Assembly: GCA_050953065.1 (NCBI GenBank)
Contig: JBMNLZ010000001.1
Span: 1 to 64,000 of the forward strand
Origin: Bacilli bacterium
GTDB taxonomy: Bacteria; Bacillota_I; Bacilli_A; ML615J-28; CAG-698
DNA: 64,000 nucleotides
Reading direction: 5' to 3'
A model generated the notes under the pieces. The model had not been told where the DNA came from. It did not search any database and saw nothing but the letters and a program-made list of their open reading frames with translations. Shown here piece after piece: positions 1 to 64,000 of the stretch. The stretch's first letter is position 1. Every line of letters starts with the position of its first letter. The position numbers were made by a program, and so were the translations under genes.

Positions 1-193
1 AGAGCATCCCCCCTCCCCTGTCTCGAACCCATAACGAGACACACATATCAACCCCACCCCACCCGCGCTTCGCGCTCCTCCCCCGCCCCTGAGGGGCGGG
101 GGCAGTCATGGGGATATCCGGTGGAAAGCCGTGTACCGGGGTGCCCCATGAGTGCGACTATTGAGAGCCAACAGGCAGGGTTTCAACAAAACC
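1..193. repeat. End of a non-coding MITE-like/intergenic repeat element, possibly cut by the window edge
   Basis: Perfect palindrome CCCCCGCCCCT-G-AGGGGCGGGGG at 80-102; the element ends TTTCAACAAAACC (181-193), whose reverse complement GGTTTTGTTGAAA resembles the IS903/IS5-group terminal repeat GGCTTTGTTGAA; no credible ORF. Confidence 0.4.
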
Positions 194-266
194 AAATAAA
201 CTCAATAAAAGAGAAGGTGACGGAGATCTTACCCGCCGTCCAAAAACGGGGTGAGGAGTGAGACCT

Positions 267-1259
267 TCACCGGATCTCGACGCCCTCGAGCCTGACACCT
301 GCTTCCTTCGTCACCTCGCCGACCACCCGGGCGCTGGGGATGATCGACCGGATGGCGGCCACGCTCTCCTCCGGAGCGACGAAGGCATAGCCCATGCCCA
401 TGTTGAAGGTGCGGTACATCTCGACGTCGCCGATGCTTCCCTTCTCCTGCAGCCACCGGAAGATGGCGGGGACCTCCAGGGGGGCGGTGATCGAGAATCC
501 GTAGTCGGAGAGCCTCCGGAAGTTTAAGAGGCCGCCGCCGGTGATGTGGCACATCCCATGCACGGTGCAGGCCTCCGTCACCCGGAGCACCTCGTGGTAG
601 ATCCGGGTGGGCGTCAGGAGTTCTTCGCCGAGGGTCTTCCCATTTGAGAGACGCGTATCATACGAGGCGTACTCCTCGACGATCCTCCGGGCAAGCGTGA
701 GGCCGTTGCTGTGGATGCCGCTCGAGGGGACGCCGACGATCAGGTCGCCGGGGACGATCCCCTCCCCGGTGACGATCTTCTCCTTCTTCTGGACACCAAG
801 ACAGGTCCCCGCAAGGTCGAGGCCGTTCACGAGGCCGCGGAGCGTCGCGGTCTCGCCGCCAACGATGTTCATATTCGCAAGCCTGGCCCCTTCGTTCAAT
901 CCCCGGCCGATCTGCTCCATCTTCTCGATCGAGAGGGCGTCGGTCGCGATGTAATCGACGAACGCCACGGGTTCGAGGTTCATCACGTAGAGGTCGTTGA
1001 CGTTCATCGCGATGCAGTCGATCCCGACGGTCTGCCAGTTGCGGAGCGCGTCTGCGACAAGCATCTTGGTCCCGACGCCGTCGACCGCAAGCGCGAGGGC
1101 ATACGGCCCGCAGTCGATGAGCCCGGCGAAGTGCCCGACCGCCCCCATCATCGGGAACGAGCCGGTTCTCTGGTAGGTAAGGTTGTCAATCAGCGCCCGC
1201 ACCGCCCGGGCCTCGAGGTCGATGTCGACCCCTGCTTCACGGTAAGTATGTTCAGTCAT
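267..1259 (-). CDS. purM: Phosphoribosylformylglycinamidine cyclo-ligase (AIR synthetase)
   Basis: YREAGVDID N-terminus, DGVGTK, DCIAMNVND, GGETA, SSGIHSNG, HITGGG, EMYRTFNMG motifs; start moved to MTEHTY, overlapping the upstream stop. Confidence 0.96.
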   Translation of the reverse strand: MTEHTYREAGVDIDLEARAVRALIDNLTYQRTGSFPMMGAVGHFAGLIDCGPYALALAVDGVGTKMLVADALRNWQTVGIDCIAMNVNDLYVMNLEPVAFVDYIATDALSIEKMEQIGRGLNEGARLANMNIVGGETATLRGLVNGLDLAGTCLGVQKKEKIVTGEGIVPGDLIVGVPSSGIHSNGLTLARRIVEEYASYDTRLSNGKTLGEELLTPTRIYHEVLRVTEACTVHGMCHITGGGLLNFRRLSDYGFSITAPLEVPAIFRWLQEKGSIGDVEMYRTFNMGMGYAFVAPEESVAAIRSIIPSARVVGEVTKEAGVRLEGVEIR

Positions 1260-2652
1260 CAGAGTTCTCCGAGAGGCGGAATTCATCGTGCAGCACCTGC
1301 AGGGCACGCTTGCCATCCCCTCCCTTCACAACAAACGAGACGTTCACCTCGCTTGAGCCCTGCGAGATCATCATGACGTTGATCCCGGCCTGGCCGAGCG
1401 CCGAGAAGATCCTGCCCCCCGTTCCGGGGGTTCCGGCCATCCCGGCGCCCACGACAGCGACCGCGGCGACGTCCCGGTCGTAGGTGATCTCGCGCACAGT
1501 GCCCTGCTTCACGATCGGGGTGAGCGCGCACATGGCGGCATCCAGGTGAGACTCGTCGATGATGACCGAGATGTTTGCTTCAGAGGAGCCCTGCGAGATC
1601 ATCATGACGTTCACCTCCCGGAGAGCGAGCGCCTCAAAGATCATCCGTGCGACGCCGGGGCGGCCGATCATCTGCGCACCGTTGATGTTGACCAGGGCCA
1701 CCTTCTCGATCAGGGCGATGGCCTTGACCACCCGCTTCTCCAGATGCTCTTTGCGGAGGATGAGTGTCCCGGGGCACTCGGGCCTGAAGGTGTTCCTGAC
1801 CCGGATCGGGATATCCTTCTGCATCGCGGGTTCGACCGAGCGCGGGTGGAGCACCTTGGCGCCGAAGTAGGAGAGTTCCATCACCTCGAGGTAGGAGATG
1901 TCGTCGAGCACCCGGGCGTCTTTGATGATCCGGGGGTCTGATGTCATCACCCCGTCGACGTCGGTCCAGATCCAGATCTCGTCGGCATCGATACCGGCGC
2001 CGATGATGGCGGCCGAGTAGTCGGAACCGCTCCGCCCGAGCGTGGTGGTCACGCCCTGCTCGGTCGCTCCCATGAAACCCATGATCACCGGGACGGAGTC
2101 GGCGAGCAGCGGCACGACCCGGCTCCTGATGCTCGACTCGCTCGCCGGGAGGGCGCGGGCGTCCCCGTGGTTCGCCGTCGTGATGATCCCGGCCTCGGCG
2201 CCGTCGAGGACGACCGAGGGGATACCGCGCTGGCGGAGAGCGGCGCTCACGATCGGGGCCGAGAGCCGTTCCCCGAAGGATATGATGTAGTCGCGGGACC
2301 GGGGAGTCAGTTCCTTTAAGGTGTATACGGCGGCGAGGATGTTCTGCAGCCGGCCGAGCCGGTCTTCGATGACCGCCGTCACCTCGTCGACGTAGTCGGG
2401 GGCGACCTCGGCAAGGAGCCGGGTGTGCCGGGTCCGCATCGCCTGGAGGAATGTCCCGACCGGGGGCTGTTTCTTGCTCACTGCGACCTCATCGGCCATC
2501 GCGATGATCTGGTCGGTAACTCCGGAGCACGCCGATACAACCAGCGCAACCTCGTCACCCGCTGCATGGTGTGGTTCTATGATATCTGCAACCCGTTGGA
2601 TACAGTCTGCTTCCCCAACGGATGTGCCGCCAAATTTCATTAAAAGCCTCAT
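1252..2652 (-). CDS. lysC: Aspartate kinase with two C-terminal ACT domains
   Basis: MKFGGTSVG, TTLGRSGSDYSA, WTDVDGVMTSDPR, ELSYFGAKVLHP; two MISQGSSE ACT repeats. Confidence 0.95.
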   Translation of the reverse strand: MRLLMKFGGTSVGEADCIQRVADIIEPHHAAGDEVALVVSACSGVTDQIIAMADEVAVSKKQPPVGTFLQAMRTRHTRLLAEVAPDYVDEVTAVIEDRLGRLQNILAAVYTLKELTPRSRDYIISFGERLSAPIVSAALRQRGIPSVVLDGAEAGIITTANHGDARALPASESSIRSRVVPLLADSVPVIMGFMGATEQGVTTTLGRSGSDYSAAIIGAGIDADEIWIWTDVDGVMTSDPRIIKDARVLDDISYLEVMELSYFGAKVLHPRSVEPAMQKDIPIRVRNTFRPECPGTLILRKEHLEKRVVKAIALIEKVALVNINGAQMIGRPGVARMIFEALALREVNVMMISQGSSEANISVIIDESHLDAAMCALTPIVKQGTVREITYDRDVAAVAVVGAGMAGTPGTGGRIFSALGQAGINVMMISQGSSEVNVSFVVKGGDGKRALQVLHDEFRLSENSDD

Positions 2653-2712
2653 TCTGGCTCACTCGTCCCCTGCAATTACTTTATGGTATTATACAACGCA
2701 CTGACTAATAAG

Positions 2713-4347
2713 ATGCTTGTAGACGAGATTGTGGACGCTCACGTGCTGGTTATCGGGAGCGGCGGCGCCGGGGTGCGGGCCGCCATCGAGGCTTCCCGGT
2801 ATGGCAGCGTGGTCCTGGCCTCCAAGACCATCGCCGGCAAAGGAGGGTGTACGACGATGGCAGAAGGCGGCTTCAACGCCGTTTTGCGGGACCTGGACTC
2901 TATCGAGGTCCATCGCGAAGATACGCTCTCCGGTGGAGCGTACCTGAACGACCCGGCCCTGGTGGACGTGCTGGTCCGCGAGGCGCCGGAGCGCCTGAGA
3001 GATCTCGTCCGGTGGGGTGCGGTCTTTGACGTCACCGATGACCGACAGGTGGCGCAGCGGCCGTTCGGCGGGCAGCGGTTCCCGAGGACCTGCTACGCCG
3101 GAGACCGGACCGGCCACGAGATAATGATGACCCTCCTCGACCGCCTTGATGCGACCGATACGCAACTCTACAACGAGGTTACGGTCGTCGACCTCGTCAA
3201 GGATGAGAACGGTGCAGTCGCCGGTGCGATCGCCCTGGACCGGGAAGGGGAGGTCATCCTCTTCCGGTCGGACGCCACGGTGCTTGCGACCGGCGGAGGG
3301 ACACAGATCTATGATATCTCCACGAACTCCGCAGCCGGGACCGGCGACGGGTTTGCCATGGCCTACCGGGCCGGGGCGGAACTGATCGATATGGAGATGG
3401 TCCAGTTCCACCCCACGGGTGCGGTCTACCCCTACGACGCCCGCGGCCGGCTGGTGACCGAGGCGGTCCGGGGGGAGGGAGGGCTCCTCTTAAACGCGCG
3501 ACGGGAACGGTTCATGAAGCGCTACGACCCCGACCGGATGGAACTCTCCACCCGGGACGTTGTGGCCCGGGCGATCGCGACCGAGGTGCTGGAGGGGCGG
3601 GGGACGAAGCGCGGCGGGGTCTACCTGGACGTGACGCACCTCCCCGCGGAGCGGATCGAGACCCGGCTCCCGGTGATGCTCGAACAGTTCCTCGCCTTCG
3701 GCGTGGATATCAGGAAGGAGCCAATGGAGGTGGCGCCCACCGCTCATCACATCATGGGCGGCCTCCGGATCACGCCAGAGTGCCGGACGACCGTTCCGGC
3801 CCTCTTCGCCTGCGGCGAGGTGGCCGGCGGAGTGCACGGCGCGAACCGTCTCGGCGGGAACGCGCTTGCCGATACGCAGGTCTTCGGGAAGCGGGCAGGG
3901 GAGTTTGCCGGGAAGTCGCCTGAACGGAGCGGCCGGGTCGATGAGGCCTGGATTGAGGCGGAACTCGGGATGCTCGACGACTTCTTCGAGGGGGCGATAA
4001 GCCCCGCTGCGGTCAGGAAGGACCTGAAACTCACGATGTGGAACCATGCCGGGATCTTCAGAAACTCGCCCGACCTTGCGACGGCGCTTACGAGCGTCAA
4101 GAGGCTCGCCGACCGCCGGCTCTTCGCAGCATCGACTGCGAACATCCCGGAGTGCTGCACGGTCAGGAACATGTGCACCACGGCATCCCTGATCATCAGG
4201 TGCGCCCTGCTGCGGCCCGAGAACCGGGGGGCTCACGTCAGGAACGATAAGGAGACCACCACCTGGGAGCCGGCAAAGTCGCCGTTCGGGCACACCTACG
4301 TCTCGCTCTCCCGGGAAGGGATCGAGCAGCGGGAGGTGGCGGCATGA
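2713..4347 (+). CDS. tfrA: Thiol:fumarate reductase (CoM/CoB-dependent) flavoprotein subunit
   Basis: GSGGAG FAD motif, QFHPTG, LVTEAVRGEGG, HHIMGG, HGANRLGGNAL; coupled (ATGA) to a CCG-domain Fe-S subunit, the methanogen tfrAB layout. Confidence 0.9.
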   Translation: MLVDEIVDAHVLVIGSGGAGVRAAIEASRYGSVVLASKTIAGKGGCTTMAEGGFNAVLRDLDSIEVHREDTLSGGAYLNDPALVDVLVREAPERLRDLVRWGAVFDVTDDRQVAQRPFGGQRFPRTCYAGDRTGHEIMMTLLDRLDATDTQLYNEVTVVDLVKDENGAVAGAIALDREGEVILFRSDATVLATGGGTQIYDISTNSAAGTGDGFAMAYRAGAELIDMEMVQFHPTGAVYPYDARGRLVTEAVRGEGGLLLNARRERFMKRYDPDRMELSTRDVVARAIATEVLEGRGTKRGGVYLDVTHLPAERIETRLPVMLEQFLAFGVDIRKEPMEVAPTAHHIMGGLRITPECRTTVPALFACGEVAGGVHGANRLGGNALADTQVFGKRAGEFAGKSPERSGRVDEAWIEAELGMLDDFFEGAISPAAVRKDLKLTMWNHAGIFRNSPDLATALTSVKRLADRRLFAASTANIPECCTVRNMCTTASLIIRCALLRPENRGAHVRNDKETTTWEPAKSPFGHTYVSLSREGIEQREVAA

Positions 4348-5807
4348 GAGAGATCACGCTCCGGGTCTCCCGCTACGACCCTGCCGAGGACGCTGAGCCC
4401 CACTTTGAGGAGTATACGGTCCGGGTCAACGAGGGCGCCCGGGTGCTCCACGCCCTCCACGCGGTCCACGACGACCACGACCCGACGCTCGCCTACCGTT
4501 ACTGCTGCGGGTCGGGGCAGTGCGGGAGCTGCGCCGTCCAGGTGGACGGGACGCCCGTCCTTGCCTGCATGGAGGAGGCCCGCGACGGTATGACGGTCGA
4601 GCCGCTGGATCTCCCGGTCTTGAAAGACCTGACTGTGGATATGGGGCCGGTGATAGCAAAGATCGCCCGGATATGCCCGGCACCGGACGCAGGGCTCCCG
4701 ACGAAGGAGGAGATCGAGGCGATCAAGCCGCTCCGGGACTGTATCGAGTGTCTCTGCTGTGTATCGGCCTGCCCAGCGCTCCAGGTGACCGAGTTCGCCG
4801 GGCCGACGGTGCTCAGGCAGGAGATGCGCCTCGCCCTCGATCCCCGGGACTCGGGGGACCGGATCGGCGATGCGATCGAGAAGGGGCTCTTCTACTGCAC
4901 GACCTGCAAGCGGTGCCTGGAGGTCTGCCCGAAGGAGATCGATGTCCCTGGGAAGGCTATTGAGAAACTCAGGGAACTTGCGAACCGGCGCGGGCTGACC
5001 CTGCCCCGCCACCAGGAGGTGGCGAAACTGGTGCAGGAGACAGGAAGAAGCGTCGAGCGGACAGTGCCGACGTTTTTAGAGCAGGTGCCGGAGGTGATCG
5101 AGCCCGACGGTCCCGTCCGCGGAGAGGTCGGGTTCTTTGTCGGGTGTATGTTCAACGGCCGGGTGCCGCAGACGGCGCTTGACGCGATGGAGGTCATGAA
5201 GCGCAACGGTATCCGGGTGATCGTCCCCCACGACCAGGTCTGCTGCGGCTCGCCGCTGATCAGGACCGGGCAGACGTCGAATGTCTCCGACCTGAAGCAG
5301 AAGAATATCAAGGCCTTCGCCGACCGCGGGATCGAGACCGTGATGACGATCTGCGCCGGGTGCGGGGCGACGCTGAAGAACGATTACGAGACGCCGTTTG
5401 CGGTGAAGGATGTCACCGAGGTCCTCACCGAGTACGGGATCGAGCCCCCGGCAAAACTCGATATCACGGCGACCTACCACGACCCCTGCCACCTCCTCAG
5501 GGGTCAGGGGATCAGCGAGGAGCCTCGGGCGCTTCTCCGCGAGGCTGTTGGGGAGTTCGTGGAGATGCCCTCACAGTGCTGCGGGGCCGGCGGCGGTGTC
5601 CGCTCGGGGGTGCCTGAGGAGGCGAAGGCGCTCGGGGCGAAGCGTGATGCGGCCGTGAAGGCGACCGGCGCTGACGTGGTGGTGACGGTCTGCCCGTTCT
5701 GCGAGTTCCATATCGCAGACTGCACGGATGTGCCCGTGAAGAACCTGGTGACGGTCCTCCTCGAGGGCTACCGGAAGAAGGATGCGGAGCAGAAGGACTC
5801 CGCGTAA
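4344..5807 (+). CDS. tfrB: Thiol:fumarate reductase Fe-S/CCG subunit
   Basis: CCGSGQCGSC 2Fe-2S motif, CIECLCCVSAC and CTTCKRCLEVC 4Fe-4S motifs, two HdrB-like CCG domains (VCCGSP, QCCGAGGG). Confidence 0.9.
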   Translation: MREITLRVSRYDPAEDAEPHFEEYTVRVNEGARVLHALHAVHDDHDPTLAYRYCCGSGQCGSCAVQVDGTPVLACMEEARDGMTVEPLDLPVLKDLTVDMGPVIAKIARICPAPDAGLPTKEEIEAIKPLRDCIECLCCVSACPALQVTEFAGPTVLRQEMRLALDPRDSGDRIGDAIEKGLFYCTTCKRCLEVCPKEIDVPGKAIEKLRELANRRGLTLPRHQEVAKLVQETGRSVERTVPTFLEQVPEVIEPDGPVRGEVGFFVGCMFNGRVPQTALDAMEVMKRNGIRVIVPHDQVCCGSPLIRTGQTSNVSDLKQKNIKAFADRGIETVMTICAGCGATLKNDYETPFAVKDVTEVLTEYGIEPPAKLDITATYHDPCHLLRGQGISEEPRALLREAVGEFVEMPSQCCGAGGGVRSGVPEEAKALGAKRDAAVKATGADVVVTVCPFCEFHIADCTDVPVKNLVTVLLEGYRKKDAEQKDSA

Positions 5808-5844
5808 ATCCATCTCTTTTATCTCTGCGGAGCTCGTCGGCGGC

Positions 5845-5885
5845 GTGAGCGGGAAGACCCCGACCTTCAGGCCGGGGTAGTTCAC
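5845..5885 (+). mobile_element. Orphan IS200/IS605-family right end (subterminal hairpin plus TTCAC)
   Basis: ACCCCGACCT-TC-AGGCCGGGGT imperfect hairpin (5857-5878) followed by AGTTCAC; typical right-end architecture; no tnpA/tnpB nearby. Confidence 0.65.
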
Positions 5886-6117
5886 GAAAATCCTAAGGCG
5901 TTACCGTCATCGCTATCTCAAATTCACGCGAAGGCCACGATGAGAAGAAGGGTTACCGACGAGGCCACACGCTACACATGCGGCAACAAGGCCGGTCACG
6001 ACTTCCGGATGGGCCGACCCCTCCTGCACCTTGAAATTGGCGCTACTTTTATGCGGCTACCATGCAAGTCTAGTATCAGGTACAGCCATTGCGTCCCCGG
6101 ATGGCCTGGGAGGAACG

Positions 6118-6537
6118 ATGAGCGAACTTGATAAAGAACGCATGGTAAAAGAGATCAGCCGGTGCCTCTCCGGCGTCGAGGACCTCCTGCTGGGTTACCT
6201 CTATGGCTCATTCCTTGTGCGAAACGATTTTAACGACATCGACATAGGGCTACTCGTTGCCGGGGAACGCACACCGTATGAACTCTTTAAGTATGCCATG
6301 AGGATCGCATCAGACCTGGAGCGATGCATTACACCAAGATGTGAGGTGGATCTCCGGGTCCTCAACACGGCACCTGTAGAGTTCCAGTACGAAGTGGTGA
6401 AAACAGGGCAGGTCGTTTTTGCCCGGGACGAGAACGTGCGGGTCGCATTCGAGGCCGATGTACTGGCGAAGTATCTCGACCTCAAGTATCTCTACGACAG
6501 GATGAACAGGGCGCTTCTTGCGCCGGTGGGACAATGA
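6118..6537 (+). CDS. Minimal nucleotidyltransferase (MntA-type antitoxin) 1
   Basis: YLYGSF..NDIDIG and VDLRVLN..P motifs; GGAGG before the ATG; ATGA overlap with the HEPN gene. Confidence 0.88.
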   Translation: MSELDKERMVKEISRCLSGVEDLLLGYLYGSFLVRNDFNDIDIGLLVAGERTPYELFKYAMRIASDLERCITPRCEVDLRVLNTAPVEFQYEVVKTGQVVFARDENVRVAFEADVLAKYLDLKYLYDRMNRALLAPVGQ

Positions 6538-6959
6538 GGGTACTCCGCCCCATGCAGGAACTGCAGGATGCGTTGCGAGACTGGGAACGGTATCAGCGCA
6601 TTCCGCGTGAGCAGTTCTTCTCCGACCGGGATACCCGGAATATGGTCTTCTACGCTATGATGCTCGGGATCCAGTCTGCAATCGATATTGCAACCGATCT
6701 GATCGCCGAGGAGCGATTCCGGAGGCCTGCGAGTTACCGTGAAACATTCGAGATCCTCGGTGAAGAGGAGATCCTCCCGGAATCGCTCGTCCCCGATCTC
6801 TCGGATCTGGCGGGATTTCGCAATGTTCTGGTTCACATTTACTGGGGTCTGGACCTCGAACAGGTCTACGCCATTCTGCACCAGGACCTCGGTGTTCTCA
6901 AAGCATTCCATAATACCATACAGGAATACCTCTGTGAACAGGGGTCTATCGACCCGTAG
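6534..6959 (+). CDS. HEPN/DUF86 RNase (HepT-type toxin) 1
   Basis: GFRNVLVHIY = RX4HXY motif; P.SYRE.FEIL; paired with MNT. Confidence 0.88.
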   Translation: MRVLRPMQELQDALRDWERYQRIPREQFFSDRDTRNMVFYAMMLGIQSAIDIATDLIAEERFRRPASYRETFEILGEEEILPESLVPDLSDLAGFRNVLVHIYWGLDLEQVYAILHQDLGVLKAFHNTIQEYLCEQGSIDP

Positions 6960-7068
6960 GCCGCCCGCATCCTCTTCGCCACCCCGGCGAGGGAGAGCAG
7001 GCTGAATGCTCTCCCATGCAAACGTTATTAGGGGACAGATGCCATCTATGGACAAGGGAGTTTTCGGG

Positions 7069-7464
7069 ATGAGAAGAGCGGAGCGGGACGTCCGGCACGC
7101 ACTTGAGCGGCTTAAGACCGTCGAGGGGTTCGAGAAGGTCCGCTTCATCATCCTCTACGGCTCCGTCGCCGAAGGGCGGGCGAGAGCAACGTCTGATGTC
7201 GATCTCGCCGTCTACTACGACGGGGACCGTGAGGAGGCCGCCCGGTTCCGATTTGCGGCGCTCTCCGAACTTGCGGACGACCGCTACGACATCCAGATCT
7301 TTTCTCACCTGCCGCTCTACGTCCGGACGGAGGTCCTCCGCGGAAAGGTTCTCTACTGCACCGACGAGCGGTTCCTCTACGACGTCGCGTACCGGACGAT
7401 CCGGGAGTTCGATGACTTCAAACACAGACTGTACGATTACATCGGGAAGGAGGCGATGACCTGA
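7069..7464 (+). CDS. Minimal nucleotidyltransferase (MntA-type antitoxin) 2
   Basis: LYGSVAEGRARATSDVD = GSX10DXD; GGAG 8 nt before ATG 7069. Confidence 0.88.
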   Translation: MRRAERDVRHALERLKTVEGFEKVRFIILYGSVAEGRARATSDVDLAVYYDGDREEAARFRFAALSELADDRYDIQIFSHLPLYVRTEVLRGKVLYCTDERFLYDVAYRTIREFDDFKHRLYDYIGKEAMT

Positions 7465-7922
7465 AGGAAGAGGTCAGGGACACGGTCATCCGCATCAAAC
7501 TCCAGGAGATGGCCGAGAGCGTCGATATGGTCAGGGAGCACCTTCCTGGTTCGGTCGAGTCGTTCGGACGGCTCGGCATCATAAAGGACGGCATCTACAA
7601 ACGCATAGAGTATGCCATCGAGAACGTCTTTGATATCTGCGCCATCGTAAATGCAGACCTTCACCTCGGCGTCCCGGGTACCGACGAGGATATCCTCGAG
7701 AACCTCGTGCAGCACGGAGTATTCGGCCCCGACATGCGGCAGAACCTGAAAGCGATGAAAGGGTTCCGGAATATCGTCGTCCACCGTTACGGAGCAATCG
7801 ACGACGCACTTGCCTTCTCGATATTGACGGAGCACATCGGGGATTTCGCTCTTTTCCGGCAGGAGGTCGAAAGATTCCTGCAGTCGTTTGAGGACGGGGC
7901 TCCACGTGAACTCCGGCAATAG
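7461..7922 (+). CDS. HEPN/DUF86 RNase (HepT-type toxin) 2; start CTG 7461 or ATG 7509
   Basis: GFRNIVVHRY = RX4HXY; frame stays open upstream to a CTG overlapping the MNT stop (CTGA), with AAGGAGG 7 nt before it. Confidence 0.85.
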   Translation: MKEEVRDTVIRIKLQEMAESVDMVREHLPGSVESFGRLGIIKDGIYKRIEYAIENVFDICAIVNADLHLGVPGTDEDILENLVQHGVFGPDMRQNLKAMKGFRNIVVHRYGAIDDALAFSILTEHIGDFALFRQEVERFLQSFEDGAPRELRQ

Positions 7923-8064
7923 TTTCTGCGCCGGATGTTCATACTCTCAAACCCGCCGCAGATGATGGTTTTGTTTGTGAGGGGGCGGCTCTCGGACAAC
8001 GAGGAGAGCGCCCGGGTGATGGTACCAGCGGCTTTAAGTACCCGGGGGCAAGCCCCAGAAACAG

Positions 8065-8240
8065 TCATTCCTGCCCCTCTCCCCGGTTCAGGAGCACCAT
8101 GCTCGTGAAGATGCCGGAGAAGACGACCTGCATCCCGGCGAGGAAGAGGGCCAGCGCCCAGACGGCGTTTGCGATCTGGAAGAGCGAGCCGAACCCGGAG
8201 GTGAACATAAATTGCCGTATTCCCGGCGACATAGATGAGT
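8065..8240 (-). pseudogene. C-terminal membrane fragment of a GT2 (DPM-synthase-like) glycosyltransferase
   Basis: Minus strand reads ..FTSGFGSLFQIANAVWALALFLAGMQVVFSGIFTSMVLLNRGEGQE*, resembling GT2 C-terminal helices; the catalytic N-terminus is absent. Confidence 0.5.
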
Positions 8241-8879
8241 TCACGGTGACCGAGGAGGCCGTGAAGGGGGGAGCGTAGCCCCCCTGACATGGAGAAGCCT
8301 TCGAGCCGCGGTGGCGTTCGTGGCGACTGCAAGAACCACGAGCGCCGGGAGGACGAGACCCGTGACCAGCCCAACAATAATGACCGCGATCCGCTCAGGC
8401 CGGGCGAAGAGCCCGGCCCGGCACGCCACCCCGAGCCCCTCGGCCCGGGCCCGGGCATAACTGACCATCAGCGACCCGATCGCGGCGGCAAATGCGGCCC
8501 CCACGCCCCAGGCCGGACCCGCACCGGTGTAGTAGATAAGCATCCCGGCGTAGACCGCAGCCTCGGCGTAGCGGTCCAGGAACGAGTCAAGGAACGCCCC
8601 GAAGACAGAGACCGCACCGCTCGCCCGGGCGAGCGCCCCGTCGAGCGCATCGAAGGCGCACGACGCCGCAACAACAATCCCGGCGAGGAAGAACGAACCT
8701 GAAGCACAAAGAATCCCGGCGACCACCATCCCGAGAAATCCGAGCACGGTGAGGGTGTTCGGGGTCACGCCCGTCTTGGCGATGAGGCCTGCCACCCGCA
8801 TGAGCGCCCCGTTCGTCCGTGCCCGGAGCCGGTCCTCGATCACCGGGGAGAGATCCACGACAGCCCCCGACCGATCCAT
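8241..8879 (-). CDS. CDP-alcohol phosphatidyltransferase family protein (archaetidylinositol-phosphate synthase-like)
   Basis: TPNTLT and DALDGALAR..G.FLDSFLDR signature, SYARARAE, RPER. Confidence 0.88.
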   Translation of the reverse strand: MDRSGAVVDLSPVIEDRLRARTNGALMRVAGLIAKTGVTPNTLTVLGFLGMVVAGILCASGSFFLAGIVVAASCAFDALDGALARASGAVSVFGAFLDSFLDRYAEAAVYAGMLIYYTGAGPAWGVGAAFAAAIGSLMVSYARARAEGLGVACRAGLFARPERIAVIIVGLVTGLVLPALVVLAVATNATAARRLLHVRGATLPPSRPPRSP

Positions 8880-8932
8880 GGCAGGAAATCTCACCTGCAG
8901 GGAGATAAGGGTGTCTCTCCCGGGGCTGAGGG

Positions 8933-8954
8933 AATGATTATAGAAATAATCATT
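8933..8954. promoter_or_regulatory. AT-rich perfect inverted repeat, putative operator
   Basis: AATGATTAT-AGAA-ATAATCATT between divergently oriented starts in GC-rich DNA. Confidence 0.45.
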
Positions 8955-8972
8955 ATGGATATAATCACTGCG

Positions 8973-9100
8973 ATGTCCTACGGCAGGGAGAACTCTGGCC
9001 TACTGAGCACCCCTACGCCCGGGCCCCCTCCTTTCTCGTCGTCACCGGCAGACGGAGAGTCGGCAAGACAGAACTGAAGAGGACCTCCGTCTTCGTGAAT
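8973..9100 (+). pseudogene. N-terminal remnant of an archaeal ATPase (ATPase_2/DUF234 type)
   Basis: MSYGRE then, after frameshifting, SFLVVTGRRRVGKTEL (9032-9076 = FLVVTGRRRVGKTEL), the family P-loop; similarity is lost afterwards. Confidence 0.7.
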
Positions 9101-9270
9101 ACCTCGCCGGGCCTGCTTTCGATCTGTTGATGCTCTGCTCCGCCGAACCTTGCACATGCCGGACGGGAGAGGCGTTTTAGATAGCGTCCGGTGATCAGGA
9201 GACAAATCTGCCGGAGAGCACCCGATACACCGGCAATGTTTTCCTGTCAGTAATATCTACCAAGAATGCC

Positions 9271-9456
9271 ATGATTGCCACAAAGCGCATCGTTGTCAAG
9301 GAAGAGGTCTGGGCTGCCCTCTCCAGTATGCGAGAGCCGGGGATGACCTTCTCTGAACTAATAGAGGAGATGATCGAGCACGAAAAGAAGCGACGTCTTG
9401 TAGAAGATATCAAGCGGATCCAGGAGACAGAAGAACTCGTGGAGATCCCGCTGTGA
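9271..9456 (+). CDS. Small VapB/RHH-like putative antitoxin
   Basis: 61 aa, TKRIVVKEEVW..L...EPGMTFSELIEEMI pattern typical of archaeal antitoxins; GTGA overlap with the next (decayed) gene. Confidence 0.7.
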   Translation: MIATKRIVVKEEVWAALSSMREPGMTFSELIEEMIEHEKKRRLVEDIKRIQETEELVEIPL

Positions 9457-9540
9457 CGTTTGCCGTTCTTGTTCAGGCGGTCGGCAGCGGATTTCGTCAA
9501 CTACTCCCGACAGAAGGCGGGGAGCCCCTCGACCCAGATC
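9453..9540 (+). pseudogene. 5' remnant of a RelE/ParE-like toxin
   Basis: GTG overlapping the antitoxin stop; MTFAVLVQ / RSAADFVN / LPT pieces in shifting frames resemble archaeal RelE N-termini. Confidence 0.4.
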
Positions 9541-9712
9541 CTGAAGAGTGAGGCCAAGGTGCTCGACAGCGCGTACATCATGACCCGCTGTCCGGACAGC
9601 ATCGTCGGGAACCTGACGCCGTCTGAATACTACGACCAGGAGGATGCCAAAGAATGCATCTCGTCTCGCGGATTCGATCTGCAGTGCCGCGAGACGATCG
9701 CTCTCCGGGTGA
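9541..9712 (+). pseudogene. C-terminal remnant of a HEPN-domain (PF05168-type) protein
   Basis: AKVLDSAYIMTRCPDS..PSEYYDQEDAKECI resembles LD.YY..TRYPD..P.E.Y...DA..CI; its tail ADSICSAARRSLSG* is in another frame and ends at TGA 9710-9712. Confidence 0.6.
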
Positions 9713-10001
9713 TCGGGCAGATCCGGGACCTCGCCCGCGAGATCCGGTCGCGCCGGCGCGTCAGCACCATCATCCTCTACGGCTCGTTCGCCCGCGGGGA
9801 CTTCCACGAGGCAAGCGACATCGATCTCGTCGTCGTCGGGGACTTTCGCGAGCGGTTCCACAAAGCCGGGCGGCAACCATCCTCGATCTCACCGACCTCC
9901 CGATTGAACCGATCTGCTACACCGACGAAGAGTTCGCTGAACTGGTCAGGAAGAAGAACCCCTTCATCCACCAGGCGCTGGCCGAAGGCATCCGGGTCTA
10001 G
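9709..10001 (+). pseudogene. Minimal nucleotidyltransferase 3, frameshifted near 9862-9870
   Basis: ILYGSFARGDFHEASDID (GSX10DXD) in one frame; RAATILDLTDLPIEPICYTDEEF..NPFI..AL.EG in the next; GTGA overlap with the HEPN remnant. Confidence 0.75.
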
Positions 10002-10081
10002 TGGACTATTTCATCTTATGTTGCGGGTCCTGATGCGGGGCGATCTGCACCAGGACCCACAAGATAAGGTGAAACACCCCG
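10002..10081. mobile_element. 80-bp MITE-like element with ~31-bp imperfect terminal inverted repeats and CTAG duplication
   Basis: TGGACTATTTCATCTTATGTTGCGGGTCCTG ... CAGGACCCACAAGATAAGGTGAAACACCCCG, flanked by CTAG at 9998-10001 and 10082-10085; first 39 nt match 14485-14523 at 37 positions. Confidence 0.75.
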
Positions 10082-11053
10082 CTAGATCGAGCGGAACCCC
10101 GCACCCTTCTTGCGCACCAAGCCGATCTTCCTGAGGTCGGTGAGGAGCCCTTTCACGAACTCAGGGGTGAGGTCCAGCACGATCTCCCAGCCGTCCTCGG
10201 TATCCCCCACGGTACTGCTCCCGAGCGCCTCCGCAACCTCTGCCGGTGTCAGCGTCCCGCGTTCCTCAAGGACCTCTATGGTTCTCGCGGTGACGACCTG
10301 CTTCAGGGAGACGCCCTCCCGGAACGAGATATACTCATCCTCATCGATCTCCAGGTCATCGGCAAGTTCGTCGACCTTGTCGAGATCCGCCCCGAGGACA
10401 GCCTCAGGGCTGAACTCCAGCCGGTACTCAGGCACCGCGGTGACGGTCATCTCTGTCAGGATACCGTGCTCTTTGAGGGCTTCGGGATCGATATCCTCGA
10501 CGGCGCCACCCGGGAGGGCGAGGATGATATCCTCAGGATCCATATGCCCCTGCACGACCAGTTCCTCATCCCCTGTCTCGATCAGGCCGTTCTCGTCCAG
10601 GGCGGTGAACGCCATGAACCTGTACAGCATGGAACTCTCGGCATCCGGCGACACAGCCTCTGCCGGTTCCCCTTCCGGAGCGGCCCCGGCAGACGGCACC
10701 ATCCACTCTTTGATCCCGGCCATGGGGATAACGTCCCCAGGCTGGTATCTCTCCATGAATTCAGCGATAACTTCAGCGACGCGCTCCACCACGTCAAAGT
10801 AGGGGTCATGCAACCCCCCGGGCCCGGTATCCTCACCCTCCTCGATCCCGGTCTCTTCGGTGAGTTCCTCGATCCGGGAAGCCTCTTCCTTCAGCAGCGC
10901 CTTAACGTCCCGTATCGTTCCTTTTGCAGAAACCAGACCCTCCAGAGCAACAGTCTGCGTGATGCGTGCCGGCATGCCCGCCTCCCTGAAGGCACGCGTG
11001 ACCTCCGGGACATCGATCGGGCCGCGGATGATGAGTGTCTCCTCAAGTACCAT
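10082..11053 (-). CDS. Acidic hypothetical protein with possible C-terminal winged helix
   Basis: Long ORF with host-like codon use, very E/D-rich; C-terminus LTPAEVAEAL..LRKIGLVRKKG is wHTH-like; start taken at MVLEET. Confidence 0.7.
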   Translation of the reverse strand: MVLEETLIIRGPIDVPEVTRAFREAGMPARITQTVALEGLVSAKGTIRDVKALLKEEASRIEELTEETGIEEGEDTGPGGLHDPYFDVVERVAEVIAEFMERYQPGDVIPMAGIKEWMVPSAGAAPEGEPAEAVSPDAESSMLYRFMAFTALDENGLIETGDEELVVQGHMDPEDIILALPGGAVEDIDPEALKEHGILTEMTVTAVPEYRLEFSPEAVLGADLDKVDELADDLEIDEDEYISFREGVSLKQVVTARTIEVLEERGTLTPAEVAEALGSSTVGDTEDGWEIVLDLTPEFVKGLLTDLRKIGLVRKKGAGFRSI

Positions 11054-11086
11054 ACGCCATCTCCACATCCGGTTGGGTGCACCCGC

Positions 11087-12268
11087 TCATAAGGCCGCTG
11101 GTGTGGGGGCGCGGGAGAGCCCCTCCTTCAGGAGGTGCTCATGCGCCGCAAGCGCAGCCTTCGCCCCCTCGCCGGCAGCGATGATGATCTGCTTGCCCCT
11201 GATGCAGGTCGCATCCCCGGCCGCAAAGACCCCGGGGACACTCGTGTGGTTGTTCTCGTCGACGATGATCTCTCCCAGATCGTTCGACGCCACCAGATCC
11301 TTAAGGAACCCTGTATTCGGCACAAGCCCGATCTCGAGGAAGAGCCCCTCCACGTTGAGGACCGTCGCCTTCCCAGTCTCGCGGTCCCTGACCGTGATCC
11401 CGGTCAGGGTCGCCTCGCCGTGGAGCGCCGAAACTTCGCTGTGGAGGAATATCTGCACACCCATCTCCTTTGCCCGGTCGACGTAGATCTCGTCGCACTT
11501 GAGGGTGCTCCTGACGACCAGGGCCACGGAACTCGCGATCCTTGCCATCTCGATCGCGGTCTGGATCGCCGCGTTCCCCCCGCCGACGACGGCGACCGGT
11601 CGTGCGCGGAAGAGCGGGCCGTCACAGGTCGAGCAGACCGAGACGCCCCTCCCCATCAGCCGGTCCTCGTCGGGGAGCCCCAGGGTCCGGGGGTGCTTCC
11701 CGGGGGTGAGGATGACCGTCCGGCAGCGGTAGGTGTTCCCGGGGGCTGTCCGGACAAGGAAGATATCGCCCTCTTTCTGGACACTCTGGACGCTGTCAAG
11801 TTCGAGGTTGACGTCAAGCCCCCTGACCTGCTCCTCGAACTTCCTGATCAGGTCCTCCCCCGTGATCATCCGAAAGCCCATATAATTCTCGATCGCCCAG
11901 CTCCAGGTCGCCTGGCCGCCGATATTCTCAGATATGATGACGGTCTTCATGAGCTTTCTCGCACAGTAGACCGCGGCCGTCAACCCGGCCGGCCCGGCGC
12001 CTACGATGACCACGTCGTAGACCCCGTCAGTCACCGGCTTCCCGAAGAGTTCCCGGAGCCTCTTTGCATCGAACCCGACGATCACCTCGTCGCCAAAGAT
12101 CGTGACCGGCACGCCCCGCTGCCCCGAGACCGTTATCATCTCCCGGGCCGCCTCGCGGTCTCTCCCGACATCGACGGTCTCGTATTCGACCCCATACTTC
12201 TCAAGGAACGCAATAACCATCCTGCAGTAGGGGCAGTTCTCTGTCGTGTAGACCTTCACACCTGCCAT
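11087..12268 (-). CDS. Glutaredoxin-thioredoxin reductase fusion
   Basis: N-terminal CPYC..SGQRGVPV glutaredoxin; GAGPAG, VSVCSTCDG, GGGNAA, TSVPGVFAAGD reductase motifs. Confidence 0.9.
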   Translation of the reverse strand: MAGVKVYTTENCPYCRMVIAFLEKYGVEYETVDVGRDREAAREMITVSGQRGVPVTIFGDEVIVGFDAKRLRELFGKPVTDGVYDVVIVGAGPAGLTAAVYCARKLMKTVIISENIGGQATWSWAIENYMGFRMITGEDLIRKFEEQVRGLDVNLELDSVQSVQKEGDIFLVRTAPGNTYRCRTVILTPGKHPRTLGLPDEDRLMGRGVSVCSTCDGPLFRARPVAVVGGGNAAIQTAIEMARIASSVALVVRSTLKCDEIYVDRAKEMGVQIFLHSEVSALHGEATLTGITVRDRETGKATVLNVEGLFLEIGLVPNTGFLKDLVASNDLGEIIVDENNHTSVPGVFAAGDATCIRGKQIIIAAGEGAKAALAAHEHLLKEGLSRAPTPAAL

Positions 12269-12349
12269 AGAGGGGGATAGCTCGAGGGGCCTATTTAACT
12301 TGTGGGTGAAGGGGCCGGGCACGGAGGTGCCGGACCGAAAAAGAGGGGG

Positions 12350-12850
12350 TTACTGGACTTCGCGGAACATGCGATCCGGGACCCCGCAGATCGGGCACTT
12401 CTCCGGCGCCGCCCCGAGTTCGACGTTCCCGCAGACCGGACAGAGGTAGACCTTCTCCACGTCGAGGTCTTTACCCTCCCGGACAGCCTCAAGCGCCTGG
12501 AGGTAGAGGTTCGCGTGCACCTCTTCCGCCTTCATGGCGTGGGTGAAGACGATAGCGGCCTCGTTCTTCCGCTCCTCCTTCGCCTCGGCAACGAACTCAG
12601 GGTACATCTCCGTGAACTCAAAGGTCTCCCCCTCGATCGCGCCTTTCAGGTTCTCCTCGGTGCTCCCGACGGCGTTCTGGATGAAGAGGAGGCGCTTTGC
12701 GTGGATGGCTTCAGCCTCGCTTGCCGCACGGAAGAGTTTCCCGACCGCCGGGTACCCCTCGGCGGCTGCCTTCTCGGCAAAGACCGAGTACTTCCTGTTT
12801 GCCTGGGACTCCCCGGCATACGCTTCCTGAGCATTCTTGTCTGTCGGCAT
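12350..12850 (-). CDS. rbr: Rubrerythrin
   Basis: AYAGESQA, EAIHA, GETFE..EMYP, EEVHA di-iron motifs; CPVCG..CPICG rubredoxin domain. Confidence 0.92.
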   Translation of the reverse strand: MPTDKNAQEAYAGESQANRKYSVFAEKAAAEGYPAVGKLFRAASEAEAIHAKRLLFIQNAVGSTEENLKGAIEGETFEFTEMYPEFVAEAKEERKNEAAIVFTHAMKAEEVHANLYLQALEAVREGKDLDVEKVYLCPVCGNVELGAAPEKCPICGVPDRMFREVQ

Positions 12851-12993
12851 AAAGTAATTGTTTCGAGAGCCCCTTATTAAAAACCTTTCACCGCGGTCCC
12901 GCGGAGGCGGGCATACGCCCGGGAGAAGACGGGATCCGGTTTTCCCGGGTATCGCCGCCGGGACGCCGGACCGATGAAGCCCCGGTGTGGTCT

Positions 12994-13070
12994 CATGCTA
13001 CGGACCGTGGTGGCATCACTCGGTGAGAGGGAGTCACCCCTCCATCTGATGCGCAAACCCGGTCCGGTGC
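12994..13070 (+). repeat. Degenerate copy of the internal part of the 14188-14480 element
   Basis: CATGCT..GGACCGTGGTGGC(T)ATCAC..GAGGG..ACCCCTCC..CAAACC colinear with 14318-14406. Confidence 0.6.
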
Positions 13071-13161
13071 CCTACGGAGCGGGGCCGGGGACCTCCGGGG
13101 CAGCACCCTGCGGGTGGTTCCACGGCAAACCCTATGCCGCTGAAGCAACCATTACCGGTAT

Positions 13162-14028
13162 ATGCAGGGTGACCGGGTGCAGCGGGTCTTCATCATCGTC
13201 CTCGCCTTAAACCTCGCCGTCGCACTCGCAAAAGCAGTCTTCGGCATCATCGCCGGGTCGGTGAGCATGGTAGCCGACGCCCTCCATTCGGGGTTCGACT
13301 CCTTCTCAAACATCGTCGGGATCATCGCCATCTACCTTGCAGGGAAACCCCCTGACCCGGAGCACCCCTACGGCCACGGCAAGATCGAGACCCTCGGGAC
13401 CCTTGTCATCGGGTCGATGCTCCTCCTGACCGCCGCCGGCATCCTCATCGAGGGTTACCGGCGGCTCATCTCCCCGGTCGCCCCCTCGATCACCGCGGTC
13501 ACCGTCGGGGTCATGATCGGGACGCTCATCATCAACATCGCCGTCTCCACCTACGAGCGGCGGAAGGGTGAGGAGTACCAGAGCCAGATCCTCGTCGCCG
13601 ACTCCCTCCATACCAGGAGCGACGTCTTCGTCTCCATCGCCGTCCTCGGGGGCTTCCTCGCGGTCAGGCTCGGGTTTCCCGAGGCCGACCCGATCATCGC
13701 CTTCGCCATCGGCCTCCTCATCGCGAGGATGGGGATCAGGATCCTCTACGAGGCCGCGGAGATCCTCACCGACTCGATGAACCTCCCCTGCGACCCGGCG
13801 CTCGTCAGGGCGGTGGTGATGGATACCCCCGGGGTGGCCGGGTACCACGACTTCAGGTGCCGGGGCAAACCCGGCGAGATCTTCGCTGACATTCATGTCA
13901 CCGTCGACCCGGCCCTCTCCGTCTCCCGGGCCCACGCGATCTCTGAGGAGGTGGAGCGGAGGCTCAAAGAGACGGTCCCGGGGCTTTCCGAGGTCGTCGT
14001 CCACATCGAGCCCGACGACTCACCGTAG
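13162..14028 (+). CDS. Cation diffusion facilitator (FieF-like) metal efflux transporter
   Basis: ADALHSGFD, PDPEHPYGHGKIE, ADSLHTRSD, HIEP. Confidence 0.92.
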   Translation: MQGDRVQRVFIIVLALNLAVALAKAVFGIIAGSVSMVADALHSGFDSFSNIVGIIAIYLAGKPPDPEHPYGHGKIETLGTLVIGSMLLLTAAGILIEGYRRLISPVAPSITAVTVGVMIGTLIINIAVSTYERRKGEEYQSQILVADSLHTRSDVFVSIAVLGGFLAVRLGFPEADPIIAFAIGLLIARMGIRILYEAAEILTDSMNLPCDPALVRAVVMDTPGVAGYHDFRCRGKPGEIFADIHVTVDPALSVSRAHAISEEVERRLKETVPGLSEVVVHIEPDDSP

Positions 14029-14559
14029 TGCTCTTTGTCATCTTAACCCCAAAAATCCGACATCACCTTCGCGATCTCCCGCGTGCTTCCGTGTGGGGTT
14101 GTAGCGGGCTACCCGTCTTCATATGTGGCAATTGGCATTCCACCTCGTGCATCGAGATCTTTAAAATAAAGTGGCACGATGCAGTAGTGGGCCATTTCAC
14201 CTTATGTTGCGGGTTCTGGCGTGGATCACGCGGAAGAGCGCGAAGGGATGTGGAGCGCTCATGGGCAGAGCGCGGGGCTGTACGCAGGAAAGCAACCTAT
14301 TCCCCAGGCTCTCACCCCATGCTGTGGACCGTGGTGGCTATCACCCCCGGGGGGTGGGGGCAGGGGAGGGGGCTCGACCCCTCCCCGCACAAACCGGACC
14401 CGGGGCACAAACAGAGCCATGATTCCCCCACTCGCCAAACCAGGGCGGTTTTCATGGGAAATGTTAGCTGAAATGCTCCAGTAATGGACCATTTCACCTT
14501 ATGTTGCGGGTCCTGATGCGGGGTGAGCGATCGCCACCTCACGCGTGAAGCAATGGTGC
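14029..14559. mobile_element. Tandem array of three inverted-repeat-bounded MITE-like units separated by GTAG/GTAA
   Basis: GTAG(14025-28) unit 14029-14183 GTAG(14184-87) unit 14188-14480 GTAA(14481-84) unit 14485-14559 GTAG(14560-63); unit 2 ends TGGGCCATTTCACCT / AGCTGAAATGCTCCA are inverted repeats. Confidence 0.65.
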
Positions 14560-14617
14560 GTAGATGCTGGCGCGGTCTCCCGCGAAGGCCCGTCCCACAC
14601 CCTCAAACCGTGGCGAC

Positions 14618-15211
14618 TCACTGCACCAGGAGCCGCCCGAGTTCGTAGCCCTTCCGGTACGCCGCCTCCATCACCTCAGGCCGCGTCCTGATATCCTGGA
14701 TCGTATCCATGTCGTTTCTGAGAACCTCGTCCCAGTAGGGGCAGTCGATGATCTCTCCAAACGCCCGGACGGTCATCTTCGCACCGTCAAAGACGGTCGG
14801 GAGGTTCATCCCGGCGATCGATATAAAGAGCATCTTCCGCTTCTTCCGCCGTTCCGGGGAGATGAACGACTCCCCGCGGTAGTACTTGGCCATGTAGAAG
14901 ACCTGGAACCGGTCCATGAACGCCTTCAGTTTCCCGGGGATGCCCATCGTCATCACCGGGGTGGCGAGGATCAGGCCGTCCATCTCCCGGAATGTATCGT
15001 AGATCTCGATCATATCGTCCTTGATCCGGCAGGTCTCGTTCTCCATGCAGTAGAAGATCTCCATGCAGGGTGCAACATCCAGGTGCGCGACCGCGATCTT
15101 CTCGACTTCGCAGCCGGCATCCTCCGCGCCCCGGATGGCCGCATCGAGGAGGCGGGCGGTGTTTCCCTCAAGGAGCGGGCTTCCGAGAAGCGCGATAACC
15201 TTCTTCGACAT
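14618..15211 (-). CDS. Flavodoxin-fold NAD(P)H-dependent FMN reductase / iron-sulfur flavoprotein-like protein
   Basis: LLGSP..GNT, PCMEIFYC....CRIKDDM, LATPV, GKLKAFMDR. Confidence 0.85.
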   Translation of the reverse strand: MSKKVIALLGSPLLEGNTARLLDAAIRGAEDAGCEVEKIAVAHLDVAPCMEIFYCMENETCRIKDDMIEIYDTFREMDGLILATPVMTMGIPGKLKAFMDRFQVFYMAKYYRGESFISPERRKKRKMLFISIAGMNLPTVFDGAKMTVRAFGEIIDCPYWDEVLRNDMDTIQDIRTRPEVMEAAYRKGYELGRLLVQ

Positions 15212-15318
15212 GATGCAGGGTTGCATGCGGCCCTATTAATAGGGTGCGGGCAACCGGTTCTGCCCCAGAGGATACTGCTAAATACCTTGAAAAGACACTA
15301 TCATCCTGGTGAATCCCT

Positions 15319-15555
15319 GTGGTCGAACCAGGAACAAAAAAGACAGCGAAAGCTGGAGAGAAGCCGGGCCGCGGCCGCTACATCTGTATCGACTGCGGAC
15401 GGGAGATCCGGCTTGACAGCACCGACGCCGACCTCGTCAGGTGCCCGACCTGCGCCTGTGAGGTCTACAACTGCCTCCCGATGACCCACATCAGGCCCGA
15501 CGTCAGGACACCAGAGGATGCAAGGCGTCCTCCGGAGAGGAAGAAAGCAGAATAA
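15319..15555 (+). CDS. Small zinc-ribbon protein
   Basis: [23 protein letters not shown] double CxxC. Confidence 0.7.
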
Positions 15556-15569
15556 TCGAGGTGAGAAGT

Positions 15570-15695
15570 ATGGTGAACGTATCAGCCGAAGGGCAGGTCT
15601 ACACCTGTGAGATCTGCGGCAATGTGGTCAAAGTACTGGAAGTCGGCGGCGGCGAACTCGTCTGCTGCGGCGAGCCGATGGTGCTTGAGGAGTGA
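15570..15695 (+). CDS. Stand-alone desulforedoxin (41 aa; absent from the ORF track)
   Basis: [41 protein letters not shown]; CxxC..CC iron site; GAGGTGA upstream. Confidence 0.9.
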
Positions 15696-15700
15696 TACCC

Positions 15701-16041
15701 ATGGCAGAGGAACAGAAGAACCTTGAAGAGAAGATCGGGAAAGTGCCCGAGATCTTCAAGGAACTCAAAGAGACTGACCCCGACCTCTACGGGAAGGTGA
15801 TGGGGCTTGACCAGATGATCTGGGCCGACGGCGCCCTCTCGAGGCAGACAAAGAAGATCATCGCGATAGCGATCGCCGCCGCCCTCCGGGACGGTCATGC
15901 CGTCCGGGCGCAGATGGCGGGTGCGGGGAGACTGGGTGTCTCAAAAGAGGAGATCGAGGAGGGGCTTCGGGTCGCGTTCCTGCTCGCGGGGATGCCGGCC
16001 TACGTCCACGGCAAGACCGCCCTCGAAGAGTACCTGGGTAA
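15701..16041 (+). CDS. Carboxymuconolactone decarboxylase/AhpD-like protein (reads through in frame into the peroxiredoxin in this sequence)
   Basis: DGALSRQTKKIIAIAIAA..GVSKEEIEE..LAGMPA CMD pattern; out-of-frame TAA at 16039-41 where the gene would be expected to stop. Confidence 0.75.
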
Positions 16042-16063
16042 CCGTCCCGCGGAGGTGAACATT

Positions 16064-16708
16064 ATGGAACCTGAAGAATTACCCCAGATGCCGGTGATCG
16101 GAGAGGCGGCGCCCGAGTTTGACGCGCTGACCACCCACGGACCCCTGAAACTCTCAGACCTCAAGGGGAAGTGGGTCATCCTCTTCTCCCACCCGGCCGA
16201 CTTCACGCCGGTCTGCACCACTGAGTTTATGGCGTTTGCCGGGATCGCCGACGAACTCGCGAAACTGAACGTCCAGCTCATCGGGCTTTCCATCGACAGC
16301 GTCCACTCGCACCTTGCGTGGGTCAGGAACATCAAGGAGAAGATGGGCGTCGAGATCCCGTTCCCGGTCATCGCCGACCTCGACATGAAGGTCGCCCGAC
16401 GCTACGGGATGATCCATCCCGGGCAGAGCAGCACCTCCACCATCAGGACGGTCTTCTTCATCGATGATAAAGGTGTCATGCGGGCCATGCTCTACTACCC
16501 GATGTCCAACGGCCGCTCGATGCCCGAGATCCTCAGGCTCACAAAGGCCCTCCAGACCTCGGACGAGCACCACATCGCGACGCCGGCGAACTGGGAACCG
16601 GGGGAGAAGGTCATCGTCCCGGCGCCAAAGACCCCTGAAGAGATAGAGAAGAGGATGAAAGAGGGGTACGAGTGCAAAGACTGGTACCTCTGCTTCAAGA
16701 AACTCTGA
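16064..16708 (+). CDS. Peroxiredoxin (Prx6/archaeal type)
   Basis: FSHPADFTPVCTTE, TPANW.PG, C.DWYLC; own GGAGGTGA ribosome-binding site before ATG 16064. Confidence 0.92.
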   Translation: MEPEELPQMPVIGEAAPEFDALTTHGPLKLSDLKGKWVILFSHPADFTPVCTTEFMAFAGIADELAKLNVQLIGLSIDSVHSHLAWVRNIKEKMGVEIPFPVIADLDMKVARRYGMIHPGQSSTSTIRTVFFIDDKGVMRAMLYYPMSNGRSMPEILRLTKALQTSDEHHIATPANWEPGEKVIVPAPKTPEEIEKRMKEGYECKDWYLCFKKL

Positions 16709-17020
16709 TCGTCCGTCAGGCAAACCTCCTCTTTTTTCCCGGCATCCCGCGAGAGTCGCCCGTCCGCCCCGATATGCTCCCCGGGCGACCGGCAGGCGAC
16801 AAGGAATCCTGACCGGTCAACTATCCCGGCGCATGAACGGTCATACCTGTTTCTCTGATGCGATCGTGCGGAGAGGGAGATAACCCCGGAACCACGGGTT
16901 ACCGGGTCAGATGGGCCCGGATACGCCTCCATTACATTAATGGTTCCGAAAGCCCGATGGTACCTGCATTCAGGATTTGCCGGGTGCCGGCCCGGATTTT
17001 TTCTGTGAGGGACCTCAAGA

Positions 17021-17545
17021 ATGTTTGAGAAGACATTGATTCCAGTGGCCTATGGTGAGAGACCCGAAGAGTTGAGAAAGGTCGGAAGGTTCCTCAGAGG
17101 CCTCGGATCCAGGTCGATCTGCCTCTACCACGTGAACGAACCCGCCTCCCTCTTCAGGGGTGCCGATCTCTCGTGGCTCACCCGTCTTGCGGAGATACTC
17201 AGAGAGACGGGGCTTGCCGTGGAGGTGAAGAGAGGAAGCGGCCACATCGCCTCAGCAATCGCAGAAGCAGCCCTCCTCGAAGGGGCTGACGGCATCTACA
17301 TGAAGACAAAGCGCCGCTGGCACATCGAGACGATGCTTCTTGGGAGCGTCTCACGGGATCTCCTCCGTCTTGCAGACGTGCCGGTATTCGTCCAGAAGGT
17401 CCGGCCCCGCCTGCCGGGCGATGGGGTCGGACCCCGGCGCGAGGGGCTGAAGATCCTCTATGCGACCGACCTCGATGAGGCGTCGGTCCGCCTGCTCCCC
17501 TATGTGATGAAGTTCCAGGTCCCTATGAAAATCTCACCCGGGTGA
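17021..17545 (+). CDS. Universal stress protein, truncated in its second USP domain at the junction
   Basis: FEKTLIPV, G.IA..I..AA, LLGSVSRDLLR.ADVPV, then ILYATD starting a second domain that breaks off at ~17515. Confidence 0.8.
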   Translation: MFEKTLIPVAYGERPEELRKVGRFLRGLGSRSICLYHVNEPASLFRGADLSWLTRLAEILRETGLAVEVKRGSGHIASAIAEAALLEGADGIYMKTKRRWHIETMLLGSVSRDLLRLADVPVFVQKVRPRLPGDGVGPRREGLKILYATDLDEASVRLLPYVMKFQVPMKISPG

Positions 17546-18369
17546 AGATGAATACCGCCGCCGAGATTGTCGATACCGGCAGACCGCACACCTTAAAGGT
17601 GAAACTGACAGTCGGTGAAAACGCCGCACCGGGAGTGCATTCCATCCGGATGCAGACTGATCTGGCAACCACCAATGCGCTCAATTTTGCGGTGGAGGCG
17701 ACCGAGGCAATTGAGGAGGACGAGGACAATGATTCCCTTGAGCAGGCGCAGCCGGTGGAATTTCCCAACATCCTTGCCGGGTCCATGAATCGATTTGGTG
17801 ATGCGGATTACTACCGCTTCGAGGCGAAAGCGGGTCAGGAGTGGGTGTTTGACACAATGGCGGGTGCGCTTGGTTCCGGACTGGATGCATTGCTGGAGAT
17901 TTACGATGAGCAGGAGAACCTGATCAGCAGCAGTCTGGAGTACAGCGACAAACGCGATGCCCAGCTGGGCTGCCGCTTTACCGAAGATGGAACCTATTAT
18001 CTGAAAGTTACGGACAGGCAGCTGAGAAGTGGTGGGTTCTACCGCATTCATGTAAGCAATCGTCCTTTCATCACACGAGTCTTTCCCCTGGGTGGTCAAA
18101 AAGGAGAGCAGACTCCCATAGCCGTGGAGGGATTCAATCTGCAGGGCAAAATTACCACAATGCTGGATATTCCGCAGGATCATCAGGGCAGGGCACAGAG
18201 TCTGTCCTATTCCTCCACTACCGGCTCAGCAATTAACGGAATCCGGCTGGCAGCAGGTGATTTTCCTGAGATTATGGAAAGCGGTGAACATGGCTCGCTG
18301 GAAACTGCCATGAAAGTGGAAGCACCGGTGACAATCAATGGTATCATTGAAAAGAACGAGGATGCTGTC
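17518..18369 (+). other. Internal fragment of a bacterial PPC (pre-peptidase C-terminal) repeat protein; foreign chimeric segment
   Basis: EEDEDNDSLEQAQ, GDADYYRFEAKAGQ, LDALLEIYD, DGTYYLKVTD, FPLGGQKG, PVTINGII; no native start, intermediate GC. Confidence 0.7.
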
Positions 18370-18684
18370 AACGACGATTGGCTGATCTCTCCGCCGATGA
18401 TCGCGACCGCAAGTCAGTTCCTGAACTTCTACGCGAGGTCCTACAGCGATGCTTACGGCCTGGAACGCTTCAAGGTGGGTATTTCCACTGGCGGCACTGC
18501 CCCCGCGGACTTCACCATCATCAGCGGCCCCAGCTACATCCAGGCGCCCATCGAATGGACACTGTACAGCTATGACCTCAGCGCTTACGCTGGCCAGAAC
18601 ATCCGCTTCGCCATCCAGTGCGTTTCCGACGACGCCTTCTACTTCGTGGTGGACGATGTGAGCGTGGGCCCCGTTCCTACAGCC
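18370..18684 (+). other. Fragment of a cleaved-adhesin/choice-of-anchor-J domain; foreign chimeric segment
   Basis: NDDWLISP..FYARS..ERFKVGIS..W..YSYDLSAYAGQNIRFAI..DDV; abrupt switch to C-ending codons. Confidence 0.7.
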
Positions 18685-18962
18685 AAGGAAATTTCCTGGG
18701 CGTTTCATCCGTTGCGGCCGGACCATCACGGGCTACATCTGGGCTTTGTGGTTTCGGGGGTATTGTGTCTGGTGCTGGGCGGAATGGGTTGGGTGCAAGA
18801 AGAGCACGGGGCGGCAGAGGAGGCGGATGCCGGTTTGTTTCGTCCGACAGTCCCGCCAAACCGTCGCGAGGCACGTTGGCTTTTTGGGGTGTCTGGTGTT
18901 CTGGGCGGCTTGGGATTGTGGACGGGGGCTTCGGTGCAATTGCTGGGCTTGGGACTGGTGGC
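18685..18962 (+). other. Unidentified G/T-rich fragment, possibly from a membrane protein gene
   Basis: Composition differs from both neighbours; hydrophobic translation without a recognisable motif. Confidence 0.35.
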
Positions 18963-20970
18963 GATTGGCAGAAAAAGGTAAATTAACAGAAGAAATAAAA
19001 GCGGCAATTATTGCATCTAATAAATTGGCTGAATTAGAAGATATTTATAGACCATATAAAGAAAAGAAAAAAACAAGAGCAATTGATGCTAAAAATAAAG
19101 GTTTAGAACCTTTGGCAGAATATTTACTTTCTTTTCCAATAGAAGGCGATGTTTTAGTAGAAGCTGCTAAATACATTACACAAGATCTTGAAAATACCGA
19201 TAAAGCTTTAATTGTAGCATCTGCTGAAGAGGCATTACAAGGTGCGCAAGATATTATTGCTGAAATAGTTTCAGATAATGCAAAATATCGCAAATGGATT
19301 CGTGGTTTGTTTGAAAGAGAAGGAATTTTAACTGCGAGTGTTAGGGATGAGTCTCTTGATGAAAAAAAGACTTTTGATATGTATTATGACTATTCAGAAC
19401 CGATTGATCAAATTAAATTACATAGAGTATTAGCTATTAATAGGGGGGGAATCTGAAAAAAGTTATTAAAGTTTTCAATTGAAGTAGATCAAGATAGAGT
19501 GTTTTAGATTTTTTAGGACGTCAATTTTATCAAAGATGAGTCTTCAGTTGCAACTCCTTATGTTCTTTTAGCAATAGAAGATGCGTATAAGCGTTTTAAT
19601 AAAAACCATCTATTGAAAGAGAAGTAAGAGCAGATTTAAAAGAATTGGCCGAAGATCAAGCGATTAAGGTTTTTGCTGCTAACTTAAAAAAGTTATTTGT
19701 TAACACCACCTATGAAAGGGAAAGTTGTTTTTAGGTGTTTGACCCTGCTTATAGAAACTGGTTGTAAGTTGGCTGTAGTTGATGAAAACTGGTAAAGTTT
19801 TTAGAAAAAGGGGAAAAATTTTCCCTAATCAAAAAAACAAAAAGAATCAGAGGCAACATCTGAAGAAGTAGAAACTTTCAGAAAAAGAAAATTATTAGGC
19901 TTATAAATAAAATACAATATTGAAGTTTATTGCGATTGGAAATGGAACTGCAAGTAGAGAAAACTGAAAGTTTTCATAGCTGATGTAATGAAAAAAAATT
20001 GATAAAAAAGGTAAGTTATATAATTGTTAATGAAGCAGGAGCTTCAATTTATTCAGCCAGCGATATTGCTCGTGAAGAATTCCCTGATTATAGTGTTGAA
20101 GAAAGATCTGCAGTTTCAATTGCAAGAAGGCTTCAAGATCCACTTAGTGAACTTGTTAAAATTGATCCAAAATCAATTGGTGTTGGTCAATATCAATATG
20201 ATGTTTCCCAATCTAAATTAAGTGATTCACTAGATTTTGTTGTTTCAACTGCTGTTAACAGTGTTGGTGTCAATATAAATACTGCTTCAGTTTCATTATT
20301 GCAAAGAGTGGCGGGATTAAACGCAAAAACTGCTAAACTAATTGTTAATCATAGAGATGAACAAGGAGCATTTAAAAATCGTCAAAGTATCGATATTAAG
20401 GGGATTGGTCCTAAAACTTTAGAGCAAGCAATTGGTTTTTTAAGAATAAATGATGGCGATGAAAAATTAGATATGACTGCAATTCATCCTGAAAGTTATA
20501 AAATTGCAGAAGCAATTCTTAAAAAAATTGGCTTTACAAAAAATGATTTAGGTACTCAAGAACTAACAAACGCTATTAAAAATGTAAATCGCAAAGAATT
20601 AATGAAAAATCTAGGCCTAGAAGTTGGTGAATATACATTCAATGATATTTTAGATGATTTAATGGCACCATTAAGAGACCCAAGAGATACATTTGAAAAA
20701 CCATTACTTAGAAGTGATGTTTTAAAACTAGAAGATTTAAAACCTGGAATGGAACTACAAGGTGTAGTTAGAAATATTGTAGATTTTGGTGCATTTATTG
20801 ATTGTGGTGTTAAAGAAGATGGACTAGTGCATATTTCAAAAATTTGTAAAGGCTTTATTAAGCATCCACTAGATAAATTATCAGTTGGTCAAATTGTAAA
20901 GGTTTGGGTAGTATCTGTTAATACTATGAAAGGTCATTTAGAATTAAGTATGCTTGGTAAAGATGAATAA
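18963..20970 (+). CDS. tex: Tex-family transcription accessory protein (S1 domain), 5'-truncated, with many homopolymer frameshifts at 19440-20000
   Basis: ELEDIYRPYKEKKKTRA, HRVLAINRGE, D-P-A-Y-R-T-G-C-K and IAIGNGTASRE across shifted frames, VNEAGASIYSAS, ARRLQDPLSELVKIDPKSIGVGQYQ, S1 domain. Confidence 0.9.
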
Positions 20971-20980
20971 AATGTAACTA

Positions 20981-21013
20981 AAAAACTCTAGATACCAATG
21001 TACTAGAGTTTTT
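20981..21013 (+). terminator. Intrinsic terminator after tex
   Basis: AAAAACTCTAG...CTAGAGTTTTT. Confidence 0.75.
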
Positions 21014-21068
21014 ATATGCAAATCATTAATAATGTGATACAATATTCTAAGGAATGGAAGGTATAATT

Positions 21069-21793
21069 ATGAGTGATAATTTGGCGGTAAAAAAAATTAT
21101 AGAAGCTATTCAACAAGAAGAAATTGTTGAAGCATGCTATATAAAAGAAAATCAAGATGATAAAATAGTCATGTATGCCGTTATAAATCAAAAAGAATTC
21201 AAGCAATACTTAGATAAAAGAACTCAATATTTAGAAACTTATAATTACATACTATATCAAGATGATTCTGATGAAAATGGAATTTTTTTGTGTATTTGAT
21301 GATGGAGTTTGTTTTGAATTAAAACATATTTTTTTAGAACAAGTAAAAAATTTAAGCGATTGTAAAAAAATATTTGACAGATATGAACAATTTTTAGAAA
21401 CTCCAGAAAGCACAGTTGACAAAAACAAACTAATAGCGGAAAAAATCAATTTGTTTTCATATCGTATTTATGAGATGACTATATTTTATAAACTTAAAGA
21501 TATGATATTATTTAATCTTAAAAAAATAGAAGTTTTAGGTTTATTAGCAGATTTTTATTATATAAAAGATTGTGAAACTAACGATTTTAAAAAAAATAGT
21601 TATGTAAATTTAAATAAAGATATTAAATTTATACTTGATAAATTAATAAAATCAAATGAAATTATTAAAGATTTTAATTATTTTTTTAATTAAATTTGAA
21701 AAAGAGCTTATGCAATTGCCAATTTCTATTTTTTCACATATAAATATGGATTTTTTTAAATTTGTTAAAAAAGAATTTACTAATTTATTATAG
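21069..21793 (+). CDS. Single hypothetical protein split by homopolymer frameshifts; possible degenerate nucleotidyltransferase fold
   Basis: ORFs 21054-21299 and 21262-21693 join at a T-run near 21283; a plausible tail IKFEKELMQLP..EFTNLL* continues past further T-runs to TAG 21791-93. Confidence 0.55.
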
Positions 21794-21801
21794 GTGAAGT
21801 T

Positions 21802-22707
21802 ATGTTAAATGTTTTTATAATTAATCCAACGGCTGGAAAAAAAGATATATCTTTAGACTTGAGTCAAAAAATATTAGAAGTAGATAAAGATGCAATCATC
21901 CATATTACTTCAGAAAAATTAGATGCTACTAATTTTGTAAGGAATTTTTGCTTGAATAATGTAGATAAAAAAATAAAATTTTTTGCTTGCGGTGGCGATG
22001 GTACTTTGCACGAAGTAGTTAATGGTGTTTTCGGCTTTGATAATGCTTCGGTTGGTTGTTTTCCGTGTGGTTCTGGTAATGATTTTTTGAAAATCTATAA
22101 AAACCGCGATTTTACAAACATTAAAAATCTAATCAATGGAGAAGAAATATTAATTGATTTACTTGCCTATAACGGTAATTATTGTGTGAATGTTTTTAAT
22201 ATTGGTTTTGATGCAGATGTTGCTTATAATATGATAAAATTTAAAAAGAAACCATTTATTGGCGGACCAATGGCTTATAATGCTGCAGTTGTTTATAGTT
22301 TGCTTAAAAAAACAAAACATAAGGTAAAAGTTTTTATAGATGATAAAGAATTTTTTAAAGGAGAGATTTTACTTTGCGCTGTATCTAATGGGATTTGTTA
22401 TGGCGGTGGATATTATTGCACACCTATAGCTAGACCAGATGATGGTATTTTAGACATTTGTTTGGTTAAAAAAGTTTCTAGATTTACTTTGCTTAAATTA
22501 ATAAAAAAATATAAAAAAGGTCAACATATTAATAATCCTAAATTTGAAAAAATGATTTACTATGTAAAAGCTAAAAAAATTAAATTCTTATGTGAAAATG
22601 AAACTAGTTTTTCAGTTGATGGTGAGGTTTTTCAAACTAAAGAAATAGAATTAAATATAGTACCTCAAAAAATAAAGTTTATATTGCCGGAGGGAAATAA
22701 TGCTTGA
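21802..22707 (+). CDS. Diacylglycerol kinase family (YegS/DagK-like) lipid kinase
   Basis: IINPTAGK, ACGGDGTLHEVVNG, PCGSGNDF, YGGG, DDGILD, VDGE. Confidence 0.92.
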   Translation: MLNVFIINPTAGKKDISLDLSQKILEVDKDAIIHITSEKLDATNFVRNFCLNNVDKKIKFFACGGDGTLHEVVNGVFGFDNASVGCFPCGSGNDFLKIYKNRDFTNIKNLINGEEILIDLLAYNGNYCVNVFNIGFDADVAYNMIKFKKKPFIGGPMAYNAAVVYSLLKKTKHKVKVFIDDKEFFKGEILLCAVSNGICYGGGYYCTPIARPDDGILDICLVKKVSRFTLLKLIKKYKKGQHINNPKFEKMIYYVKAKKIKFLCENETSFSVDGEVFQTKEIELNIVPQKIKFILPEGNNA

Positions 22708-23032
22708 GAATTTTGAAGATTATGAAATAGTTGAATCAATGCGTGGTGGCGAAGGTAAAGTAAAAATAGAAAAAGCAAAAAATATTCCAAAAAATATTAT
22801 TACTTACGCACGGCTTACATTATATCCAGGAAGTTCAATTGGCTTTCATGAACATGTTGGTGATGAAGAAATAGTTTTTGTTTTAAGTGGTAAAGGGCAA
22901 TTGATTACCAAAAATAAAACAGTTCATATTTCAGAAGAACAAATTAATACTTGTTTAGAGCATGAATATCATAGTATTAAAAATAATTCTAATGAGAATT
23001 TGGTTTTATTGGCAGTTATTACTAAGTGTTAG
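22700..23032 (+). CDS. Cupin domain protein
   Basis: MRGGEG, PGSSIGFHEH..DEE..VLSGKG, HSIKN. Confidence 0.85.
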   Translation: MLENFEDYEIVESMRGGEGKVKIEKAKNIPKNIITYARLTLYPGSSIGFHEHVGDEEIVFVLSGKGQLITKNKTVHISEEQINTCLEHEYHSIKNNSNENLVLLAVITKC

Positions 23033-23162
23033 TTATTTTGGCGTTTAAAGGGCTAAATTCGGGCTTAAATCGTTTTGTTGGAAGTTAATCTATAAATGTG
23101 TGAATGCATATAAAGGCCTTTTTAAAGCAAAAAAGCTCTTAAAAAAGGTTCGTATTTAAAAA

Positions 23163-23191
23163 TTGACAGTTTTTCAACTTGGTGTTATAAT
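23163..23191 (+). promoter_or_regulatory. Sigma-70/A promoter
   Basis: TTGACA-17-TATAAT with extended TG. Confidence 0.8.
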
Positions 23192-23221
23192 GTGAATACT
23201 ATCAAAGAAAAGGACAAAAAA

Positions 23222-25054
23222 ATGGGTTTATTAAAAAATAAAACTGTAAAAATAATTGGCTTAATTTTATGGGATATATTATCAATAGTTTTTACTTTTT
23301 TTATTGTATTGTATATAGCAGACGGTAAAAATATTTTTTCATATCCTCTGGCCATTGTTTATTTGGTCTTGGTAAAAATAGCACTTTATGTATTATTAAA
23401 ATTATACAATGTTATTTTGGATTATATTGGAATAAAGGAGTTTATTTTAATTGTTTTTGGTGTAGTCCTTTCATCAATCATAGTTTTTTTAGGTATTAGA
23501 ATAGTAAAAAATATTTTATCAGTAAGACTTTTTATTTTATTAATACCGATGGAAATTTGTTTGTTATCACTGGGAAGATTTTTTAAACGAATCATAGAAA
23601 CTGCTAAAACTGTTGAAAACTTAAATCCAAATGTTTCTAGAAAAGATATTAATACTTTAATTATAGGAGCAGGTAGTGGTGGGAAGTTGGTTTTAGATGA
23701 AGTAAATAAGAATCCAACGTTATTTAATAAAATTTTAGCTTTTGTGGATGATGATCCCAATAAGTTCCACCAAAGATTAAATGGAGTTCAAATTTTAGGA
23801 CCTATTTCTGAAATTCATAGTTATATTGATAAATATCAAATTAAAGAAGTTATTATAGGAATTGCAAATTTAGAGTGGCAACGTTTAAAAGAAATAATAG
23901 AATTGGTTTCTCAAAAAGATGTTAAAATAAAAAGATTACCTTTGATGACTGAAATGAAAGGTGATAGTCATAGAAAAATCGTTGATGTTGATGTTACTTA
24001 TCTTTTAAATAGAGGTGTAATTACTCTAGATAATGAAGGAATTGAAGCGTTTATACATGGAAAAAATATTTTAGTAACTGGGGCTGGTGGCTCAATTGGT
24101 TCTGAATTATGTGAGCAAATTCTTAATTATGAGCCAAAAAACTTGATTATGTTTGACATTTATGAAAATACTACTTATGAAACTCAAGTTAATTTGAAAA
24201 AAAGAATAACAGTAGAGAATAAAAAAACTATTTTAACTGTCTTAATTGGAAGTGTTTATAATGAAATTACTGTAGAGAATTTATTTAAAAATTCTAAACC
24301 TGACATTGTTTTTCACGCTTCGGCTTATAAGCATGTTCCTTTAATGGAAGATACTCCTAATGAAGCAGTTAGGACTAATGTTATAGGAACATATAATGTA
24401 GCAAAGTTTGCTCATAAATATAATGTTGAAAAAATGGTTTTAGTATCATCTGATAAAGCTGTTAGACCAACTAATATAATGGGAGCCACAAAAGCTGTTT
24501 GTGAGAAAATTGTACAATATTTTGATAGTATTAGTAAAACTAACTATAGTGCAGTTCGTTTCGGGAATGTTTTAGGAAGTCACGGTAGTGTTGTTCCATT
24601 ATTTAAAAAACAAATTGAAGATGGTGGACCTGTCACAATTACAGATCCTGAGATTACTAGATATTTTATGACAATTTCAGAAGCAGTTAGTTTGATTTTA
24701 CAATCGGGAGTTTATGCTAAAGGTGGAGAAATTTTTGTGCTAGATATGGGGGAACCTGTTAAAATTATTGATTTAGCAACTAGAATGATAGAATCTGCAG
24801 GTTATAGACCTGGTATTGATATTAAAATAGAAATTATAGGTTTAAGGCCTGGCGAAAAAAAATATGAGGAATTATTAGTAGATAAAGAAAAACATATCAA
24901 AACAGCAAATGATAAAATCTTTGTTGAAGAGAAATCTAAAATCGAAGACGTAGAAGGTTTTATTAAAATTGCAAAAGAAAATGTAGATAAAATGACTAAT
25001 GATGAAATAAAAGAGTTAGTAAGATCTTTAATCACTAGTTATCATAAAGAGTAA
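23222..25054 (+). CDS. Membrane-bound nucleoside-diphosphate sugar 4,6-dehydratase (CapD/PglF family)
   Basis: Four N-terminal TM helices, GAGSGG, VTGAGGSIGSE, HASAYKHVP, SSDKAVRP, VRFGNVLGS, TRYFMTI. Confidence 0.92.
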   Translation: MGLLKNKTVKIIGLILWDILSIVFTFFIVLYIADGKNIFSYPLAIVYLVLVKIALYVLLKLYNVILDYIGIKEFILIVFGVVLSSIIVFLGIRIVKNILSVRLFILLIPMEICLLSLGRFFKRIIETAKTVENLNPNVSRKDINTLIIGAGSGGKLVLDEVNKNPTLFNKILAFVDDDPNKFHQRLNGVQILGPISEIHSYIDKYQIKEVIIGIANLEWQRLKEIIELVSQKDVKIKRLPLMTEMKGDSHRKIVDVDVTYLLNRGVITLDNEGIEAFIHGKNILVTGAGGSIGSELCEQILNYEPKNLIMFDIYENTTYETQVNLKKRITVENKKTILTVLIGSVYNEITVENLFKNSKPDIVFHASAYKHVPLMEDTPNEAVRTNVIGTYNVAKFAHKYNVEKMVLVSSDKAVRPTNIMGATKAVCEKIVQYFDSISKTNYSAVRFGNVLGSHGSVVPLFKKQIEDGGPVTITDPEITRYFMTISEAVSLILQSGVYAKGGEIFVLDMGEPVKIIDLATRMIESAGYRPGIDIKIEIIGLRPGEKKYEELLVDKEKHIKTANDKIFVEEKSKIEDVEGFIKIAKENVDKMTNDEIKELVRSLITSYHKE

Positions 25055-25058
25055 TGGT

Positions 25059-26408
25059 ATGAAAAATAAATTAGACTTATTTTTCAATAGTTACTTTTTT
25101 ATTGGAATTACTTTTTTTATAGCTGTTTTAAATTGGGCTTTAGGTACTTATTATATTGCTTTTCCATATTTTATAATTTCTATTATATTAATAATTGTAT
25201 TTGATATTAGAAGAATTAATTTAGTTGCAATTGTTTTTGCTGCAATTATAAGTTTTATTTTTTCAAGTATGAAAGATAATGTGATATTTGTTACAATAGG
25301 TGGCGTAATAATAACACCTTTTGTGGTTTATGATATTTATAAACAAAAGGCTGATTTTAAAAATCCTATATTAATAGCGATGTTTATAGTTTTTCTTTCA
25401 ATTTTATGTTCTGCAAGGTTTGCTATTGAAGCATCTTATGCAGTAATTGGAATTGCTCAATATCTTTGTTATTTATTCTTTTTTTGTTATGCACTGATTG
25501 TTAGCCGTGGTGATAGGAAATATAATCAAGAATATATCGCAAAAAACATGGTTTTTTTAGGAATAGCAATTGCAATTGAAATTTTTATTTTTGCTTTTAG
25601 AATTGGTGATTTGAGTTTTATTCAAGAAAAAAATATTCAACTTGGTTGGGGTTTTTCTAACTCAGTATCATTTATTTATCTTATAATTACATTTTTTACT
25701 TTATATTTATATGTACTTAATCAAAAAAAATGGTATTTACTATTATTTATGGTTCTATATTTTTATATGATTGTTATAATGCAATCAAGAAGTGTTTGGG
25801 GGATTGGACTAATTGTTGCTTTGCCTACACTTATTTGGTTAGTATATAAATCAAAAAATAGAAAAAAAACAGGTTTAATTATTGGTTGCTCTGTAGGGAC
25901 AGCTGTTTTAATTAGTATTGGTTTGATTTTGTTTACAGATTTATTTGCTATGATAAATGCTAAATATGATGTTAGTGATTTACTTAATTTAAAAGACAGG
26001 ATGCCAATTTATTATAAAGGAATGGAAGTATTTTTAAGATATCCAATATATGGAGCAGGAGTATTCACATCAGCTTATTATTTAAATCCTGGAGGATTAA
26101 GTATTGCACCTACTTATATATTATTAAATAATTATCATAATTACTTAATTCATACTCTTGCTACAACTGGCTTTGTTGGTTTGTGGGCATTTTTATATTG
26201 GCTTCATTGTACATTTAAAAAATTACTTGTAAAAGATGATTTCAACATAATAGTTTTGTTCATTATGTTTTGCATGCTTTTAAATGGTTTAGTCTCAACG
26301 ACTTTTTATGAACCAATAATAATGTTAATTATGTTGGTCGTTTGGGCAAATATAACAGAAGTTTCGCAAGAATCAAAACCGGTTCTTGAATCTATAGTTC
26401 TTTATTAA
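25059..26408 (+). CDS. O-antigen ligase/polymerase-like polytopic membrane protein
   Basis: Many TM helices, QSRS, R..IY..G...F..YPIYGAG, YHNYLIH.LATTGFVG (Wzy_C pattern). Confidence 0.8.
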   Translation: MKNKLDLFFNSYFFIGITFFIAVLNWALGTYYIAFPYFIISIILIIVFDIRRINLVAIVFAAIISFIFSSMKDNVIFVTIGGVIITPFVVYDIYKQKADFKNPILIAMFIVFLSILCSARFAIEASYAVIGIAQYLCYLFFFCYALIVSRGDRKYNQEYIAKNMVFLGIAIAIEIFIFAFRIGDLSFIQEKNIQLGWGFSNSVSFIYLIITFFTLYLYVLNQKKWYLLLFMVLYFYMIVIMQSRSVWGIGLIVALPTLIWLVYKSKNRKKTGLIIGCSVGTAVLISIGLILFTDLFAMINAKYDVSDLLNLKDRMPIYYKGMEVFLRYPIYGAGVFTSAYYLNPGGLSIAPTYILLNNYHNYLIHTLATTGFVGLWAFLYWLHCTFKKLLVKDDFNIIVLFIMFCMLLNGLVSTTFYEPIIMLIMLVVWANITEVSQESKPVLESIVLY

Positions 26409-26433
26409 TTCACCTATTAAAGGGTGAATTTTT
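26407..26433 (+). terminator. Intrinsic terminator
   Basis: AATTCACC...GGTGAATT followed by T-run. Confidence 0.65.
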
Positions 26434-26525
26434 AAAAATGTTAATGATAATCATTTTAGATTAATATTGTTTTTTTAAAATTTAAATGTTATAATAAGAA
26501 GAAATTTTCAAATTTGGGGGTTAAA

Positions 26526-27872
26526 ATGTTCAAAAGTCAATATTTGAATGAAGTTTTTAATAATTTGAGTTTAAGAAATGCTCATGAAAAAGAGTTTTTA
26601 CAAGCAGTTGAAGAATTCTTAGAGTCAATCGATTTAATAATCGATCAATATCCGAATATCCAAAAACATGGTATCATTGAAAGAATAGTAGAACCTGAAA
26701 GAATGATTTCTTTTAGAGTGCCATGGGTTGATGATAATGGTAAAGTACAAGTTAATAGAGGTTATAGATGTCAGTTTAATAGTGCAATTGGTCCTTACAA
26801 AGGTGGATGTAGATTTCATCCAAGTGTAAATCAATCTATTATCAAATTTTTAGGCTTTGAACAAATGTTTAAAAATAGCCTTACAACTCTTCCTATGGGG
26901 GGTGGAAAAGGCGGTGCTGACTTTAATCCAACAGGAAGATCAGATAATGAAATTATGAGATTTTGTCATAGTTTTATGGCAGAGTTATATCGTCATATTG
27001 GTTCTGATATTGATGTCCCTGCTGGTGATATAGGTGTTGGAGCAAGAGAAGTAGGTTTCTTGTACGGATATTACCGCAAACTTAAGAATGAATGGACAGA
27101 AACTTTTACTGGTAAAGGCCTAACTTATGGCGGATCTTTAGCAAGGAAAGAAGCAACAGGATATGGGCTTTGTTATTTTGTTGAAGAAATGCTAAAAGTT
27201 ATGAAGAACGATTCATTTAAAGGCAAAAAAGTAGTTATTTCTGGAGCGGGGAATGTCGCCACATATGCTGCCTATAAATGCAGTGAATTAGGTGGAAAAG
27301 TTATAGCTATGAATGATTCTAAAGGATATATTTATGATGAGGCTGGTATTGATATAGATTTTGTTAAAGAGATAAAAGAAGGAAAAAGATTATCTCTTGA
27401 TCAATATTTGACTAAATATCCTAAAGCAAAGTATGGTGATGTTAGAACTGACATTTGGAAAATTAAATGTGATATAGCCTTACCTTGCGCCACACAAAAT
27501 GAATTAGATTTAGAAAGTGCACAAGCTTTAGTTGCCAATAAAGTTATGGTAGTTGCAGAAGGTGCTAATATGCCAACAACTTTAGAAGCAACAAAATATC
27601 TTCAAGAAAATAAGGTGTTATTTGCACCTGGTAAAGCAGCTAATGCTGGCGGTGTTGCTACTTCAGGTCTTGAAATGACTCAAAATGCAATGCGTTTAAG
27701 TTGGTCTTTTGAAGAAGTAGATGAAAAACTAAAAGGTATTATGATTAATATCTTTGAAAATACTTATAAAGCATCTGAAAAATGTGGGCAAAAAGGAAAC
27801 CTAGTTTTAGGTGCTAATATAGCAGGTTTCTTAAAAATCTGTGATGCGATGATCGCACAAGGAGTTATCTAA
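26526..27872 (+). CDS. gdhA: NADP-specific glutamate dehydrogenase
   Basis: GPYKGG.RFHPSVN, LPMGGGKGG, DVPAGDIGVG, EATGYG, PCATQNE, PGKAANAGGVA. Confidence 0.95.
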   Translation: MFKSQYLNEVFNNLSLRNAHEKEFLQAVEEFLESIDLIIDQYPNIQKHGIIERIVEPERMISFRVPWVDDNGKVQVNRGYRCQFNSAIGPYKGGCRFHPSVNQSIIKFLGFEQMFKNSLTTLPMGGGKGGADFNPTGRSDNEIMRFCHSFMAELYRHIGSDIDVPAGDIGVGAREVGFLYGYYRKLKNEWTETFTGKGLTYGGSLARKEATGYGLCYFVEEMLKVMKNDSFKGKKVVISGAGNVATYAAYKCSELGGKVIAMNDSKGYIYDEAGIDIDFVKEIKEGKRLSLDQYLTKYPKAKYGDVRTDIWKIKCDIALPCATQNELDLESAQALVANKVMVVAEGANMPTTLEATKYLQENKVLFAPGKAANAGGVATSGLEMTQNAMRLSWSFEEVDEKLKGIMINIFENTYKASEKCGQKGNLVLGANIAGFLKICDAMIAQGVI

Positions 27873-27916
27873 GGAAGGAGAAAATAAATTTTTTAAAAAA
27901 GTTTATTTTATAAAAT

Positions 27917-29158
27917 ATGAAAATTATTGCTAAACATTCTGATGGACTTATCTTATCTCAAGATACTTTCCAAATATCTGATATTACAAAAAGGGAAAAA
28001 GCTAAAAATCCAGCCATTATTGATGGCACTTTAGGCGTGCTTAATATGGAAGATGGTGCTTTTCATACTTTTAAAACAGTTAAAGAGATTTTATTTAATG
28101 CTGTTGATTCTAAAATTTATGCCTATACTACATCTGATGGTGGACCTGAATATAGAGAAGCAGTATTAAATTGGGTGTTTAGAGATTATAAAGATGAACT
28201 ACTTAAAGTTTTTGATTGCAAAGTAGTTGCAACACCAGGTGGGACTGGTGCAATTAGTGCAAGTATGTTCAGTAGTCTTGATGCAGGTCAAACTGTTTTG
28301 ATTCCTAATTTATGCTGGAGTCCCTATTTTGGTATTGCTGAAGATAAAGGATTAAAAATTAAAAAATTTACTTTATTAAAAGATGGAAAATTCAATGTAG
28401 ATGGTTTTATTGAAAAAGCTAACGAAATTGTTGCAGAACAAAAGAAATTAGTTGCAATAATTAACAATCCTTGTAATAATCCAACTGGATACTCTATGAG
28501 TGATGCTGAAGTTGATGCAGTTATTAACTATCTTAACAGTCTAAAAGGAATTCCATGTGTTTTAATCTATGATATTGCGTATATTGATTTTTCTAATGAT
28601 GGAATGGATGCAACTAGAAAACAATTTAAATTATTTGAAAAAATCAATGATAATATCTTGATTTCGGTTTGTTTTAGTGCCTCAAAGACATTTTCAATTT
28701 ATGGAATGAGATTAGGTGCTCAAATTTTCTTAAGTAAAAACAAACAAGCTGTAATAGATTTTTATAATGCATCAAACTTTACTGCAAGAAATAACTGGTC
28801 TAACTGTAATACTGGAGCTGTTAATCTACTAGTTGCAATTGATCAAAATGAAGATTTAAAAAATCAATTCTTAGAAGAATTTGCTAAAGTTATTGAAATG
28901 GTTAGGATAAGAACTAATATATTTTTAGAAGAAGCTAAAGAAGTTGGGTTAAAAATCAACCCATATCATAGTGGTTTCTTTATTACGATTCCTACTAATC
29001 ATTGTGATGAAGCGATTGAAAAATTAAAAAAAGAAAAATTTGTTTACTTACTTGCTTTTGGAGGAAATATAAGAATTGCAATTTGTTCTTTGCCAGCTGA
29101 GGATATTAAGGGCTTAGCTAAAAAAATAAAAGATGTATTAAAAGAATTTGGAGAATAA
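27917..29158 (+). CDS. PLP-dependent aminotransferase class I/II
   Basis: TPGGTGA, NNPTG, DIAY, SASKTFSIYGMRLG. Confidence 0.88.
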   Translation: MKIIAKHSDGLILSQDTFQISDITKREKAKNPAIIDGTLGVLNMEDGAFHTFKTVKEILFNAVDSKIYAYTTSDGGPEYREAVLNWVFRDYKDELLKVFDCKVVATPGGTGAISASMFSSLDAGQTVLIPNLCWSPYFGIAEDKGLKIKKFTLLKDGKFNVDGFIEKANEIVAEQKKLVAIINNPCNNPTGYSMSDAEVDAVINYLNSLKGIPCVLIYDIAYIDFSNDGMDATRKQFKLFEKINDNILISVCFSASKTFSIYGMRLGAQIFLSKNKQAVIDFYNASNFTARNNWSNCNTGAVNLLVAIDQNEDLKNQFLEEFAKVIEMVRIRTNIFLEEAKEVGLKINPYHSGFFITIPTNHCDEAIEKLKKEKFVYLLAFGGNIRIAICSLPAEDIKGLAKKIKDVLKEFGE

Positions 29159-29160
29159 TA

Positions 29161-29193
29161 AAAAAAGGTTACATATTTTAAGTAACCTTTTTT
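29161..29193. terminator. Bidirectional terminator between convergent genes
   Basis: AAAAAAGGTTAC...GTAACCTTTTTT. Confidence 0.75.
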
Positions 29194-30119
29194 GTTAGAC
29201 AACCTTGATAGTAGTTTTTTTGTTTCATAGTTTTATCTATCTCATTCATAACAACTAATTTTTTTAAACACCATTTTGGTTCAATTAAATCTTCCTTTTT
29301 AGGGTCTCCGTTTATCCTGTGGATTACAATGTTTGGATTTAAGTGTGCTAATTGGTCGGTTGTAATGTCAACATATTCTTCGAAAGAAAGTATTTTAAAA
29401 GGATTTTTTAAAAATTCATTTCCAAGAGCAGTGTTTTTTAATAAAAAAAGATTGTGGATTTTAAGACCTTGAATGTCAAGAGTATTTAAAAACTCAACTG
29501 TTTCTAGCATCATATCTTTAGTTTCATTAGGTAGTCCGTTAATTATGTGAACAATTACTGAAATCTTTTCATTTCTTAATGCTTTTACTGAAGTTAAAAA
29601 TACATCTAAATTATATCCTCTATTAAACGCTTTAGCAGTTTTTTCGTGAATTGTTTGTAAGCCTAATTCAACCCATACTGGAGTTTTTTGATTTATTTCA
29701 TTTAAAAGTTGAAGTGTTTCATCTGAAATTGTATCAGGTCTAGTAGCGATACTTAATGCTACAACATTTTTATGAACATTAATTGCTTGATAGTAAATAT
29801 CTCTTAATTTATTAATTGGTCCATATGTATTAGTGTTAGCTTGAAAATATGGAATATAATAGGCATCAGGCCATTTTTTATGAATGTTTTTTGAGATTTC
29901 TTCAAATTGTTCTTTGATTGAAAGCCTCTTATTACCTGAAAATTCTCCACTACCACAATCAGAACAGAAACTACAACCTTTTGTGCTGATGGTACCATCT
30001 CTATTTGGACAAGAAAAATCTCCATTTAATGCGACTTTGAATACTTTTTTATTGAATTTTTCTTTTAAATAAAAATCTAAAGTGTAGTATCTATGCTGAG
30101 AATTAATATATTTTTTCAT
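29178..30119 (-). CDS. TIGR01212-type radical SAM protein (YhcC/YtqA family)
   Basis: FSCPNRDG..GCSFC, YFQANTNTY, IATRPD, VELGLQT, HIINGLP. Confidence 0.9.
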   Translation of the reverse strand: MKKYINSQHRYYTLDFYLKEKFNKKVFKVALNGDFSCPNRDGTISTKGCSFCSDCGSGEFSGNKRLSIKEQFEEISKNIHKKWPDAYYIPYFQANTNTYGPINKLRDIYYQAINVHKNVVALSIATRPDTISDETLQLLNEINQKTPVWVELGLQTIHEKTAKAFNRGYNLDVFLTSVKALRNEKISVIVHIINGLPNETKDMMLETVEFLNTLDIQGLKIHNLFLLKNTALGNEFLKNPFKILSFEEYVDITTDQLAHLNPNIVIHRINGDPKKEDLIEPKWCLKKLVVMNEIDKTMKQKNYYQGCLTKKVT

Positions 30120-30196
30120 CTTTTTTTTCCTCTAGAATTATAATATCTCAAAAGCTCTTTTAAGTAAAGAAGAAGGGAGAAAAAAAGACTACAAAA

Positions 30197-30225
30197 TTGA
30201 CAAATTTGTAATAATAATGTATAAT
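30197..30225 (+). promoter_or_regulatory. Consensus promoter of the ncRNA
   Basis: TTGACA-17-TATAAT. Confidence 0.85.
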
Positions 30226-30230
30226 ATAAG

Positions 30231-30401
30231 TACCTGGGGAGTTCGCCTTTTTGCAAATATGCGAACCGAACGGTAAATATATTGGAAGTTGAGGCGCTTT
30301 GGGTGTGAATGCTTATTAACGTAAGAATCCCGAAAAAGTACAAAAAGAGACTTCCGCCTTGTGAGATTTAGGTTTCACATAGCAATAACGGCTCTCTGGG
30401 C
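30231..30401 (+). ncRNA. ssrS: 6S RNA
   Basis: ~170-nt GC-richer island between a consensus promoter and a terminator; 5' CCTGGGGAGTT pairs with 3' GGCTCTCTGGG; ACCGAAC..TATTGGAAGT and ACTTCCGCCTTG..GGTTTC flank a central bubble as in Firmicutes 6S. Confidence 0.75.
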
Positions 30402-30404
30402 TTT

Positions 30405-30432
30405 AAAAACCTCTGTAAGGGGTTTTTATTTT
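30405..30432 (+). terminator. Intrinsic terminator of the ncRNA
   Basis: AAAAACCTCT-GTA-AGGGGTTTTT plus T-run. Confidence 0.8.
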
Positions 30433-30492
30433 TAACAATATATGGAAAAAATAAATATTTGTGTTATAATTACATTTGACTAGAGGAGTAAT

Positions 30493-32235
30493 ATGCTAAA
30501 ATTTTTTATTGAACTTAAATGGTTCTTTAGACGTAATTTTATAAAATATATTTTGGTAGGTATATTTTCTATTGCATATACTTACCTAGTAACAATTCCT
30601 CCTAGTATAATAGGAAGATTTGTTGATAAAATTACTTATCAATCTCTTTCAAGACCTTTTGTTTATCAAATATTTTTTTTAATGATAGGAGTTACTATTT
30701 CAATTTATATTGCTTCGATTTTTAAAAAAATTATTTTAGGTGATTTATATCATACTTTATTTTATAGATTAAAGAATATTTATCTTGAAAGAATTTTTAT
30801 GCAAGATGGCGATTTTTTTGAAAAATATCAATCTGGTGATTTAATTTCAAGAGCGATGGGCGATAATAGGATGGTAGCCGATACTGCAACTCATTTATTA
30901 TTTGAAATTTTAGATACAATAACAATGTTAATTGTAGTAAGCGTTCAAATGATATTAATAAATCCAAAACTTACTATATTGTCGGTAATACCATTACCTT
31001 TAATTTTAGTGTTAATTATTTATTTAAGACCTAAAATATCTGCCAATTGGCGCTTAGTTAGAAAAGAACATAGTCATTTAAATAATTTAGTCATGGAAAG
31101 TGTTGCTAATGTTAAAATGATTAGAAGTTTTGCTGACGAAGAAAAAGATCAAGAAAAATTAAATAATTCTGCTAATAGAGTTTATAAAATTGAACGCAAA
31201 TCAATTTTAATGCATTCTGTTATAAGTCCATCATTTCATATTATTACTTTGATAAGTCAAGGAATAGCATTGTCATGTGGTGCTTATTTTATAATGAAAC
31301 AAAATTTGACACCAGGTCAACTTATCACATTTTATTTATATCTTGGTATGTTTGCAGGACCATTATTATCTTTAGGCAACCAAATAACTTTTTTATCTCA
31401 GTCTAGTGTTGCTTTAGATAGATTTAATGAAATATTAAAGACTGAACCAACAATTAAAAAACCAGAAGAACCAGCTAAACTTGATGAAATTGAAACTATT
31501 GAGTTTAGAAATGTTTCGTTTAGATATCCTAAATCAGATGAAAAAGTAATTAAAAATATTGATTTAAAAATTAAAAAAGGTACTACTTTAGGAGTAGTTG
31601 GAAAAATTGGTAGCGGTAAAACTACATTAATAAGACAATTGTTAAGACAGTTTCCTATTACTGAAGGAAATATCTTTATAAATAATAAAGATATAAACTC
31701 ATATGATAAGGAAACTATCAGAAGAAAATTTGGTTATGTTCCACAAGAACACATTCTATTTTCGCGTAGTATTTTGAATAATTTGAAATTAGGAATAAAT
31801 AAAGATAGTGTTTATACAAAAGAAGAAGCTGTAAAAATTGCTGATTTTGAAAAGGATTTAAAAGATTTAGAAGATGGCTATGAAACAATTGTTGGTGAAA
31901 AAGGCGTTACTTTATCAGGTGGTCAAAAACAAAGATTGTCAATTGCTAGAGCTATTTTAAAATCAGCTGATGTTTTGATTTTAGATGACTCATTAAGTGC
32001 GGTAGATGGCGTAACTGAGGCTAATATTTTACGTAATTTGAATAATATGCGTACAGGAAAAACAAATATTATCATTGCACATAGATTATCAGCTGTTGAA
32101 AATGCTGACAATATAATTGTTTTAGAAAATGGAAAAATTGTAGAAGAAGGAACACATAAGGAATTACTAGAAAATAAAAAATGGTATTATAGTCAATTCA
32201 TTATCCAAAAGGAGAGTGAATATGAACAAAATTAA
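30493..32235 (+). CDS. Heterodimeric multidrug ABC exporter subunit A (YheI/BmrC-like)
   Basis: TM domain plus GKIGSGKT, LSGGQKQR, ILDDSLSAVD, IAHRLS. Confidence 0.9.
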   Translation: MLKFFIELKWFFRRNFIKYILVGIFSIAYTYLVTIPPSIIGRFVDKITYQSLSRPFVYQIFFLMIGVTISIYIASIFKKIILGDLYHTLFYRLKNIYLERIFMQDGDFFEKYQSGDLISRAMGDNRMVADTATHLLFEILDTITMLIVVSVQMILINPKLTILSVIPLPLILVLIIYLRPKISANWRLVRKEHSHLNNLVMESVANVKMIRSFADEEKDQEKLNNSANRVYKIERKSILMHSVISPSFHIITLISQGIALSCGAYFIMKQNLTPGQLITFYLYLGMFAGPLLSLGNQITFLSQSSVALDRFNEILKTEPTIKKPEEPAKLDEIETIEFRNVSFRYPKSDEKVIKNIDLKIKKGTTLGVVGKIGSGKTTLIRQLLRQFPITEGNIFINNKDINSYDKETIRRKFGYVPQEHILFSRSILNNLKLGINKDSVYTKEEAVKIADFEKDLKDLEDGYETIVGEKGVTLSGGQKQRLSIARAILKSADVLILDDSLSAVDGVTEANILRNLNNMRTGKTNIIIAHRLSAVENADNIIVLENGKIVEEGTHKELLENKKWYYSQFIIQKESEYEQN

Positions 32236-34258
32236 AAAATATCCTTATTCTACAAAGACTATTTTAAGACGTGTTTTTAAATATGCTTTAAATAACAAAT
32301 TTCTTGTATTACTAGCAACTATTTTACTAATCATTATATCTGCTATTGAAGTTGTTCAGCCATTAATTGTAAAAAGAGTAATTGATGGTGAATTAAATGG
32401 AATTCAAACAGTCTGGAGTTTAGTAGATGAAGGTTATGATAAAAAAATAGAGTTTAATGGGAGTTATTATACAAAAGATAACATACCTTCTAGTTCAAAA
32501 ATAACAATTAGGTATTTTGATAAAAACAAAAAATATATTTTAGTTAATGAAGAATTAGAAGCTTATGAAAAAGTGTATATTAACGATAATCAAACTCTTG
32601 AAATATTAGACCAAAGTAATAATTTTATTAGAAATGCCGATTATCTTGTTCTTGATAATGCTGATATAATGAAATTTTTTAAAATTTCAATGAATCCATT
32701 AATTAAGATGGGTATAATTTATGTGGTATTAGCTTTATCACTTGTTTTATGTAGGTATATCTATACTATATCTTTTACAGCAGCATCGATGAGATTGACT
32801 TTAGATATGAGAAAAGAAGCATTTAATAAATTAAATAAATTGCCGGTTAAATATTTTCAAAGAGAAATTAGTGGAAAAATAGTTACAAAAGTAACAACAG
32901 ATTCAGATGGCGTAAGAGGCTTATATCAAGTTGTCTTTTCAATAGTAACTGCTCTAATAACTTTAGGAATGGTTTATATAGGATTACTTTATTTGAATTT
33001 AGAGTTAGCTTTGTTGACGCTTTTAGCAATCCCAATTCTTGTTCTTTGGTTAACAGTTTATAGAAAAACTATCAATAATTATAATCATATGATTAGAGAG
33101 TACAACTCAATAAACAATGGAAAACTAGTTGAGTTTATAAACGGTGTTGAAATTATTCAACAAATGAATAAAGAAGAAGAAATGTGTAAAGAATATCATG
33201 AAGCACTACACAAAAACTATGTTGTTAGAACCAAGCATTTAGTTGTAAGTTCGCTTTTTGGATGGGATTTATTAGTAATTGTTAGAAGGTTAGCTGTAGC
33301 TTTAGTCTTACTTTATTTTGGTTTAAAGTATTTTTCGGTTAATTTTGTAATTACTGCTACAACAATTTATGTTTATGTTGAATATTTAGAAAAGTTAGTA
33401 AATCCAGTAGCAAATATTTTCCATAATTTAAATAATTTAGAAGATTCGTTAGTGGCAGCATCTCGAATATTTGAACTTCTTGATCAACAAGAAGATTTAA
33501 ATATTGGTGAATTAACTGATATTAAGTTTTTGGGTGATATTAAAATTGAAAATTTAAGTTTTAAATACGTACCAGATTTATATGTTTTAAAAAATGTCAA
33601 TATAGATATAAAAGCTGGAGAGTTTGTTGGTTTGGTTGGAGCAACAGGAAGTGGGAAAACAACTCTAATAAGCCTACTTGAAAGATTTTATGAAGTAGAA
33701 GAAGGGCGTATTTTAATTGATGGGGTTGACTATAAGAATTATTCAAAAAAAGATGTTAGAAACAACATTGGTTTGATTTTACAAGATTCTGCTATTTTAG
33801 AAGGAAGTATCAGAGAAAACATCGCTTTAGGAGAAGATATCTCAAAAGAAAAAATTGAAGAAGTTTTAAGGATGATAGGTGCTAATAAGTTTATCGACTC
33901 AATGCCAGAAGGAATTGACTCAAAAATTGAATATAGAGGTGAAAACTTATCTACAGGGGAAAAACAAATCATTTCTTTTGCTAGAATTATGGTTAGATCA
34001 CCTAGTATTGTTATTTTAGATGAAGCTACTGCTAATATTGATACTGAAACAGAACAACTAATTCAAAGAGCACTTAATATTATATCTAAAAAGTGTACTA
34101 CTATAGTAATAGCTCATAGATTATCAACGATTAAAAAAGCTGATAGCATTTATGTTTTAGATGCTGGTGAAGTAGTTGAATCAGGAAATCATAAAAGTTT
34201 ATATGCTAAAGAAAACAGTATTTATAGAAGAATGTATGATGCAATAATAAATAATTAA
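32222..34258 (+). CDS. Heterodimeric multidrug ABC exporter subunit B (YheH/BmrD-like)
   Basis: Extracellular insertion after TM1, GATGSGKT, LSTGEKQ, LDEATANID. Confidence 0.9.
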   Translation: MNKIKKYPYSTKTILRRVFKYALNNKFLVLLATILLIIISAIEVVQPLIVKRVIDGELNGIQTVWSLVDEGYDKKIEFNGSYYTKDNIPSSSKITIRYFDKNKKYILVNEELEAYEKVYINDNQTLEILDQSNNFIRNADYLVLDNADIMKFFKISMNPLIKMGIIYVVLALSLVLCRYIYTISFTAASMRLTLDMRKEAFNKLNKLPVKYFQREISGKIVTKVTTDSDGVRGLYQVVFSIVTALITLGMVYIGLLYLNLELALLTLLAIPILVLWLTVYRKTINNYNHMIREYNSINNGKLVEFINGVEIIQQMNKEEEMCKEYHEALHKNYVVRTKHLVVSSLFGWDLLVIVRRLAVALVLLYFGLKYFSVNFVITATTIYVYVEYLEKLVNPVANIFHNLNNLEDSLVAASRIFELLDQQEDLNIGELTDIKFLGDIKIENLSFKYVPDLYVLKNVNIDIKAGEFVGLVGATGSGKTTLISLLERFYEVEEGRILIDGVDYKNYSKKDVRNNIGLILQDSAILEGSIRENIALGEDISKEKIEEVLRMIGANKFIDSMPEGIDSKIEYRGENLSTGEKQIISFARIMVRSPSIVILDEATANIDTETEQLIQRALNIISKKCTTIVIAHRLSTIKKADSIYVLDAGEVVESGNHKSLYAKENSIYRRMYDAIINN

Positions 34259-34273
34259 ATAAAGGAGTTATGC

Positions 34274-35443
34274 ATGAGAATAGGAATATTTGTAGAAACA
34301 TATTTTCCTTACGTAAGTGGAGTTAGCATATCTATTGAATCACTAAAGGATGCGCTAGTTCAAAAAGGACATGAAGTATATATTGTAACTTTAAAAATTG
34401 ATGATTATAAATATGATAATGATCCATCTTTAATATTGTTAGAAGGACATCCTTATCCTTTTAAAAAATTAAAGGCATTAAAGTTAGGATACACACTTCA
34501 TTACAAAAAAAATGTTAAGGAATTAAAAAAATATAAATTTGACATAATTCATGCAAATACTGAATTTTCAGTTGGAACAATAGGCTATAAGTTAGCTAGA
34601 GCAACAAACGTTCCAATTGTTTATACTTATCATACTTTGTATCATACATATGTTCATTATGTAGCTAACTTTGCGATTTCATTCTTTAAAATGATTATTA
34701 TTAGAAGAATTAAAAGTTGGATGAAAAAAGTAGATGAGGTTATAGTTCCTAGTAATAAAGTTTTAAATATTATAAGAGATTTTAAAGTAAAAAGAGATGT
34801 TAATGTTATTCCAACAGGAATAAAACTTGATAGGTTTTTAAATTACGACCTAAATTCAATTGAAAAAATTAAAAAAAATTATAAACTTGTTGGTAAAAGA
34901 ATAATGCTTTTTGCTGGTAGATTAGGTCAAGAAAAAGGAATCGGAGAGTTAATTGAGTATTTTGACATCTTAAGTAAAGATTTCCCTGATTTAGTGTTTT
35001 TAATTGTAGGCTTTGGTGCTCATGAAGGAGTTTTAAAAAAGTTAGTTTCTTCTAAAAAATTAGAAGATAAAATTATTTTTACTGGTGAAGTGTGTAATTC
35101 TGAAATTGGAAATTATTATAGACTTTGTGATTTCTTTGTTAGTGCTTCTAATACTGAAACTCAAGGATTGACATATTTTGAGGCTTTAGCGAGTAATTGC
35201 GTATCATTAGTAAAAAAAGATCCTAGTCTAGAAGGTATAATTGAAGATGGAATTAATGGTTTTTATTTTGAAGATAAAGAAAGTTTTTTATCTCAAGCTA
35301 AATACATATTAGAAAATGATATGAGTGAAATCAAAGAAAAGACAAGTGAGGTAGTAAAAAACTTTTCGACTGAAGTGTTTGCAGATAGAATTATTAAAGT
35401 ATATGAAAAGGCCTTAAAAAATAAAAAGAAAGGGTGTAAATAA
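34274..35443 (+). CDS. GT4 glycosyltransferase, 1,2-diacylglycerol 3-glucosyltransferase-like
   Basis: MRIGIF.ETYFPYVSGV, YTYHTLY, VIPTGI, FAGRLGQEK, ETQGLTYFEA. Confidence 0.85.
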   Translation: MRIGIFVETYFPYVSGVSISIESLKDALVQKGHEVYIVTLKIDDYKYDNDPSLILLEGHPYPFKKLKALKLGYTLHYKKNVKELKKYKFDIIHANTEFSVGTIGYKLARATNVPIVYTYHTLYHTYVHYVANFAISFFKMIIIRRIKSWMKKVDEVIVPSNKVLNIIRDFKVKRDVNVIPTGIKLDRFLNYDLNSIEKIKKNYKLVGKRIMLFAGRLGQEKGIGELIEYFDILSKDFPDLVFLIVGFGAHEGVLKKLVSSKKLEDKIIFTGEVCNSEIGNYYRLCDFFVSASNTETQGLTYFEALASNCVSLVKKDPSLEGIIEDGINGFYFEDKESFLSQAKYILENDMSEIKEKTSEVVKNFSTEVFADRIIKVYEKALKNKKKGCK

Positions 35444-36147
35444 TGAGTTTAATTGTAGTGCAAATATTACAAGTTTTAGGTGCAACTATTGTTGGTGCAA
35501 TTATTGGTTTTGAAAGAGAAGTTAAAAATAAACCAGCTGGTTTAACAACTTTCATGCTTGTTTGTGTTGCTAGTTGTTTGATTGCTATTTTAAATCAAAA
35601 TATTGTTAATGAAACTGTACGACTTGCAGGGCTTGATTCAACTTATGCTGGTACTGTTGGAGCTGATTCTGGAAGACTTATTGCTCAAGTAGTAAGTGGA
35701 ATAGGTTTTTTAGGAGCGGGTGTAATAATTTATACAAAAGATGTAGTAAGAGGAGTAACAACTGCAGCCTTATTATGGTTAGTTTCAGCAATGGGTTTGA
35801 TGATTGGAATTGGAGGGCTTAATAATTATATAATCGTAGTAGTTGCTTTAATTATTGTTATTAGTTTTTCAGCTTTTTCTAAAAAATATAAATCAATTAT
35901 GACTAAAGGAAGAAAATTAAATGTTGTAAAAATTGTCTATTATGGTAAGAATGAAGATGAATTGATGGCTTTTTTAAATGAAAAACAATTTTTTATAAAA
36001 AAACAAGAGTTTTCTAGTGCGTATATTAAAGAAGGAATTCATTATAAAGAAATGCTTTTTTATCTAATAGTAACAAATGAAGCGTTCCATGAATTTGTAA
36101 AAGATGTTAGTTCGCTGGATTACATTTGTGAATTAGCAGAAGTGTAA
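35443..36147 (+). CDS. MgtC/SapB family membrane protein
   Basis: GAIIGFERE..KPAGL.T, RLIAQVVSGIGFLGAG, GVTTAA.LW. Confidence 0.9.
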   Translation: MSLIVVQILQVLGATIVGAIIGFEREVKNKPAGLTTFMLVCVASCLIAILNQNIVNETVRLAGLDSTYAGTVGADSGRLIAQVVSGIGFLGAGVIIYTKDVVRGVTTAALLWLVSAMGLMIGIGGLNNYIIVVVALIIVISFSAFSKKYKSIMTKGRKLNVVKIVYYGKNEDELMAFLNEKQFFIKKQEFSSAYIKEGIHYKEMLFYLIVTNEAFHEFVKDVSSLDYICELAEV

Positions 36148-36184
36148 AGAAAAAAAGACTGTAACTGCAGTCTTTTCTTTTTTA
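36146..36184. terminator. Bidirectional terminator between the MgtC gene and tRNA-Arg
   Basis: AAAAGACTG...CAGTCTTTT with A/T tails. Confidence 0.75.
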
Positions 36185-36261
36185 TGGCGTCCACGATAGG
36201 ACTCGAACCTATTACCCCAATCTTAGGAGGATTGTGCTCTATCCAGGTGAGCTACGTGGAC
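36185..36261 (-). tRNA. tRNA-Arg(CCT)
   Basis: GTCCACG acceptor stem, anticodon arm CAATC-CT-CCT-AA-GATTG, GGTTCGAGTCC, encoded CCA. Confidence 0.95.
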
Positions 36262-36369
36262 AAATTCCTTGTTTATTATACTTTAGATTCTGAAGATTGT
36301 AAATAATAAAAAATTTAAATCTTTAAAAATATTGCATTTTTAACCTTATTATAATATAATGTTTTATAT

Positions 36370-36455
36370 GCCGCTGTGTTGAAACTGGTAGACAAACTTG
36401 ACTCAAAATCAAGCGCCCTTAAGGCATGCTGGTTCGAATCCGGCCAGCGGCACCA
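36370..36455 (+). tRNA. tRNA-Leu(CAA)
   Basis: GCCGCTG acceptor stem, CTTGA-CT-CAA-AA-TCAAG, long variable arm, GGTTCGAATCC, CCA. Confidence 0.95.
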
Positions 36456-36583
36456 TTTTGATATACTAAATTGATACTAGTATCGATTAATGTTTGCAAT
36501 TAAAATGAGTAGGTATATTTATCTACTTTTTTTAAATTAATTCTAGGTATAATAGTTTTAATTAAATTAAAGGAGAGAGTAAT

Positions 36584-39238
36584 ATGAGTTTTGAAAATAT
36601 CTATTTCAAAGGTAGTTTTAGAAGTTACCAACAAAGAGTATTAGATTCTGCTGATTTATATTTAACAGATGGTAAAATAAACATAGTTGCTGCTCCTGGA
36701 TCGGGAAAAACTATTTTAGGCTTAGAATTAATTAGACGACTTGGAAAACCTTGCATCATTTTATCTCCAACTACTACTATAAGAGAACAATGGGGTGAAA
36801 GGTTTAAAGAATCATTTTTACCAAAAGGTCTAGAGATTAAAGAGTATGTAAATTATGATTTAAATAAAATAGTTCTTATTAATTCAATAACATATCAAGC
36901 TTTATATTCAGCTATGAATAAAATAAAAGCTTCTAATGAAGATGAAACAATTGATTATTCTAATATTGATTTATTTAAACTAATTAAAGAAAAAGGAATT
37001 AAAACAATTTGTTTAGATGAGGCTCACCATTTACAAAATGAATGGCAAAAAGCCCTAGAAAAATTTATTAAAGGGCTTGCTAAAGACATTAAAGTAATTT
37101 CTTTAACAGCAACTCCTCCATATGATGCGAATACTTATGAATGGCAAAGATATATCAGTGTTTGTGGAGAAATAGATGAAGAAATTTTTGTTCCAGAACT
37201 TGTAAAAGAAAAAACGTTGTGTCCACATCAAGATTATATAATGTTTAACTATCCGACTGAAAACGAAATTAAAAGTTTTAAAGAATATAAGGAAAAATCG
37301 TTTTTAGTAATAGAAGAAATAGGTAAATTAGAATTTATAATTAAATTAAATGAACATTTAAATAAAAATTATAAAGATATGTTGATGGATATTTATACGA
37401 ATGTAAAAGAATATATTGCTTTATTGATTTTGTTTAGATATTACGATTATCCCATAAATAAGAAGATAATAAAAATCCTTACTGATGTAGAACATTTACC
37501 AGATATTAGCTTACAGTATGCAGAAATTGCTATACAATTTTTAATTAATTCGGTACTACTTAAAGAAGAAGAAAAGGAAATTCTTTTAAAATTATTAAAA
37601 CAAAATTCACTTTATGACAAAAAACAAGTATTTTTAGATTTGGATGAAAAACTAAAAAGAAAATTAATTAGTTCTTTAGGTAAAATGGAAAGCATTTTAA
37701 AAATTGTTGATAGTGAATATGCTTCTTTAAATAATGATTTAAAAATGCTGATCTTAACCGATTATATAAAAAAAGAATCTCTATTTAAAGTTGGGACTGA
37801 AAAGTTAGTTGATAATGTGAGTGTAGTCAGTATTTTTGAAACTATTAGAAGGCTTAAAAATATTAATTTGGGAGTTTTATCAGGAAGTTTAGTTATATTG
37901 CCTAATACAGTAATTGAAGTTATAAAAGATAAATATCAATTTAGCTTTAAAAATATAAACGATACTACTTATTCAACTGTTAATTTTAAAGGATCAAATA
38001 AGGATAAAGTTAGAATTGTTTCTTCATTGTTTAAAAAGGGAAGTATTAATATTTTGATAGGTACCAAATCATTACTTGGTGAAGGCTGGGATTCTCCTTG
38101 TATCAATTCATTAATTTTGGCAAGTTTTGTTGGAAGTTTTATGCTATCTAATCAGATGAGGGGAAGAGCTATAAGAATTGACAAAAATGACCCTGAAAAA
38201 GTTTCTAATATTTGGCATTTAGTTACTATAGAGCCTGATTATGTTTTTGAAGATAATAAAGTTAAAAAAATTAGTTTATATTTATCTCGTCCAAAAGACA
38301 TAATTCAATCAAATGATTATGAAACATTAGTTAGAAGATTTGAATGTTTTGTAGGGCCAAGTTATGATAAAGATGAAATTGAAAGCGGGATTGACAGGAT
38401 TTCTAATATTAAACCTCCTTATAATAAAAAAGGAATAGAAAAAATTAATGAAGAAACTTTAGCACTTTCAAAAAATAGAGCACTAGTAAAAGAAAAATGG
38501 GATAATGCTTTATCAAAATCTTCTAAGATGCAAATAGAATCAAAAGTTCCAATAGAAAGAAAAATACCAGCTTTTACATTTTATAATATTGGTAAGATTT
38601 TACTTATTCTTAGTTTCCAAAGTCTAATTCTAAGTTTAAATGCTCTAGCAATTTCAAATGTTACATTAAGTTCTGATTTTGGAATGCTATCTTTAATTGT
38701 AACGATTGTGTTATCTTTGATATCTACTATTTTTATAATGCATGCAACTAAAATGTTAATTGCTAATGCTAATCCTACAAGGCAAATAAAAAGTTTTTCA
38801 AAATGCATTTTAAAAACTTTAAAGGATATTGATTTAATTGAGTCTGCTTGTACATTGAAGGTAAAAAGTGATTCTGATGGAATATTTATAAATGTTTCCT
38901 TAGTTGATGCTACAATTCACGAACAAAATATTTTTAATAAGGCTATTGCAGAGTTTTTAAATCCGATTGAAAATCCAAGATATATTGTTATAAAAAAAGG
39001 CTTAGTAAGTAAATATAATTATAAATATTCCTTTGCGTGTCCTAGTGTAATCGGGAAAAATAAGGAAATTGCAGATTTATTTAATAGTTATCTATCAAAA
39101 ATTATGGGAAAATATAGTCTTGTATATACTAGATATGAAGAAGGTAGAAAATTTATTTTAAAATGTAGAATAAAATCATATATTAGTTATAATGCAAAAC
39201 AAGTGAATAGTAAACATAAAATTACTAGATGGGAGTAG
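36584..39238 (+). CDS. SF2 DEAH (ResIII-like) helicase with C-terminal hydrophobic helices
   Basis: FRSYQ, AAPGSGKT, LDEAHH, LTATPP, LLGEGWD, QMRGRAIR; hydrophobic ILLILSFQSLILSLNALAI and FGMLSLIVTIVLSLISTIFIM. Confidence 0.85.
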   Translation: MSFENIYFKGSFRSYQQRVLDSADLYLTDGKINIVAAPGSGKTILGLELIRRLGKPCIILSPTTTIREQWGERFKESFLPKGLEIKEYVNYDLNKIVLINSITYQALYSAMNKIKASNEDETIDYSNIDLFKLIKEKGIKTICLDEAHHLQNEWQKALEKFIKGLAKDIKVISLTATPPYDANTYEWQRYISVCGEIDEEIFVPELVKEKTLCPHQDYIMFNYPTENEIKSFKEYKEKSFLVIEEIGKLEFIIKLNEHLNKNYKDMLMDIYTNVKEYIALLILFRYYDYPINKKIIKILTDVEHLPDISLQYAEIAIQFLINSVLLKEEEKEILLKLLKQNSLYDKKQVFLDLDEKLKRKLISSLGKMESILKIVDSEYASLNNDLKMLILTDYIKKESLFKVGTEKLVDNVSVVSIFETIRRLKNINLGVLSGSLVILPNTVIEVIKDKYQFSFKNINDTTYSTVNFKGSNKDKVRIVSSLFKKGSINILIGTKSLLGEGWDSPCINSLILASFVGSFMLSNQMRGRAIRIDKNDPEKVSNIWHLVTIEPDYVFEDNKVKKISLYLSRPKDIIQSNDYETLVRRFECFVGPSYDKDEIESGIDRISNIKPPYNKKGIEKINEETLALSKNRALVKEKWDNALSKSSKMQIESKVPIERKIPAFTFYNIGKILLILSFQSLILSLNALAISNVTLSSDFGMLSLIVTIVLSLISTIFIMHATKMLIANANPTRQIKSFSKCILKTLKDIDLIESACTLKVKSDSDGIFINVSLVDATIHEQNIFNKAIAEFLNPIENPRYIVIKKGLVSKYNYKYSFACPSVIGKNKEIADLFNSYLSKIMGKYSLVYTRYEEGRKFILKCRIKSYISYNAKQVNSKHKITRWE

Positions 39239-39240
39239 AA

Positions 39241-39276
39241 AAAATAAAACCGAGACTTTTATCTCGGTTTTATTTT
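39241..39276. terminator. Bidirectional terminator
   Basis: Perfect 15-bp inverted repeat AAAATAAAACCGAGA / TCTCGGTTTTATTTT. Confidence 0.85.
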
Positions 39277-39290
39277 AAAATTTTAGTTGA

Positions 39291-39503
39291 TTAGATTCCT
39301 TTAACATTAGTAGCTCTTAGTTTTGTTGCGTCTTTTGGATCTTTTTCAACACCAAATTCAACTTTTTGGCCTTCAACAAGTGCTTTGTAGCCTTCTCCAA
39401 CGATTGCAGTATAATGTACAAATACATCTACGCCATCTTCATCATTAGAGATAAAGCCAAACCCTTTTTCCTTATTGAACCATTTAACTGTTCCTGTCTT
39501 CAT
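39291..39503 (-). CDS. Cold-shock protein
   Basis: [21 protein letters not shown]; AGGAGG before ATG 39503. Confidence 0.95.
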
Positions 39504-39653
39504 TAGGTCCTCCTGCTTTATATTTATATTCTTTTGCATAAAAAAATCGCAAGATGTAACTCATTAAACGAAAATGACTTACAATAACTTGCGAGATCAC
39601 TTACAGCATTCAGAATACATTGATAGTATATCATTAATATCACGAATTGTCAA
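39504..39653 (-). promoter_or_regulatory. csp promoter and long (~115 nt) 5' UTR
   Basis: Minus-strand TTGACA (39648-53)-17-TATACT (39625-30); leader contains the inverted repeat TCGCAAG/CTTGCGA. Confidence 0.65.
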
Positions 39654-39758
39654 TAAAATAAGAGCATATTTCTTGTAAAAAATATTAAAAATAGTATAAT
39701 TGAATTATAGGCTAGATTTTAAATCGAATTTATAAAAAAAATATTAAGGAGGAAAATA

Positions 39759-40070
39759 ATGGCTGTTTTAAAATTAGATGAAAAGAATTTTGAAAGTGAA
39801 GTATTAAATTTTAAAGGAACTGTATTAGTAGACTTTTATGCTGATTGGTGTGGACCATGTAAAATGCTTGCTCCGATTTTAGATAAAATTTCTAATGAAG
39901 TTGATAAAAATGTTAAAATTGCTAAAGTGAATGTTGATGTAAGTCCTGCTTTGGCTGGAAAGTTTTCTGTTATGAGTATACCTACTTTAATTGTATTTAA
40001 AGATGGTAAGATATCTACAACTAGAGTTGGTTTTACATCTGAAAAGTCAATTTTAGATTTATTAAAATAA
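39759..40070 (+). CDS. trxA: Thioredoxin
   Basis: DFYADWCGPCK, SIPT. Confidence 0.95.
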   Translation: MAVLKLDEKNFESEVLNFKGTVLVDFYADWCGPCKMLAPILDKISNEVDKNVKIAKVNVDVSPALAGKFSVMSIPTLIVFKDGKISTTRVGFTSEKSILDLLK

Positions 40071-40092
40071 AATATAAAAAGGAGGAATAAAA

Positions 40093-40770
40093 ATGAACGA
40101 ACAAAAACAATTTAGTATGCCGTTAATTGGGGATAAAGCGCCTAGCTTTAAAGCGGTTACTACACAGGGGATGATTAATTTTCCTGAAGATTACAAAGGA
40201 CATTGGGTAATTTTATTTTCACATCCTGCTGATTTTACTCCAGTTTGTACAACTGAATTTATGACTTTTGCAAGTATGGCTGATGAATTTGAAAAATTAA
40301 ATACTAAATTAATTGGTTTATCAGTAGATTCTCTTTATGCTCATATTGCATGGCTTAGAAAGATTCAAGAATTAGAGTGGAAGGGAATGAAAAAAGTTGA
40401 AGTTAAATTTCCATTAATTGAAGATATTAAAATGGAAGTATCTTCTAAATATGGAATGGTTCAACCAAATCAATCAACTACTCAAGCAGTTAGAGCAGTT
40501 TTTGTGATTGATCCTGAAGGAAAAATAAGAACTATTCTATATTATCCGCTTTCTACTGGAAGAAATTTTGATGAAATTAAAAGAATTATTTTAGCTTTAC
40601 AAAAAGCTGATAAAGATGGGGTTGCAACTCCAGCTGATTGGAGACCAGGAGATGATGTAATTATTCCTACAGCTGGATCTTGTGGTGTTGCAAAAGAAAG
40701 AATGGAACAAAAGAAAGATGATGTATATTGTCTTGATTGGTTTATGTGTTTTAAAAAAGAAAAAAAATAA
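40093..40770 (+). CDS. Peroxiredoxin (Prx6 type)
   Basis: FSHPADFTPVCTTE, TPADWRPG, CLDWFMC. Confidence 0.93.
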   Translation: MNEQKQFSMPLIGDKAPSFKAVTTQGMINFPEDYKGHWVILFSHPADFTPVCTTEFMTFASMADEFEKLNTKLIGLSVDSLYAHIAWLRKIQELEWKGMKKVEVKFPLIEDIKMEVSSKYGMVQPNQSTTQAVRAVFVIDPEGKIRTILYYPLSTGRNFDEIKRIILALQKADKDGVATPADWRPGDDVIIPTAGSCGVAKERMEQKKDDVYCLDWFMCFKKEKK

Positions 40771-40781
40771 GGAGGTAAATT

Positions 40782-41168
40782 ATGTGTAAAGAACAAAAAT
40801 TTTATTATTGTGATATTTGTGGGAAAATTATCGGAATGGTTAAAGATGCAAAAACACCAACAATTTGTTGTGGAAAGCCAATGACACAGATTGTTGCTAA
40901 TACAGAAGAAGCTTCATATGAAAAACATTTACCTGCAGTAACAGTTAAAGGAAATGAAATTCATGTTTCTGTTGGAAGTGTTGCACATCCGATGATTCCA
41001 GAACATTATATCGAATGGGTGTATGTTCAAACTGAAAAGGGTGGTCAAAGGAAATGCTTTAAAGCTGGTGAAGAACCAAAAGTGGCTTTTTCAGTAATTA
41101 ATGATAAACCTGTAGCAGTATATGCATATTGTAATTTGCATGGATTATGGAAAACTGAAGTAAAATAA
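40782..41168 (+). CDS. dfx: Desulfoferrodoxin (2Fe superoxide reductase)
   Basis: CDICG..CCG, EKHLP, HPM..EHYIEW, YCNLHGLW. Confidence 0.93.
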   Translation: MCKEQKFYYCDICGKIIGMVKDAKTPTICCGKPMTQIVANTEEASYEKHLPAVTVKGNEIHVSVGSVAHPMIPEHYIEWVYVQTEKGGQRKCFKAGEEPKVAFSVINDKPVAVYAYCNLHGLWKTEVK

Positions 41169-41172
41169 ATTG

Positions 41173-41213
41173 ATTAAAAGCGACTACTTAATTAGGTAGT
41201 CGCTTTTAATTTT
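41173..41213 (+). terminator. Intrinsic terminator of the trx-prx-dfx operon
   Basis: ATTAAAAGCGACTAC...GTAGTCGCTTTTAAT. Confidence 0.85.
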
Positions 41214-41264
41214 ACAAAAAGTTTACAATTTAAAAAATAAAATTATACAACTAAAGAGTATAAT
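41211..41264 (+). promoter_or_regulatory. Pho-box-like promoter
   Basis: TTTACA at 41211 and 41222 and TATACA at 41244 (11-bp phase) ahead of TATAAT at 41259; lies upstream of a phosphate transporter and a PhoB/PhoR-like pair. Confidence 0.65.
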
Positions 41265-41296
41265 GGTGTGGTATAAAAAAAGGAGAGAATTTTAAT

Positions 41297-42934
41297 ATGT
41301 CTATAATTGATGCAATTATATTTTTATTAGGTGGTTTAGGTGCTTTTTTACTTGGATTTCAGGTTTTATCGGATAATATTGAAAAATTAGCTGCTAAAAA
41401 ATTAAGACAATTATTTAATAAAACATCAAAAAGTAAAATAGTTGGTATGGGTGTAGGTTTAGCAACTACAGCTATTATCCAAAGTTCATCAGCCACTACT
41501 GTAATGGTAGTTGGATTTGTAAATGCTAATATAATGTCTCTTTTTTCTGCAACAACTATTATAATGGGAGCTAATATTGGTACAACTGTTACTGCGCAAA
41601 TTGTTGCTTTAAAAGCATTTAATTTTGTAAAATTTGCAATTGTTTTTACATGTATAGGAATTTTTATGAATATGTTTGCTAAAACTGATAAGAAAAAAAC
41701 TTTAGGGTTAGTTTTAGCAGGCTTAGGCTTAATCTTTTTAGGGCTTGATACAATGTCTAGTTCAATGAAAGCTTTTAGGGAAAGCCAAGTGTTTGTTGAT
41801 GCATTGTCTATTATCACTAATCCACTACTTTTATTATTAATAGGAGCTGCATTTACTGCTATTGTTCAAAGTTCATCTGCAGTAACTTCAATTTTAATTA
41901 CAATGGTTGGAGCAGGTTTTGTTATTGGTGGCGGTGGTAATGCGATATTGTATGTAATTTTAGGAACAAATATTGGAACATGTGTTACTGCATTACTATC
42001 TTCAATTGGAGCAAGTACTAATGCTAAAAGAGCAGCTCTGATTCACTTAATGTTTAATGTTTTTGGTTCAATTATATTTTTTATAGTGCTTGTAATATGG
42101 AGAGGTTTTATGGACAATGTAGTTGCTAAAATCTTTACTGATCCTGGTACACAAATTGCAATGTTCCATACATTCTTTAATACTGTTTGTGTTGCGATGT
42201 TTTTACCTTTCACAAATGTTTTTGTAAAACTTTCGAAAACGATTATTAGAGATAAAAAAATTCCAGAAGATATCAAAATTACTTATATGGACTCAAGAAT
42301 TTTAAATACTCCAACTATTGCTATTTCGCAACTTACAAAAGAAGTAGTAAGAATGGGTGATACTTCAATTAAAGCTTTAGAAAAAGCATTAGAAATGTTT
42401 TATCAAAAAACTATTGATGATGAGCAAAATGTTAGAGAGATAATTAACGAAGCAAATATAATGAATAAACAAATTACTGACTATTTAGTTAAAGTTTCTA
42501 CTAATAACTTATCATACTCAGATGAAGTTGCAATTGGTAAGTTATATCATGTAATTGCTGACCTTTTACGTATTAATGAAGTTGCAGATAATGTTGTTAA
42601 ATATACAACTTCAGTTGTAGAACAAGGTTTGGAGTTTTCAGAATCAGTAATGGAGTCTATTGGTGAGATGTATGCTCAAGTAAAAGAATTATATCAAGAA
42701 TCCATTGCTGTCTTTATGACTCGCAACTTAAATAGACTTTCAAAAGTTGATAATATGGAAGATAAAATTGATAAGATGAGAAAAGAGTTAATAGATGCTC
42801 ATATCAAGAGATTAAATGATGGTAAATGCAAAGCTAGTAGTAGTGGTGTTTTTATTAATTTAGTTAGTAATCTTGAAAGAGTAGCCGACCATATAACTTA
42901 TGTTGCATATTCTATAAAAGAAGAAAAAAAATAG
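41297..42934 (+). CDS. Na/Pi cotransporter with C-terminal PhoU domains
   Basis: Two QSSS repeats with GANIGT / GTNIGT; C-terminal helical domain ending LERVADH. Confidence 0.92.
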   Translation: MSIIDAIIFLLGGLGAFLLGFQVLSDNIEKLAAKKLRQLFNKTSKSKIVGMGVGLATTAIIQSSSATTVMVVGFVNANIMSLFSATTIIMGANIGTTVTAQIVALKAFNFVKFAIVFTCIGIFMNMFAKTDKKKTLGLVLAGLGLIFLGLDTMSSSMKAFRESQVFVDALSIITNPLLLLLIGAAFTAIVQSSSAVTSILITMVGAGFVIGGGGNAILYVILGTNIGTCVTALLSSIGASTNAKRAALIHLMFNVFGSIIFFIVLVIWRGFMDNVVAKIFTDPGTQIAMFHTFFNTVCVAMFLPFTNVFVKLSKTIIRDKKIPEDIKITYMDSRILNTPTIAISQLTKEVVRMGDTSIKALEKALEMFYQKTIDDEQNVREIINEANIMNKQITDYLVKVSTNNLSYSDEVAIGKLYHVIADLLRINEVADNVVKYTTSVVEQGLEFSESVMESIGEMYAQVKELYQESIAVFMTRNLNRLSKVDNMEDKIDKMRKELIDAHIKRLNDGKCKASSSGVFINLVSNLERVADHITYVAYSIKEEKK

Positions 42935-42989
42935 ATGGCTTTATTTATATAAAATAATATGATATAATAAGGCTATTGAGGTTAAGAAT

Positions 42990-43643
42990 ATGGGAACACA
43001 AGTTTATTTATTAGAAGATGATAAAAGTATATGTGATTTAGTAAAATGTGCATTAGAAATGGCTAACATTTCTATTGCATGTTTTTATAATGTAGAAAGC
43101 TTTATGAAAGCTTTTGAAAGTGAGCATCCTAAAGTAGCATTATTAGATATAATGCTTCCTGATGGTAATGGGATTGATGTTTTAAAAGCAATTAAAAAAG
43201 CCAATCCAAAAGTATATTGTATAATGCTTAGTGCTCTTTCTCAAGAAACTGACAAAGTAAAAGGACTTAATGAAGGAGCAGATGATTATATTTCAAAACC
43301 ATTTGGAGTTTTGGAGCTCACTGCTAGAGTAAATGTAGCTTTAAGAAAAACAATTACTAAGACTTTAAGAGTTGGTGATATTGTTGTATATGAAGATAGC
43401 ATGATTGTTTATTTTAAAAGTAAAAAACTTAATTTAAATAATAAAGAATTTCAATTGTTAAGATATTTTATGTTAAATGTAGGCAAGGTATTATCAAGAG
43501 AACAAATTTTGACTACAGTTTGGGGGTATAGTGAAGGAGAAACTAGGACGGTTGATAATCACGTAGCAAGGCTTAGAAAATGTGGTATAAATTATTTTGA
43601 AACTGTTTTTGGAGTAGGTTATAAATTTGATGTAAAGAGGTGA
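42990..43643 (+). CDS. OmpR-family response regulator (PhoB/PhoP-like)
   Basis: LEDD, LDIMLPD, GADDYISKPF, SREQIL..VWG, RTVDNHVARLR, GVGYK. Confidence 0.9.
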   Translation: MGTQVYLLEDDKSICDLVKCALEMANISIACFYNVESFMKAFESEHPKVALLDIMLPDGNGIDVLKAIKKANPKVYCIMLSALSQETDKVKGLNEGADDYISKPFGVLELTARVNVALRKTITKTLRVGDIVVYEDSMIVYFKSKKLNLNNKEFQLLRYFMLNVGKVLSREQILTTVWGYSEGETRTVDNHVARLRKCGINYFETVFGVGYKFDVKR

Positions 43644-45298
43644 TCAATCTGAAAAAAAATATATTAATATTCTTAATGATCGCCTCTTTAATTTTTACAA
43701 TTGTCTTAAGTTTAATTTTTTCTTATAAAAATTATAATAAAGATATAAGTGAAGTTAAAAACAATTTGGCTATTTATGTAAAACTATATAATGATTCATT
43801 TTCTTTAGATGAAGAAGGAGCTATTGAATTTTCAAATTTATTAGAAGGTGTTGAAGTAACTTTTTTATCTTTAGAAGGAGTAGTAATTGGAAGTAGTAAT
43901 CCAAAAATTACTGGTGATTTAAGTGAATTAGAAGAGGTTAAAGAAGTTTTAGAAAACGGTAAAGGTGAGTCTATAAGAAACTCTTTAGTTGAAAATAAAA
44001 AAATGGTATTTTATAGCGAGGCTAAAGATACATTTATAATAAGATTGGGATTTGTGTTATTTTCAACATTTACATATTTTTTAGATTATGTACCATCAAT
44101 ATTATGGTTTTTAATTATTATTTTAATTGTTAATTTCCTTTTAAGTTTTATAATTGTTGATACTAATTTAAAGTTTGTTCAAAAATATATGATTCGCTCT
44201 TTAAGAAGCGATGAAACAATTGTTGATGCTAAATACATTGAAATGACTGATATTGCAACAACTTTAAACAATTATAAATTAATAGTGGAAGAAAAGTTTA
44301 AAAAATTTGAAGATAATTCAAAAATCATTTCAATTGTTTTAGACAGTATGGAAAATGGTATTGTGATATTTAAATCTTTTAGTGATGTTCTTTTTATTAA
44401 TAAAACAGCTTCTAAATTACTTGAATATTTTGAAGATGATGTTTATTTAATGTATTTACTTGAAGATGATGAGTTAAATCAAATTATTATTAAAAAAGAA
44501 AATAGCGTAATTTATAGAGTAATTGATGATAATGAATATGCTTTTTCGTTTTCTTTCTCTAAGGAATTTTCAGTTTTATTGATTACTGATGTAACTTTAA
44601 TAAGAAAAGCAGAAAAATCAAAAAATGAGTTTATTTCAAATGTTACTCATGAAATGAATACTCCTTTGACAAGTATTAGAGGTTTTGCTGAATTATTATT
44701 AACTGGTCAATTGCCAAAGAATAAAATTGATAATGCTGCCCAAACTATTTTAAAACAAAGTGATAGACTAAAAAATTTAATTTCCAGCATTATTAATTTT
44801 AGTGCAATTGATAATGATGAGTTACCTAGTTATGATGTAAATATTTCTGAAATTGCAAAAAACACTGTTTCTTCAATGGAACCTTTAATTAAAGAAAGAA
44901 AAATTGAATTAACTTTAAATATAGAAGAAAATATTTTTATTAAAAGTAGAAAAGAGAGAATTGTTGAAATATTTAGCAATTTAATCTCTAATGCTATTAG
45001 ATATAATAAAGATGAAGGTAAATTATATATTGAAATTAGTAAAGATGATGTTCCTAAAATAATTGTTGAGGATACTGGAATTGGAATTTCTAAAGAAAAT
45101 ATGGGAAGAGTCTTTGATAGGTTTTACACTGTAGATACATCTCATAGTGGTATTGGTGGAGGTTTTGGTTTAGGGCTTGCTATTGTTAAAAAATTAGCTC
45201 AAAAAGCAGGATGGAAAATCAATCTAACAAGCGAAGTAAATAAGGGAACTAAATTTGAAATAATTTTTTATGGAAATAAAAAGTGTATAAAAGAATAA
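43640..45298 (+). CDS. Sensor histidine kinase (PhoR-like)
   Basis: Two TM helices, NVTHEMNTPLTSIRG, NLISNAIRY, DTGIG, FDRFY, GFGLGL. Confidence 0.9.
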   Translation: MINLKKNILIFLMIASLIFTIVLSLIFSYKNYNKDISEVKNNLAIYVKLYNDSFSLDEEGAIEFSNLLEGVEVTFLSLEGVVIGSSNPKITGDLSELEEVKEVLENGKGESIRNSLVENKKMVFYSEAKDTFIIRLGFVLFSTFTYFLDYVPSILWFLIIILIVNFLLSFIIVDTNLKFVQKYMIRSLRSDETIVDAKYIEMTDIATTLNNYKLIVEEKFKKFEDNSKIISIVLDSMENGIVIFKSFSDVLFINKTASKLLEYFEDDVYLMYLLEDDELNQIIIKKENSVIYRVIDDNEYAFSFSFSKEFSVLLITDVTLIRKAEKSKNEFISNVTHEMNTPLTSIRGFAELLLTGQLPKNKIDNAAQTILKQSDRLKNLISSIINFSAIDNDELPSYDVNISEIAKNTVSSMEPLIKERKIELTLNIEENIFIKSRKERIVEIFSNLISNAIRYNKDEGKLYIEISKDDVPKIIVEDTGIGISKENMGRVFDRFYTVDTSHSGIGGGFGLGLAIVKKLAQKAGWKINLTSEVNKGTKFEIIFYGNKKCIKE

Positions 45299-45456
45299 TC
45301 TAAAAAAACAAAGCAGTTAAAAACTGTTTTGTTTTTGTTTTAATATATGAGATTTTGTGATATAATTACAAATGTTAAATACTAATTAACCGTCAAACCT
45401 TTGCTTGAATAAAAAATTAGAATATGATAGAATTATAGTTATGTTAGGTGGAAAAT

Positions 45457-46929
45457 ATGGAAAAACTTGCATTTAATAATGAAAAATATTTAAAACTACA
45501 ATCTGAAAAAATTCTTGAAAGAATTCATCAATATAATAACAAATTATATCTAGAGTTCGGTGGGAAAATATTTGATGATTATCATGCTTCAAGAACATTA
45601 CCAGGTTTTGAAATTGATACAAAAGTAAAAATGCTTTGTGAGATTAAAGAACAGGTTGAAATCGTGATTGTTATTAATGCTAATCATATTCAATCAAGTA
45701 AAATTAGAGCTGATATTGGAATTACTTATGAAAATGAAGTTTTAAGAATGATTGAGAATTTTGAAAGAATGCAATTATATGTTGGTAGTGTTGTAATTAC
45801 TCATTATGAAGGACAAGTAGCAGCTAAATCTTTCAAAACTAAATTGATGAATATGAATATTTCAGTCTATTTGCATTATACAATTCCAGGTTATCCTACA
45901 AATATTAATAGAATTATTAGTGAAGATGGTTTTGGTAAAAATGATTATATTAAAACAACTAAATCATTAGTAGTAGTAACTGCTCCAGGCCCTTGTAGTG
46001 GGAAAATGGCTACTTGTTTATCTCAGCTATATCATGAAAATAAAAGAGGTGTTTTGGCTGGATATGCTAAATACGAAACTTTTCCAATTTGGAATTTACC
46101 ATTAAGACATTCTGTTAACTTAGCATATGAATCAGCAACAGCTGATTTAAACGATGTAAGTGTCATAGACACTTATCATTTAGAAGCCTATAATACTTTG
46201 ACAGTTAATTATAATAGAGATGTTGAGGTTTTTCCGGTTTTACAAGCAGTTTTCAATAAGATTTATGGATATAGTCCATATAAATCACCTACAGATATGG
46301 CAGTTAATATGGCAGGCTTTTGTATTGAAGATGATGATATGGTAGTAAATGCTTGTAAACAAGAAATTATCAGAAGATATTTAGATGCTTTAGTTGATTT
46401 AAAAAATGGTAAGCACGGTGAAGAAGTATCAGATAAAATTGCATTGATAATGAATCATTTGAATGTATCTATTTCAGATAGAAAAGTTGTAGAGGCTGCT
46501 TTACAAAAAGAAATTGATAGTAAAGTCCCATCAATTGCTATGGAATTATCTGATGGTGCAATTGTAACTGGTAAAACTACGCCATTATTAGATGCAAGTG
46601 CTGCTGCAATATTAAATGGAATCAAACATTTTTCTCAATTAAAAAAAGAAGTATTATTGATTTCACCAAATGTAATTGAACCTATTCAAAATTTAAAAGA
46701 ACATTTTTTAAGTGAAAATAAATTAAGATTAAATGCTGAAGAAATATTAATAGCTTTAGCTATTACTGCAACTACAAATCCAGTGGCTGATTTAGCACTT
46801 CAAAAATTACCTTTATTAAAAGGTGCTCAAGCTCATTCTACTGTAATGTTAAGCCATACTGATAAAAGTGTGTTTAAAAAATTGAATATAGATGTAACTT
46901 GTGAGGCTGTTAATTCTACTTTAAAATAG
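45457..46929 (+). CDS. DUF1846 family protein
   Basis: KLYLEFGGK.FDDYHASR.LPGF, APGP.SGKMATCLSQLYHE, AKYETFPIWNLPL, SPTDM.VNMAG. Confidence 0.88.
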   Translation: MEKLAFNNEKYLKLQSEKILERIHQYNNKLYLEFGGKIFDDYHASRTLPGFEIDTKVKMLCEIKEQVEIVIVINANHIQSSKIRADIGITYENEVLRMIENFERMQLYVGSVVITHYEGQVAAKSFKTKLMNMNISVYLHYTIPGYPTNINRIISEDGFGKNDYIKTTKSLVVVTAPGPCSGKMATCLSQLYHENKRGVLAGYAKYETFPIWNLPLRHSVNLAYESATADLNDVSVIDTYHLEAYNTLTVNYNRDVEVFPVLQAVFNKIYGYSPYKSPTDMAVNMAGFCIEDDDMVVNACKQEIIRRYLDALVDLKNGKHGEEVSDKIALIMNHLNVSISDRKVVEAALQKEIDSKVPSIAMELSDGAIVTGKTTPLLDASAAAILNGIKHFSQLKKEVLLISPNVIEPIQNLKEHFLSENKLRLNAEEILIALAITATTNPVADLALQKLPLLKGAQAHSTVMLSHTDKSVFKKLNIDVTCEAVNSTLK

Positions 46930-46937
46930 GAGTAATT

Positions 46938-48389
46938 ATGAAAATATCTAAGTTTGTTAGTTTTATATTTATATTTTCATTATTGTTTTTAGTTGCTTGT
47001 AAACCTTCTACTGAAAATAATAATGATAATTTAGATGATGAAAATCCAGGTGAAGAGATTCCAACAGAAGAAGATGAAACCTTAATAGCAGCAAATGCTA
47101 AGTTTTTGGAAGTTAAGACTTTATTAGATGCAAGCATTCCTAATGAACTGTATGACAATTATACTTTTAACAATTTCTATGATGATAGTGATGTTAGTGT
47201 TATATGGCTTTCTTCAAATGCACAAGCACTTACAAGAACAGGAATTGTTAATCGCCAAAGCGAAGATGTTAATGTTACAGTAACTGCTAAGTTAAAATGT
47301 TTAGGGATAGATTATACTTATACAAAGGATATCGTTGTGAAAGCACTAGAATTAAGAGATTTAAGTTTAAAAAAAGTAACATCAGCTTATCTATATACTG
47401 GGGTATATAGAAAAATTGCTGAAGAAGATTATGAAAAAATAGATATTATAAATTTATCTTTTGCTTCAATATCTAATGGTGTTATTAATACTAGTTCGAT
47501 TGCTTCAAAAATTGTTGAAGTTTCTTCTTTAAGAAATTATGGTATTCGTGTTTGTTTGTCAATTGGAGGATGGGGAGCTGATGGTTTTTCTGATGCAGTT
47601 TTAACAAAAGAAAGTAGAACAAAATTTATTACTTCAATTGTTAATGCTTTAATGCTGTATAAATTTTCTGGGGTGGACTTAGATTGGGAATATCCAACAT
47701 CTACTGCAGGTAATACCATAGTAGCTCGTCCTGAAGATAAACAAAATTTTACGCTATTTTTAAAAGAGTTAAGAGAAGCACTTGATGAGGTTAATGAAGA
47801 TTATTTGTTAACTATTGCAGTTCCAGGGACATCTTATGGAACAAAATACTATGAACTTGCAACGATTCATCAATATTTAGATTATATTAATTTAATGACT
47901 TATGACTTATTAGATTATCAAGATAATGAAACTACAAAGCATCATACAAGTTTATATAATTCTGTTAATAATACTAGTTATATTAAAGCAGGTGTGGATG
48001 CTTATAAAGCAGCAGGCATACCAAGTTCTAAATTAATTATTGGTGCTGCTTTTTATGGACATTATGGATATGTTAGTGAAAGCCCAAGTGGAAATGGTAT
48101 GGGAAAAACTACAACTACTAGTATGAGAGATGCTATAAATTATACTGAAATATATAATACATATTTATCAAACCCAGAAAATGAAGATAATGTTTATTTT
48201 GACGAAAATGCTAAGGCTACTTGGTATTACGATGGTAATATCTTTATATCATACGATGATCCAGTTTCTTTAACTTATAAATGTGAATATGTTGAAACAG
48301 AAGAATTAGCTGGTATTATGTTTTGGCAATATGGAGGAGATCAAACTGGAACATTACTTGATGCAATATACAAAGCATTTAATAAGTAA
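46938..48389 (+). CDS. GH18 chitinase-like lipoprotein
   Basis: Lipobox LVAC, acidic linker, Ig-like region, SIGGW, GVDLDWEYP (DxDxE), LMTYD, SYDD, GIMFW. Confidence 0.88.
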   Translation: MKISKFVSFIFIFSLLFLVACKPSTENNNDNLDDENPGEEIPTEEDETLIAANAKFLEVKTLLDASIPNELYDNYTFNNFYDDSDVSVIWLSSNAQALTRTGIVNRQSEDVNVTVTAKLKCLGIDYTYTKDIVVKALELRDLSLKKVTSAYLYTGVYRKIAEEDYEKIDIINLSFASISNGVINTSSIASKIVEVSSLRNYGIRVCLSIGGWGADGFSDAVLTKESRTKFITSIVNALMLYKFSGVDLDWEYPTSTAGNTIVARPEDKQNFTLFLKELREALDEVNEDYLLTIAVPGTSYGTKYYELATIHQYLDYINLMTYDLLDYQDNETTKHHTSLYNSVNNTSYIKAGVDAYKAAGIPSSKLIIGAAFYGHYGYVSESPSGNGMGKTTTTSMRDAINYTEIYNTYLSNPENEDNVYFDENAKATWYYDGNIFISYDDPVSLTYKCEYVETEELAGIMFWQYGGDQTGTLLDAIYKAFNK

Positions 48390-48466
48390 GAGGCTATATC
48401 AGTTAATATTGTTGACTTGTTTAATAAAAAGAATTATAATTAATATATATAAATAGGAGGATACAA

Positions 48467-48691
48467 ATGGTTTTTGATAGTGTTAAAAAAATAATAGCTG
48501 AAGAATTAAATATTGATGAAAGCAGTATTACTTTAGAAACTAGATTAGTTGAGGATCTAAAAGCAGATTCAATTGATTCTATTCAATTAATTATGGCTTT
48601 AGAAGAAGAATTTAATATTTCAATCAGTGATGATTCTGTTCAAGATATTAAAACTGTTGGAGATATTGTTAACATAATTAAGAAAAAATAA
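48467..48691 (+). CDS. acpP: Acyl carrier protein
   Basis: DLKADSIDS..LIMALEEEF; acidic, 74 aa. Confidence 0.93.
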   Translation: MVFDSVKKIIAEELNIDESSITLETRLVEDLKADSIDSIQLIMALEEEFNISISDDSVQDIKTVGDIVNIIKKK

Positions 48692-48728
48692 TGCCTTTTA
48701 AAGGCATTTTTATTGATTAGGTGAAATA

Positions 48729-49907
48729 ATGAAAAATCTTTTACTTAGATTATTTATTAAAGATTATAAAAATATAGAAAATCCTAAGGTGCGTCTTGCA
48801 TATGGTATTTTAAGTGGTATAGTAGGGATTGTCAGCAACTTAATTTTATTTATTATTAAAATCTTAATTGGGATTATATCTTTAAGTATTGCAATAATTG
48901 CTGATGCTATAAATAACTTATCTGATGCAGCAACTTCTATTATTACCTTAATAGGATTTAAACTTGCAAGTAAACCTGCAGATGATGAACATCCTTTTGG
49001 TCATGATAGAATAGAATATGTTGCTGGATTAATTATTTCTGTTGTTATTTTAGTAGTTGGAATTCTTTTATTTAAAACTTCGATTGAAAAAATAATTAAT
49101 CCAAAGGATTTAATTTTTAATAAATATGTTATAATAATTTTGGGTGTTTCTATATTAATAAAGATGTGGCAATCTTGGTTTTATTATAGGAATAGTAAGA
49201 TTATTAATTCTAAAACACTAAAAGCTAATGCGATTGATAGTATCAATGACTTTATTATAACTACAGTTATTTTAATTAGTTTTTTAATTAATCAATTTCT
49301 TGGAGTTAATATAGATGGATACATCGGAGTAATTATCGCTGTTGTAATTTTGATAAGTGGCATAAAATTAGTAAAAGAAACAGCTTCATCTTTAGTAGGA
49401 GAAGTTCCTAGTCAAGAAACAGTAAAACAAATTAAAGATAAAATCTTAAAAGTTGATGAAGTTTTAGGGATGCATGATTTAATAATTCATAGTTATGGAC
49501 CTTTAAAAAAATACGCTAGTGTGCATGTTGAAGTTAATAATCAAATGACGATTGAAAAAAGTCATATGATTATAGATGAGATAGAAGAATCTATAAAAAA
49601 TGATTTAAATATTGATATTGTTATTCATATTGATCCTGTAGATATTGATTGTGAAAAAAGGAATAAATATTTTAATTTAACTCAAGATGTAATTAAAGCT
49701 ATAGATGAGACTTTAGAAATTCACGATTTTAGGATTATAAAACAAAAAAACAAGGATTTAATAGTTTTTGATTTGGTTGTACCTTTCAATTATGAAAAAT
49801 CAACTGAAAAAATAAAAGAAACAATAATTAATGAAATTAACAAATTAGAAAAAAATGTAAAAGTAAAAATTGTAGTTGAAACTGAAATTATAAAAATAAT
49901 AAATTAG
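48729..49907 (+). CDS. Cation diffusion facilitator family transporter
   Basis: ADAINNLSD, PADDEHPFGH.RIEY, HDLIIHSYGP, IHIDP. Confidence 0.9.
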   Translation: MKNLLLRLFIKDYKNIENPKVRLAYGILSGIVGIVSNLILFIIKILIGIISLSIAIIADAINNLSDAATSIITLIGFKLASKPADDEHPFGHDRIEYVAGLIISVVILVVGILLFKTSIEKIINPKDLIFNKYVIIILGVSILIKMWQSWFYYRNSKIINSKTLKANAIDSINDFIITTVILISFLINQFLGVNIDGYIGVIIAVVILISGIKLVKETASSLVGEVPSQETVKQIKDKILKVDEVLGMHDLIIHSYGPLKKYASVHVEVNNQMTIEKSHMIIDEIEESIKNDLNIDIVIHIDPVDIDCEKRNKYFNLTQDVIKAIDETLEIHDFRIIKQKNKDLIVFDLVVPFNYEKSTEKIKETIINEINKLEKNVKVKIVVETEIIKIIN

Positions 49908-49916
49908 GGGGAAAAA

Positions 49917-51599
49917 ATGTATAGTTCAAATGTTTTAAAATGGAAAAGTTTTCCGGGTTTATTAAAAGAATTAAAAGATGAATTAAATAGTATGAATGAA
50001 AAAGAATTAGAAGATGCTTTTTATACTAATTTAAGTTTTGGTACTGGTGGTATGCGTGGAATTATTGGAGCAGGTACTAATAGAATGAATATTTATACGC
50101 TTAGAAGGGCTAATTATGGATATGCTAAATACATACTTAGTTTAAATGTTAAAAAACCTTCAGTTGTAATTGCTTATGATCCAAGACATAAATCTAAAGA
50201 GTTCGCTTTAGAATCAGCTAAAGTTATGGGAACTTTAGGAATAAAGGCGTATTTATTTGATAAAATTACTCCAACTCCAGAATTATCTTTTGCTGTAAGA
50301 TATTTAAAAACTACTGGTGGAATAGTTGTAACAGCTTCACACAACCCACCAATTTATAATGGGTATAAAATTTATGATAGTGATGGCTGTCAGTTAATTC
50401 CAGAATTAGCAGACCAAGTAATTGATGAGATTTCAAAAGCACCAGATGCTTTTGAAATAGTAGTAGAAGCTGAAGATGAATTAATCAAAAAAGGTATGAT
50501 TGAATATTTAGATGATAAAGTTGATTTAGCATATTTAGAGGCAGTAAAAAGTATTTCTGTATATCCTGATTTAAATAAAGATGATTTTAAAGTTGTCTTT
50601 ACTCCACTTCATGGAACTGCTGCTTATTTAGGTAAAAGATTAATGGAAGAAACGGGATATAATATTTTTTGTGTTGAAGAACAAATGATTCCTGACCCTA
50701 ACTTTACAACTGTAAAAGCTCCAAATCCAGAAGTAATAAGTGCTTTTGATTATGGGATTAAATTAGCAGAAAAAGAAGGTGCTGATTTAGTTATAGCAAC
50801 AGACCCAGATGCTGATAGACTGGGATTAGCTGTCTTGCATGAAGGAAAATATCAATTATTAACAGGTAACCAAACAGGAGCTTTAATGATTTATTATTTA
50901 GTAAATAATAAAGAGTTACCTAAAAAAGGTGTTGTTTTTAATACTATTGTTACATCGCTATTAGGTGAGGATATTGCTAAATCTAAGGGATTAGAAGTTA
51001 TTTCTACTTTAACTGGCTTTAAATTTATTGGAGAACAAGCTAAATTACTTGAAGGTACTGATAAAGAATTTTTCTTTGGATATGAAGAATCATTTGGCTA
51101 TGTTGTAAAAGATTTTGTTAGAGATAAGGATTCATTACAAGCTTTACTTTTATGCTCTGAAATGGCTTGTTTTTATAAAAATAATGGTCAAAACTTAATT
51201 GAAGTCTTAGAAGAGGTATTTTCTAAATATGGTTATTATGTTGAAGATTTAGTAAATCTTACTTTAGAAGGAAAAGATGGTGCTTTAAAAATTGATGCAA
51301 TACTTAATCATTTTAGAAAAATTGAATTAAAGTATATTCAAGGTCTTGCAGTTTTAGCTAAAGAAGATTATATGGATCAAAAAAGATATGAAAAAAATAA
51401 AGTTTTGCCGATTTCTTTACCTAAATCAAAGGTATTAAAATATTTTTTAGAAGATGGTAGTTGGTTTGTATTGCGCCCGAGTGGAACCGAACCTAAGATG
51501 AAGGTTTATATTGGAACAAAAGGTACTTCAAAAGAAGAGGCTACTAAAAAAACTGCTAAAATTAAAGAAGCTGTTTTAGCAATCGTAGAATCGGTGTAA
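49917..51599 (+). CDS. Phosphoglucomutase/phosphomannomutase
   Basis: FGTGGMRG, VTASHNP, DPDADR, GYEES.G, RPSGTEPK. Confidence 0.93.
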   Translation: MYSSNVLKWKSFPGLLKELKDELNSMNEKELEDAFYTNLSFGTGGMRGIIGAGTNRMNIYTLRRANYGYAKYILSLNVKKPSVVIAYDPRHKSKEFALESAKVMGTLGIKAYLFDKITPTPELSFAVRYLKTTGGIVVTASHNPPIYNGYKIYDSDGCQLIPELADQVIDEISKAPDAFEIVVEAEDELIKKGMIEYLDDKVDLAYLEAVKSISVYPDLNKDDFKVVFTPLHGTAAYLGKRLMEETGYNIFCVEEQMIPDPNFTTVKAPNPEVISAFDYGIKLAEKEGADLVIATDPDADRLGLAVLHEGKYQLLTGNQTGALMIYYLVNNKELPKKGVVFNTIVTSLLGEDIAKSKGLEVISTLTGFKFIGEQAKLLEGTDKEFFFGYEESFGYVVKDFVRDKDSLQALLLCSEMACFYKNNGQNLIEVLEEVFSKYGYYVEDLVNLTLEGKDGALKIDAILNHFRKIELKYIQGLAVLAKEDYMDQKRYEKNKVLPISLPKSKVLKYFLEDGSWFVLRPSGTEPKMKVYIGTKGTSKEEATKKTAKIKEAVLAIVESV

Positions 51600-51602
51600 A
51601 GT

Positions 51603-52859
51603 ATGAATCCTTTAGATAAAAGAGTTAACTATATTGAAAAGATAGTTCCAAATTCACTAACGATTTTGTTTTCTGGAACGGATCTTATAAGATCTGGAGA
51701 CCAATATTTTCCGTTTGAAGCTGATAAGAACTTTTATTATATGACTGCAATTGACCAATCTAATGTTGCTTTTGTTTTAATTAAAAAAGAAAAAGAAATA
51801 ATAGAAAAGTTATTTATCGAACGAAACGATGAAATAATGGTTAAATGGGAAGGTGCAAAGTTTACTAAAGAAGAAGCAAGTAAAATTTCTTGGATTAATG
51901 AAGTTCATTATTTAGAAGAATTTGAAAATTTTATTGAAGATTATTTAAAAATAAGTAACATTAAAACTATTTATCTTGATTTTAAAGAAAAGAAAAAGCC
52001 TGGTTATACTACAATGGCTTATGATTTTCAAAGAGAATTTGTTTTAAAACATAAGGATTCAGATATTCAAATCAAGGATTGTATGCCGATTTTTCAACAT
52101 ATTAGAATGGTTAAAGCCTCTGATGAAATTGAGCATATTAAAGAAAGCATTGAACATACTAGACTTGGTATTGAATTTATGATGGCGAATTGTAAAAAAG
52201 ATATGTATGAATATCAACTTGCGAGTTTTTTTGATTTTTCAATAATATATAATGGAAATAAAAAAGTTGCATTTCCTTCTGTTGTTGCTGGTGGTAAAAA
52301 TGCTACTGTCCTACATTATTCAAAAAAAGATGCAATACTAAATAAAAAAGATTTGGTTTTGGTTGATGTTGGTTGCCAAACTAATTATTATTGTAGTGAT
52401 ATTACTAGAACTTTTCCAGTTTCTGGTAGATTTACTAAAAGGCAGCGTGATATTTATGAGGAAGTGCTTTTAGTTAATAATATGTGTATAGCATCAGCTA
52501 TTAAAGGAACTACTTTAACTGAATTAAATAATTACGCAACAGAATTATTGATTAGAGCTTGTTATAGGTTAAAGTTAATTGCTAAGGATGAGGAAATTAG
52601 AAAATATTATTGGCATAACGTATCTCATTTTCTTGGGCTTGATACTCATGATGTAGGGTTTAAAGATATGCCTTTACAACCTGGTCATGTAATAACTATA
52701 GAACCAGGACTATATATTGAAGAAGAAAACATTGGAATTAGAATTGAAGATAATATCTTAATTACTGAAGCGGCTCCGATTAATTTGAGTGCTAATATCA
52801 TAAAAGAACCTATAGATATAATAAAATATATGAGAAGCAATAAAGATAGGCTAATTTAA
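51603..52859 (+). CDS. Xaa-Pro aminopeptidase (M24B)
   Basis: LHY, VDVG, SDITRTFP, SHFLGLDTHD, TIEPGLY, GIRIED. Confidence 0.9.
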   Translation: MNPLDKRVNYIEKIVPNSLTILFSGTDLIRSGDQYFPFEADKNFYYMTAIDQSNVAFVLIKKEKEIIEKLFIERNDEIMVKWEGAKFTKEEASKISWINEVHYLEEFENFIEDYLKISNIKTIYLDFKEKKKPGYTTMAYDFQREFVLKHKDSDIQIKDCMPIFQHIRMVKASDEIEHIKESIEHTRLGIEFMMANCKKDMYEYQLASFFDFSIIYNGNKKVAFPSVVAGGKNATVLHYSKKDAILNKKDLVLVDVGCQTNYYCSDITRTFPVSGRFTKRQRDIYEEVLLVNNMCIASAIKGTTLTELNNYATELLIRACYRLKLIAKDEEIRKYYWHNVSHFLGLDTHDVGFKDMPLQPGHVITIEPGLYIEEENIGIRIEDNILITEAAPINLSANIIKEPIDIIKYMRSNKDRLI

Positions 52860-52875
52860 TAGCCTATCTTTTATT
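52839..52875 (+). terminator. Intrinsic terminator
   Basis: AAAGATAGGCTA...TAGCCTATCTTT. Confidence 0.8.
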
Positions 52876-52980
52876 GATGATATTTCCTTAAAAACTTTTT
52901 AAAATATATAGAAAAAAATGTGGTTTTTATATTTTTTCTTTGACATTATATAAAAAAATGTTATAATGTTTTAGTATGGT

Positions 52981-53055
52981 GGCTCCATGGCCAAGTGGCT
53001 AAGGCAAGAGTCTGCAACACTCTGACCGTTGGTTCAAATCCGACTGGAGCCTCCA
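52981..53055 (+). tRNA. tRNA-Cys(GCA)
   Basis: GGCTCCA acceptor stem, AGAGT-CT-GCA-AC-ACTCT, GGTTCAAATCC, CCA; TTGACA-16-TATAAT upstream. Confidence 0.95.
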
Positions 53056-53176
53056 AACTTATCTTTTTGATTAGTAATTAATAATTGATAAAATCATTGT
53101 CTGAATTGTTTTTATTAAAAAACAATAGAAAAGATATATATAATTTGAATTTTACATATTAGTAAGGAGGGATAGT

Positions 53177-54517
53177 GTGCGTATAGACAAATTAACAATT
53201 AGAAAATTACATAATCTTTTTGATTATGATGTTAAATTTAATAAAGATCTTACAATTATTTATGGATTAAACGGAGCAGGAAAAACTACCATATTAAATA
53301 TATTGTCGTTAATATTATATGGGCAAGTTTTTAAGCTTTTTGAATATGATTTTGAAGAGATTCGCCTTTTTTATACGGATGTTGAAAGCAATAAAAAAGA
53401 TTTAATTCTAATTGTAAAAAAAGATGAAAAAATAGACTTGAAATTTGGAAAATATAACCAGACCTATGAATATTCTGAATATAGAGAAATAATTCAAGAC
53501 CCGTATATGGATGAAGTAGATATTGTGCGTTCAAGATATTCAACTGTTGAGATAGAAATATTTAAAAAATTCAAATCATTTTATTTACCTTTGAATAGAG
53601 TTGGAGTTCGCAATACATATACTAATCGCTCATTGATAAATAGAAGAATGCGTATGAACTATAGAGATGATGATATTTTGGAAAGAAATGAATTGATGCC
53701 TAAAGTCCAAGAACTCATAAAAAGATATTATATGTCTGCAATTACACAAATAAATAGAATTAACCAAGAGTTTAAAAATGATATATTAAAATCTGCTATA
53801 AATATTTCTAATGTCGATTTCCTATCTGTTTTCAGTTCCTTTCTAAAGAAGAGAGATAAAATTGATGAAATCAACAATATTAAAGAAGAGTACATAAATT
53901 TATTGATAAATACTGATGTGATTGACAAAAAAGAAAGTTCTAATTATGTTGATTTTTTTGATAATTTTATAAAAAATGTGAAGAATAGTAAGAAAGAAGA
54001 GTTTAAAAGTAAAATAGGATTAGACTTAGATCATATTTTAAAATACTATGAAATAGTAAGAATTGAAAATATTATTAAAAAATCATCTAAATATGAAGAA
54101 GAAAAAAGGAAAATCTATAAACCTCTAGCTGATTTTGTTGAGGTAATAAATGATTTTTTAGAGCAAACTGATTTTAAAAAGAATATAGAATTATCTACTA
54201 CAGGGACAATTGTTTTTAAGGATGCAAGAAAAAATGAAATTAACTTATCATATTTGTCATCAGGCGAAAAACAGCTTATAACTTTTTTTGCTAATTTATT
54301 TTTTTCTAGGGATTTAGGAGAATCGGGAATAATGCTTGTTGATGAACCAGAACTTTCATTACATTTAGTTTGGCAAAGCATGTTTGTAAAAAAGGCATTG
54401 GAATGCAATAAAAATATTCAACTAATATTAGCTACACATTCACCCGAAATTATTGGCCACTATGAAAATAAGACTTTTAAATTAGAGAGAAAAACAATAA
54501 ATGAAAACAGAACTTAA
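53177..54517 (+). CDS. ABC-type AAA_15/AAA_21 ATPase, AriA-like
   Basis: GLNGAGKT, helical insert, LSSGEKQ, LVDEPELSLH..WQ, ATHSP; no TM partner. Confidence 0.85.
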   Translation: MRIDKLTIRKLHNLFDYDVKFNKDLTIIYGLNGAGKTTILNILSLILYGQVFKLFEYDFEEIRLFYTDVESNKKDLILIVKKDEKIDLKFGKYNQTYEYSEYREIIQDPYMDEVDIVRSRYSTVEIEIFKKFKSFYLPLNRVGVRNTYTNRSLINRRMRMNYRDDDILERNELMPKVQELIKRYYMSAITQINRINQEFKNDILKSAINISNVDFLSVFSSFLKKRDKIDEINNIKEEYINLLINTDVIDKKESSNYVDFFDNFIKNVKNSKKEEFKSKIGLDLDHILKYYEIVRIENIIKKSSKYEEEKRKIYKPLADFVEVINDFLEQTDFKKNIELSTTGTIVFKDARKNEINLSYLSSGEKQLITFFANLFFSRDLGESGIMLVDEPELSLHLVWQSMFVKKALECNKNIQLILATHSPEIIGHYENKTFKLERKTINENRT

Positions 54518-55334
54518 TTATACTAAACAAGGTAAAAAAAATAGACCTTTGTTTTTTGATAATGATATTCATTTTTTTGTTGAAGACAAAGGTAAAGAAT
54601 ATCAATATGAAATTTTATTTGAAAAAATGTTTGGTAAAGATCTTGATTATAAAATCTTTGGACTCAATGGTAAACAAACAGTTTTAGAATATTTTAATGA
54701 AAAGGGAGAACGTTTTAATAAAGTAACAAATATATATATATTGGATTTAGATTTTGATGATTATTTTAGTAAAATATTGAAAAAGCGAAACATAATATAT
54801 CTTGAAAGATACAATATTGAGTCATATCTAATATGTGAAAATGCGATTTATGAATTTATAAGAGTGAAATTTGAAATGACAATCAAAAATACTAAAAAAA
54901 TTTTTGATTTTAATAAATGGTATACAGATATTCTTGATTCATATAAACAATTGTTTTATTTATATATTATTGTTCAGAAGAATAATCCTAAAATTGAAAA
55001 TGTAGGCGTGTCGATTGGTAAGAAAGTTAATAGAAAAAACGGTAGTGTTGACATTGATTACTATAATGAATATAATGAAATGGTTACGAAAACTTTTTCG
55101 AAAATAAATATTATTGATGAGATGGATTCTTTAGATGAAATTTATAAAAATAACTTACCAAAATTAGTATGTGGTAAACATATAATTCATTCTTTATATG
55201 TCTATTTATGCAGTAAAAAAAAGGGAAGTATAAAATTATATGGCACTAGCGAATTAAATATTTTCTTAATACGTAATGTTGATTCTGCTGAATTAGATTA
55301 TATAAAAAAGCGCATAATTTCAATTATAAATTAA
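54501..55334 (+). CDS. DUF4435/TOPRIM-like nuclease, AriB-like
   Basis: FFVED, NGKQTV, ILDLDFD, YNIESYL, CGKH; overlaps the ATPase stop. Confidence 0.75.
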   Translation: MKTELNYTKQGKKNRPLFFDNDIHFFVEDKGKEYQYEILFEKMFGKDLDYKIFGLNGKQTVLEYFNEKGERFNKVTNIYILDLDFDDYFSKILKKRNIIYLERYNIESYLICENAIYEFIRVKFEMTIKNTKKIFDFNKWYTDILDSYKQLFYLYIIVQKNNPKIENVGVSIGKKVNRKNGSVDIDYYNEYNEMVTKTFSKINIIDEMDSLDEIYKNNLPKLVCGKHIIHSLYVYLCSKKKGSIKLYGTSELNIFLIRNVDSAELDYIKKRIISIIN

Positions 55335-55752
55335 ATTATACTTTAATGACAATTGATGAAAAAATTGCACTTTTCTATCAGTTATAACCATATAATTTGT
55401 TATGAATATAATAAATTGAAGATTTAGACGATTATAAAAAAATCAAATATTAATAAAAAGGTATAAGCTTAAGTTGCTAAAATTTTTTAATACAATAGAT
55501 ATAGTAATATATTTAAGAACGATTACTGACTTCGATTTTCTTCTAAAATGTTTTGAAAACACCATGTTTCCCCTATGATTGACAAATGTTAGTAGTTTTA
55601 CTCTGTTGTAACGGAAAAAATAATCTCTTTATGGAAAAAAGCAATTCTAAACAAATCTTACTTTAGTAATGGTCTTATAAACCAATAAAGTAATTAATAA
55701 ATTTTATAAGTCTTAGAAAAAACGCCCCTTTGAAGAAGTTAGTGGTCAAAAA

Positions 55753-56101
55753 GGTCCTATGCAGAAGTTTGGGGTTAAAAAAACTCTATGCCAGTTGGTA
55801 TGGAGTATTTTTAATTGTGTATATAAAAAGTTATTAATTGTCACTAATTTCTCTAAAGATTCATCTTAATACAAATAAAAAGAGCTCTTTATGATATAAT
55901 TCTAGTGGTATTTTAAAATTTAGAAAGGAATTCTTTTGAAATACAATATTATAAATTAAAGATTACCTTTTTTTGTTTTTAGGGCAATGACAAAATTATA
56001 GCATAGTAAGACCTCTTTTTTAACGAAAATAAATATTTATGAAAAACATTGGGGAGACCCCAAACATCTTTACAGGTATACCGACACCCCAAACATCTTT
56101 A
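55753..56101. mobile_element. Possible decayed IS/MITE remnant
   Basis: GGTCCTATGCAGAAGTTTGGGGT (55753-75) faces two direct copies of ACCCCAAACATCTTTA (56057-72, 56086-101) in inverted orientation; internal hairpin, -10 box and an RBS followed by an aborted ORF. Confidence 0.35.
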
Positions 56102-56497
56102 TACGATCTTTCATAATTGTGAAGTGCCTTTTATTTATCTCTGAATTTTTACTGTTATTTGGTTGCTTTTATAGATTCATCTATTAATGTAATAAATAAA
56201 ACTATACTTTATCTTAGAGGAATTTAACTCCTATGAAGAAGATAGTGGTGACCACTAAGAAATTCATAGTTTGCACAAACCACTCAAATAACATAAATAT
56301 TAAATTGGTCCGTGTTTAAGGGTTTACATCACTCTAAGGATTTTTTATTATAAAGTATAATTCAATAGCGTACAAACCTATTTTTTTTTTTGAAATCGTA
56401 TAGAAGTTCAAAACAAAAAAGAATCTCTATATTAAGTTAAAGGGTTATATATTTGAAAAAATTTGATTTTGTATATGATTGAAATTTAAATAATTAG

Positions 56498-56567
56498 TTA
56501 CCGAATACATCAAAAAATAACCGATTATGTATTTTTGTTTGACTATTAAAAAAATAAAAATTATAAT
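56498..56567 (+). promoter_or_regulatory. Promoter with LytTR-type direct repeats
   Basis: ACCGAATAC-11-ACCGATTAT just upstream of TTGACT-17-TATAAT. Confidence 0.6.
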
Positions 56568-56592
56568 AACACTATAAATAAAGGAGATTCAA

Positions 56593-57045
56593 ATGTCGTT
56601 TAAATTAAAATTTATCCATGATGATAGCGTTAATGAAACAGAAGTTATCATTAAGGCCAAATCACAAACAGAAGAAGTCAATAGAATACTTGAACTCTTA
56701 GGTGGCGAGAAACTTTCTTGCCAGTTGCTTACAGACAAGGAACTTATTGACATGAAGGACATAATAATTTTATCAAAAAGTGGACGGTTTATATCTGTAA
56801 AAACTATAAATGGTGAATATGTTATAAGTGAACCGTTATATCAAATTGAAACAAAATTAAATCCAACGTGGTTTGTTAAGATTTCACAATCAGAAATTGT
56901 TAATCTTAAATATGTTAAAAAATGGAGTTTTGAAGGTGGAGGAATAATAAAAATTGAAATGATCAATGGTATTAAGTCATATACTTCAAGGCGATATACT
57001 AAAGCAATTAGAGAAATATTAAGAGGAGGTAGACCTCTAAAATGA
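56593..57045 (+). CDS. Stand-alone LytTR-family transcriptional regulator
   Basis: EVIIKA N-terminus without receiver aspartates, LYQIE..L...FVKISQSEIVNL, SRRY. Confidence 0.88.
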   Translation: MSFKLKFIHDDSVNETEVIIKAKSQTEEVNRILELLGGEKLSCQLLTDKELIDMKDIIILSKSGRFISVKTINGEYVISEPLYQIETKLNPTWFVKISQSEIVNLKYVKKWSFEGGGIIKIEMINGIKSYTSRRYTKAIREILRGGRPLK

Positions 57046-57500
57046 AAAAAAAGATAATTATAAGAATTGTTGTAGGTTTTATTGTTGGTGCTCTAATGGG
57101 CAATTTGATTACCTTGTTTGTTAATCTAGGTTATGGAGAAGAAGTAAGTATAGTCTCTCCTCATCAAGCAGAGGCTTTGGGAGTTGCATTAGCAATTACT
57201 ATTCAAACAATATTGTCAGGATTACTTGGTGTAATAGGAATTGGTGGGCTTAGTTTTTATGATATTGATTCATGGAGTTTGCTAAAAGCAACTGTAGCAC
57301 ATTCTATGACCATACTTGTTGGATTTATTGTTGTATTTACGGTGCTTCAATGGGTTCCATTTACATTTGTAAGTTGTTTGGTAATTGCAATAGTCGTTAT
57401 TGTTGTGTATGCATTAATTTGGGGAATAATGTATTTAGCATGGGAAAAAGAAGTTAAAAAAATGAATGAAGATTTAAAAATTTATAATGAAATTGAATAA
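57042..57500 (+). CDS. DUF3021-like membrane protein
   Basis: Four TM helices, WSLLKATVAH, YALIW...Y....VKKMNE; ATGA-coupled to LytTR. Confidence 0.8.
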   Translation: MKKKIIIRIVVGFIVGALMGNLITLFVNLGYGEEVSIVSPHQAEALGVALAITIQTILSGLLGVIGIGGLSFYDIDSWSLLKATVAHSMTILVGFIVVFTVLQWVPFTFVSCLVIAIVVIVVYALIWGIMYLAWEKEVKKMNEDLKIYNEIE

Positions 57501-57522
57501 AAATAATTAAATAGGAGGTAAT

Positions 57523-60009
57523 ATGAAAAAAACAATTAGAATTTTAGGAGTGTTTATGCTCCTTTTATTTGTGGCATTTTTTGCATACGGATGTAAGCAA
57601 CAATTAAAAATTTCATTAGATACTAATGAAGTTGTTCTTGCAACAGGTGCAGAAATTCAAGTAGATGTAATAAGTAAAATTACTGGAGATATCACTTGGG
57701 CAACAGAAGATGAAAGTGTTGCTACTGTAGTAGATGGTAAAATTGTAGCCGTAAGTGAAGGAGAAACTTTCATTATTGTTTCAAGTGGTGGTAATAAAAT
57801 AAGAATTAAAGTAACAGTAGGTGAAGTGTTTACCATTACTTGGCTAAATTATAATGAAGAAGTTTTAGAAATAGATGAAAATGTTCTAAAAGGAACGCTT
57901 CCTTCATATGATGGAGAAACTCCAAAAAGGGGAGATTATACATTTATTGGTTGGGATCCTGAAGTAGTAGAAGTAACAGAGGATGCTACATATATTGCTC
58001 AATTTTCAGGTGTTAGAGTTTTGAAAGCAACTTGGAAAAATTGGGATGGTACGTTACTTTATGTAGATCATCAAGTAGAATATGATACTACACCAAGATT
58101 TAAAGGAAATGCTCCAACTAGAGAATCTGATGATTATTATGATTATATGTTTATAGGATGGTCTCCAGCTTTAGGACCTATCAAAGCAAATACTACTTAT
58201 ACCGCTCAATTTGCGGGAATAAAAAAAATCTTTAAAGTTACATGGCAAGATCCATGGGGTGGAATTTTAAAAGTTGATGAAGGAGTAGAAGCTGGTACTT
58301 ATGCTGATTATAGTGGGGCTATACCAACTGTGCCTGATCATCTTAATCCAGATGGAAACAAAAAATTTTATGGTTGGTGGCCAAATCCAAACAGCATTAA
58401 AATATTAACGGATACAACTTTTACAGCACAGTTTCGTGAAGTTCATACTGTTACATGGCTTAACAACGGTCAAGTGATAAAAACTGATGAAGTTTTTAAA
58501 GGAGATATGCCTGTATATAATGGAAATGAACCTACGATACCAAGGGATACTAAGTATTTTTATACTTTTAAAGCTTGGTCTCCTACTATAGAAAAGGTTA
58601 GTACTTATGATGTGGAATATGAGGCAACATATGATTGTTTTTCTGATCCAAGTCAAGAATTTGAATTTGGAGAACCTTATCATGGAACTTATGGATATTG
58701 TATAGTAGATTATAAATTGAAAGAAACTGGAGAAGAAGTAGTTATTCCACTTTGGTATGATGGAATAAGGGTTACTGAAATTGGACCATGTGCTTTTCAA
58801 AATTCTGAAAAATTAAAAACCGTTATTTTTTCAAATAATATTAAATATAGTTGGACTAGTGCTTTTGAAGGTTGTCAAGCTCTTACAAATGTTACTTTTG
58901 GTGATGGAATGACAGTGATTTTTGAGGCTATGTTTAAAGATTGTACAGGTTTGGTTACTATAGATATACCTGAATCAATTGAAGTGATTGAGATGAATGC
59001 GTTTAAAGGGTGTACTAATCTAACAACTGTAAACTTTTCAGAAGGGCTTGAAAAAATTCAATGGGGAGCTTTTGAAGATTGTAAAAAGTTAGAATATATA
59101 GATTTACCAAATACACTTGAAATAATATCTGCTTGTGCATTTAATAATTGTATAGGATTAGAAGACATCTTTTTTGCTGAAAATGGCAATTTAAAATACA
59201 TTAATTCCTACGCATTTTATGGATGTACTAGTTTACTTAAGATTGAAATTCCATCTTCAGTTGAATCAATATGGCTTTGTGCTTTTAGAGAATGTAGTAA
59301 CTTAGCACTAATTACATTTAATGAAGGACTTAAATACTTGGGTGATTATGTCTTTGCAGATTGTGAAAATTTAAAAAATTTTGAATTGCCAAGTACACTT
59401 CTACACATTGGTGATTATGCTTTTTTAAAGTGTAGATTGATAACAAGGCTTCTAATTCCAGAGAATGTTAATAAAATAGGAGTAAATCCTTTTGATGGAT
59501 GTAGAGGAATTGAAGAGATTCGTGTAGAGATTTTAAATGAATACTATGAATCTAATTCATGTGATGCAATTATTGAATCTGCTACAAATAAATTAATAGT
59601 TGCTTGTAAATCAACTGAAATTCCTAATTATGTAGAAATAATAGCATCATATGCTTTTTCTAATATGAATATAAATAAAACGATAGTGATACCAGAAAGT
59701 GTTAGAAAAATTGAATCTTTTGCATTTTATTTTTGTCATGAACTTCCACATTATAACTTTACAAAACATGATAATGAAAATCCAAGGCCGCATGAAGAAA
59801 TGTGTGTAAATTCAATTTATGTACCAAATACAGTGGAAACTATTGAAACTAGTGCTTTTGTTTTTGATGACTTGTTTTGTGCTGATGGATATACAATCCT
59901 TTATTCAATTTTCTGTGTTCATACTAATGCTACTTATGCAGCTAAAATGGATACATGGCTTGGATTAACAGATCCTTACAAAGGCTTTTTTTTCCATTGG
60001 GCTGATTAA
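57523..60009 (+). CDS. Lipoprotein with Ig-like domain, five InlB-B-like repeats and BspA-type leucine-rich repeats
   Basis: Lipobox AYGC; W.TEDESVATV.DG; five TW.N..G....F.GW.P...TY.A.F units; many AF..C..L..I.IP repeats. Confidence 0.85.
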   Translation: MKKTIRILGVFMLLLFVAFFAYGCKQQLKISLDTNEVVLATGAEIQVDVISKITGDITWATEDESVATVVDGKIVAVSEGETFIIVSSGGNKIRIKVTVGEVFTITWLNYNEEVLEIDENVLKGTLPSYDGETPKRGDYTFIGWDPEVVEVTEDATYIAQFSGVRVLKATWKNWDGTLLYVDHQVEYDTTPRFKGNAPTRESDDYYDYMFIGWSPALGPIKANTTYTAQFAGIKKIFKVTWQDPWGGILKVDEGVEAGTYADYSGAIPTVPDHLNPDGNKKFYGWWPNPNSIKILTDTTFTAQFREVHTVTWLNNGQVIKTDEVFKGDMPVYNGNEPTIPRDTKYFYTFKAWSPTIEKVSTYDVEYEATYDCFSDPSQEFEFGEPYHGTYGYCIVDYKLKETGEEVVIPLWYDGIRVTEIGPCAFQNSEKLKTVIFSNNIKYSWTSAFEGCQALTNVTFGDGMTVIFEAMFKDCTGLVTIDIPESIEVIEMNAFKGCTNLTTVNFSEGLEKIQWGAFEDCKKLEYIDLPNTLEIISACAFNNCIGLEDIFFAENGNLKYINSYAFYGCTSLLKIEIPSSVESIWLCAFRECSNLALITFNEGLKYLGDYVFADCENLKNFELPSTLLHIGDYAFLKCRLITRLLIPENVNKIGVNPFDGCRGIEEIRVEILNEYYESNSCDAIIESATNKLIVACKSTEIPNYVEIIASYAFSNMNINKTIVIPESVRKIESFAFYFCHELPHYNFTKHDNENPRPHEEMCVNSIYVPNTVETIETSAFVFDDLFCADGYTILYSIFCVHTNATYAAKMDTWLGLTDPYKGFFFHWAD

Positions 60010-60077
60010 AAGTTATCAATATTTGATTATAAATTAATATGATTTAGTAGATATATATTTGAAAAAGGAGATTTTTA

Positions 60078-62696
60078 ATGAAAAAAATTAGTGGGTTTTT
60101 ATGTTTAATGTTTATAGGGGTTGTAATTTTTTCGGGATGTGGTACTAAAACTGATAATAAAACTTATACAGTTACTTGGAAAAACTATGATGGAACTGTT
60201 CTTGAAACAGATAAGGGTGTTTTAGAAGGGACTATGCCTGAATATAATGGTGATGAACCAACAAAAGAAGGTTTTAATTTTAGTGGCTGGACTCCTGAAC
60301 TAAGTATAGTTAAAGAGAATGTTACATATGTTGCCGTATTTACCAGTGGTGATGGAACAAGTGGTGAAGAAGGTGGTGGAACAGGCGGAGAAGAAGGTGG
60401 AGGCACTGGCGAAGAAGGAACAGGTGGAGAAGTAATTGATATTGACGAATTTATTTTCGTTGATAAAGCTGATGGAGTTGCTCTAATTAGTTATTTAGGT
60501 AATAAAAGTAAAGTTGTAATTCCTGCAGTATATGAGGAAAGACCAGTTGTTTCTATTGAGCAGTGGGCATTTGAAAATAACCAAACAATGACATCAGTAG
60601 TTGTTCCAGATAGTGTTATAGAGATAAAAGAAGATGCCTTTTATGAATGTTCAACTCTAAAAACGGTTACTTTAGGTAATAGTGTAAAATCGATTGAATT
60701 AAATGCGTTTTATGGTTGCACAGTATTAGAATCTATCAATTTGCCTGAAAGCCTTATTTATTTAGGTGATGAAATATTTGCTAATTGTCCTGCGCTAACT
60801 TCAATTAGTTTGCCAAATAGTCTTGAATCTTTTGGTGGTTGGATGTTTATGGGTGCTGATGCTATAACATATACTGAATATGAAAATGGATACTATTTAG
60901 GTAATGCAACAAATCCTCATCTAGTTTTTGTGGAAATGATTGATGGATCAAAATCTACAATTACAATTCATAATAATTGTAAGATTATTGGTAATGATGC
61001 ATTTAAATATACAAATATATCAACAGTTAATTTTGGAAGTGGTGTTGAATTCATAGGTAGTGCTGCTTTTGACAGTTGTACACAGTTAACTGAAGTAATA
61101 ATCCCAAACACTGTTAAAACAATTGGTGCGATTGCTTTTAAAAACTGCTCAAATTTAACACAAGTTACGCTTGGTGATAATGTTAAATATGTTGGTGAAT
61201 CTGCTTTTTATGACTGCGCTAAATTATCAACAATTAATCTTTCTGATTCTATTGAATATATCGGCAATTCTGCTTTTGATTATTGCGATGATATAACATT
61301 AACTGAATCTAATAATGCTTATTATTTGGGAAATGTAGATAATCCACATTTATTATTATTAGAGGCTAAATCTACATCAATTAGCATAGTTACAATTAAT
61401 GAAAACACAAAATTGATTGCTGGTGCTGCTTTTAGCGGTTGTTCAAATTTAGCAACTATAACTATTCCTAAAAATGTTAAATTCATTGGTAGAAATGTCT
61501 TTTATGGATGTAGCAATTTAACTGAAGTTATCGTTGCAGATGAAAATCCAAAATTTGAAGCTCCGACTAAAACAGCTATTGTTGAAAAAGAAACCTCAAC
61601 TCTTGTTCTAGGACTTAAAAATGCTGTGATTCCAGCAGGAGTAACTAAGATAGGTGATTTCGCTTTCAGCGAATGTGAAGATTTAATGGAAATAGAGATT
61701 CCTGAAGGTGTTACATCAATAGGTGATTATGCATTTAATTGTTGCAGAAAACTAACATCTATTGAAATTCCAAATAGTGTAATATCAATTGGGGAATGTG
61801 CATTTTATGATTGTAATAAACTGGCATCATTGACACTTTCTGATAATCTAAAATATATTGATAAAAGCACATTTTATAGATGTTATCAATTGACAGATGT
61901 TACTATCCCTGATGCTATTACATATATTGACGACTATGCATTCGGTAGATGTACTGTATTAAGTAACCTTGTTTTTGGAAATAATTTAACAGTTATTGGT
62001 CAATATGCTTTTAATCAATGCGAAGCATTGACAACGATTGTTATACCTAATAATGTAAAATATGTAAATTATGGTGCTTTTTCTGACTGTATAAATGTTA
62101 CATCTATTACAATTGGTAGTGGAGTTTTGAAAATAGATAATTTAGCTTTTGCTAGATCCGATTCTACTGCAATTATTACAGTAGACGGTGATAATGAATT
62201 TTATGATTCACGAGATAATTGTAATGCAATTATTGAAACGAAAACAAATGTTCTTATAACTGGAAATAAATCTACTGTAATTCCTAATAGTGTAACGAGC
62301 ATAGCTTCACATGCTTTTTATGGTTGTGTCGGGTTAGAAGATTTAGCACTTCATGACGGTATAACTGAAATAGGTGATTATGCATTTTATAATAATACTG
62401 GATTAGCAACAGTAACTTTAGGAAAAGGGCTTGTATCTATTGGTTGTTATGCATTTAGAGGCTGTACTGAAATAAATCAAATTATTATACCAGAAAGTGT
62501 TACCAATATAGAAACTAGTGCTTTTAGAAATTGTACAAAAATAAAATTCTATGCTGAAGCAGAAAGTCAGCCAGATGGTTGGGATGGATCTTGGAATTAC
62601 AATAAATATCCAGTCTTCTGGTATAGTGAAACTTCAAATGCTGATGGTTCACATTGGCACTATGTAGATGGTATTCCAACTGTTTGGGTTTCTTAA
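60078..62696 (+). CDS. BspA-type leucine-rich repeat lipoprotein
   Basis: Lipobox FSGC; one InlB-B-like repeat; G/E linker; many IG..AF..C..L..I.IP repeats. Confidence 0.88.
60348..60431 (+). repeat. In-frame tandem repeat encoding a G(G)TGGEEG linker
   Basis: [28 protein letters not shown]. Confidence 0.7.
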
Positions 62697-62727
62697 ACGG
62701 TTAATTAATTTTTATATCTGTATAGAT

Positions 62728-62821
62728 AAAAAAACTTCAAAGTAATATAAAAAGTCAAAAGTTTAATTTTTTAATCACCTCCTTTTTTAAAAACTAAGAC
62801 TTAAAACTTTGAAGTTTTTTT
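62728..62821. other. Long stem-loop (terminator or small RNA) with an anti-Shine-Dalgarno sequence in the loop
   Basis: Perfect 16-bp inverted repeat AAAAAAACTTCAAAGT / ACTTTGAAGTTTTTTT, inner AAGTC/GACTT and AGTTT/AAACT pairs, apical ATCACCTCCTTT. Confidence 0.65.
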
Positions 62822-62929
62822 GTGTTTAGTTTATGTTAACAAATCACCAAAAAAATGATATAATTAATCGAATCTTAAGGAAGGAGATAGTCAGTTAGAT
62901 ATAAAAACTTAATTGATTAAATACAAAAA

Positions 62930-64000
62930 ATGATTAAACTATCAAATGTTTCTAAGTATTATCATAGTGATAGTGGTGTTGTATTAGGACTTAGAAAAAT
63001 AAATTTAGAATTAAATGTTGGAGAATTTATTGCTATTACTGGGGAAAGTGGTAGTGGTAAATCAACTTTATTAAATGTAATCTCTGGTAATGATACTTAT
63101 GAAGAAGGAGAATTATTTATAAATGGTGAAGAAACTTCACATTTTATTGAAAGTGATTGGGAAAAATATAGAAGAGATTATGTAGGATTTATATTCCAAA
63201 ATAACAATTTAATAGATAGCTATACAGTTTATGAAAATGTCTTATCTGCTTTAATAATTCAAGGATTAGATAAAAAAAATAGAAAAAAAAGAGCTAAAGA
63301 AATTATTGAAAAAGTTGGTTTAACTTCACATCTAAAGCATAAAGCAATTAAACTATCTGGAGGCCAAAAACAACGTTTAGCAATTGCAAGAGCTCTTGCA
63401 AAAGATGTCCCAATTATTGCTGCTGATGAACCAACAGGAAATCTTGATAGTGAAAGTGGAAAAGAAATAATTAAATTGTTAAATGAAGTTTCAAAAGACA
63501 AGTTAGTAGTCATAGTAACACATAATTTTGAACAAACTAAGGAGTACGTTTCTAGAAAAATAAGACTATATGATGGTGAAATAGTAGAAGATATAGAATT
63601 AAAAAGTGTTCAAAAAATTGATAAAATCAATGCAACTGAACATAAAAATACAGTTTTTAAAAAATCAATTAAATTTGGATTGCTTAACTTAAAAAGTCAA
63701 CCAATTAGAACTGCTTTTCTATTAATAATATCTTTATTATTTACGATTATTATTTTCAATATTTTTGGAAATTATTTAGCAAGTCAAGATAAATCTGATG
63801 CATATAATTCGTATTATAGTACTGTTAATAACATTTATAAGGAAAGAATAATTGTATCTAAGAAAGATAAGAGTGCTTTTACTGCTGAGGATGATACTTA
63901 TATCAATTCACTTTCAAAAGTAAAAAGAGTGATTAAACAAGATTTAGCTCTAGATGCTGAGTTGAAAGTAAATTTGGCTGTAGAGAATCAAAGTTTTTAT
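62930..64000 (+). CDS. MacB-like fused ABC ATP-binding/permease protein, running off the window end
   Basis: MIKLSNVSKYY, GESGSGKST, GFIFQ, LSGGQKQR, ADEPTGNLD, VTH, then a TM helix; no stop before 64000. Confidence 0.9.
   Translation, partial: MIKLSNVSKYYHSDSGVVLGLRKINLELNVGEFIAITGESGSGKSTLLNVISGNDTYEEGELFINGEETSHFIESDWEKYRRDYVGFIFQNNNLIDSYTVYENVLSALIIQGLDKKNRKKRAKEIIEKVGLTSHLKHKAIKLSGGQKQRLAIARALAKDVPIIAADEPTGNLDSESGKEIIKLLNEVSKDKLVVIVTHNFEQTKEYVSRKIRLYDGEIVEDIELKSVQKIDKINATEHKNTVFKKSIKFGLLNLKSQPIRTAFLLIISLLFTIIIFNIFGNYLASQDKSDAYNSYYSTVNNIYKERIIVSKKDKSAFTAEDDTYINSLSKVKRVIKQDLALDAELKVNLAVENQSFY

Follow-up and report, generated by a model that had tools for sequence, protein, structure and literature searches.

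Split ribosome-binding sites are usually seen as oddities of two phage T4 genes. A hairpin cuts the distance between the Shine-Dalgarno sequence (SD) and the AUG from 27 to 11 nt in T4 gene 25 (Nivinskas et al. 1999; Malys and Nivinskas 2009; PMC3014915) and from 22 to 5 nt in T4 gene 38 (Gold 1988; PMC3014915, PMC7297116). The initiation regions of Escherichia coli thrS and rpmE are also noncontiguous, and there the 30S subunit copes with a stable stem-loop inside the region it binds (PMC7297116, PMC3936740). No genome-wide bacterial report of hairpins between SD and start codon was found in the literature searched, which included few subscription journals.

The window, that is, the whole stretch of 64,000 nt that was analysed, ends within a gene for an ABC transporter, ahead of which we read the 12-mer TAAGGAAGGAGA (62876-62887). 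The GGAG of the extended SD contained in this 12-mer ends at 62886, leaving 43 nt before the ATG at 62930. Most of this spacer can fold as a hairpin that begins after a 1-nt linker and has a stem of 10 bp with two G-U pairs, or of 11 bp if a third G-U pair is counted (Table 1). The earlier note had described an ATG devoid of a proximal SD, preceded by the 12-mer and by a stem with two G-U pairs, and this description was confirmed on the 10-bp count. Its estimate of about 11 unpaired nt up to the ATG was slightly too high, as the free bases number 10 (62920-62929) and a value of 11 nt is obtained when linker and spacer are added (1 + 10).

Table 1. Features of the ABC-transporter site and of its sister site in the window.
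Feature	Coordinates	Strand	Details
Predicted sigma-70-type promoter, TTAACA - 17 nt - TG-n-TATAAT	62836..62864	+	consensus match only
Extended SD, AGGAAGGAG	62878..62886	+	inside the 12-mer 62876-62887
Spacer hairpin	62888..62919	+	5' arm TAGTCAGTTA(G) 62888-62898; loop 62899-62908; 3' arm (T)TAATTGATTA 62909-62919
A-rich single-stranded spacer, 10 nt	62920..62929	+	hairpin end to ATG
ATG and first 357 codons, MacB-like ABC transporter (ATPase fused to permease)	62930..64000	+	gene extends past the window end at 64000
Sister extended SD, AGGAAGGAG	27872..27880	+	within the 12-mer 27870-27881
Sister hairpin, 13 bp, A/U-rich, one G-U pair, 3-nt loop	27881..27909	+	begins right after GGAG
7-nt spacer and ATG of class I/II aminotransferase gene	27910..27919	+	gene 27917-29158

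Analyses of the region around the ATG at 62930 identified neither a closer SD nor another start. There was no G-rich motif within 20 nt 5' of this ATG; GGAG, GAGG, AGGA and AAGG were all absent from the 18 nt 5' of it, and no ATG, GTG or TTG was present 4-13 nt past the SD (62876-62900). A start upstream of 62930 was excluded because of an in-frame TAA at 62918-62920. The N-terminus MIKLxNxSKYYH was kept in most of the orthologues from 29 relatives, although five distant orthologues could be aligned only at codons that are not starts, and the product had a Pfam ABC_tran match (E 2e-35). The predicted promoter, whose hexamers matched the consensus at 11 of 12 positions and were accompanied by an extended -10 TG, was the sole promoter-like site in 62600-63000, and it would place the mRNA start near 62871, about 5-7 nt 5' of the SD.

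The hairpin by itself (62888-62919) had a folding energy of -6.1 kcal/mol (z -2.9, equalled by 2 of 200 shuffles), and with its flanks one of -6.9 kcal/mol. Folded in a context of 76-80 nt the site gave a z of only -0.9, and with this value and three G-U pairs the hairpin was among the weakest of the set of 17 sites described below. Neither the minimum-energy nor the centroid fold placed the SD or the AUG in the stem.

The 3' end of the 16S rRNA of this organism reads GGATCACCTCCTTTCT in both rRNA copies. The extended SD, AGGAAGGAG, can pair over 9 bp (one G-U) with the terminus ...CCUCCUUUCU, and the complementarity test against ...CCTCCTTTCT likewise gave nine pairs, one of them G-U. The element's common feature is this extended SD, G[AG]AAGGAG, which was found at all 16 split sites tested as opposed to 26 of 474 canonical GGAG sites (Fisher p 4e-19). 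The exact 12-mer, which the earlier note had singled out, is incidental: its only copies in the 1,554,579-bp genome were those at 62876-62887 and 27870-27881. An exact 12-mer or 10-mer was rejected as the defining motif since 12 of 17 split sites read GAAAGGAG and the orthologue of one AAGGAAGGAG site in the sole same-genus genome (G001) reads AAGAAAGGAG. Three of the five genomic copies of AAGGAAGGAG precede a hairpin and have an ATG at a distance of 36-43 nt, and the remaining two had canonical spacing (6 and 11 nt). The mode of canonical SD spacing in the genome was 6-7 nt, and the residual spacing of ~11 nt at 62930 is longer; an 11-nt spacing does occur elsewhere, as had been claimed, with a GGAG 11 nt 5' of an ATG at 41282-41299.

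The second copy of TAAGGAAGGAGA, reported earlier at 27870 with a hairpin of unrelated sequence, was indeed present and was followed by a 13-bp hairpin, 7 nt and the ATG at 27917. The first letters of this copy form the TAA stop of an upstream glutamate-dehydrogenase-like gene. We found no SD near the ATG at 27917 and no ATG, GTG or TTG 4-13 nt past the distal SD (27870-27895), and the N-terminus of the aminotransferase, MKI(I/V)AKH, was kept in relatives. The energy of the sister hairpin was between -4.4 and -5.9 kcal/mol; folded alone (27882-27910) it had -4.4 kcal/mol and a z of -2.5, with 7 of 200 shuffles as good, and in 76-80 nt of context the z was +0.15. Because each hairpin alone was weak (z in context -0.9 and +0.15), neither site taken singly goes beyond chance. 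It is the recurrence of the arrangement across the genome, not any single site, that is beyond chance.

Across the genome of this digester bacterium we counted 17 genes, ~1.4% of the total, in which an extended SD, a linker of 0-2 nt, a hairpin of 7-13 bp and a further 6-15 nt precede the start codon. The linker and spacer together averaged 10.5 nt (range 6-17) and were within 7-13 nt at 15 of the 17 sites, and the folding energies ranged from -5.1 to -13.9 kcal/mol. The genes using the layout include ftsZ, trpS, greA, glgC-like, leuB-like and oadA-like genes, four Big_2 lipoprotein genes, two ABC genes and the aminotransferase gene at 27917. Their proposed start codons were upheld by conserved N-termini and by Pfam domain boundaries, the domains at sister genes starting 2-13 residues past the proposed starts. 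The gene models came from a simple ORF caller and the list of 17 sites involved judgement. Six sites (C2+614148, C3-143573, C3-3931, C2+325476, C2+638076 and C3+437379) were dropped because an ATG in the loop lay at canonical spacing from the SD, and C2+406116, inside an S1-domain coding sequence, was dropped as well.

A loose hairpin criterion (at least 6 bp, G-U allowed) was uninformative because ~20% of the occurrences of any 5-mer precede such a stem, and it was replaced by stricter anchored tests. A flush hairpin was present in 10 of the 26 genes that have a distal SD only, whereas 1000 dinucleotide shuffles gave a mean of 0.94 and never reached 10; the comparison with shuffled controls that had been suggested for this element thus came out in its favour. 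Relative to the hairpin rate of 2.3% at non-SD anchor positions, 10 of 26 corresponds to p = 1.3e-10. The distances from [AG]GGAG to the first start showed a second bump, with 33 motifs at 28-45 nt as compared with 9 at 46-63 nt and 16 at 64-81 nt. Spacers following distal SDs folded at -5 kcal/mol or better in 11 of 22 cases, as against 10.5% of 325 and 10.9% of 440 control segments (Mann-Whitney p 0.004 and 0.0017 for the two control sets). Conversely, GGAG was positioned 0-3 nt 5' of the stem in 17 of 247 start-proximal hairpins, as against a background of 0.67% (p 2e-12).

Internal G-U pairs numbered 6 in the accepted stems and internal A-C mismatches were absent, a pattern that speaks for a hairpin in the sense-strand RNA. 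By blastn-short, all 17 hairpins were single-copy except those of two neighbouring paralogues (92% alike); the extra matches of the hairpin at 27881 were low-complexity A/T. A mobile palindromic repeat of the REP or MITE kind was rejected because the hairpins are single-copy.

Comparisons with relatives relied chiefly on G001, which has 80.3% DNA identity with this genome over 116 kb. Of the ten split sites that could be assessed, nine were kept in G001, the exception being 62930. Four sites had no comparison in G001: no match was obtained for trpS or the HD-EAL gene, the ftsZ N-terminus was missing, and a contig break fell at 27917. A 124-kb sample of G001 contigs, which held none of the split-site regions of this genome, had yielded one pipeline match that was a false positive in an S1-domain coding sequence, and G001 was then queried site by site. 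At eight sites, counted by hand, 4 of 144 stem bases differed between the two genomes, as compared with ~18 changes in 40 nt of loop and ~15 in 81 nt of spacer. In the gene with a NAGPA domain, the stem GCACGATTT/AAATTGTGC has become GTATGAC/GTCATAC in G001 through three double compensatory changes and one change from G-U to G-C. Purifying selection with compensatory change acts on the stems at the sister sites.

The arrangement at 62930 was present in 0 of the 29 orthologues from relatives, including the same-genus one, which carries a proximal GGGGTGA. The segment 62729-62976 was identical in contigs of three other metagenomes, at strain-level distance. Three RNA runs shared small parts of the window; one of them, X18, covered only 62985-63244 with 34 differences, and therefore derives from a relative. 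Orthologues in other genera had ordinary SDs, and in G008 an unrelated hairpin was found at the same aminotransferase gene. About 17 split sites were counted in the 1.55 Mb of this genome and about 2 in the 400 kb sampled of G002. The ordinary SDs in other genera and the unrelated G008 hairpin point to turnover between genera, which suggests that the layout may be easily gained and lost. Structural conservation in relatives, the lack of which would count against the element according to the earlier note, was absent at 62930 (0 of 29 orthologues) and present for the class (9 of 10 sites in G001, with compensatory changes at one of them). Together, the enrichment, the fixed geometry and the retention in G001 bore out the suggestion that the element recurs in this lineage and is seemingly tied to initiation.

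A split (hairpin-bridged, noncontiguous) ribosome-binding site of the T4 gene 25/38 type is, in our view, the probable identity of the element. Such a site would have an SD more than ~15 nt from the start, no proximal SD or alternative start for the distal SD to serve, and a hairpin that leaves a residual distance of 5-13 nt; at 62930 the SD is 43 nt away, neither a proximal SD nor an alternative start was found, and the hairpin leaves 11 nt. The 30S subunit would dock on the unusually long SD, AGGAAGGAG, through 8-9 bp with the extreme 3' end of the 16S rRNA. The 32-nt spacer, folded as a hairpin starting 1 nt past the SD, would loop out of the mRNA path and bring the SD to about 11 nt from the AUG at 62930, which could then reach the P site as described for T4 genes 25 and 38. 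The long SD may make up for the awkward geometry, and the hairpin may stack on the SD helix. From the anatomy, the 16S complementarity, the absence of another start or SD, the enrichment and the selection on the sister stems, all shown by the present analysis, we infer that ribosomes initiate through the folded hairpin.

The likeness to T4 gene 25 is close: in linear sequence the AUG is out of reach of the SD, the intervening stretch is taken up by a hairpin, the residual distance is ~11 nt in both (27 reduced to 11 in gene 25, 43 to 11 at 62930), placement between cistrons is possible, as at 27870, and the hairpin is kept among close relatives only. Unlike gene 25, these sites are on a bacterial chromosome and not in a phage, occur in ~17 genes per genome and not in one, are always accompanied by an extended SD of 8-9 nt that pairs with the very 3' end of the 16S rRNA, have weaker, A/U-rich stems, and are known from sequence alone. 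In gene 38 a hairpin between SD and AUG also draws the two together, but to a residual 5 nt, whereas here the range is 6-17 nt (mean 10.5). The thrS and rpmE regions share with the present sites a stable stem-loop within the 30S binding site; in these genes, however, the hairpin is a protein operator that lies between an upstream single-stranded enhancer and an SD at normal spacing, whereas here it parts the SD from the AUG. The earlier suggestion of a possibly undescribed element fails, because a hairpin between SD and AUG that restores the spacing is the split site already known from T4 genes 38 and 25 (PMC3014915, PMC7297116). The kind is described; its use by many genes of one chromosome together with an extended SD was not found in the literature searched.

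We also weighed other explanations for the pairing of a strong SD with a hairpin. The two could form an mRNA-stabilising 5' module (STAB-SD or 5' stem-loop), in which a 30S subunit parked on the SD and the hairpin guard against 5'-end-dependent decay while translation starts independently of the SD on the A-rich start region. STAB-SD and aprE-leader mRNA stabilisers are precedents in Bacillus, and the ABC-transporter gene resembles STAB-SD genes in that its mRNA carries, close to the predicted 5' end, a hairpin and a sequence like a strong SD; the predicted promoter (62836-62864) sets this SD about 5-7 nt from that end. By eye, a TTGACA...TATAAT promoter-like pair was also apparent shortly 5' of the trpS SD, and the spacers ahead of the ATG are A-rich. 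In addition, 335 of 1241 genes from a crude gene caller had no proximal SD at -7 kcal/mol or better, and therefore SD-independent initiation may be common here, in which case the distal SD might not recruit the ribosome. However, at least three sites are intercistronic and away from a 5' end (27870, glgC-like and leuB-like); the SD at 27870 overlaps the upstream stop, and those of the other two are directly 3' of the upstream gene. A stabiliser also has no need of a constant 7-12 nt between hairpin and ATG, or of start regions that consistently lack a proximal SD. In genes with a STAB-SD the gene's own ribosome-binding site is retained downstream, whereas here no separate functional site was found and no second SD precedes the ATG at 62930, and membership of that group was rejected. 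We regard a stabilising module as unlikely. Less likely still is that the palindromes are DNA operators or other DNA-level signals between SD and ATG, with the RNA hairpin as a by-product. Perfect inverted repeats, 8-12 bp long and with centres of 3-6 bp, make up most of the stems, and several have TG...CA ends; four Big_2 lipoprotein paralogues have similar palindromes, and kept arms with a variable centre would suit binding by a dimeric protein equally well. Yet the hairpins share no consensus and, two 92%-alike paralogue hairpins excepted, have no other genomic match, so many different regulators would be needed. Operators also leave unexplained why the hairpins abut the SD, why their distance to the ATG is fixed, why a proximal SD is missing and why the extended SD is used exclusively. 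The imperfect stems with 6 internal G-U pairs and no A-C mismatches, and the compensatory substitutions that kept pairing in the NAGPA-gene stem, argue against them as well. As most stems are perfect palindromes, selection may nevertheless act at the DNA level.

It would be very surprising if the distal SD served a short upstream ORF, with the main gene translated by termination-reinitiation coupling. In the glgC-like leader an ATG 6 nt past GGAG begins an ORF of 11 codons whose end is 2 nt beyond the main ATG, and an ORF reading TTG ATT AAA TAC AAA AAA TGA from 62913 overlaps the ATG at 62930. That TTG, however, is 26 nt from the SD and within the 3' arm of the hairpin, and neither site in the window has a start codon 4-13 nt past its SD. 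Such a start was found at 2 of the 17 sites, the glgC-like gene and the oadA-like gene, in which a TTG meets a stop after two codons. The upstream ATG of glgC is in frame in G001 but out of frame in this genome, and so does not behave like a conserved ORF; on the count and this frame change, coupling was rejected as a general explanation. We give equally little credence to chance, by which a purine run resembling an SD and a weak A/U-rich hairpin would merely have come together in AT-rich intergenic DNA. The folding of the single sites in context is unimpressive, and at 29.5% G+C a stem of at least 6 bp follows ~20% of arbitrary positions. Chance was rejected by the genome-wide tests; the conservation and covariation of the sister sites and the lack of any other SD at the 62930 gene also speak against it. 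Several known RNA identities also did not fit. An RNA thermometer (ROSE or fourU) was rejected, the SD and the AUG being outside the stem. No intrinsic terminator was predicted at 62876-62932 or 27870-27920, where the tails are A-rich. A comparison of 62600-63000 with Rfam 15 yielded nothing up to an E of 1, and at gathering scores the whole window yielded only tRNAs and 6S RNA.

If these are split ribosome-binding sites, one genome holds ~17 of them that occur naturally, are unrelated in sequence and share a geometry and an extended SD. They would make up a natural series, differing in how strong the stem is, how large the loop and how long the residual distance, for the accommodation of hairpins by the 30S subunit between SD and P site. 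Predictors that read only 5-15 nt upstream will label such genes, ftsZ, trpS and greA among them, as SD-less. We tentatively speculate, while thinking it doubtful in this strong form, that hairpin-bridged sites might be a regular, selected class of initiation sites in this family of low-G+C, wall-less-type digester and gut bacteria, with essential genes among those that use them here. In such a class an extra-long SD would be needed; it would pair with the last 8-9 nt of the 16S rRNA, and the hairpin would abut, and perhaps stack on, the SD helix. If this speculation is correct, initiation would depend on the hairpin and the class could act as a fold-dependent switch. Translation would fall when the stem melts or is unwound, whether by heat, a helicase or an RNA-binding protein, a logic opposite to that of classical RNA thermometers.

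The element at 62876-62932 is probably a split, hairpin-bridged ribosome-binding site, in which an extended Shine-Dalgarno (SD) sequence is followed by a flush hairpin, a short spacer and a start codon that has no proximal SD. ORF calling and Pfam identified the ORF from 62930 as a MacB-like ABC transporter gene (the ABC gene), and nothing SD-like was present across the 20 nt preceding its ATG. The N-terminus, MIKLxNxSKYYH, was kept in most of 29 relatives' orthologues, which fixed this ATG as the start, and a TAA in frame with the gene at 62918-62920 ruled out an upstream start. Around a 10-nt loop, the arms paired over 10 bp, two of them G-U, or over 11 bp if one more G-U is counted. The sequence agreed with an earlier note, which had described the 12-mer, the stem with two G-U pairs and the ATG lacking a proximal SD, and also an identical 12-mer with an unrelated hairpin at 27870.

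Positions of the putative split sites and neighboring features in the window
Feature	Position	Strand	Remarks
18-bp stem AUAAAAAAACUUCAAAGU / ACUUUGAAGUUUUUUUGU around ~60 nt	62726-62823		-21.2 kcal/mol, z -2.3
Promoter-like site, strong	62836-62864		11/12 matches plus TG
12-mer TAAGGAAGGAGA	62876-62887	+	read from sequence
Hairpin 5' arm TAGTCAGTTA(G)	62888-62898	+	read from sequence
Hairpin 3' arm (T)TAATTGATTA	62909-62919	+	read from sequence
Unpaired A-rich spacer, ten bases	62920-62929	+	directly before ATG at 62930
Second copy of 12-mer TAAGGAAGGAGA	27870-27881	+	its TAA terminates the upstream dehydrogenase gene
13-bp A/U hairpin	27881-27909	+	then 7 nt and the ATG (27917) of the aminotransferase gene

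The 12-mer occurred in only these two copies in the whole genome (1.55 Mb, 29.5% G+C), and the N-terminus of the aminotransferase gene was likewise conserved in relatives. Folding gave -6.1 kcal/mol for the ABC-gene hairpin (z -2.9 alone, -0.9 in context) and -4.4 kcal/mol for that at 27881 (z -2.5 alone, +0.15 in context); each hairpin is weak, and one site in isolation would be unconvincing. Positions 62876-62932 were letter-identical in contigs of three other metagenomes (digester, bioreactor and sludge, from three studies). An RNA run matching the ABC-gene region was derived from a relative and is uninformative on expression.

The start of the contig (window 1-19000) had 52-67% G+C, against 25-31% in the rest of the window and genome, with a sharp boundary near 19,000. 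This first ~19 kb, probably a chimeric contig end or foreign island, held a few called genes (e.g., 7103, 9460 and 11068) and no split sites. The stem at 62726-62823 is probably a two-way terminator between a leucine-rich-repeat gene and the ABC-gene promoter. The nucleotides that it encloses include AAUCACCUCCUUUUUU, which nearly copies the 16S 3' end and on the minus strand reads as a strong SD not followed by any ORF.

The 16S rRNA 3' end was GGATCACCTCCTTTCT in both rRNA operons, so AGGAAGGAG would be able to pair over 9 bp (one G-U) with its extreme 3' end. By this complementarity AGGAAGGAG is a predicted 5'-extended SD and no special motif, and the 12-mer stressed in the earlier note was not taken as the defining element. 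The form G[AG]AAGGAG was present at 16/16 split sites tested versus 26/474 canonical GGAG sites (p = 4e-19), and also at a 17th split site found after that comparison.

The genome was surveyed using 1242 genes of at least 90 codons from a simple ORF caller (coding fraction 0.92, table 11). The first start codon most often lay 6-7 nt past [AG]GGAG, and the distance histogram had a second bump at 28-45 nt (33 motifs, versus 9 for 46-63 nt and 16 for 64-81 nt); the order SD, flush hairpin, ~10 nt and ATG was seen repeatedly among the distal cases. Half of the distal-SD spacers lacking a proximal SD 4-mer (11/22) folded at -5 kcal/mol or lower, compared with 10.5% of 325 and 10.9% of 440 control segments. 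A hairpin of at least 7 bp ended 5-14 nt upstream of 247 start candidates; in 17 of these GGAG lay 0-3 nt 5' of the stem, against a background of 0.67% (p = 2e-12). A flush hairpin was present in 10 of the 26 first-start genes with a distal SD only. Dinucleotide shuffles averaged 0.94 and never exceeded 6 (at least 10 in 0/1000), and the rate at non-SD anchors was 2.3% (p = 1.3e-10). Enrichment over shuffled controls, which the earlier note had proposed to test, was therefore present for the class.

We accepted 17 sites; hits in which an ATG within the loop was canonically spaced were discarded, as was one located in an S1-domain coding sequence. The accepted sites had linkers (SD to stem) of 0-2 nt, stems of 7-13 bp, loops of 3-14 nt, spacers (stem to start) of 6-15 nt and folding energies of -5.1 to -13.9 kcal/mol; linker plus spacer totaled 6-17 nt (mean 10.5; 15/17 within 7-13). 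A Pfam scan of 16/17 genes (all but that at C1+133504) identified FtsZ, TrpRS, GreA, a GlgC-like nucleotidyltransferase, a LeuB-type dehydrogenase, an OadA/PYC-type carboxylase subunit, four Big_2 lipoproteins, a NAGPA-domain protein, an HD-EAL protein, two ABC proteins and an aminotransferase, plus one membrane protein without a Pfam family. Pfam domains started 2-13 residues past the proposed start codons, and an in-frame stop lay between SD and ATG at all sites where the ATG was the first start in frame. The hairpins were single-copy and unrelated in sequence, except in two adjacent paralogues. All four paralogous Big_2 genes (~1100 aa) had split sites; the hairpins of the neighboring pair (C2:34456 and C2:38095) were 92% alike, and the remaining two (C1:327755 and C2:249695) had different stems. 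Inside the stems of accepted sites, 6 G-U pairs and no A-C mismatch were counted; although the numbers are small, this favors a sense-strand RNA hairpin.

The search for orthologous loci covered 40 relatives (27 genera, two families), of which G001 (~80% DNA identity) was the sole same-genus genome. Site-by-site queries indicated that 9/10 assessable sites were retained in G001 (glgC-like, leuB-like, greA, oadA-like, ABC2, membrane-protein, NAGPA-domain and two Big_2 genes), the ABC gene being the one not split. Outside these ten were 27917 (contig break), ftsZ (N-terminus missing), and trpS and HD-EAL (no G001 match). By hand count, at eight sites with unchanged pairing 4/144 stem bases differed, versus ~18 changes/40 nt in loops and ~15 changes/81 nt in spacers. 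The NAGPA-domain stem changed from GCACGATTT/AAATTGTGC to GTATGAC/GTCATAC in G001, through compensatory double changes at three pairs and a G-U to G-C change at one more; there the downstream ATG was the sole option, with a 10-nt spacer. The 24-nt palindrome of the glgC leader (C1:252889-252912) had AAAA as its loop in the source genome but TTTT in G001, resembling a flip of the center, and an ATG in its 5' arm opened an out-of-frame 11-codon ORF in the former and an in-frame 10-codon extension in the latter.

Among relatives' orthologous loci, the split form was found at 0/29 for the ABC gene, 0/29 for ftsZ, 0/28 assessable for trpS and 1/28 (G001) for the glgC-like gene. A lack of structural conservation in relatives, named in the earlier note as a refuting outcome, was seen for the site at 62930 and not for the class as a whole. 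On inspection by eye, nearly all non-split loci showed a purine run resembling an SD no more than ~15 nt from the start. In the same digester, the ABC-gene orthologue of a co-occurring relative (contig record 9 of run X4) was preceded by an ordinary ...CGGAGGAAAATAT-ATG site, and its upstream letters matched the orthologue of relative G008 in our own comparison. The trpS leaders of many relatives (L107, L110-L113, L125-L134) are, by eye, what we take to be T-box-like (AATTAAGGTGGTACCGCG... plus terminator); that of the source genome had a promoter, SD and small hairpin only.

The split architecture occurs outside the genus too. An independent split site preceded the G008 aminotransferase orthologue: GAAAGGAG was separated by 1 nt from a bulged hairpin of 14 bp (-10.3 kcal/mol), and the ATG came ~10 nt further on. 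This hairpin was unrelated in sequence to that at 27881. A 400-kb sample of G002, from another genus, contained two plausible sites (AAAGGAG-taa-TATTTTACTAA/TTAGTAAAATG-8 nt-ATG and TAAGGAG-caa-14-bp stem-10 nt-ATG), both without the G[AG]AAGGAG form. The histogram bump was absent from this sample (4 motifs at 28-45 nt versus 7 at 46-63 nt); the identical pipeline gave 35 versus 11 in the source genome. Loci of other relatives (456 kb) yielded 2 pipeline hits, including the G001 glgC site.

The site at 62930 is supported anatomically and by analogy with 16 sister sites. In the favored reading, the long SD would anchor the 30S subunit and the folded spacer would loop out, leaving ~11 nt between SD and AUG and allowing initiation; the extended SD may make up for residual spacing above the canonical 6-7 nt. 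That the SD and hairpin serve instead as an mRNA stabilizer near the 5' end seems unlikely, yet stays alive because the predicted promoter would put the SD ~5-7 nt from the mRNA 5' end; three sister sites are intercistronic, however, and none of the split-site genes has a second SD. That the palindromes are DNA operators is more doubtful still, as this would leave the geometry, SD type, G-U pairs and compensatory changes unexplained. Coupling to an upstream ORF fits the glgC-like site only and is very improbable, and we give equally little credence to chance co-occurrence, which the genome-wide tests reject.

The split, hairpin-bridged layout is of a known kind, contrary to the earlier note's suggestion of a possibly undescribed element. 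According to PMC3014915 and PMC7297116, a hairpin cuts the SD-AUG distance from 27 to 11 nt in T4 gene 25, a match to the ~11 nt residual spacing at the ABC gene, and from 22 to 5 nt in T4 gene 38, to which the ABC-gene site bears a resemblance. A literature search (full text, few subscription journals) returned no bacterial genome with this layout at many unrelated genes, including essential ones, and always with an extended SD.
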